The notes under the pieces are model-generated. The model was given only the letters and a program-made list of their open reading frames with translations. It ran no database searches and had not been told where the DNA came from. Shown one piece after another: positions 1-35,081 of a DNA stretch of 35,081 nucleotides. This DNA comes from a bacterium (GTDB taxonomy: Bacteria > J088 > JAWLBW01). Made by a program: the position numbers and the translations under genes. Numbering within the stretch: position 1 is the stretch's first letter; each line of letters opens with the position of its first letter. Location of the stretch: contig JAWLHK010000002.1 in the NCBI GenBank assembly GCA_041690355.1, forward strand, positions 248,001 through 283,081, given 5' to 3'.

Positions 1-751
1 CGTCCATGTATCCGGTCAGCGGGCTGAGCGTGATCGGCTCGAGGGTGATCGATTCTTCTTCGCCCGTCACCGTGAGCGTGCCCACGACCAGGGTCACCTG
101 CCCGGGATTCGAGGCGATGATGTTATAGCGGCCGGCGGGCACGTTGTCGAGGGTGAAGGAGCCGTCCGAAAGCGAAACCGTGCTGTAGGTGGGGAGGGGA
201 TTCGCCAGCGGACGCAGCGACGGCCGCGCGAGCATCTGCAGCACGGGAGCCGTCGAGGTCTCCGGATCGCGTATCGAGCCGTTTTTCTCGAGCGCGACTA
301 CGACGCCGCCCTCTTCGGTGGGGGTACGGTTGACGAGCCGCTGCACGACCGCGGTGCCGGTCACCTGAGAGCTGCGCGGCAGCAGCAGGCGCCGGTCGAG
401 TTCGACGCGCTCAGCCAGCGGGACCCGAACCTGCTCGGCGTATTCCTGGAACGACTTTACCGAATAGCGGACGGTGTACTCGCCGGGGACGATGCCCGTG
501 ATTTTAAAGGCACCGGCCTGATCGGTCTGCACCGTGTAGGTGTACTTTTCGTTCTGCAGAAGAACGTCGACCCCTGCGTAATCGGTCTCGCCCTGCAGTT
601 CGACGTAGCCGAACACCGAGGCCTTGGCCTGCTTTTCGGCCGGCGCGTTCGGATCGTAGGGGCCTTCATGTTCGAGGTCGAACGAGCAGGACGTCGAAAA
701 CAAAAACACCGCACTGAGCAGTGCGGCGGCAAAACGAGCCGTATTACGCAT
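1..751 (-). CDS. Lipoprotein with repeated carboxypeptidase-regulatory-like (beta-sandwich) domains; runs off the left edge
   Basis: Not in the ORF track; I translated it by hand from ATG at 751 (RBS GGGGAGGG): MRNTARFAAALLSAVFLFSTSCSFDLEHEGPYDPNAP... The frame is open to base 1. It has a lipobox-like STS-C and two motifs 'TDQAGAFKITGIVPGEY' and 'SDGSFTLDNVPAGRY'. Confidence 0.8.
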   Translation of the reverse strand, partial: MRNTARFAAALLSAVFLFSTSCSFDLEHEGPYDPNAPAEKQAKASVFGYVELQGETDYAGVDVLLQNEKYTYTVQTDQAGAFKITGIVPGEYTVRYSVKSFQEYAEQVRVPLAERVELDRRLLLPRSSQVTGTAVVQRLVNRTPTEEGGVVVALEKNGSIRDPETSTAPVLQMLARPSLRPLANPLPTYSTVSLSDGSFTLDNVPAGRYNIIASNPGQVTLVVGTLTVTGEEESITLEPITLSPLTGYMD

Positions 752-808
752 GGAACCCTCCCCAAGAGAATGCCGATCATTCTGGCATTTTCAAGGGGAG
801 CGCGCAAC

Positions 809-817
809 TTATCCACA
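809..817 (+). promoter_or_regulatory. Single consensus DnaA box
   Basis: TTATCCACA, an exact match to the DnaA box consensus, in the intergenic region upstream of the lipoprotein gene. Confidence 0.4.
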
Positions 818-882
818 GGTCGGATTGCAGAGTCCCGCGGGGGACAGTGCGGTCGGGCTCCGGCGGCCGGGGCGGTGGGAAA

Positions 883-1653
883 TCAGTACCTGCCGCCGAC
901 CAGGAGATAGATGGAATCCTGATGGAAGTTTTCCATCTCGAGGGTGAAGAAGACCTGGGGGGTGACGTCGTAATCGGCGCCGAGAACGATGCCGATCCAG
1001 TCGGCGGGGCGCGTGGTCTCTGTCGTATCGGCCCCGAGCGCCTCGCCTTGGGCGTCGGCGCGGCGATTGTAGTAGGTCCAGTTCCAGTCGAGCTTGGGGC
1101 CGCCGTAGAAGGTCACCCGCCCGTCCTTGCGAGAAAAGAGCACGCTCAGCTCGTTGTGCCAGGTCTGCGCCGTCATCTCGTGGCGGGTCGAGGATTCGGT
1201 GATCAGATTGACGGGTGAGCCTGTCTGGAACCGGCCGTTTCCGGAGCTGCGTTCATAGGAACTCTGCAGCACCACACCGACCCCGAAGCCGACCGATTCG
1301 CGCTGGATCAGCGGATCGATACGCAGCCCGAGTCCGAGCATGACCCCCAATCCGCCATCGAAATCGATCAGGTCGCGCGAACGATCGCCCAGCCCCAGCG
1401 TGAACATCGGCGACAGCCACGGGAGCACGCTGTACTGAGCCCGGGCGAGCAGGCGAACCGAGTTCTCTTCGTCATAGAGATTGGGGCTGAAATCGTCGCC
1501 GCGCACCTGCCGCGAGACGTAGCCGGCGCCGCCCATGATTGAGAAGCGGTGATCGGTCGTGTAGAGCGACGCCCCGGGCCCGCCGACGGGGAGGGCGTGG
1601 GCGGCCGTCGAGGCGGCCAGAAGCAGAACGAAAGCAGCCAGGATGCGAATCAT
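883..1653 (-). CDS. Outer-membrane beta-barrel protein
   Basis: Start reassigned to ATG at 1653 (GGAG RBS). Signal peptide MIRILAAFVLLLAASTAAHA, alternating amphipathic beta-strands, and a C-terminal aromatic beta-signal (YLLVGGRY). Confidence 0.75.
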   Translation of the reverse strand: MIRILAAFVLLLAASTAAHALPVGGPGASLYTTDHRFSIMGGAGYVSRQVRGDDFSPNLYDEENSVRLLARAQYSVLPWLSPMFTLGLGDRSRDLIDFDGGLGVMLGLGLRIDPLIQRESVGFGVGVVLQSSYERSSGNGRFQTGSPVNLITESSTRHEMTAQTWHNELSVLFSRKDGRVTFYGGPKLDWNWTYYNRRADAQGEALGADTTETTRPADWIGIVLGADYDVTPQVFFTLEMENFHQDSIYLLVGGRY

Positions 1654-1708
1654 GCAGGGTCTCCGGACCGCCCGCGAAAAGCACACGGCAGGGCGGGCGG
1701 TCTGCCCG

Positions 1709-4700
1709 TTATGCTACCAGAGATCGGGGCGCACCGGCGACCCGCGCGGCGATATCCATCGCGCGCCTTCGCAGCACGCGCAACCCGGCCGTGAAGAGCA
1801 GCAGCAGCGCGAACCCGCCCGGCCCGCCGTCGCGGGCGCCGCTGGCGCAGCTGCATCCTGCCGCTACCGCGTCGGGGCCGGGCTGAAGCGCAAGGGCAGT
1901 CGAGGCGTTACCCGTATTCTGATTGTCGTGGTGGAAGCCGGCCCACTGCACGGCGTTTTTTCCGTTCTGCTGCGCCGGGCCGCGGGTTTTCCACGCGAAG
2001 AGCCAGCCGTCACGGCTGTTCACGACGACGTCGAGGTAGCCGTCGCCGTCGACGTCGCCGACCGCCGGCGAGGCCACCAGCCACTGCCCGGTGAACTTGG
2101 GCCAGCCGCGGGGCCGCTCGCCGCGATGGTTCCACGCATGCAGCACGAAGCCGCCGCTGCCGTTGAGCACCTCGGCGCGGCCGTCGCCGTCGAGATCGGC
2201 AATCGCCGGATTCATGAAGAACTGGATGTCTTCCATGACCTGGGGAAAGCCGTCGAGCGGCTCGCCGGTCGCACCGCTGAAGCCGAGCAGAACGTGATCG
2301 CTATCGCGGCGCACGCCGTCGTTGGACATGCTTACGAGCATGTCCGTCGACACGCCCCCCACGAAGAAGTCGAGCACGCCGTCACCGTCGAGGTCGCCGA
2401 AGGAGCCGTTGTTGATGAGCACCGGCCAGGGCTTGGCGCGAAACGCGCCCCCCGAGCCCGCGTTGCTCTCGCCCCCCTGCGATCCCTGGTTGAACTTGAC
2501 CACCGTTTCGCCGCTGAAGTTCACGACGCCCAGCCCGCCAATCTGCGCCGTCTGCTGCAGGGCGATGTCGAGCGCGCCGTCGCCGTCGAGGTCGGCCAGG
2601 GCCACCGAGTTGGGCATGCCCCGACCCACGAACGGCAGGATGCTCGTGTGATTGGGAATCGCGCGGGGAAACCCTGCGGGCTGGGTTCCGTCGGCGCGAA
2701 AGGCATACAGGCGCGAAGAGCCGCTCGGGCCGGTCCAGTCGCTGTGGCAGTATGCGGGATACATTTCGGACGTTCCGAAGACGATCTCGGGGCGGCCGTC
2801 GCCGTCGATGTCGCCGACAGCGGGGGTGGCAATGAGCCGCGAACGGTAGCCGCCCCCCGGATAACTGCCGTCGTCGAGCTGCTGCAGCACGATGCGGCAA
2901 GCCTCGCTGTCGGGCGCGTCTACCTTGTCGTCTGGCGCGTCCATGGCTGCATCGCGCGCTTCGAGCGGGAAGGGCGCGACACGCTCTCCCGTGTGGTTGA
3001 AGAGGTAGACCTGGCCATCCATGGCCGCCGCGACAATCTCGAGCGTTCCGTCGCCGTCCATGTCGTAGAGGACGGGCGAGGCGAAGAATCCGTCGTCGAG
3101 AATCTGTACCGGGTTGGTATCGCTCCCCGACAGCGGATCGATGCGCGCCGGAAAGCCGTCGAGTACGTTCGCGTCGGGACCGAAGGCGTAGAGGTCGCCG
3201 TCGAGCGTGGCCGCCACGACTGCCACCCTGTGTCCGTCGAGCTTGCCGACGGCCGGGGTGGCGACAAATCCAGAGCGGGACGGCTCCATCGCGCCCGAGG
3301 CATATCCGGGGCTGCCGGAGATCTGCTTCGACGATTCCTTGCCGTCGAAGGGGTCTCTCAGCCGCGTGGTCGCGGGCCAGCCCGGCAGCAGCTTTCCGGC
3401 TCCGTCGTAGGCATGCACCGTGCCGTCGGCGAGCGCGACGATGATTTCAAAGACGCCGTCGCCGTCGAGATCGGCAAGTTTCGGCGAGGCCTCTCCCGAG
3501 TTCCCCAGATAGAGCGGAAAACCGGGGCGGGTATCCGGATCGCGGCGCAGATAGACGGTCTTCCGGTATTCTCCGACATTGCCGCGATCGTCGGTGACGC
3601 GCAGGCGCAGCGTGAACGTGAACTGATTCGTCTTCGTCCGGTTGTCGGCCGAGGTGATCGGGCCGTAGTCGCGGGCCGCATCGAAAGCCACTTTCGTCAG
3701 ATCCCATACACCGAATTCGGTCGTCCGTTCCGTGCCTTCTCCGGAGGCGATCACCTCGGTAAACCCGTCGACCGGCGGCGTGATGCCGGGCGCATAGGCG
3801 AGCTCCCAGGTATAACGGTCGGCGCGGGGGGCGTCGGCGAATCCGCGCACGGCTACCTGCGGCGTGCGCGCCGGGTCGAGCACTTCGAACCAGCCTGGCG
3901 CGTTGATCTCGGCCTCGGGGGGAATCTTGCCGTCGGCCATCAGCTTCAGCGAATTGAATGCATTCGTGCGGCCGTAGCCGAAGTACTGGTCCCATCCCTC
4001 CTGGCTGGGAAAACGCTGCGGGTCGCCGGCCGCGCGCGGGTCATGGATGTCATCGGCGCCGGCCCGCAGCAGCTGGCCGACCTCGTTGGCGGTCAGCGGC
4101 AGCAGATCGTGCTGCCGGGCATAGCTGTAGAGCAGCCCCGCCACCCCGGCCGTCGATTTCACGGCTCCCGACGAACAGCTGGTTGACGGCGTGCTCAGAA
4201 AGAGATGCCCGCCGTAGTTCGTGCAGTTTGAGAAGCTCATGAACGTAAGCGGCGGCGAGTCGCGAAGGTCGCCGGGGGATACGTCGGGCACCACGGCGTG
4301 CACCATGAGCGTATGCTCGCCCGCCGAGATCGGAAAATGGTGCATGCTCGTCTCGTCGGCGGCCGACATGATGGCGACGACGTTCTTCTCGAAGGCGTAG
4401 TCGATGGCCGCCTGCGCAAAGCGGCTCCCCGTCAGCGGGCCGAGTGCGCTCTGGATGACGCTGGCGCCGTTGTCGACAGCGAAAACGATCCCCTGGGCCA
4501 GATTGTTGCTGTCGGCCACGAACGAATCGCTCACGCGGACATGGAGGACCATGCAGTCGGGGCAGACCCCCGGATCGCCGATGCCGTTGTCGGCCTCGCC
4601 TCCCGAGCCGCGGGCCTCGCCGGTGCCATGTGAGTAGCGCGTGTCGTCATAGGGGTCGTTGTCGTCCCAGAAGAAATCCCATCCGCTGATGTCGTCGACG

Positions 4701-5323
4701 TAGCCGTTGCCGTCGCCGTCGCTGCCCGCCAGGGCGAGAAAGGCGGGGTCCGACGCATGGATCAGATCGCTCGGATCAAGCAGTCCGTCAGCGTAGTCTA
4801 CGCCGTCGGTGGGGCTGACGCGGCTGTCGCAGCGGAAATCACGGATGTTGAAGACGCCGTCGTGGTTGACGTCATACTCCGTTCCCGACTGGCTCCACAC
4901 GGCGGCATCGGTGCAGTCGGTGATGTCGCCCGGGCTGTCGACGCCAGGATGCATGGCGACAGGGTCGACCTGCGGCGGCGGGAGCTCGCCCCGGTTCAGA
5001 TAGTGCTTGTTGACGGTGTCCCGATCGTCCCATTGGAATCCCGAATCGAAAACGGCGATGAGAACCGCCGGGTCGCCCGAGGTGAACTGCTGCCAGGCCG
5101 TATCCAGGTGCATGCCGCTTCCCAGGCCGCGTTCATAATCCGACAGCCGGCTCAGGTCTACTCCGGTCGGAAAACCGGAAAGCAGATCCCAGTCGCCGAG
5201 GTCGTCATAGCTCAGGTCATCGGGGACGCGCTGCTCCTCATGCAGCCGCGCGGGAAATTTCGCCTCGGCGGCAGAGGCGGCAGTCAGCATCAGCAGGGCG
5301 GCAATGAGGGGGCGGATTCGCAT
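1709..5323 (-). CDS. Secreted S8 subtilase-like protease with FG-GAP/VCBS repeats and a MYXO-CTERM-like sorting signal
   Basis: ATG at 5323 (GGAG RBS) and a signal peptide. Motifs IAVFDSG (Asp), SHGT (His) and SCSSGA (Ser region); DxDGNGYVDDISGWDF; many DLDGDG repeats; C-terminal GCSC + hydrophobic stretch + RRR. Confidence 0.85.
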   Translation of the reverse strand: MRIRPLIAALLMLTAASAAEAKFPARLHEEQRVPDDLSYDDLGDWDLLSGFPTGVDLSRLSDYERGLGSGMHLDTAWQQFTSGDPAVLIAVFDSGFQWDDRDTVNKHYLNRGELPPPQVDPVAMHPGVDSPGDITDCTDAAVWSQSGTEYDVNHDGVFNIRDFRCDSRVSPTDGVDYADGLLDPSDLIHASDPAFLALAGSDGDGNGYVDDISGWDFFWDDNDPYDDTRYSHGTGEARGSGGEADNGIGDPGVCPDCMVLHVRVSDSFVADSNNLAQGIVFAVDNGASVIQSALGPLTGSRFAQAAIDYAFEKNVVAIMSAADETSMHHFPISAGEHTLMVHAVVPDVSPGDLRDSPPLTFMSFSNCTNYGGHLFLSTPSTSCSSGAVKSTAGVAGLLYSYARQHDLLPLTANEVGQLLRAGADDIHDPRAAGDPQRFPSQEGWDQYFGYGRTNAFNSLKLMADGKIPPEAEINAPGWFEVLDPARTPQVAVRGFADAPRADRYTWELAYAPGITPPVDGFTEVIASGEGTERTTEFGVWDLTKVAFDAARDYGPITSADNRTKTNQFTFTLRLRVTDDRGNVGEYRKTVYLRRDPDTRPGFPLYLGNSGEASPKLADLDGDGVFEIIVALADGTVHAYDGAGKLLPGWPATTRLRDPFDGKESSKQISGSPGYASGAMEPSRSGFVATPAVGKLDGHRVAVVAATLDGDLYAFGPDANVLDGFPARIDPLSGSDTNPVQILDDGFFASPVLYDMDGDGTLEIVAAAMDGQVYLFNHTGERVAPFPLEARDAAMDAPDDKVDAPDSEACRIVLQQLDDGSYPGGGYRSRLIATPAVGDIDGDGRPEIVFGTSEMYPAYCHSDWTGPSGSSRLYAFRADGTQPAGFPRAIPNHTSILPFVGRGMPNSVALADLDGDGALDIALQQTAQIGGLGVVNFSGETVVKFNQGSQGGESNAGSGGAFRAKPWPVLINNGSFGDLDGDGVLDFFVGGVSTDMLVSMSNDGVRRDSDHVLLGFSGATGEPLDGFPQVMEDIQFFMNPAIADLDGDGRAEVLNGSGGFVLHAWNHRGERPRGWPKFTGQWLVASPAVGDVDGDGYLDVVVNSRDGWLFAWKTRGPAQQNGKNAVQWAGFHHDNQNTGNASTALALQPGPDAVAAGCSCASGARDGGPGGFALLLLFTAGLRVLRRRAMDIAARVAGAPRSLVA

Positions 5324-5419
5324 GGGCAGCTCCGGGAATGTCGCCACATGTTAGCGCATGACTCACTAAGGCGGCAACTGCGGGGGCAGGGCCGAGCCTG
5401 CCGAGGATGCGGGTGGAAC

Positions 5420-5441
5420 TGATATAATGAATGACGATTCA
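5420..5441 (+). promoter_or_regulatory. Extended -10 promoter of the thiolase gene with an overlapping palindrome
   Basis: TGATATAAT (5420-5428) is a perfect TGn-TATAAT. TGAAT-GACG-ATTCA lies at 5428-5441. Confidence 0.6.
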
Positions 5442-5490
5442 GTCGGTAGCCTCGCGCGCCGAACCACAGACCTGGGAAAGGAAGACCACC

Positions 5491-6642
5491 ATGTCCGAAG
5501 CCGTCATTGTCGACTTCGTTCGCACCGCGATGGGAAAACGCAAGGGGAGCCTGAGCGGCGTCCATCCCGTCGATCTCGCCAGCCTGCCGCTCAAGGCACT
5601 TCTCGAGCGCACGAAAATCGATCCGGCGCTCATTGAAGATGTCATCATGGGCTGCGTGACCCAGACGGGAGAGCAGGGGATGAACATCGCGCGTGGCGCC
5701 GCGCTGGCCGCCGACCTGCCCATCGAAGTCCCGGGCGTCGTGCTGAACCGTTTCTGCGGTTCGGGGCAGCAGGCCGTCAACCAGGCGGCTCAGGCCGTGC
5801 TCTCGGGCGCGCAGGACGTCGTGGTGGCCTCGGGCGTCGAGCACATGACGCGCGCGCCGATGGGTTCGGATGCGCCCGGGCCGCTCGGCTCGCGCATGAC
5901 CGATCGCTTTCCCGATCTCGTGCCGCAGGGCCTGTCGGCCGAGATGATCGCCGATAAGTGGGGCTTCAGCCGCGAACGCCTCGATGAGTTCGCCTACGAA
6001 AGCCAGATGAAGGCGAAGAAGGCGTGGGACGAGCAGCGCTTCGCGAAGGAGATCGTGCCCGTCGCCGTCAAGAACGAAGACGGCTCGACGCGGATGTTCG
6101 AGAAGGACGAGCACTTTCGCCCGTCGACGACCCCCGAGGGGCTCGCTGCGCTGCAGCCCGCCTTCAAGCCCGAGGGCAAGATCACGGCCGGCAACAGCTC
6201 GGGCATCGTCGACGGCGCCGCTGCCGTTCTCATCGTGTCGGACGCCAAGGCCAGAGAGCTCGGCCTCAAGCCGCGCGCCCGCATCGTGGCGCAGGCGGTG
6301 GTGGGCAGCGAACCGGTCATCATGCTCACGGGCCCCATTCCCGCTTCGCAGAAGGTGCTCAGCAAGGCCGGCCTCAAGGCGCATGATATCGACCGCTGGG
6401 AAATCAACGAAGCCTTCGCCTCGGTTCCTCTCGCCACCATGCATGATCTGGACATCGATCCCGCCAAGGTCAACGTCTGGGGCGGCGCCATCGCCCTCGG
6501 TCATCCGCTGGGGGCCAGCGGGGCGCGCCTGATCGGCACGCTCGTCAACCAGCTCGAGCAGGACAACCTGCGCTATGGGCTCGCGACGATGTGCATCGGC
6601 TATGGGATGGGCATTGCGACCATCGTCGAACGCATCGGGTGA
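5491..6642 (+). CDS. Thiolase (acetyl-CoA C-acyltransferase, FadA/AtoB family)
   Basis: Start ATG at 5491 (MSEAVIVDFVRT). Catalytic motifs NRFCGSG, NEAF, GHPLGASG and CIGYGMG. Confidence 0.95.
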   Translation: MSEAVIVDFVRTAMGKRKGSLSGVHPVDLASLPLKALLERTKIDPALIEDVIMGCVTQTGEQGMNIARGAALAADLPIEVPGVVLNRFCGSGQQAVNQAAQAVLSGAQDVVVASGVEHMTRAPMGSDAPGPLGSRMTDRFPDLVPQGLSAEMIADKWGFSRERLDEFAYESQMKAKKAWDEQRFAKEIVPVAVKNEDGSTRMFEKDEHFRPSTTPEGLAALQPAFKPEGKITAGNSSGIVDGAAAVLIVSDAKARELGLKPRARIVAQAVVGSEPVIMLTGPIPASQKVLSKAGLKAHDIDRWEINEAFASVPLATMHDLDIDPAKVNVWGGAIALGHPLGASGARLIGTLVNQLEQDNLRYGLATMCIGYGMGIATIVERIG

Positions 6643-6679
6643 GCCTATGCTGCCGGGAACGCATCCGGCGCTTCGAAAC

Positions 6680-6722
6680 AGAGAGCCCGCGGCGCCGGAA
6701 GGTGCCGCGGGCTCTCTTTCTG
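6680..6722 (+). terminator. Intrinsic terminator after the thiolase
   Basis: AGAGAGCCCGCGGCGCC-GGAA-GGTGCCGCGGGCTCTCT: 17-bp stem with one G-U pair, GNRA loop, followed by TTCTG. Confidence 0.8.
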
Positions 6723-6933
6723 CCGTTCACGTTTCGTTTGCCGTCTTTCTGCGCTGAAGGTTTCCCGGAGGATCAAGGCGCTGCGTGGCGTCGCAGGCAA
6801 CCGAAAAACAGGGCGGGCCTCGCGAGTGTCGGGTCCGGTCCGGGCGGGGGCCGGAATTCCGGTTCCTATAATCGACCGCGCGGTAGGCGCACAAGCGGGC
6901 ACCCGCGCCGAGGGCGTTCGCCGACCGTTCTGC

Positions 6934-6962
6934 TTGCGGAAGTCCACAGAAATCAATAGGAT
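6934..6962 (+). promoter_or_regulatory. Possible sigma70 promoter
   Basis: TTGCGG-N17-TAGGAT just upstream of the ATG at 6980. Confidence 0.35.
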
Positions 6963-6979
6963 AAGGGATAGGGATTTTT

Positions 6980-8518
6980 ATGCCTGTCGACCAGAAATTT
7001 CTGGACGGGCGGGATCTGCCCGAGATTTTCGCGCAGATTTTCCGGGGCCGTCTCACCGGCATGTTGTTTGCCGAACGCATGAAGTACAAACGCTGTGTGT
7101 ACTTCCGCGACGGCGCGGCCATTTTCGCGACGTCGAATCTGAGCGAAGACAAAATCGGCAAGATCCTGTTCACCCAGGGCAAGGTGGGCATGGACCAGCT
7201 GCTCGAGGCGCTCGACGCGGCCAAGACGGGCAAGAAGCGTCTGGGGTCGGTGCTCGTCGAGAAGAACTACATCTCGGCGAAAGACCTTTTTGAAGCCGTC
7301 GTGCTTCAGGTCGAGCAGATCATCTACTCGCTTTTCCGCGCCGACTGGAGCGACGCCCGCTACTCATTCGATCCGTCAAGCGATTTCGGTGACGAGGTCA
7401 TCCGTCTGTCGCTGCAGCCGGCCGAGGTGCTGATTCGCGGCATCCGCCTGAGCTACGACGCTGAGCGCGTCCAGCACAGCGCCGGGTCGCCGGCCGGCGT
7501 CTATCTCTACGACACGACCACGGTGTTGAACGTCGACAAGATGAACCTGAGTCAGGCTGAAAAGGCCTTCTGCAACGCCATCGACGGTCAGACGAGCGCC
7601 GAGCGCCTGATGACGCAGACGGGGGTGGCCCCCGCCGACGCTTACAGCATCCTTCTCGGCCTGACCATGCTCGGGTACATCCAGCCGCGTGCGGGGGCCG
7701 TCGCCCATCCTCCGGTTGCGGCCGGAGCTGCAGCCGCTGCCGCCGAAGCGCCGCTCGAGCTGGAACTTGCCAGTCCCGAACCGGCCGCCCAGCCCGTACG
7801 CAAAGCCGCCAGGCCTGCCCAGACGCGCACGCTCAACGTCAGCTCCCGCGGGGCCCCGAGCGCGGCCGAACTCAAAGCCGAGGCGACGCGTCTGCGTCTA
7901 GTGAATTACTATGATCGGCTCGGCATCGATCGTGCTGCTGATAGCCAGGCGCTGATGCAGGCCTTTGCCGCCCTGCGCCGGAAATATGCAGACGAGCTGA
8001 CTGAGGAGCTGCGCGCCGCCGCTCTGCCCGCGCTGACGATGGTTACCGACGCGCACAGAGTGCTCGCGGTCGATGTCACCCGGCGCATTTACGACAAGCT
8101 TCTCGACGAGGGGAACACGCCCGCCGAGGCCGAGTTGAAGTACCGTGTGCGCGCGGCTCATCTCCGTTACGAAGAGGGGATCAAGTCGTGGGAGAGCCGG
8201 CTGTTCGACAATGCGGAGTTCGCCTTTCGCGAGGCGATTTCGTATGCGCCGACGCGCCCCGACTACCTCTTCGCGCTCGGGCTGGCTCTCGCCGCGCAGG
8301 ACAAAGGGGCCCCCGCCTACGATGAGGTCGAGTCGGTTTTCGCCAAGGCGGCTGCATTGCAGAGCGACCATCCGCGCGGTCATTATTATCTGGGCACCGT
8401 CTACCGGATGCGCGGCGAGACCGAGAAGGCGATTCGTGCATATCAGAAGGCGCTCGCGTTGGATTCCCGTTACCAGCCGGCGCGCGACGGGTTGGAGGCA
8501 TGCGGCGTGACCGCGTGA
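6980..8518 (+). CDS. DUF4388-like / degenerate J-domain / TPR protein
   Basis: N-terminal 'LPEIFAQIFRGRLTGML..KRCVYFRDG..FATSN..KIGKIL..GKKRLGSVLVE' is DUF4388-like. J-like segment NYYDRLGI. C-terminal TPRs (GHYYLGTVYRMRGETEKAIRAYQKALALD). Confidence 0.8.
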   Translation: MPVDQKFLDGRDLPEIFAQIFRGRLTGMLFAERMKYKRCVYFRDGAAIFATSNLSEDKIGKILFTQGKVGMDQLLEALDAAKTGKKRLGSVLVEKNYISAKDLFEAVVLQVEQIIYSLFRADWSDARYSFDPSSDFGDEVIRLSLQPAEVLIRGIRLSYDAERVQHSAGSPAGVYLYDTTTVLNVDKMNLSQAEKAFCNAIDGQTSAERLMTQTGVAPADAYSILLGLTMLGYIQPRAGAVAHPPVAAGAAAAAAEAPLELELASPEPAAQPVRKAARPAQTRTLNVSSRGAPSAAELKAEATRLRLVNYYDRLGIDRAADSQALMQAFAALRRKYADELTEELRAAALPALTMVTDAHRVLAVDVTRRIYDKLLDEGNTPAEAELKYRVRAAHLRYEEGIKSWESRLFDNAEFAFREAISYAPTRPDYLFALGLALAAQDKGAPAYDEVESVFAKAAALQSDHPRGHYYLGTVYRMRGETEKAIRAYQKALALDSRYQPARDGLEACGVTA

Positions 8519-8531
8519 CAGGAGTGCAGGC

Positions 8532-9041
8532 ATGATTCTCGACATTGTGGAATTTCCGGACGAACGGTTGCGCCAGGTGAGCGAACCCGTCGACGTTTTC
8601 GACGATGCCCTGAAGACGCTCGTCGACAACATGTTCGCGACCATGTACGATGCGCCCGGCGTCGGGCTTGCCGCGATTCAGATCGGTGTGGCCAGGCGCC
8701 TCATGGTCATCGACGTTCAGCCTGACGACCGCCCGCAGCCGCTGGTCTTCGTCAATCCCGAGATTCTTTCGTCCGACGGCGAGGTCTCCTGGGAAGAAGG
8801 CTGCCTGAGCGTGCCCGGCTTCACCGCCCCCGTGCAGCGGCACGAACGAGTGCGAGTGCGTGCCCAGGACGTGACCGGCAAGCCCTTCGAGATGGAGGCC
8901 GACGGCCTGCTCGCAATCGCCATCCAGCATGAAAAGGATCACCTCGACGGCGTGCTCTTCGTCGATCACCTGAGCCGCATGCGCCGCCAGATGTTCCTCA
9001 AGCGCTATCACAAGCTGCACGGGAAACGGCTTTCGGCATGA
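8532..9041 (+). CDS. def: Peptide deformylase
   Basis: Motifs GVGLAAIQIG, EGCLS and QHEKDHLDG; AGGAG RBS. Confidence 0.97.
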   Translation: MILDIVEFPDERLRQVSEPVDVFDDALKTLVDNMFATMYDAPGVGLAAIQIGVARRLMVIDVQPDDRPQPLVFVNPEILSSDGEVSWEEGCLSVPGFTAPVQRHERVRVRAQDVTGKPFEMEADGLLAIAIQHEKDHLDGVLFVDHLSRMRRQMFLKRYHKLHGKRLSA

Positions 9042-10654
9042 CACCGCACCTGAACGCGGATTCGGGCGCGCTGCCTGCCCTGCTCGACGCCTACCATCGC
9101 AACGCGAACATCCGCCTGGTTTTCCGCAGGCAGGGGGTCGAGCGCAGCGTACTGCTGCTTTTCCGTAAGGTGCTCTTCGTCAACAGTACCGAGAAGAAAG
9201 ACCGGCTCGAGCTGCTGCTGGCCACCCGCAAGCTGCTGGGCAAAGAAGACATCCTCGCCACTGCGGGCCGGGCCCGCGAGCAGGGGATCGACTTCATGAC
9301 CATGGTGCAGCGCGAGGGGGCGCTGAAAGACGTCGGCCTGGTCGACGTCATGACCGATCGGGCCCGCTCGATCCTCATCGATCTCATGCTCTGGTCCGAC
9401 GCCGAAGTCGAATACGACGCACGCGGGTTTCTGGCCGAACCGATTCTGCCGCTGAACCTCGAGCTCATTCCCGTGCTCGTCGAGGCCATGATCCCCATGC
9501 TCACCATGGACGACTGCCGCCGCCTGCTCGGCAGCGAAGATTATGTCCCGCAGCGCACGGTGTTTCCCTGGCTGCTCGGCGATCTCGAGCACACGGCGCA
9601 CGCCGTACTCGCCAAGGCCATTTACGAACGCGTCGACGGCAAGTCGACGATCGCCGACATTCTCCAGGTCGACGGCGATGAGATTCTGCCGGGCATGAAG
9701 ATGCTGAGCTGCCTGAAGCTGCTCGGCGCCATCGACATGCCGCACCATCATGCCGAGCGCGCCGTTGCGCCGCCGCCCCCGCCGCCCTCGGAGCCTGAAG
9801 TGGAATACGAGGCCGCCCCCGCGGCCGGCGATCTTTCTTCCGAAGAGAAGTCGGCCCTCGCGAACATCTTCGAGGGCGCCGCCAATCTGCTCGAGGACGA
9901 TGAAGGAGACGATGACGATCTCGTCGTCGTCATCGAAGAAGACGACGACCTCGAGGTCGAGGTCGCCGTCGACGCGGCACCGCCCGTCGAGGTCTACATT
10001 GAAGACGACGAAGACGACCCGGAGCCGGCGTCTGAAGCTGTGACCCTGGGGACGGTCGAAGAGCCCGCGGCCGACGAGCCTGCGCCGGTTGCGGCGCAGG
10101 CCGACGAAGAACTGCTCCTGGTCGACGACGACGATGCGCCCGCCGAGGCCGAAGCTGACGCCCCGTTCGAGTCGGGCGAGACCACCGAGATCCGCAACAG
10201 CTTCAACGCGCTTCTCGACATCGACCCAGAAGAAGCGAGCCGGCTTTTCTCGGCCGGTCTCGACTTCTTTCGCCAGGGCAAAATCGCGCAGGCGGTCGCC
10301 GTATACTCCGAGGCCGTCGACAAGGACCCCTCGGTGCCCGAATACTACAGCGCCCTCGGCCTGGCGCACCTTGAAGAAACGGCCGAGCACCCGGCCGACG
10401 AGCTCGCCGCCTTGAAAGCCTTTCAGGAAGCGGTTTCGCTCGATGCCGCCCTCCCGAAGAACCATTTCTACATCGGACGGATCCAGGAGCGCCGCGGCGA
10501 CAAGGATGCCGCCGTCGCCTGCTACGAAGAGGCGCTCGCGCGGGATGCCGCGTACACACCGGCGCGCGAAGCCCTCGACGCGCTGCGCGGCGGCACGGCC
10601 GGCCGCGACAAGGATGCCGGCGCAGGCCTGCTGCGGCGGCTCTTCGGCCGCTGA
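9038..10654 (+). CDS. DUF4388-like / acidic linker / TPR protein
   Basis: ATGA overlap with def. Long D/E-rich linker, TPR repeats (YYSALGLAHL, NHFYIGRIQE) and a C-terminal GLLRRLFGR. Confidence 0.75.
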   Translation: MTPHLNADSGALPALLDAYHRNANIRLVFRRQGVERSVLLLFRKVLFVNSTEKKDRLELLLATRKLLGKEDILATAGRAREQGIDFMTMVQREGALKDVGLVDVMTDRARSILIDLMLWSDAEVEYDARGFLAEPILPLNLELIPVLVEAMIPMLTMDDCRRLLGSEDYVPQRTVFPWLLGDLEHTAHAVLAKAIYERVDGKSTIADILQVDGDEILPGMKMLSCLKLLGAIDMPHHHAERAVAPPPPPPSEPEVEYEAAPAAGDLSSEEKSALANIFEGAANLLEDDEGDDDDLVVVIEEDDDLEVEVAVDAAPPVEVYIEDDEDDPEPASEAVTLGTVEEPAADEPAPVAAQADEELLLVDDDDAPAEAEADAPFESGETTEIRNSFNALLDIDPEEASRLFSAGLDFFRQGKIAQAVAVYSEAVDKDPSVPEYYSALGLAHLEETAEHPADELAALKAFQEAVSLDAALPKNHFYIGRIQERRGDKDAAVACYEEALARDAAYTPAREALDALRGGTAGRDKDAGAGLLRRLFGR

Positions 10655-10803
10655 TCGGCCTGCCCGCCGCAGCCTGTCGGCCCGCCATTGCCGGATGCGT
10701 GCAGCCGGACGGAGAGTGAAGGCAGAGCCACGTATGTCACGCCAGGCAGATCGATCGACATTCTCCACCGCCGCCACGACCCGTCCCCTCCGGAGGCACT
10801 CCG

Positions 10804-11337
10804 ATGGATGAGGCCTACGAGCAGCAGGCGCGCAGCGAAGCGCGCACGCTTTCGACCATCTGGCTCGCCCTGGTCTTCTCGGTGGCCGTCTACGTTCTGC
10901 TGGGCGCCGCCATGGCGACCGACCAGGAACCCGCCGCGCTCCAGCGCGCCGTCGTGCGCTTCGGCAGCCTCGAGGTTGCGCTTGCGCTCGTCCGCACGGG
11001 GGTCATGGCGTTGGGCGTAGCGCTGCTGGCGGGGGCTGCGGTCGTTGCCCGCGGGTATCTTGCCGAAGGGGCCGTGCTGGCCCGCTCCCGCGGCGCCGAC
11101 GAGCAGGAGCGCCTTGTCAGCGGCTTCGGACACCTGCGCCGCTTCAGCATCCTGGCCTGGATACTCGCGCAGACGGTCATTCTGATCGGCGCGCTCTGGG
11201 CCATGTTGAGCGGCCGGGTGTTCGAGCTGCTCCCCTTCGCGGTCGCCGGGGGGACGGCCCTGCTCATGCTCAAGCCCGAAGAGGCCGCCCTGGTCGACCT
11301 GGCGCGCACCATCCGCAGCCGGCGCGGCGCCGCCTGA
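10804..11337 (+). CDS. Hypothetical multi-pass membrane protein
   Basis: GGAGG RBS and about four hydrophobic segments. Confidence 0.7.
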   Translation: MDEAYEQQARSEARTLSTIWLALVFSVAVYVLLGAAMATDQEPAALQRAVVRFGSLEVALALVRTGVMALGVALLAGAAVVARGYLAEGAVLARSRGADEQERLVSGFGHLRRFSILAWILAQTVILIGALWAMLSGRVFELLPFAVAGGTALLMLKPEEAALVDLARTIRSRRGAA

Positions 11338-11409
11338 GCCGATCCGTACCGACGCGGGAGCCTCCCCCGCTGATTTGAGCCGAAGGTCGCCGGCTGATAC
11401 GCTGTCGGC

Positions 11410-12399
11410 ATGACAGCTCCCGCACTTCTCCCGCCGCCTCCCGAAGCACTTCCCCTCCCGCAGGACGCTCATCCGCCCCTCGGGCGCTTTACGGGTCGCT
11501 TTGCGTCGCTCTCGACGCGCGCCTGGGACGCGGCCTGGGTGCGGCGCCGGCTGCAGCGTAAGACATGGTTCTACCTGGGCGCCTTCAACGAGCGATTCGC
11601 CTGCGGATTCGCCATCGTCGACGCGGGCATTCCCGCCACGGCGTTCGTCTACGTCTACGATCGTAAGACCGGTCGCTTTCACGAAGAAAAAGCCATGCGC
11701 CCATTCGGGTTTTCGCGCGCGCACGATCCGGATCTTGCCTCGACGTGGTCGCTCGCCTCGGGCGGGCGCTCGTGGCGCATTGTGGCGAACGAGACCGGTT
11801 GGCGGGCATCCTTTCGCGCGCCCGGCGGCGTTGAAATCGATCTCGACGTGGCCGATCAGACGCAGGGGTTGAGCATGTTGGCCGGGGCCCAGGGCCGGCC
11901 GTTTCACTATACCTACAAGCTGGCCGGCGCACCGGCAAAGCTCCGGCTCGCCGGCCCTGCGTTCAGCGGCGAAGTCGAGGCCGGCGGCGTCGCCGATTTT
12001 TCCAAAGGATATCCGCCCCGAACCATGTTCTGGAACTGGGCCAGCCTGGTGGGCAGCGTGGACGGCGGAGCGGGATTCGGCGTGAACCTGGTGGGCGACT
12101 TCAATAACGGATTGGAAAACGCTCTCTGGGTCGACGGCCGACTGGTTCCCCTCTGCCAGGCGGTCTTCTCCTACCAGGCGACCCGGCCGCTCGAGCCATG
12201 GCACATCCGTACCGTCGACGGCTCGCTCGATGTGGTCTTTACCCCCGAAGGCCAGCGCGCCGAGGACCTCAATGCGGGGTTGCTCTCGAGCCGGTTCGCG
12301 CAGCCGTACGGCACTTTCATGGGGACCCTGCGACTCGACGGCGTCAGCCGCCAGGTCGCCGGGACCGGCGTCGTCGAGCAGCACTGGGCGACCTGGTAA
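11410..12399 (+). CDS. DUF2804-like protein
   Basis: Motifs WNWAS, GVNL..N..ENALWVDG, PWHIRT, FTPEG and FAQPYGTF resemble the DUF2804 family as I recall it. Confidence 0.7.
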   Translation: MTAPALLPPPPEALPLPQDAHPPLGRFTGRFASLSTRAWDAAWVRRRLQRKTWFYLGAFNERFACGFAIVDAGIPATAFVYVYDRKTGRFHEEKAMRPFGFSRAHDPDLASTWSLASGGRSWRIVANETGWRASFRAPGGVEIDLDVADQTQGLSMLAGAQGRPFHYTYKLAGAPAKLRLAGPAFSGEVEAGGVADFSKGYPPRTMFWNWASLVGSVDGGAGFGVNLVGDFNNGLENALWVDGRLVPLCQAVFSYQATRPLEPWHIRTVDGSLDVVFTPEGQRAEDLNAGLLSSRFAQPYGTFMGTLRLDGVSRQVAGTGVVEQHWATW

Positions 12400-12457
12400 G
12401 GTTCCGCACACCTGCATTGCGGGCGGTCGCGAGGCGGCCCCGGTCTCGAAAAGCGGT

Positions 12458-12486
12458 TTGACACGCTGCATCCTTTCTGATTCAAT
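12458..12486 (+). promoter_or_regulatory. Probable sigma70 promoter of the act operon
   Basis: TTGACA-N17-TTCAAT, with TG at the extended -10 position. Confidence 0.5.
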
Positions 12487-12558
12487 TTCTGTTTCACTAA
12501 AACCGCTCTTCCGGGACTTGGGGTCGGGAGAAGGGCGGTACCTCGGAGCCAGAGTCTC

Positions 12559-13221
12559 ATGCCTCGTGTTTTCTGCCTTCCGACCTCGTTCTTCGTCGGA
12601 ATCCTCTCGGCGGCGACGTTGTTCGGCTGCAGCCAGTTTCAAGCACCGCAGCCCGAACAGCCCATCCAGTTCAGCCACGAGATTCACGTCACCCAGAACA
12701 ACATCCCCTGCCTGTACTGCCACCAGACGGCCGACCGCTCTGAAGTGGCTTCGGTGCCATCGACCGGCACGTGCATGAATTGCCACAAGGCGATTCCCGG
12801 GCAGAACATGCCGCAGGAAGTCGAAAAGGTTCGCGGCTACTGGGAACGTCAGGAGCCGATCCCGTGGAACCGGGTTCATGACGAACCGGACTTCGTTTAC
12901 TTCACCCACGAACGGCACGTGAAGTACTTCACCGACTGCTTCTCGACGCACCCCTCAACCGAGTGGGATAAGTGCGCGCTGAAGGAAGTCGATACCCCGC
13001 TGCCCGCCGTCGGACAGCAGAATCCGGTCATCGCTTCGCAGATGATGACCTGTGCGCAGTGTCACGGTCCGGTCTGGACCTTCACAACCGGCAAGCGCGT
13101 CGAGCCGCTCAGCATGGGCTGGTGCGTCAGCTGCCACGAGAAGCGCCTGGCCCTCGCCCCCGTAGAAGAGCAGCCCCTGATTCGCGGGCGCATGCTCGAC
13201 TGCTGGACCTGTCACAAGTAA
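12559..13221 (+). CDS. actA: Alternative complex III pentaheme cytochrome c subunit
   Basis: Five CxxCH motifs (CLYCH, CMNCH, CAQCH, CVSCH, CWTCH), plus QPIQFSHxxH, PDFVYFxH and LSMGWC. First gene of the operon. Confidence 0.9.
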   Translation: MPRVFCLPTSFFVGILSAATLFGCSQFQAPQPEQPIQFSHEIHVTQNNIPCLYCHQTADRSEVASVPSTGTCMNCHKAIPGQNMPQEVEKVRGYWERQEPIPWNRVHDEPDFVYFTHERHVKYFTDCFSTHPSTEWDKCALKEVDTPLPAVGQQNPVIASQMMTCAQCHGPVWTFTTGKRVEPLSMGWCVSCHEKRLALAPVEEQPLIRGRMLDCWTCHK

Positions 13222-13257
13222 AGATTCTGAATTTCACTTTCTGAGTTAGGCATACCA

Positions 13258-16221
<2,964 letters not shown>

Positions 16222-16242
16222 TCCGCGAGGACTGACACTCTC

Positions 16243-17571
16243 ATGGTTACCGAACTCACATACGATCAGGTAAACCGGGACGTACTCCGGACGCTCGAAA
16301 AGCCGCGCCCGTACTACTTCCTGGGCCTGGCCATCACGGCGTTCATGTTCGCCCTCGGCGCCTGGGCCGAAGCGCAGAACATTCAGTACGGCCTCGGTAT
16401 GTCGGGCTACATGCACCCGGTTTACTGGGCCTTCTACATCACCGACTTCGTCTTCTGGGTCGGCATCGGTCACGCGGGCACGCTCATCTCGGCCATCCTC
16501 TATCTCTTCCGCGCGCGCTGGCGCATGAGCGTCTACCGCGCCGCCGAAGCGATGACGGTGTTCGCCGTCGCGACCGCCGGTCTCTTTCCCATCCTGCACG
16601 TCGGCCGCCCCTGGCTCGCTTACTGGCTGTTCCCGTATCCGAGCGAACGGCAGCTGTGGCCGAACTTCAAGAGCCCGCTCGTGTGGGACGTGTTCGCCAT
16701 CTCGACGTACGCGACCGTTTCGACCGTGTTCCTCTTCATCGGTATCATCCCCGACGCCGCCGCCGCGCGCGATCGCGCGACCGGCATCCGCAAGCTGATC
16801 TACTCGATCTTCGCGTTCGGCTGGCTCGGCTCGAGCGATCAGTGGCGCCACTACATGAAGAGCTACATGTTCTTCGCCGCTTTCGCGACCCCGCTCGTGC
16901 TCTCGGTGCACTCGGTCGTGTCCTGGGACTTCGCCATGTCCATCGTTCCGGGCTGGCACTCGACCATCTTCCCGCCGTACTTTGTCGCCGGCGCCATTCT
17001 GTCGGGCGTGGCCATGGTCATCACGATCCTGATTCCGCTGCGCAAGCTGATGGGACTCGAGCACATCATCACGATGTGGCACTTCGAAGCGCTCGCCAAG
17101 CTGCTGCTGCTGACGTCGACGATCGTCGGTTACGCCTACGCGACCGAGTTCTGGAACGCCTGGTACAGCGGCAGCAAATACGAGTCCGGTCACTTCCTGT
17201 ACCGCGCCTTCGGACACTTCGCGCCCACCTTCTGGTTCGGCATGGTGTTCTGCAACTCGCTGCTCCCCCAGCTGTTCTACTTCCGCGGTGTGCGCACGAA
17301 CCTGTGGATGCTCTTCATCATCTCGATCTTCGTGAACATCGGCATGTGGCTCGAACGCTTCATCATCATCGTGACCGCGCTCAGCCACGAGTTCATGCCG
17401 TACAGCTGGTCCGACGAATATCAGCCCAGCCACATCGACTGGATGGTGACCATCGGCAGCTTCGGCTGGTTCTTTACGCTCTTCCTCATCTTCGCCAAGC
17501 TGTTCCCCATGGTCAGCATCAACGAAGTCAAGGAAATCCTGCGCCCGCCCGTTAAGGAGTCTCACAAATGA
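16243..17571 (+). CDS. actC: Alternative complex III quinol-binding subunit (NrfD/PsrC family)
   Basis: FVFWVGIGHAGTLISAIL, RAAEAMT, HVGRPW, SPLVWDVFAISTY, SVHSVVSWDF and GMWLERF. Confidence 0.95.
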   Translation: MVTELTYDQVNRDVLRTLEKPRPYYFLGLAITAFMFALGAWAEAQNIQYGLGMSGYMHPVYWAFYITDFVFWVGIGHAGTLISAILYLFRARWRMSVYRAAEAMTVFAVATAGLFPILHVGRPWLAYWLFPYPSERQLWPNFKSPLVWDVFAISTYATVSTVFLFIGIIPDAAAARDRATGIRKLIYSIFAFGWLGSSDQWRHYMKSYMFFAAFATPLVLSVHSVVSWDFAMSIVPGWHSTIFPPYFVAGAILSGVAMVITILIPLRKLMGLEHIITMWHFEALAKLLLLTSTIVGYAYATEFWNAWYSGSKYESGHFLYRAFGHFAPTFWFGMVFCNSLLPQLFYFRGVRTNLWMLFIISIFVNIGMWLERFIIIVTALSHEFMPYSWSDEYQPSHIDWMVTIGSFGWFFTLFLIFAKLFPMVSINEVKEILRPPVKESHK

Positions 17572-18083
17572 GCTCGCGTCTTCTTCTCGGGGTCTATCCC
17601 CATTTCGACGAGTTCCTCGAAGCGACCCGTAAGCTCCGCAAGGAGGGGTTTCGCGACCTGGTTCTCTTTTCGCCGACGGCCCGCCATGAACTCGAAGAGG
17701 TTCTCGAAGAGGGCCCGAGCGTCGTGCGCTGGTTCGTGCTGGTCGGCGCGCTGCTCGGCTGCCTGAGCGGCTACGTCATGACCGTGTGGATGAACCAGGA
17801 CTGGCCCATCATCGTCGGCGGCAAGCCCATCGGCGACTGGGACCTCTCGGGTACGCAGCCGTACGTCGTGCCGATGTTCGAGCTGACGATTCTGCTCGGC
17901 TCGATCTTCAATCTGGTCGGCCTGTTCGTCAATGCGCGCCTGCCGCGCATCCGCGTCGAAGCCTACGACCCGCGGTTCTCCGACGACCATTTCGGCATTC
18001 AGGTGCGCACGAGCGAAGACAAGATTGCCGCTGCCGAAGCCATTCTCTCGAAGAACGGCGCCAAGGAGGTCAAGCGTGTTTAA
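17568..18083 (+). CDS. actD: Alternative complex III subunit D (DUF3341)
   Basis: Two TM segments, WPIIVGGKP, PMFELTIL and YDPRFSDDHF; ATGA overlap with actC. Confidence 0.9.
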   Translation: MSSRLLLGVYPHFDEFLEATRKLRKEGFRDLVLFSPTARHELEEVLEEGPSVVRWFVLVGALLGCLSGYVMTVWMNQDWPIIVGGKPIGDWDLSGTQPYVVPMFELTILLGSIFNLVGLFVNARLPRIRVEAYDPRFSDDHFGIQVRTSEDKIAAAEAILSKNGAKEVKRV

Positions 18084-18612
18084 GGGTTATCACGTCGCGC
18101 TGGTCGGCCTGCTGGCCGTCACCGGCTGCGCCAAGGCCCCCGAGGTATCCGAGGGGCTCAACTACGAGAAATCGTCAATTTCGCTGGAAATGTTCGACCA
18201 GCCTGCGATGAAGCCGCAGGAAGGCTGGTACGGCCGGCAGCTCACCTATCCGACCGACACGGTTCCGGTTTCGGGCAAAGAGGCGCCGACGACCGAAGAA
18301 GAGGCCGACGCCCTGGCGAACCCGATCCCGGCTGACGAAGCCTCGCTGGCCGCCGGTAAGTTCTCCTTCTCGAAGAACTGTGCGGCCTGCCACAGCATGG
18401 ACGGAAAGGGGCAGAACCCCGTCGCCGAAAAGCTGATGGCCAACGGCATGCCGATCTGGGATATCACCCTGACGGCGCCCGGGCGCAGCGACGGCTACAT
18501 CTATCGGCTCATTCGCCACGGCGGGATGAACATGCCGGCCTACGGCCCGCAGACCAACCCCGACGAACGCTGGCACATCGTTAACTACCTTCGGAGCTTG
18601 ACGCCGCAATGA
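18076..18612 (+). CDS. actE: Alternative complex III monoheme cytochrome c lipoprotein
   Basis: Start reassigned to GTG at 18076 (AAGGAGG RBS). Lipobox AVTG-C, MFDQP..KPQE, a single CAACH, and MPAYG..RWHIVNYLRSL. Confidence 0.9.
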   Translation: MFKGYHVALVGLLAVTGCAKAPEVSEGLNYEKSSISLEMFDQPAMKPQEGWYGRQLTYPTDTVPVSGKEAPTTEEEADALANPIPADEASLAAGKFSFSKNCAACHSMDGKGQNPVAEKLMANGMPIWDITLTAPGRSDGYIYRLIRHGGMNMPAYGPQTNPDERWHIVNYLRSLTPQ

Positions 18613-19985
18613 GCACCCTGAGTCTTGCCAATCTGGCCGGTCGCAAAACGCGCCCGATTTCCGGCACCACGAAGGCAATCTTCCTGGTGGCGATCGTTGC
18701 GGCCATCATCGCCTTCGTCGTGGGGGTCGCGTCCGACAAGAAATCGATCTGGACGGCCTTTCTTACGAACTACATGCTGTTCACGCAGTTCGGCATGGTG
18801 GGTCTCGTGTTCGCGGCGATCGCGAACATCACCAATTCGACCTGGATGCGTCCGATGAAGCGCATCGCCGAAGGGTTCACGACCGTTCTGCCGGTTTCTC
18901 TGATTCTACTTTTCGTGCTCTTCATCGGCCGGGATAACCTCTGGCACTGGGCCCACGTGGGACATGAAGTGCATGCCGAAGCCCCCGCGGCCGAGCAGCC
19001 TGAATCGACGGCGAAGAAGGACCTGCCCGGGATTGCCGTCCACTACGAAGCGGACCCGGATGGATTTCTCCTCCCGCATGACCCGGATAACCACCACGGA
19101 CCGCACCTCGCCCACGTGAAGCACTGGTGGCTGAACGAGCCGTTCTTCTGGGGACGCAGCTTCGCCATCGTCATCATCTTCAACCTGCTCGCCTTCTTCT
19201 ACCGCCGGCGCTCGATGCGCCCCGACCTGGGAGCCGTCGCCGAACTCGAAGGGCGCAAGATTGACGGTTGGCAGGGGGTCGAGAAGGAAGTCGAGAAGAG
19301 CCAGCACACGCAGAAGATTCTGGCCCCCATCGTCGGCCTGATCTATGCGATCGGCTGGAGCATTCACTCCTTCGACCTGCTGCTCAGCATCGACTGGACG
19401 TTTCCCGACGCCATGTTCGGCGCCTGGCAGTTCACGACGGGACTGCTCGCGCTCTGGGCGCTTACGAACCTGTTCATGAGCTACTATCGCAAGAAGGCGT
19501 ATCTCGACGATCTGATTACCGGCCAGCAGTACCACGACGTGGGCAAGCTCATGTTCGGCTTCGGCATCTTCTGGACCTACATCATGTGGTCGCAGTACCT
19601 TCCGATCTGGTACGGCAACCTGCCCGAAGAAGCGCCTTACGTGCTGCTTCGCGTGAACGACCAGCCCTGGCGCTCGGTGAGCATTCTGCTGCCGTTCATC
19701 ATCTGGCTCATCCCGTTCTGGACGCTCATGGCCGTGAAGGCCAAGAAGAACCCGGTCATTTCGGGGGCGATGGCGCTGCTGATTCTCGCGGGCATCTGGC
19801 TCGAGCGGTACGTGCTCTCGACGGCCACGCTGTATCCGAGGGAAGTTCCGCTCGGCATCCTCGATATCGTGCTCACCGCCGGTTTCGTGGGCGGATTCCT
19901 GCTGCTCGTGACCAGCTTTCTCGGGAAGAACCCGATCCTTCCGGTTACGGACCCGTACCTGAAGGCGGGCGGCGACCATCACTGA
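18609..19985 (+). CDS. actF: Alternative complex III subunit F
   Basis: Polytopic membrane protein with WLNEPFF, HDVGKLMFGF and WSQYLPIWYGNLPEE; ATGA overlap with actE. Confidence 0.92.
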   Translation: MSTLSLANLAGRKTRPISGTTKAIFLVAIVAAIIAFVVGVASDKKSIWTAFLTNYMLFTQFGMVGLVFAAIANITNSTWMRPMKRIAEGFTTVLPVSLILLFVLFIGRDNLWHWAHVGHEVHAEAPAAEQPESTAKKDLPGIAVHYEADPDGFLLPHDPDNHHGPHLAHVKHWWLNEPFFWGRSFAIVIIFNLLAFFYRRRSMRPDLGAVAELEGRKIDGWQGVEKEVEKSQHTQKILAPIVGLIYAIGWSIHSFDLLLSIDWTFPDAMFGAWQFTTGLLALWALTNLFMSYYRKKAYLDDLITGQQYHDVGKLMFGFGIFWTYIMWSQYLPIWYGNLPEEAPYVLLRVNDQPWRSVSILLPFIIWLIPFWTLMAVKAKKNPVISGAMALLILAGIWLERYVLSTATLYPREVPLGILDIVLTAGFVGGFLLLVTSFLGKNPILPVTDPYLKAGGDHH

Positions 19986-20007
19986 TCGTCCACTTCCGCA
20001 TTCCTCT

Positions 20008-20040
20008 GCAACGGCGCCCTCGGGCGCCGTTGCCTTTTTC
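20008..20040 (+). terminator. Intrinsic terminator of the act operon
   Basis: GCAACGGCGCC-CTCG-GGCGCCGTTGC followed by CTTTTTC. Confidence 0.85.
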
Positions 20041-20065
20041 AGGCATCGGCTGCGGTCAGACTCGA

Positions 20066-20097
20066 ACAGAAAACGGCGCCTTGCGGCGCCGTTTCTG
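20066..20097 (-). terminator. Intrinsic terminator of the convergent minus-strand operon
   Basis: Minus strand reads AAACGGCGCC-GCAA-GGCGCCGTTT followed by TCTGTT. Confidence 0.8.
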
Positions 20098-20117
20098 CAG
20101 AGGTCCGGAAATCCCGA

Positions 20118-20528
20118 TTACTTGGCGGTCTTCTTCTTCGCATTCTTCGCAGGCGTGCGCGCTGCCGAAGTCCGCGCGGCCGTCTTGGTGGCGGCCGCGG
20201 TCTTCACGGATTTGGCGCGGGGCGCAGCGGCAGGCTTGCGGCGGGGAGGGCCGTCGGCAGAGTCACGCAGGGTGGTGAGCACCTGCTGCTCGAGTTCCTG
20301 GCGCTGTGACGAATTCAGGCGCGCGCCACGGCTGAGCAGATTGAGAACATAGTTCTCCATCCCGTTCTCGTTTCCCTTGCCGCTGGCCTTGTCGAGCGCT
20401 TCGCGCACGGCCTGGCGCACCATGGCTTCGGGCGTAATGCCGCGCGCTCGCGCGACGGCCTCGATGGCCTTCGCCTGTTTGCCGGTGAAACGAACATCAA
20501 AGGTATAAACGGGGGCTTGCTTCTTCAT
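20118..20528 (-). CDS. Ribbon-helix-helix-like protein with a Lys/Ala-rich histone-like tail
   Basis: N-terminus has a beta strand (YTFDVRFT) and two helices (KAIEAVARARGITPEAMVRQAVREAL), a CopG/RHH pattern. C-terminal tail KPAAAPRAKSVKTAAATK...KKKTAK. Confidence 0.7.
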   Translation of the reverse strand: MKKQAPVYTFDVRFTGKQAKAIEAVARARGITPEAMVRQAVREALDKASGKGNENGMENYVLNLLSRGARLNSSQRQELEQQVLTTLRDSADGPPRRKPAAAPRAKSVKTAAATKTAARTSAARTPAKNAKKKTAK

Positions 20529-20568
20529 GGATCACCCGGGAAAATCTGTGCGCCGCTCGCGCGGAATT

Positions 20569-21657
20569 CTATCCGAGGAACGTGTTGCGGCGCTGCTGCA
20601 CGAGATCACTCACCATGTTCTGGATGGTGGCGCGCAGTTCTTCATTCAGTGTATTGACAAGTATGTCATCTTCCCATGAACGGGAAGAAAAGTCACCCAA
20701 GTCGAAGGTCTCTCCGAAACGGATATACCACTTCGACGGCAGCGGAAGGACCCCCAGCGGGCCGAGCCACGGGAAAAGCGGCGTGAACGGAAAATACGGC
20801 ACCCGCAGCGCGTTTGCGATGAACCCGCTCGTGAAAAGAATCGGATAGGTTTCTTCGGCCCCGAGTACCGCAACCGGAATCACGGGGGCCCCGGTCTTCA
20901 TGGCCAGGCGCACCGTGCCGCCGCGCCCGAAACGAGCCAGATGATACCGATCGCGAAACGGCTTGGCGACACCCTTGAGTCCCTCGGGAAAAGAACCGAC
21001 GAGCTCGCCGGCATCGACAAGGCGGCGCGCGTTGTCCTGGCTTCCGCGCACCATCCCGAGACGGGTCAGCACATAGGACAGAAACGGAAGCTTCGTGAAC
21101 CACTCTTCGAGCAGGAAGCGCACGGGGCGACCCGACGGGTGCAGCTCCTGAACGGCGTACTGGACCATCCAGGCGTCGAAGGGCAGGAAACCGGAATGGT
21201 TGGCAATCAGCAGACCCGGTCCCGCGGACGGTACGTTCTCGAGGCCCTCGACCTCGATGCGCCAGTAACGATAGAAGAGAAAATCAGCCAGTGGCCGCAG
21301 GCGTTCGATGTATTCCTCGTTGCGCCCGAAATCATCGACGCTGCTCGCAGGCACGCCGACGAAGGTGCGCCGCAGCGTCTGGCGCAGGCGGCCCGGGCGC
21401 AGAGCCGAAACGGTGCTGCGCAGCAGGTGAAACAGTTCGCCGACGAGTGAACGGTCTTCCTCGGACAGGCGGCCCAGATCCTTCTGCACGGTGCGTTCGA
21501 GCTCGCGCAGGTAATCATCAATCACGGTCGCGTTGCTCGCGACGTCGCGTTCGCTGAGCCCTCGCAGCTGCTTGACGAGAATGGCGGCGCGGTCGTCGGC
21601 AAGCGACCGTACGGCGTTCTCGAGCCGGTCGAGGCGGCTGGTCGTCTCCCGGGTCAT
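20569..21657 (-). CDS. Lysophospholipid/glycerolipid acyltransferase (PlsC superfamily, resembling mycobacterial Rv0502) with a helical N-terminal extension
   Basis: DDFG, NHSGFLPFD, FPEG, FGRGG and PLPSKW motifs; ATGA overlap with the ParA gene. Confidence 0.88.
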   Translation of the reverse strand: MTRETTSRLDRLENAVRSLADDRAAILVKQLRGLSERDVASNATVIDDYLRELERTVQKDLGRLSEEDRSLVGELFHLLRSTVSALRPGRLRQTLRRTFVGVPASSVDDFGRNEEYIERLRPLADFLFYRYWRIEVEGLENVPSAGPGLLIANHSGFLPFDAWMVQYAVQELHPSGRPVRFLLEEWFTKLPFLSYVLTRLGMVRGSQDNARRLVDAGELVGSFPEGLKGVAKPFRDRYHLARFGRGGTVRLAMKTGAPVIPVAVLGAEETYPILFTSGFIANALRVPYFPFTPLFPWLGPLGVLPLPSKWYIRFGETFDLGDFSSRSWEDDILVNTLNEELRATIQNMVSDLVQQRRNTFLG

Positions 21658-22427
21658 GCGGGCACGGCCCCCTTGCTGCGATAGAGCTCGGCGGCAAACT
21701 GCGCGAGCATCTGCGCCCCCGAGCTTCGCGGCGCGTACTCCCAGATGGTCTGGCCGTGGCTCTGCGCCTCATCGATCTTCACGTTGAACCCGATGACCGT
21801 CTTCGAGACCGTGGCGCCGAAATTCGACCGCAGACGCTCGAGGATTTCGTTGGCCAGGCGCGTGTTGCGGAACAGAGTGGGTACGACGGCGCTGACACGC
21901 AGCGTGCGCCGCCCGTAGGACTCACGCACCTGTTCGACCGTCTCGATGATTTCGGCGCAACCGTCGAGCGCGAAGAACGTCATGTTGACGGGTATGACGA
22001 TTTCGTCGGCGGCCACCATGATGTTGATGGTCAGGGCGCCGAGCGACGGCGGACTGTCGATGATGACGAAGTCATAGCCCTTCAAGCCGGTGAGCTTCTG
22101 CTGCAGCCGGTGATTGCGGTCTGACTCGCCCGCCAGCAGCATGGGCACGTCGATGAGCCGCTTGTTGGCGACGACGAGGTCGAGCCCGGGAATGCGCGAG
22201 GAGATGACGGCGTCGCTGACGCTGACGTTCGGATCGGCCAGCAGATCGAGGGTCGTCGTTTCGACCTCGCGCACGTTGATGCCGAGCGACTTGCCCACCT
22301 GGCCCTGCGGATCCATGTCGATGAGCAGCACGCGTTTCTTCTTGAGTGCGAAGAAGGCAGCCGTGTTCACGGCGAGCGTCGTCTTGCAGCTGCCGCCCTT
22401 TTCATTGATGAAAGCGATACGCCGCAT
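21654..22427 (-). CDS. Orphan ParA/Soj-family ATPase
   Basis: True start is ATG at 22427 (MRRIAFINEKGGSCKTT). Motifs LIDMDPQG, IIDSPPSLG and NVKIDEAQSHG. No parB in the window. Confidence 0.9.
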   Translation of the reverse strand: MRRIAFINEKGGSCKTTLAVNTAAFFALKKKRVLLIDMDPQGQVGKSLGINVREVETTTLDLLADPNVSVSDAVISSRIPGLDLVVANKRLIDVPMLLAGESDRNHRLQQKLTGLKGYDFVIIDSPPSLGALTINIMVAADEIVIPVNMTFFALDGCAEIIETVEQVRESYGRRTLRVSAVVPTLFRNTRLANEILERLRSNFGATVSKTVIGFNVKIDEAQSHGQTIWEYAPRSSGAQMLAQFAAELYRSKGAVPA

Positions 22428-22429
22428 AT

Positions 22430-23458
22430 TCAATCCGCCAGGGTGTCGATGAGGCGGACGTCGCGCAGGCGCTGCATGCCGGCATACGCCTCGATGGTGT
22501 CGCGTGTCGAATGGCGAGGCTGGAAACCAAGTTCGCGTACCGCCTTGTCGCCGTCGGCGATCCAGAGGAACCGGATGTAGTCGAGATGCGCCCCGGGCGC
22601 GGGCGAGAGGCCCGCCATCCAGGCCGCCTGCACGAGCGGATAAGCGACAGGATGCGCGACCGGAAACGTAACCCGGCCGGCAAGCTTGATGATCGTCGAA
22701 AGCGGCAGCACGCCCGGACCGGTGATGTTGAACGCGCCCGAGACCTCGCGCTCTAGCGCAAGCTCGAACGCGTCGAGCACGTCGTTTTCGTGTACGAGCT
22801 GCTGCAGCGGATCGTAGCCGAGGAGCGTCATGCACGCCGGGCGGCGCAGATACTCGGTTACCAGGTTGCGCACGGTGGGGCCGAGAATCGACGCCAGGCG
22901 CAGAACCGTGACGCTCGTTTCGGGGTGCTTGCGCGCGTGGCGCGCCAGCAGCTCTTCGACCTCTGCCTTGTCGCGAACGAACCGGTAGTGGCGCGGCGGC
23001 CGCAGCGGCATGTCTTCGGTGAGAAAGTTCGGATTCGAGGGATGGGCGCCGTACACCATGGTCGACGACCGCACAATCAGCTTGCGCAGTTTGTGGCGCG
23101 CGGCGGCGTGCAGCAGGTTCAGCGTTCCGATGACCTCGAGCTCGTGGGCGAAAGTCGAGTTGCGCGACGGGTTGGCCTGAAAGGCCAGGTGAAGCACGGT
23201 GTCGACCTGTTCGCGATCGAGTATGTCGGCGATCAGGGCATCCGCCGTCGGCTGGGTTAGGTCGACCTTGTAGAACTTGTTCGCCTTCGCAAGCTGCTTG
23301 GGGCGTTTGATGTCCATGACCACGATGGGCCACTCGTCGCGCGCCTGCAGCCGGCGCAGCAGCCGCTGACCGATGAAGGTGTCGGCGCCCGTGATGGCGA
23401 TGGTCGGAGTGTTGCGTGCCGTTTTGCGCGCACGCGGCGCCTTCTTACGTTCGGCCAT
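22430..23458 (-). CDS. Atypical extended SDR / NAD-dependent epimerase family protein (resembling Rv0501/GalE2)
   Basis: ITGADTFIG, VDTVLHLA, VIGTLNLL, SSTMVYGA, LLGYDP..Q.VHE.D and RELGFQP. Confidence 0.85.
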   Translation of the reverse strand: MAERKKAPRARKTARNTPTIAITGADTFIGQRLLRRLQARDEWPIVVMDIKRPKQLAKANKFYKVDLTQPTADALIADILDREQVDTVLHLAFQANPSRNSTFAHELEVIGTLNLLHAAARHKLRKLIVRSSTMVYGAHPSNPNFLTEDMPLRPPRHYRFVRDKAEVEELLARHARKHPETSVTVLRLASILGPTVRNLVTEYLRRPACMTLLGYDPLQQLVHENDVLDAFELALEREVSGAFNITGPGVLPLSTIIKLAGRVTFPVAHPVAYPLVQAAWMAGLSPAPGAHLDYIRFLWIADGDKAVRELGFQPRHSTRDTIEAYAGMQRLRDVRLIDTLAD

Positions 23459-23484
23459 GGTTCGTGACGAGAACGCCGCGGCGT

Positions 23485-23823
23485 TCAGGCCTCGGCCTTG
23501 GGCGCACGTTTGCGGGGCGCTGCCGCGGGCTTGGCTGCGACGTTGGTGAGCGTTTCGACCTTGTCGGCGAGGTCTTCAATCTGCCGCTCCAGGCTGCGAA
23601 CCTGCTTGCGCAGCTTATCGAAATCTTCGCGCGTGGGCTGGTTGACCAGCGACAATGCGAGCGCCACGTTCTTGTCGAGCGTCGCTTTGAGATTCTGCGT
23701 GCGCATGAGGGTGCGGGCTACGGTGGCGCTGACCTTTTCATTGGCCATCAGCTCGTTGAGCACCTCGGTCATGCGCTCTTCACCCATGGCCATCAACTTC
23801 TTCACAAACTTCTGATCGTTCAC
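23485..23823 (-). CDS. Small phasin/PhaF-like helical protein with an AAKP tail
   Basis: GTG start at 23823 (GGAGG RBS). Coiled-coil motif 'LVNQPTREDFDKLRKQVRSLERQIEDL' and tail AAKPAAAPRKRAPK. Confidence 0.65.
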   Translation of the reverse strand: MNDQKFVKKLMAMGEERMTEVLNELMANEKVSATVARTLMRTQNLKATLDKNVALALSLVNQPTREDFDKLRKQVRSLERQIEDLADKVETLTNVAAKPAAAPRKRAPKAEA

Positions 23824-23866
23824 GGAGCCTCCGGCTGCTGTCGGACGGTAGGAAAAAGCAAAGAAG

Positions 23867-23904
23867 ATCATACTCATTCGTGACGCGGCCCGTCAAGCGT
23901 CACG
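23867..23904 (-). promoter_or_regulatory. Sigma70 promoter of the five-gene operon with an inverted repeat around the -35 box
   Basis: Minus strand TTGACG-N18-TATGAT. CGTGACGC-N10-GCGTCACG lies at 23879-23904. Confidence 0.65.
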
Positions 23905-23931
23905 CGGGCCGGAGCGCCTGCTTTCCGTGGC

Positions 23932-23975
23932 GAAGAAAAGGCGGAGCGGCTCGCCCGAAGGGGAGCGCGCTCCGC
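23932..23975 (-). terminator. Probable intrinsic terminator downstream of the 34-aa ORF
   Basis: Minus strand GCGGAGCGCGCTCCCC-TTCG-GGCGAGCCGCTCCGC (bulged stem) followed by CTTTTCTT. Confidence 0.6.
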
Positions 23976-23995
23976 CGGAAGCTAAGGTTCTCGAT

Positions 23996-24100
23996 TCAGG
24001 GACGACGCTGCGCCCCCGGCTGGCTGCCCCGCTTCATTTCGCGCTTGGCCTGGCTCTTCGTGCGCTGAAACGCGCCTTTGAGCCTGTTCACGATACCCAT
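23996..24100 (-). CDS. Small basic protein (34 aa)
   Basis: GGGAGGT RBS just upstream of ATG at 24100; MGIVNRLKGAFQRTKSQAKREMKRGSQPGAQRRP; a terminator follows. Confidence 0.6.
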   Translation of the reverse strand: MGIVNRLKGAFQRTKSQAKREMKRGSQPGAQRRP

Positions 24101-24418
24101 TACGAACCTCCCGGGCGCTGCAGGGCAGGGCGGCCGCGCAACACCGCCAGGCCGGCCCCGCGTCTGCGGCGCGGTTACAGGTTGACTACGAAGTGCCGCC
24201 CGGACTACGGCGTGCGCCTTCATCGATCATTCTGCACGGGCCGGGCCCGGATTGTTTAGAGTGGAGTGCCGCCCGGCCGCCCCCGGCCCCATCGCCCGGC
24301 GGCGGGACGAACGCCGGGAAAACGAGAAGCATTGAAGCGACGGATGTTGCCTGCTACCGTATGGGCGGAGCAGGCGCGACACGCCGCGCGACAACTTCGA
24401 CAGGATGGGAGCTCGACG

Positions 24419-25099
24419 ATGAAAACTGCGATGCGATATTCACTGCTGCTCGTTCTTGCGCTTCTGGCGTCGGCCTGCCAGCGCGAGAAAAGCGAAACCT
24501 CTGGTTCGGTTGCCGCGCAGGCCCCCGAGGCTCCGGCAGAATCCGATGCCGAGGACGATGGCGCCGAGGCCGAAGATGTCTCGGTGAACGTCACGCTCGA
24601 TCCGGCAGAGCTGCGCACGGGCCAGCAGGTACGCGCCGTGATCGCGCCGGTCACCCGTGGGGTCGTCTTCCGGTTCGCCTGGTTCATCGACGGGAACGAG
24701 GTGCCCGGTGAGTACGATGAAGTGCTCGGCGGCGATTTCGTGGCCAAGGGCAAGGAGATTCACGTCGAAGTCACCCCGTCGGTGGACAACGAAGACCGCG
24801 GCACGGTGCGCAGCGCCACCGTCACCGTGGGCAATACGCCGCCGGATGTGCCTGGTTCCGACGTGATCGAGGCAGACGAATCGCGCGTCGTTTTCCAGAT
24901 TCGCGCTGAAGACGTCGACGGCGACGCGCTGCGGTACAAGTTGGTCGAGGGACCCCTCGGGATGAAGATAGACGGCTCGAGCGGCCGCATCGAGTGGATG
25001 GTCCCGGCAGGCTTCTCCGGGTCGGCAAAGTACGTCGTCAATGTCGGCGACGGCGATGCCGAGACGCAACTCGAAAGCACCGTCGAGCGGCAGCAGTAA
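24419..25099 (+). CDS. Lipoprotein with Ig-like (He_PIG/cadherin-like) domains
   Basis: ATG at 24419 (GGGAG RBS). Lipobox LASA-C; NTPP, AEDVDGDALRYKLVEGPLGMKID and GRIEW. Confidence 0.8.
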   Translation: MKTAMRYSLLLVLALLASACQREKSETSGSVAAQAPEAPAESDAEDDGAEAEDVSVNVTLDPAELRTGQQVRAVIAPVTRGVVFRFAWFIDGNEVPGEYDEVLGGDFVAKGKEIHVEVTPSVDNEDRGTVRSATVTVGNTPPDVPGSDVIEADESRVVFQIRAEDVDGDALRYKLVEGPLGMKIDGSSGRIEWMVPAGFSGSAKYVVNVGDGDAETQLESTVERQQ

Positions 25100-25191
25100 A
25101 CCTGGCTTCCCCGGCGGGGGGCACGCCGGGCCGCCGCCCGCAGTCCCCGCACGCGCCGCCGCGCCCAAGGCCCTGCCGGGGGCGCGGCCTT

Positions 25192-25220
25192 TTGACGGAA
25201 TCGGGGTTGTTTGATATGAT
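25192..25220 (+). promoter_or_regulatory. Sigma70 promoter of yceD-rpmF
   Basis: TTGACG-N17-TATGAT. Confidence 0.75.
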
Positions 25221-25258
25221 GACCCCTTTAACGTCGTCACGAAAAGCGGAGGTGGCGC

Positions 25259-25807
25259 ATGGTAATTGACTTCCGCGAAATTACGGTGGCGGGGCTCGAC
25301 GTCGCATTCGACGAGCCTCTGGTTTGGCTTGACGACCGGCAGTCTGATGCGCTCCGCAGCCTGCATCGCTTTCCCGAACCGTTCCATGTCGAAGCGCATC
25401 TCGAGCGCTCGCAGGACACGGTTCTCGTCCACGGACGATACGCGGGCGTGGTGCAGACCGAGTGCGTACGCTGCCTGAAGGAGTTCACCACTCCGGTGGA
25501 GGAAGAGTTTCGCCTGACCCTGCTCCCGCATACGCACGCGTCTGCGGTCGAGGAGAAGGAGAAGGAAGTCGAGGAAGAGGATGTCGACCTGGCCTATTTC
25601 GATGAGGAAAAGGTCGACCTTACTCGAGTCGTTTCGGAGCAGGTCATCCTGTCGCTTGACCTGTATCCGCGATGCCGGCCGGATTGCCGGGGGCTCTGTC
25701 CCGTGTGCGGGAAGAACCTCAACGAAGATTCCTGCCGGTGCGAAGAAAACAGCACCGACACGCGTTTGTCGGCTTTGAAACAGTTCAAACTGGCGAAAGA
25801 CCAGTAG
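25259..25807 (+). CDS. yceD: YceD/DUF177 protein
   Basis: ECVRCL, C..DCRGLCPVCGKNLN..C.C and D.RLSAL; directly upstream of rpmF. Confidence 0.95.
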   Translation: MVIDFREITVAGLDVAFDEPLVWLDDRQSDALRSLHRFPEPFHVEAHLERSQDTVLVHGRYAGVVQTECVRCLKEFTTPVEEEFRLTLLPHTHASAVEEKEKEVEEEDVDLAYFDEEKVDLTRVVSEQVILSLDLYPRCRPDCRGLCPVCGKNLNEDSCRCEENSTDTRLSALKQFKLAKDQ

Positions 25808-25818
25808 GAGAGAGGCCC

Positions 25819-26001
25819 ATGCCTTTACCGAAACGCAAGCATTCGAAGACAGTCCAGCGTCTGCGCCGGACCCACTACAAGCTGGAGTCCCCCAATTCGG
25901 GCGAGTGCCCGAAGTGCGGCGAACCGGTTGCTCCGCACCGCGCGTGCGGGAACTGCGGTAACTACCGCGGTCGTCAGATCCTGAAGGCCAAGGAATCCTG
26001 A
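25819..26001 (+). CDS. rpmF: 50S ribosomal protein L32 (zinc-ribbon type)
   Basis: MPLPKRKHSK..RRTH..CPKCG..PHRACGNCGNYRGRQI; AGGAG RBS. Confidence 0.96.
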   Translation: MPLPKRKHSKTVQRLRRTHYKLESPNSGECPKCGEPVAPHRACGNCGNYRGRQILKAKES

Positions 26002-26096
26002 GTTCCGCTCCGGGTGCCTGGGGTGGCCATGCATCCTCCCTACTCGTTGCTTTCCCCGGCGCCGGCCGATAATCCGGCGCCGCGGAGGTGTTCCCG

Positions 26097-27029
26097 GTGA
26101 CGGTCGCCGTCGTATTTCCCGGTCAGGGCTCGCAGCGCATCGGCATGGGCGTCGACCTTGCCGCGTCGCACCCGTCTGCCCGGAAGTGCTTCGAAGAAGC
26201 ATCCGAGGCGCTGGGCTACGACATGCTGGCGCTGTGCGGCGAGGGACCCGAAGAGCGTCTTCGTTTGACTGAATATACCCAGCCGGCCATTCTCACCGTC
26301 AGCGTCGCGGCCTATCGGGTCTGGCATGAACACGCCGGCATCGAGCCGGCGGCGGGCGCCGGGCATTCGCTGGGGGAATACAGTGCGCTGGTCGCCGCCG
26401 GCAGCCTTGGTTTTGCCGATGCCGTTCGGCTGGTCAGACTTCGCGGCCGCGCCATGCAGGAGGCCGTTCCCGTCGGCCGCGGCAAGATGGCGGCGGTGCT
26501 CAACCTGGACTCCGAGAAACTAGACGAAGTCTGCGTCGTGGCTGCCGAGGGCGACGTTGTATCGGCAGCCAATCTGAACGCGCCGGGGCAGATCGTGATC
26601 TCCGGCGGCGCCGATGCCGTCGATCGCGCGGCGAAAGCGGCCCTTGCCGCCGGCGCCCGCCGCGTACTGCCGCTCGACGTCAGCGCGCCGTTCCACTGCG
26701 CGCTCATGCAGCCGGCTGCAGAGCGTCTCGAACAGGCGCTCGCCGACGTTCCCCTCGCGCCGCCGCGCTTCCCCGTCTACTCCAACGTCACGGCCGCGCC
26801 GCACGCCCCCGAGCCGGCCGGTATCCGCGAGGCGCTCGTGCGCCAGGTTTGTGCGCCGGTGCGCTGGGAAGAGACGGTGACGGCGCTCGCCGCCGCCGGC
26901 ATCACGCGAACCGTCGAGTGCGGACCCGGCAAGGTACTGAGCGCGCTCATCAAGCGCGTCGCCGGCGACATTTCCCTTTCCAACATCGAGACGGTTGCCG
27001 ATCTCGATGCCTGGGCCGTCGGCCGATGA
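26097..27029 (+). CDS. fabD: Malonyl-CoA:ACP transacylase
   Basis: FPGQGSQ, TQPA, GHSLGEY and SAPFH; GTG start at 26097 after GGAGG. Confidence 0.96.
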   Translation: MTVAVVFPGQGSQRIGMGVDLAASHPSARKCFEEASEALGYDMLALCGEGPEERLRLTEYTQPAILTVSVAAYRVWHEHAGIEPAAGAGHSLGEYSALVAAGSLGFADAVRLVRLRGRAMQEAVPVGRGKMAAVLNLDSEKLDEVCVVAAEGDVVSAANLNAPGQIVISGGADAVDRAAKAALAAGARRVLPLDVSAPFHCALMQPAAERLEQALADVPLAPPRFPVYSNVTAAPHAPEPAGIREALVRQVCAPVRWEETVTALAAAGITRTVECGPGKVLSALIKRVAGDISLSNIETVADLDAWAVGR

Positions 27030-27772
27030 GCCGGTTGAGCGGCCAGATTGCCCTCGTCACCGGGGGCGGGCGGGGAATCGGACGCGCCGTCGCCCGCCGA
27101 CTGGCGCGCGAAGGTGCGCACGTCGTCGTCAATTACGTCAGCGGTGAAGGGGCCGCACGCGAGACCGTCGAGGCGATACGCGCCGACGGCGGTACGGCAG
27201 ACACCGCCGGATTTGACGTCGCCGATGCCGCCGCGGTCAAGGCCGGCGTCGACGGCGTTCTGGGCAACCACGGCCGCATCGACATTCTCGTCAACAATGC
27301 CGGCGTCGTGCACAACGGGCTGCTCATGCGCCTGAAGGATGACGACATCGAGCACGTGCTCGGCGTGAACCTGCGCGGTACGATCCACTGCACGCGCGCC
27401 GTGACCGCGGGCATGGTCAAACGCCGGCAGGGACGCATCGTGAACATGACGAGCGTCGTCGCCGCCACCGGCAACGCGGGGCAGTCGATCTATGCCGCCA
27501 GCAAGGCGGGGGTCGTCGGGTTCACCCGCGCCACGGCGCGCGAACTTGCGCCGCGCTCGATTACCGTCAACGCCGTCGCGCCCGGTTTTATCGATACCGA
27601 CATGACGGCAAGCTTGCCAGACGCAACGCGGCAGGATATCGTGGAGAGCATACCGCTCGGTCGCAGCGGTACGGCGGAGGAAGTCGCCGGCGCCGTGCTG
27701 TTTTTCTGCCTGCCTGAATCCGCTTACATCACCGGTCACGTATTGGACGTGAACGGTGGCATGCACATGTGA
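27026..27772 (+). CDS. fabG: 3-oxoacyl-ACP reductase
   Basis: [26 protein letters not shown] and VNGGMHM; start at 27026 overlaps the fabD stop. Confidence 0.95.
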
Positions 27773-27780
27773 GGATGTGG

Positions 27781-28011
27781 ATGACCCTCGAAGAGAAAGT
27801 CAAAAAGATCATTGCCGATACCCTCTCGAAGAACGAGGGCGAAATCGCCCTGGACGCTTCGCTCACCGAAGACCTGGGCGCCGATTCGCTCGAGATCGTC
27901 GAGCTCGCCATGGCCATGGAAGAGGAGTTCAGCATCGAAATTCCCGATGAAGACATCGAGAAGATCAGCACCGTCAAGGACATCGTCGACTACATCGCCG
28001 AACACAGGTAA
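27781..28011 (+). CDS. acpP: Acyl carrier protein
   Basis: [20 protein letters not shown]. Confidence 0.97.
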
Positions 28012-28014
28012 GCC

Positions 28015-28476
28015 ATGAAGTTCGCGGTCGGCTCGGATCACGGCGGACTCGAAGTTCGCAGCCTGGTGGCGGATACCCTGCGCCAGCGCGGGCACGAAGT
28101 CGTCGATATGGGAACGACGGGCACCGAGTCGGTGGATTATCCGGATTTCGGCGCCAGGGTCGCGGGGGCCGTTTCTCGCGGCGAGGCCGAGCGCGGCGTG
28201 CTCGTCTGCGGCACGGGTATCGGCATGTCGATCATCGCCAACAAATTCGCCGGCGTGCGTGCGGCCCTCGTCACCGACCCGTTCATGGCGCGCATGGCGA
28301 GCGAGCACAACGACGCCAACGTGCTGGTCATGGGCGGCCGCGTTTCTTCACCCGAGCTGGCGCGCGAAATGCTTGTCGCCTGGCTCGACACCCCGTTCGA
28401 AGGCGGCCGCCATCAGCGTCGTCTCGACAAAATTGCCGAGTGGGAAGCCAAGTCGCTTTCCGGCAAGGAGCAGTAA
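28015..28476 (+). CDS. rpiB: Ribose-5-phosphate isomerase B
   Basis: [26 protein letters not shown] and FEGGRHQRR. Confidence 0.97.
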
Positions 28477-28481
28477 AAATC

Positions 28482-29732
28482 ATGTCGCTGGAGCATCTGA
28501 AGCAGGCCGATCCCGAAATCTTCGCCGCCATCGAGCGCGAAGCCGCCCGTCAGGAATCGCATCTGGAACTCATCGCGAGCGAGAATTTCGTCTCGAAGGC
28601 CGTCATGGAAGCGGCCGGCTCGGTGCTCACGAACAAGTACGCCGAAGGGTATCCCGGCAAGCGCTACTACGGCGGCTGCGAATTCGTCGACCAGGCCGAA
28701 GTGCTCGCGCAGGAGCGCGCGAAACAGCTGTTCGGCGCCGACTTCGCGAACGTGCAGCCGCATTCGGGCAGTCAGGCGAACATGGCCGTGTATCTGGCTG
28801 AACTGCAGCCGGGCGACACGGTGCTCGGCATGAGCCTGGCCCACGGCGGCCACCTCACCCACGGCAGCCCGGTCAATTTCTCGGGGCTGCTCTACAAAAT
28901 CGTCAGCTACGGCGTGCGCCAGGATACCGGCCGCATCGACTACGATCAGGTGCGCGACCTGGCCCGCGAACACAAGCCGAAGATGATCGTCGTGGGCGCG
29001 AGCGCCTATCCGCGCATCATCGACTTCGAAATCTTCCGCCAGGTGGCCGACGAGGTCGGCGCGTTTCTCATGGTCGACATCGCCCACATCGCGGGGCTGG
29101 TCGTCGCCGGCGAACACCCGAGCCCGGTTCCGCTCGCCGAGTACGTGACCACGACGACGCACAAGACCCTGCGCGGACCCCGCGGCGGCATGATCCTCGG
29201 CCGTGCCGACCGTGAGAAGAAGCTGAATTCGCGCATCTTCCCGGGCATCCAGGGCGGTCCGCTCATGCACGTGATCGCCGCCAAGGCCGTGGCTTTTCAT
29301 GAGGCCCTGCAGCCGTCCTTCAAGGAATATCAGAAGCAGATCCGGAGGAATGCCGCGACGCTGGCGGGAGCGCTGGTCGAGCGCGGGTACAACCTCGTCA
29401 GCGGCGGCACCGACAACCACCTCATGCTCGTGGACCTGACGAACAAGGACATCACGGGCAAGGAAGCCGAAGAGGCACTCGGCGCCGCGGGGATCACCGT
29501 GAACAAGAACGCCGTCCCCTTCGATACGCGGTCGCCGTTCGTGACGAGCGGCATCCGCATCGGCACCCCGGCCATCACGACCCGCGGCATGCGCGAAGAC
29601 GAGATGAAAGTCATCGGCGGCTTCATCGACGACGCCCTGCAGAACCGGGCGAATGCCGATCGACTCGCGGCCATCAAGGGCGAAGTGAACGAGCTGGCCG
29701 ACCGGTTCCCCCTGTACCGCACGAAGGTCTGA
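28482..29732 (+). CDS. glyA: Serine hydroxymethyltransferase
   Basis: [28 protein letters not shown] and [12 protein letters not shown]; start ATG at 28482. Confidence 0.98.
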
Positions 29733-29742
29733 GAAGTTCCGG

Positions 29743-30204
29743 ATGCGTTGTCCCCACTGCCGCCATGAGGATCAGAAGGTCATCGATTCGCGCGACGCGA
29801 AAGAGGGGCTGGAGATACGCCGGCGCCGCGAATGCCTGAAGTGCAAGCGGCGGTTCACGACCTACGAACGGGCTGAAGAGATGATGCCCATGGTCGTCAA
29901 GAAGGACAACCGCCGGGAGCTGTTCGATCGGGAGAAGATCCTGCGCGGCCTGCAGACGGCCTGCAAGAAGCGGCCGGTGTCGGCAAACCGGCTCGAGAAG
30001 ATTGCCGACAAGATTGAGGCCGCGGTGCAGGAGCGGGGCGAGCGCGAAGTGCCGTCGGCGCTCATCGGCGAGATGATCATGCGCGAACTTCATCCGCTCG
30101 ACGAAGTGGCCTATGTGCGCTTTGCTTCGGTCTACCGCCAGTTCCGCGACATCGACGAGTTCATGAAGGAAGTCGCGGCCCTCACCCGCAAGCAACGCCT
30201 CTGA
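29743..30204 (+). CDS. nrdR: Transcriptional repressor NrdR
   Basis: CPHC..VIDSR..IRRRREC..C..RFTTYE, an ATP-cone and [10 protein letters not shown]. Confidence 0.97.
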
Positions 30205-30285
30205 CAATTTACAATTTACAATTGACAATTGACAATTGCTGGCAAGAGCTCAGAAATCGTAAATCGTCAATCGTAAATCGTCAAT
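30204..30285. repeat. Two inverted heptamer tandem arrays
   Basis: (ACAATTK)x5 at 30204-30238 and (MAATCGT)x4 at 30254-30281. Confidence 0.9.
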
Positions 30286-30835
30286 TCGCCTGGACGACTT
30301 CGCGGACTTCGGGGACCTGTTCGCGGAGCAGATTCTGAATGCCCATCTTGAGCGTCATGATCGAGCTCGGGCAGCCGCTGCAGGAGCCCTGCAGGTGCAG
30401 ACGGACGACGCCGTCTTCGTAGCTGTCGAAAATGACGTCGCCGCCGTCCTGGGCTACCGCCGGGCGGATGTATTCGTCGAGCACATCCTGAATGCGCCGC
30501 GAGACGTCGTCGGTGGCCCCCGCGTGCTGCTGCACGCCCGCGTCGCCGAGAACCGGCTCGCCGGCCACCAGATGGCGTAGAAGTGCCTCGCTGACCTGCG
30601 GCGCGAGCACCGCCCAGTCGGCAGCATCGCTGCGCGTAGCGGTCACGAAGTCGGTGCCGATGTAAACGCCCTCGACGCCATCGAGGCCGAACAGGCGTCG
30701 AGCCAGCGGACTGGCGCTTCCCGCTTCGGCCGTCGGAAAGTCGCGTCCGCCCGCCGGCAGGAGCTCGCGATTGGTGACGAACTTCAGGGTGCGCGGGTTG
30801 GGGGTCGGTTCAATGCGGACGGTCGTGTCGGACAT
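30281..30835 (-). CDS. Nfu1/NifU-family Fe-S cluster carrier (N-terminal scaffold + NifU-C domain)
   Basis: EPTPNPRTLKF, SPLARRLF, IRPAVAQDGGD and GSCSGCPSSIMTLKMGI. Confidence 0.93.
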   Translation of the reverse strand: MSDTTVRIEPTPNPRTLKFVTNRELLPAGGRDFPTAEAGSASPLARRLFGLDGVEGVYIGTDFVTATRSDAADWAVLAPQVSEALLRHLVAGEPVLGDAGVQQHAGATDDVSRRIQDVLDEYIRPAVAQDGGDVIFDSYEDGVVRLHLQGSCSGCPSSIMTLKMGIQNLLREQVPEVREVVQAN

Positions 30836-30895
30836 GCGGAAACTCCATGATGTTATGTATATCGTACCAAAACAGTCCCATTTCTACCATGGGAG

Positions 30896-30924
30896 TGGAC
30901 ATTGCCTTTCCTTTCCGCTAGAAT
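30896..30924 (+). promoter_or_regulatory. Probable sigma70 promoter for rho (long leader)
   Basis: TGGACA-N17-TAGAAT. Confidence 0.55.
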
Positions 30925-31358
30925 GGACAGAACTGGACTCCTGTCCGACGCGTGTGTCCGGCAAGACGGCTTCCCGAGGCGAGTTCGCCCGAGCCCGCCG
31001 GAACCGCATGTACCGCGACAAGCAGGAAGCATCGCAAGGCGACCGTGAGACCGTCCGGCGCCGCTACCGAAGAACTGAGAATTCCCTCAATCGACCGACG
31101 CGTGTTCGAGGTTCTACGTGGACCTCCATGGCGCACCCTGCGTGCGCACACGCCGATTCTGAGGGGCAGGGTCCGAAGGACCCGCCGGTGAAGGCCAAGG
31201 GGCCCGCCGCCAGCAGACGAAGCGCAGCCCGCCGCCGGGCCGCTGGATGAAGCGCAGGATGAAACCGCGCAGAAAGTAAGCATTGGAGAACCGCAGACCC
31301 CCCGTGCCGCTCATGCGCCGGAGGCTCTCAACGTGTCCACTCACCCGACAGGCCATTC

Positions 31359-33194
31359 TTGAATCAGCGTCCTATCCGCAAACCGCAGCGCGCACCGCGT
31401 ACGCGCGGCGCCGCCAACTCCGAATCCGTCCAGGAAAACCCCACGATGTCTGCCGCACCCGATGCGGCCTCCCAGCCGGTCGCGCCCGCGCCGGTCAGGG
31501 ATGAAGGCGCTTCTGCCGAGGCTCCCGCCGCCCGGCCGCGCCGTGCGCGGCAGCCCGCCCGCAAGGCCGCCGCCGAGAAGCCGTCCGAGTCGGCCCCGCG
31601 CGAAGCGACTGCTGCCGAGCCCGAAGCCGCCGCGCCTGCCGGCCGCCGGCCGTCTTCGGCCGGTAAGACCGCCCCGCTGCCGTTTGCCGACGGCGCCGGT
31701 CAGGCCCGAGCCGAGGCTCCAGCAGAAGCCGTCCCGGAACGCCGAAGCGAACCCGCAGAACGCCGCGCTGACTCTGGTGAACGCGCCGAACGGGGCGAGC
31801 GCGGTGACCGTGGTGACCGTGGGGATCGTGGGGATCGTCCGCAGGGACAGGGGGATCGCCCCCAAGGGCAGGATGATCGCCGCCGTCAGGGCCGCGGCCG
31901 GCGCGACCGTGATCGCCGCAAAGGTCGTAACCGCCAGGGGCGCGACCGCCAGGATCGCGACCGGCAGGATCGCGACCGGCAGGATCGCGGTGACCGGGGC
32001 AACCGCCAGCATGGCAACCGCGGCGGCAATGTGCAGCAGGCCGAGCCCCGCGAGCCACGCATGGAAGAACAGCGCGTGCCCCAGAACGCCGTCGCCATCG
32101 AGGGGATTCTCGAGCACCGGCGCGACGGCTCGGGAGTCCTGCGGCGCGCGGTCGATGCCGAGGGCAACTCGGCCGGCGACGTCTTCATCGGCCAGAACCT
32201 GCGTCCCGCCGATTACCGCATGGGGGTCGTCATGACGGTCGACGCCGTGGTCAGCGGCCGCGCCTTCCCCTTCACGGCCAAGCGCATTGCGGCCGTCGAC
32301 GGCGCCCCCCCGCAGGAAGCGCGCAACGTGCCCCCCTTCGAGCGCGGAACGGTCATCGATCCGATCGAGCATCTTCGCCTCGAGACGGGCAAGGAGCCCA
32401 CCGGCACCCGCCTCGTCGACCTGTTCTGCCCTATCGGCAAGGGCACGCGCGGCCTCATCGTCGCGCCGCCGCGCTCGGGCAAGACGATTCTGCTCAAGCA
32501 GATCGCCCACGCCATCGTCACGAACCATCCCGAAGTCAAGCTCATGATCCTGCTCGTAGACGAGCGGCCCGAAGAAGTCACCGACTTCAGCCGTACGGTG
32601 CCGCAGGCCGAGGTCTGGGCGTCGTCGAACGATCAGAGTATCCAGAGCCACATCGACAGCGCCCGGCTCTGCATCGCCCGCGCGAAGCGGCTGGTTGAAA
32701 AAGGGCAGCACGTCATGATCCTGCTCGACTCCATCACGCGACTCGCCCGTGCGTTCAACGCCGCTGGCGACGGCGCGAAGGGGCGCACAATGTCGGGCGG
32801 CATGGCCGCCGGCGCGATGCAGGAGCCTCGCGCCATGTTCGGCGCCAGCCGTTGCCTCGAAGAAGGTGGCAGCCTGACGATCATCGCCACGGCGCTCGTC
32901 GAAACCGGTTCGGCCATGGACGACCTGATTTTCCAGGAGTTCAAGGGGACGGGCAACATGGAGCTGGTTCTCGACCGCAAACTGGCCGAGAAGCGCCTCT
33001 TTCCCGCCATCGACATCAGCGCCTCGGGCACCCGCAAGGACGAGAAGCTGCTCGATCCGGCCACGCACAAGCGGGTCGGCATCATTCGCCGCTATCTCTC
33101 GGGCATGGACATGGCGACAGGCATGACCCGTCTTCTCGAGGTCGTCGAGAAGACCGAGTCGAACGCCGATCTGCTCAAGAAGTTCGAGCCCTGA
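31359..33194 (+). CDS. rho: Transcription termination factor Rho with a long low-complexity N-terminus (alternative start ATG at 31446)
   Basis: PIGKGTRGLIVAPPRSGKT, LLVDERPEEVTDF, LLDSITRLARAFN, GSLTIIATALVETGS, EFKGTGNMEL and SGTRKDE. Confidence 0.93.
   Translation: MNQRPIRKPQRAPRTRGAANSESVQENPTMSAAPDAASQPVAPAPVRDEGASAEAPAARPRRARQPARKAAAEKPSESAPREATAAEPEAAAPAGRRPSSAGKTAPLPFADGAGQARAEAPAEAVPERRSEPAERRADSGERAERGERGDRGDRGDRGDRPQGQGDRPQGQDDRRRQGRGRRDRDRRKGRNRQGRDRQDRDRQDRDRQDRGDRGNRQHGNRGGNVQQAEPREPRMEEQRVPQNAVAIEGILEHRRDGSGVLRRAVDAEGNSAGDVFIGQNLRPADYRMGVVMTVDAVVSGRAFPFTAKRIAAVDGAPPQEARNVPPFERGTVIDPIEHLRLETGKEPTGTRLVDLFCPIGKGTRGLIVAPPRSGKTILLKQIAHAIVTNHPEVKLMILLVDERPEEVTDFSRTVPQAEVWASSNDQSIQSHIDSARLCIARAKRLVEKGQHVMILLDSITRLARAFNAAGDGAKGRTMSGGMAAGAMQEPRAMFGASRCLEEGGSLTIIATALVETGSAMDDLIFQEFKGTGNMELVLDRKLAEKRLFPAIDISASGTRKDEKLLDPATHKRVGIIRRYLSGMDMATGMTRLLEVVEKTESNADLLKKFEP
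31778..31998 (+). repeat. Coding tandem repeats in the rho N-terminus (9-bp RGD and 15-bp QDRDR units)
   Basis: GGTGACCGT/GGGGATCGT x4; CAGGATCGCGACCGG x2 plus a partial copy at 31950-31989. Confidence 0.85.
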
Positions 33195-33218
33195 TCGCCA
33201 TCCGGCCGGCTTGCACGA

Positions 33219-33259
33219 AGAAAGGCAGATGACGCATGCGTCATCTGCCTTTCTGTTTG
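33219..33259. terminator. Bidirectional intrinsic terminator (perfect 36-bp palindrome)
   Basis: AGAAAGGCAGATGACGCA|TGCGTCATCTGCCTTTCT at 33219-33254, between convergent genes. Confidence 0.85.
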
Positions 33260-33309
33260 TGCGGCCGCGTACGCGTGATGTCCGCGCCGGCCGGGGGTGA
33301 GCGGTTCGG

Positions 33310-34119
33310 TCAGGGCAGGTTGATGTTACCGACCAGTACTGCGTTGGAACTCGGTACGTTCACCGTCGCGCCGCCGGTGGGAAACTTGTTTCGCAGGAGC
33401 GTCACGCCGTTTCCCGAAATCTCGGCGCCGCCGAAGCTGTTGAAAGCGCCCGAAAACCCGTTGGCGTTCGCGTGCAGGGTGCCGGTGACTGAGACGCCGC
33501 GCATGCGCACGTTGCCGCCGCGCACCGTCACGTCTCCTTCGATTACGCTCAGCGGCCCCGCCGTGGGGCTCCAGGCGCCGAAGATCAGGACGCCGTCGGC
33601 CTTCACTTCGAACCCGCCCGGGTATTCGCCCTCCGCGAGCAGGATGATCGTGCCGTCCTTCTCGGCGGCCGCGGCGATGTCGCCGCCGGGGGCGACGCGG
33701 ACGCGGGTTCCGCCGATGGGATAGCGGACAGGGTCGAAAATGGTGCGCACGCCCGCAGCGTCGAGCGCTACGACGACGTCGTACATTTCGCGCGCCTGCT
33801 GGATGCGCACCGGCAGCTTTCCTGTGCCGAAGTCAAAGGTGACGTCTCCCGTGGGCAGCCCCGAAAGCACGGCGATGCCCGCCGTGTCCGTGATGGAGAG
33901 CAGGTTCGTCCCCTCGACGCCGATTTCAACACCGTCGCGCACCAGGCCGGGCGAAACGGTCGTCCGGGAGCCCTGGTTGATGCGCGGGTTCACGAGGATA
34001 ACGGCGCTGGTCGAGGTTCCGAAATCCCCCGGCGTGCCGGTCGTGACGACGGTCGTTTCCGGGTCGCCGCCGCAGGCCGCGGCCGAGGCGAAAAGGAGCG
34101 AGAGTAGAAGGTATCTCAC
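33310..34119 (-). CDS. Hypothetical lipoprotein (beta-sandwich plus a probable beta-helix region)
   Basis: GTG start with GAGGAG RBS; lipobox AAA-C; APGGDIAAA..TIILLAEGEY followed by Gly/Asn-rich beta repeats. Confidence 0.75.
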   Translation of the reverse strand: MRYLLLSLLFASAAACGGDPETTVVTTGTPGDFGTSTSAVILVNPRINQGSRTTVSPGLVRDGVEIGVEGTNLLSITDTAGIAVLSGLPTGDVTFDFGTGKLPVRIQQAREMYDVVVALDAAGVRTIFDPVRYPIGGTRVRVAPGGDIAAAAEKDGTIILLAEGEYPGGFEVKADGVLIFGAWSPTAGPLSVIEGDVTVRGGNVRMRGVSVTGTLHANANGFSGAFNSFGGAEISGNGVTLLRNKFPTGGATVNVPSSNAVLVGNINLP

Positions 34120-34159
34120 GGGACGACTCCTCGCAGCGTCGGGGAGAGTTCGGCGCGCC

Positions 34160-35081
34160 TCAGCGGGAAGACGCTCTCCGGCCGCTGCGCTGATAGAGGT
34201 TTACGGCACGGTTGTGCTCCACCAGCGTCGACGAGAAGTAATGGCTTCCGTCATTCTTGCTGACGAAGTACAGATAGGGTACCGGAGCCGGGTCGACGGC
34301 CGCCAGCAGCGCGTCGATGCCAGGGTTCGCAATAGGCCCGGGGGGCAGACCGGGAATCCGGTACGTATTGTAGGCCGTGTGTTCGAGCAGGTCCTTCTTC
34401 CGGATGTTCCCATCGAATTCGCTCATGCCGTAGATGACCGTGGGGTCGCTCTGCAGGCGCATACGCTTGGTCAGCCGGTTGTTGAACACGGCGCTGATCA
34501 GACGTCGCTCCGATGCCTGGCCGGTCTCCTTCTCGATGATCGAGGCCAGGGTCACCGCCTGCGGGATGGTCAGCCCGAGGGCGGCTGCCCGGCGGTCGTA
34601 GTCTTCGGGGAGGCTTTTCCAGAACCGGTCGACCATGGCCCGGACAATGCGCTCGGCGCCGATCCCGCGCGCAAAGAAATAGGTGTCGGGGTAGAGGTAC
34701 CCCTCGGCGGTCGCGCCGCGGATACCCAGGGACTGCACGAAGGTCGTGTCGGTGACCATGCGCACGAAATCGGTGCGCGAGCCCAGGCCGGCCTTCTCGA
34801 CCGCCTCGGCGACCTGAAACATATTCCAGCCTTCGGGAATCGTGACGGCATGCTGGGCCACCTGCGCCCGGCGGATGCGACGGAGCAGGTCGAGTGCCGA
34901 GTCGCCCGGCTCGACGACATATTCGCCGGCCTTGATGTCGCGGATGCTCGGATCGATGCGCCCCCAGACGCGGATGAAGAACGGGCGCGGATTCAGCCCT
35001 TCTTCAGTCAGGCGATTCAGCACGCTGCCGAAACTTTCGCCCCGTTCGACCATGAAGTACCGCTGGTCGGCCTGCAGCGGC
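34160..35081 (-). CDS. mltG: Endolytic transglycosylase MltG (5' end outside the window)
   Basis: IKAGEY, VTIPEG, EGYLYPDTY, LASIIEKET, LQSDPTVIYG, YNTY..GLPPGPIANPG and YLYFVS; the frame is open to the window edge. Confidence 0.96.
   Translation of the reverse strand, partial: PLQADQRYFMVERGESFGSVLNRLTEEGLNPRPFFIRVWGRIDPSIRDIKAGEYVVEPGDSALDLLRRIRRAQVAQHAVTIPEGWNMFQVAEAVEKAGLGSRTDFVRMVTDTTFVQSLGIRGATAEGYLYPDTYFFARGIGAERIVRAMVDRFWKSLPEDYDRRAAALGLTIPQAVTLASIIEKETGQASERRLISAVFNNRLTKRMRLQSDPTVIYGMSEFDGNIRKKDLLEHTAYNTYRIPGLPPGPIANPGIDALLAAVDPAPVPYLYFVSKNDGSHYFSSTLVEHNRAVNLYQRSGRRASSR

Follow-up and report, generated by a model that had tools for sequence, protein, structure and literature searches.

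An orphan ParA-family ATPase encoded among lipid genes: a candidate module for positioning lipidic cargo

What would a partner-less ParA-family ATPase be doing in an operon that also encodes an acyltransferase? The question is raised by a locus in the window analysed here, a stretch of 35,081 nucleotides from a bacterium known from an assembly alone. The ORF list and a reading of the sequence yielded five ORFs on the minus strand in the order g1-SDR-ParA-AT-g5, with the following features:

g1, 23485..23823, minus strand: phasin-like protein of 112 aa from GTG 23823; the alternative start ATG 23877 (23485-23877) would give 130 aa
SDR, 22430..23458, minus strand: atypical extended SDR with an NAD-dependent epimerase/dehydratase fold
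ParA, 21654..22427, minus strand: orphan Soj-like ATPase of 257 aa
AT, 20569..21657, minus strand: acyltransferase of PlsC/GPAT fold, 362 aa
AT N-terminal extension, 21328..21657, minus strand: about residues 1-110, helical
g5, 20118..20528, minus strand: weak ribbon-helix-helix N-domain and basic tail
sigma-70-like promoter site, 23867..23896, minus strand: TTGACG-18-TATGAT, 10/12, a consensus match only
terminator-like GC hairpin with T-rich run, 20064..20093, minus strand: 3' of g5, hairpin copy at 20072-20093

The spacings read from the sequence are 26 bp (g1/SDR), 2 bp (SDR/ParA), a 4-bp overlap with the sequence ATGA (ParA/AT) and 40 bp (AT/g5), so that the five co-oriented, tightly packed genes and the gaps of a preliminary description of this DNA were all reproduced. 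Its single promoter and single terminator also have counterparts in a sigma-70-like consensus site and a hairpin with a T-run. The promoter scan returned two sigma-70-like sites in the region, compared with 0.5 expected from shuffles. The site given above overlaps ATG 23877, and thus the GTG at 23823, which has a GGAGG four bases 5' of it, is the likelier start and the 112-aa length proposed earlier is favoured. The hairpin at 20072-20093 is GC-rich and is followed by a T-rich run on the minus strand (repeat entries D6/I3); the automatic terminator scan did not list it and had as its sole entry the neighbouring hairpin 20008-20033, which closes the convergent ACIII operon. A yceD-rpmF-fabD-fabG-acpP cluster adjoins the operon.

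The ATPase itself looks like a working enzyme of the Soj type, judged from its motifs. It matches the Pfam profile AAA_31 (E 7.8e-47) and can be aligned end to end with Thermus thermophilus Soj (1wcv, E 1.4e-41). The KGGxxKT motif, the DxD and the Walker B Asp are invariant, comprising K10, G11, G12, K15 and T16 (signature Lys and P-loop), D37/D39 and D124 in 55 ParA sequences. All five ParA sequences of the phylum have R187 and R190, and R187 is nearly invariant across the 55; this stretch aligns with the loop that holds the DNA-binding arginine of Soj. In a quick ParA tree the subfamily is set apart from the Soj paralogue of the same genome. No parB was found within the window, as had been claimed, and the single ParB_N match of the genome (C9:103719-103988) lies on another contig, directly adjoining a second ParA (C9:104120-104863); the operon ParA is therefore an orphan. 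Its position in mid-operon, between an atypical SDR and an acyltransferase, was borne out by the ORFs and by Pfam.

The linkage of ParA to its neighbours is conserved. SDR-ParA-AT is present in all four other genomes of the phylum, and among 401 species genomes 23 carry the ParA subfamily. Outside the phylum, 19 ParA loci were found in 18 species genomes from 14 families with GC contents of 38-76%, and at 17 of these loci ParA lies beside g1, SDR, AT or a PhaR-like gene (AT at 12, the order SDR-ParA-AT at 8, g1 at 6 and PhaR at 10). The same neighbours adjoin ParA at 48 of the 50 metagenome loci with both flanks adequate. Where the downstream sequence reaches at least 1 kb (53 metagenome loci), ParA is followed by AT in 30 and by a convergent PhaR-like gene in 10; where at least 450 bp are available on the upstream side (69 loci), g1 precedes ParA in 17. 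The order SDR-ParA-AT is scattered on the quick ParA tree, with four changes, which argues that the linkage is not a single inherited accident. The earlier expectation that ParA is conserved beside these genes in relatives has thus held, and the operon ParA is a member of a distinct subfamily with conserved neighbours.

Plasmids are known to encode small ParAs with ribbon-helix-helix partners (ParF/ParG), and the operon might accordingly be a remnant type Ib plasmid-like partition cassette, in which g5 would be a ParG-like centromere binder and the lipid genes would be linked by chance. Protein g5 indeed combines a weak RHH_1 match (E 0.0045; 17.3 bits, below the 20.5-bit cut-off) with a DNA-binding-like tail of 42 residues that is, by composition, A/K/P/T-rich and basic (net +14). 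However, the AT gene separates g5 from ParA, a g5 homologue occurs in only one of the four phylum relatives (G001), the repeat scan returned no iteron-like array in or around the operon, the chromosomal surroundings (the ACIII operon) are common to the window and G001, and the AT/SDR/g1/PhaR linkage is kept at 17 of 19 loci outside the phylum and at 48 of 50 metagenome loci. We consider this explanation highly improbable, and the conservation data bring it already close to refutation. The gene for the RHH/AK-tail protein also loses the place in the operon core that it had been given; g5 is lineage-specific.

The acyltransferase and the SDR are the neighbours that point to lipids. AT matches Acyltransferase PF01553 in Pfam (E 2.5e-17), its NHxGxLPxD and FPEG motifs are invariant in 14 sequences, and its fold neighbours are PlsC, PatA and GPAT, the nearest solved fold in Foldseek being PlsC (5kym, E 8.9e-7). 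PlsC is a membrane phospholipid enzyme, and thus AT may simply make a common membrane lipid. The SDR matches Epimerase PF01370 in Pfam (E 4.7e-28) and carries the glycine motif TGxxxFxG; where solved epimerases have YxxxK, its aligned Tyr and Lys are spaced differently and lack conservation in the relatives linked to ParA. This reductase-like protein was rightly called atypical.

It should be noted that SDR-AT pairs also exist without ParA, namely at loci L014 and L015, on contig C21 of the same genome, and as second pairs in L036 and L077. They resemble the operon in that the gene for an extended SDR adjoins or overlaps one of the PlsC family, but their acyltransferases (270-294 aa versus 362 in the operon) lack the N-terminal extension, and the SDR of L014 retains YxxxK. 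The extension, modelled as helices with a pLDDT of 41-79, was found only in ParA-linked copies and is absent from L014, L015 and the C21 copy. In the ParA-linked genes the open frame extends back to the ParA stop, the 4-bp overlap recurs in L045, L047, L084 and L052, and an LGxDPF motif is present in the extension at most class (b) loci. Of the mycobacterial pair Rv0501-Rv0502, to which the SDR-AT pair had been likened earlier, the accessible part of PMC10593935 lists Rv0502 only as a conserved, uncharacterised PlsC homologue.

One interpretation of this coupling is that a membrane-bound complex of AT and SDR for lipid synthesis, instead of a storage body, is what ParA places or regulates, with the AT extension as the ParA-binding element and g1 as a coiled-coil scaffold. 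A precedent would be BcsQ, the ParA/MinD-family part of the bacterial cellulose synthase complex, which is likewise encoded within a biosynthetic operon; the operon ParA and several members of its subfamily have weak matches to CBP_BcsQ in Pfam. The PlsC, PatA and GPAT folds would fit, as would the adjoining fab-acpP cluster, the persistence of both the ParA/AT coupling and the ParA-specific extension across all gene orders, and the 26 of 50 metagenome loci with ParA-AT and neither g1 nor PhaR. Nevertheless, ParA is Soj-like along its entire length, its match to BcsQ (E 7.4e-4) is far weaker than that to Soj, and no obvious C-terminal amphipathic membrane helix was seen in its sequence. Furthermore, g1-ParA pairs occur with no AT nearby at 14 of 50 metagenome loci and in G266, G210, G361 and G086, and the recurrent PhaR-like and phasin-like neighbours belong to families known from storage granules. 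We regard this interpretation as possible but somewhat unlikely.

For g1, the proposed phasin identity has survived in part. The similarity to Phasin PF05597 is weak but consistent across the family (E at most 0.01 in 23 of 25 members, with similarity to PHA_synth_III_E in 8 of 25), and for g1 318 clusters at 50% identity attain E at most 1e-10. The g1 of the window, however, stays below the 28.8-bit cut-off (E 2.5e-5, 24.7-25.3 bits), and Foldseek found no structural relative. Its AF2 model has three helices and a pLDDT of 79. The hydrophobic moments of helices 1 and 2 are matched by 13% and 42% of shuffles and hence are not significant; helix 3, a coiled-coil, is the only significantly amphipathic one. 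The tail is short and basic (16 residues, net +4; AKPAAAPRKRAPKAEA), and the relatives in L005 (173 aa) and L004 (207 aa) have a long AKP/KK histone-H1-like tail, the architecture of PhaF. The class (b) loci lack any g1, and thus it cannot be a universal adaptor.

If g1 were a true PhaF-like phasin, the cargo might be a PHA-type granule, with PhaR as regulator, ParA as active spacer, and AT and SDR as passengers. Besides the family similarities of g1, PhaR-like genes adjoin ParA at many loci and are present in 5/5 phylum genomes, as is a class-III-PhaC-like protein (about 220 bits). PHA synthases have a catalytic Cys in the lipase box, but the PhaC-like protein of this genome reads GWSMGG, with Ser instead of Cys, and none of the 23 carrier genomes contains a class I or class III PHA synthase above the curated cut-off. 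The AT/SDR linkage (12 of 19 and 30 of 53 loci) is also too frequent for passengers, making a PHA granule an improbable cargo. The claim that the operon makes neutral-lipid bodies found no support either: AT is nearest to PlsC, its similarity to DGAT2 is below threshold, and 12 of 23 carriers, some of them 97-98% complete, yielded no WS/DGAT. The other 11 of the 23 do have WS/DGAT (3/5 in the phylum and 8/18 others), versus 0/40 non-carriers, a contrast confounded by phylogeny and genome size since the latter set is non-random (G005-G045 without G014, mostly smaller genomes of other lineages).

Taken together, there is about an even chance, in our view, that the operon encodes a ParA/MinD-type module that positions cargo and serves lipid storage or lipid synthesis, not DNA. 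The best reading of the cargo is a lipidic inclusion or the enzyme that synthesises it; the sequences give us the genes present, their motifs and the conserved linkage, and from these we infer every physical interaction, the nucleoid binding and what the cargo is. The Soj-like ParA would bind ATP, dimerise and coat the nucleoid. The adaptor might be g1, with its three-helix body, coiled-coil third helix and basic tail (long and histone-H1-like in relatives), and AT, with its translational coupling to ParA and its ParA-restricted extension, would sit on the same cargo. The cargo would be a hydrophobic lipid body, or an enzyme patch building one, and a cargo-bound partner would stimulate ATP hydrolysis such that cargo is spaced and partitioned, as McdAB does with carboxysomes. 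The atypical SDR would probably be a structural or regulatory partner of AT, and g5 a DNA-binding accessory particular to its lineage. If true, this would be an unstudied, energy-driven placement of lipid stores or their enzymes by a combination of genes that recurs in many unrelated bacteria. In the literature we came across no ParA system that serves PHB granules or lipid droplets; the relevant portion of a 2025 review (PMC13052382) describes only passive DNA tethers for PHB and polyP granules and raises the question of an ATP-driven spacer.

Known nucleoid tethers of PHB/PHA granules include PhaF of Pseudomonas putida, PhaM of Cupriavidus necator and PhaH of Caulobacter, and in the same portion of the review PhaF and PhaM have their N-terminal end on the granule and a histone-like C-terminal end on DNA. 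A helical phasin-like N-terminal part with a K/A/P-rich tail of DNA-binding type is clear in L005 and L004, whereas the g1 of the window falls under the PF05597 cut-off with a tail of just 16 residues, its carriers have no recognisable PHA synthase, and it is coupled to a ParA, which according to that portion of the review is known for no PHA granule. MLDS of Rhodococcus jostii, a small protein tethering neutral-lipid droplets to genomic DNA (PMC5504291, in part), provides the droplet-DNA link proposed here for g1 or g5, compared by description only; no ATPase is described alongside it in the abstract of that paper, and a term search of a bioRxiv paper on lipid-droplet inheritance (10.1101/2020.05.18.103093) did not return 'ParA'. 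McdA/McdB differs from the operon in several respects: the putative partner in the operon resembles phasins, has a basic tail and shows no relationship to McdB, AT is an enzyme that is translationally coupled to ParA and has its own ParA-linked extension, and the cargo is probably lipidic. In both, an additional ATPase of ParA type that lacks a ParB is encoded next to a small, non-homologous partner protein, and the Soj-like ParA of the operon would probably bind the nucleoid and act on a non-DNA cargo by a mechanism such as that outlined for McdAB in the same portion of PMC13052382.

The candidate lipid operon consists of five genes on the minus strand, encoding a phasin-like protein (g1), an SDR, a ParA, an acyltransferase (AT) and an RHH-like protein with an AK tail (g5). 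The following features of the operon and its immediate surroundings were read from the window:

23896..23867, minus strand, sigma-70-like site TTGACG-18-TATGAT, overlapping the first ATG of g1
23485-23877, minus strand, g1, from its first ATG (ORF reading)
22430-23458, minus strand, SDR (ORF reading)
21654-22427, minus strand, ParA (ORF reading)
20569-21657, minus strand, AT (ORF reading)
20118-20528, minus strand, g5 (ORF reading)
20072-20093, 3' of g5, GC hairpin with a T-rich run (sequence reading; absent from the list of the automatic terminator scan)
12559-19985, plus strand, alternative complex III operon, converging on the lipid operon and ending in a terminator hairpin of its own (20008-20033)

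The co-orientation of the five genes and their spacing (26 bp, 2 bp, a 4-bp overlap and 40 bp) agree with the preliminary description. Because the sigma-70-like site overlaps the first ATG of g1, translation more likely starts at GTG 23823, which is preceded by GGAGG, and the 112 aa previously assigned to the g1 protein, counted from this GTG, are the likelier length. The operon lies between the plus-strand alternative complex III operon on one side and yceD-rpmF-fabD-fabG-acpP on the other. The former contains genes for a multihaem cytochrome, a molybdopterin/FeS subunit, an NrfD-like protein, ActD, a cytochrome c and a second membrane subunit, and an ActF-like gene is a neighbour of the operon also in G001, one of four relatives in the same phylum. 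On the other side (25259-28011), yceD-rpmF runs on into fabD-fabG-acpP after a gap of 86 bp between rpmF and fabD; plsX and fabH, which usually sit between these two genes, are missing there. A yceD homologue is also found about 4 kb from g1-ParA at loci L019 and L022. Between the operon promoter and yceD lies an ORF of 277 aa (24266-25099) without a Pfam match, an internal Met of which starts a lipoprotein-like signal sequence (LLASAC), and a thiolase of the acetyl-CoA acetyltransferase family (5431-6642, Thiolase_N E 2.5e-77) is encoded 14 kb from the operon.

The window ParA matches AAA_31 (E 7.8e-47) and CbiA (E 2.8e-19) of Pfam and can be aligned end to end with Soj of Thermus thermophilus (1wcv, E 1.4e-41). 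A deviant Walker A motif, KGGxxK[ST], with the signature lysine, the Walker A' Asp pair and the Walker B Asp identify it as a member of the ParA/MinD group, and K10, G11, G12, K15, T16, T17, D37, D39 and D124 are invariant across 55 aligned sequences of its subfamily. Two arginines, R187 and R190, are shared by all five ParAs of the phylum and stand on either side of the residue matched in the alignment to the 'GRT' arginine of Soj, a DNA-binding residue; they may serve non-specific DNA binding by the ATP dimer, as surface arginines or lysines do in ParAs of the Soj type. A search of the source genome (G000) for ParB_N gave a single match, on contig C9 (C9:103719-103988), directly beside the genome's other ParA (37% identical to that of the window), and none beside the window ParA, which is thus not part of a ParABS pair. 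As the sole ParB_N gene adjoins the other ParA, the window ParA is a true orphan, as had been proposed.

Conservation of ParA beside these genes in relatives had been set beforehand as a test of the proposal, and it was found at 4 of 4 loci in the phylum, at 48 of 50 metagenome loci and at 17 of 19 loci outside the phylum. In each of the four other species genomes that made up the within-phylum comparison, a ParA orthologue (45-73% identity) is located between the SDR and AT orthologues; a g1 homologue is found ahead of the SDR in G002 and G004, and the contigs of G001 and G003 break off before the position of g1, homologues of which are found on other small contigs. When metagenome contigs were scanned with the ParA alignment, 454 relatives were obtained, the best 80 of which (45-62% identity) were kept, and their neighbours were called by local profiles from alignments of these families. 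AT follows ParA directly at 30, and a convergent PhaR-like gene at 10, of the 53 loci with at least 1 kb of sequence 3' of ParA, and among the 69 loci with at least 450 bp upstream, g1 was found at 17 and an SDR abutting ParA at 5. The 50 metagenome loci with both flanks contain at least one of g1, SDR, AT and PhaR, with the exception of L030 and L089.

Three gene orders recur. In (a), g1-ParA is often accompanied by PhaR in convergent orientation, by two ArsA-like ATPase genes in divergent orientation together with a TPR gene, and by a gene for a zinc-ribbon protein; (b) is ParA-AT-SDR, with the SDR after AT at 15 of 19 testable loci; and (c) is g1-SDR-ParA-AT, the same as in the window. At locus L039, arrangement (c) is followed by PhaR and an ArsA-like gene, and thus arrangements (a) and (c) are joined. 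One or two ArsA/Get3-like ATPase genes lie upstream of g1-ParA and divergent from it at L037, L038, L080, L081, L026, L027 and L049, accompanied by a TPR gene at all seven loci except L049. At two arrangement (b) loci, patatin-like phospholipase genes lie just 3' of ParA-AT(-SDR) (L047:9392-10900 and L092:8568-9827). In a maximum-likelihood tree of ParA obtained by a quick search, the subfamily and the Soj of the genome itself are set apart by a long branch; the arrangement (b) loci group together (support 91), and arrangement (c) is scattered and needs four changes.

In a sample of 401 species genomes, 23 carry the ParA subfamily (profile E <= 1e-62), 5 of them in the phylum and 18 across 14 other families. 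The 19 loci outside the phylum, which span GC contents of 0.38-0.76, include 12 with AT beside ParA, 8 with the order SDR-ParA-AT, 6 with g1 and 10 with PhaR. Because these genomes are related to one another to differing extents, the counts are not independent events. Two loci, one in G175 and one on a 4.4-kb contig of G312, are without any such neighbour. A scan of the species genomes anchored on AT gave six loci, four of which were the known phylum relatives, its peptide patterns being too specific. The ParA subfamily is widespread and uncharacterised, and the conserved gene neighbourhoods give good support to a functional connection between ParA and these genes.

The source genome itself has a PhaR-like gene about 43 kb from the operon (C2:226465-227082, L096:1465-2082), which scores 100 bits with PHB_acc_N and 94 bits with TIGR01848, below the cut-off of 109, and near which a zinc-ribbon/DUF3426 protein is encoded. 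The same pairing of PhaR and a zinc-ribbon/DUF3426 protein flanks ParA in metagenome loci with arrangement (a), and an ancestral ParA-PhaR neighbourhood appears to have been split in G000.

The AT matches PF01553 with 63.4 bits (cut-off 23), and Foldseek of its model (pLDDT 80) found PlsC (5kym, E 8.9e-7) as the closest structure, followed by PatA and GPATs; domain score and fold together place it with the PlsC/GPAT enzymes. Among 14 aligned sequences, the canonical HX4D motif of PlsC/GPAT is not present; in all 14, a His aligns with the catalytic His of PlsC and the Asp comes two residues later, in NHxGxLPxD (HX6D), and an FPEG block is invariant. The DGAT2/MGAT model PF03982 gave 16.1 bits (E 0.0055) with the window AT, under the cut-off of 22 bits, and sub-threshold matches at E <= 0.05 in 7 of the 14 family members (best 6.8e-4). 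The ParA-linked ATs have a helical N-terminal extension of about 100 residues, so that the Pfam domain begins at residue 133-157 (5 of 5 scanned), and in most arrangement (b) loci this extension contains the motif LGxDPF. Where an SDR-AT pair is without ParA (L014, L015, the second pairs of L036 and L077, and C21), the AT has no such extension. ParA and AT, which overlap by 4 bp in the window, do so likewise at the arrangement (b) loci L045, L047, L084 and L052. At the sequence level, this overlap and the extension tie ParA to AT. Homology of the extension to g1 was ruled out (hhalign probability 0.9%). On C21, a contig of the source genome, a second pair without ParA is found (C21:25688-27549, L099:5688-7549), in which AT precedes the SDR with a 4-bp overlap and the AT, of 294 aa, is without the long N-terminal extension.

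The SDR matches PF01370 (98.6 bits) and has the extended-SDR fold, and the earlier designation as atypical was confirmed by an altered glycine motif and by changes in the spacing and identity of the Tyr and Lys. The glycine motif reads TGxxxFxG and not GxxGxxG, and a two-residue insertion relative to solved epimerases alters the Tyr/Lys spacing. The Tyr aligned to YxxxK of these epimerases is Asp in the ParA-linked L018 and L025, and at the alignment position of the catalytic Lys the ParA-linked relatives have K, L, M or R, with a replacement in six. An intact dinucleotide motif together with a Ser-Tyr-Lys catalytic set was not found in the window SDR; the SDR of the ParA-less relative L014 retains YxxxK.

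The g1 product is modelled as a three-helix protein (pLDDT 79) with a short basic tail of 16 residues (net +4). Its match to the Phasin family (PF05597, 25.3 bits) is below the gathering cut-off of 28.8 and covers only profile positions 52-125. A weak phasin likeness is consistent across the family, 23 of 25 members of which match PF05597 at E <= 0.01 (best 4.5e-7) and 8 of 25 the PhaE model. Nothing was found by Foldseek of the g1 model against the PDB at E <= 0.001, and a profile search of PDB sequences gave generic coiled coils only. Helix 3, a coiled coil, is more amphipathic than shuffled sequences (1 of 500 reaches it), and helices 1 and 2 are not above shuffles. The family is large, with 318 clusters (50% identity) found at E <= 1e-10, and the Protein Atlas offers, as leads only, unnamed clusters from Acidobacteriota, Candidatus Binatota and Actinomycetota. 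The homologues in G002 and G004 have 173 aa and 207 aa, respectively, with long AKP/KK-rich, histone-H1-like tails (L005, L004), and are predicted to share the architecture of PhaF; shorter basic tails are present on the homologues in L037, L038 and L049.

The g5 protein has a 42-residue tail rich in A, K, P and T (net charge +14) and matches RHH_1 with 17.3 bits, below the cut-off of 20.5; the Protein Atlas gave, again as leads only, unnamed clusters and weak RHH families. As a homologue was found in G001 alone among the four phylum relatives, g5 is not a core part of the operon, contrary to the preliminary description. The same restricted distribution, the sub-threshold RHH match and the position of AT between g5 and ParA disfavour the alternative that the locus is a remnant of a type Ib (ParF/ParG-like) partition cassette, and a search for a repeat array that could serve as its centromere found none.

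The phasin-like and PhaR-like neighbours of ParA suggest that the cargo may be a hydrophobic inclusion. PHA granules would be of this kind; however, no protein exceeded the curated cut-offs of the class III and class I PhaC models in any of the 23 carrier genomes. What all five phylum genomes have is a class-III-PhaC-like protein scoring about 220 bits (TIGR01836 cut-off, 365), in G000 the following gene:

C2:132537-133721 (L098:14537-15721), minus strand, class-III-PhaC-like alpha/beta hydrolase, sub-threshold for TIGR01836

PHA synthases have a catalytic Cys in the lipase box, and the box of the G000 protein, GWSMGG, has Ser instead; this, together with the absence of PhaC matches above the cut-offs, disfavours PHA granules. 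Homologues with about 200-246 bits are present in G001-G004, G053, G220, G108 and G028. In 8 carriers the protein is accompanied by SDR-ParA-AT, and in G028 by an AT homologue, and a role as an esterase or lipase in the same lipid pathway is conceivable. A wax-ester synthase/DGAT (WS/DGAT) match above the cut-off was found in 3 of the 5 phylum genomes, in 8 of the 18 carriers outside the phylum and in none of 40 non-carriers (G005-G045 without G014, which was left out for a weak g1-like match), a contrast that is suggestive only, because the non-carrier set is non-random and its genomes are mostly smaller. In 12 of the 23 carriers, some of them 97-98% complete, WS/DGAT gave no match. Taken together, a lipid structure (storage bodies or a membrane lipid pathway) is favoured over a polyester granule. 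Of the lipid-body operon as originally proposed, the linkage to ParA has proved to be conserved and the phasin likeness to be weak but consistent, and the synthesis and positioning of neutral-lipid bodies are what we still infer.

It might be envisaged that ATP-bound ParA dimers coat the nucleoid and that the cargo bears g1 and AT. One or both of these proteins would stimulate the ParA ATPase, and the cargo would be spaced and inherited by a diffusion ratchet as for McdAB, and direct contact with DNA could be made by the basic tail of g1 and, in this lineage, by that of g5, as in PhaF and PhaM. The locus might thus represent, as a tentative proposal that we regard as possible without holding it to be probable, the first ATP-driven partition or spacing system of the ParA/MinD type for lipid storage bodies, present in at least 15 families without PHA synthases, in which the AT, as the enzyme that builds the body and by way of its extension, and the PhaF-like protein with a DNA-binding tail are the cargo-side partners of nucleoid-bound ParA and the PhaR-like regulator senses the body. 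The fixed companions, namely the phasin-like protein, the PhaR-like regulator and the AT/SDR pair, make the ParA subfamily a concrete, testable candidate. If the proposal is true, the ParA family would gain a new class of cargo, an enzyme would itself bear the ParA-linked element, which is unusual, and a handle on the bacterial inheritance of lipid stores would be available. If ParA serves the placement of lipid synthesis instead, the operon would be a further case in which this synthesis is controlled in space, and a new one.

ParA/MinD ATPases act in the positioning of chromosomes, plasmids, carboxysomes, chemoreceptor arrays and division sites. Storage inclusions, to our knowledge, have passive DNA tethers alone (PhaF, PhaM, PhaH, AlgP and MLDS). 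In the literature searched, no ParA system for PHB/polyhydroxyalkanoate granules or lipid droplets is described. A 2025 review names tethering by PhaM, PhaF, PhaH and AlgP, without homology to ParA, as all that is known for PHB and polyP granules, and asks whether an ATP-driven, energy-consuming spacing of such granules exists (PMC13052382). DNA-bound lipid droplets in Rhodococcus are described in the MLDS paper (PMC5504291), and the term ParA is absent from a bioRxiv paper on lipid-droplet inheritance (10.1101/2020.05.18.103093).

The homologues in L005 and L004 have tails that resemble the histone-H1-like AAKP/KK tail of PhaF; the tail of the window g1 is short, and no PHA synthase was found over the cut-offs in the carriers. 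The likeness to Soj extends over the whole ParA, but the window ParA has no adjacent ParB. No carboxysome family is among the Pfam matches of the window and the related loci, and what would be shared with McdAB is the spacing of a cargo by a ParA-type ATPase through a diffusion ratchet.
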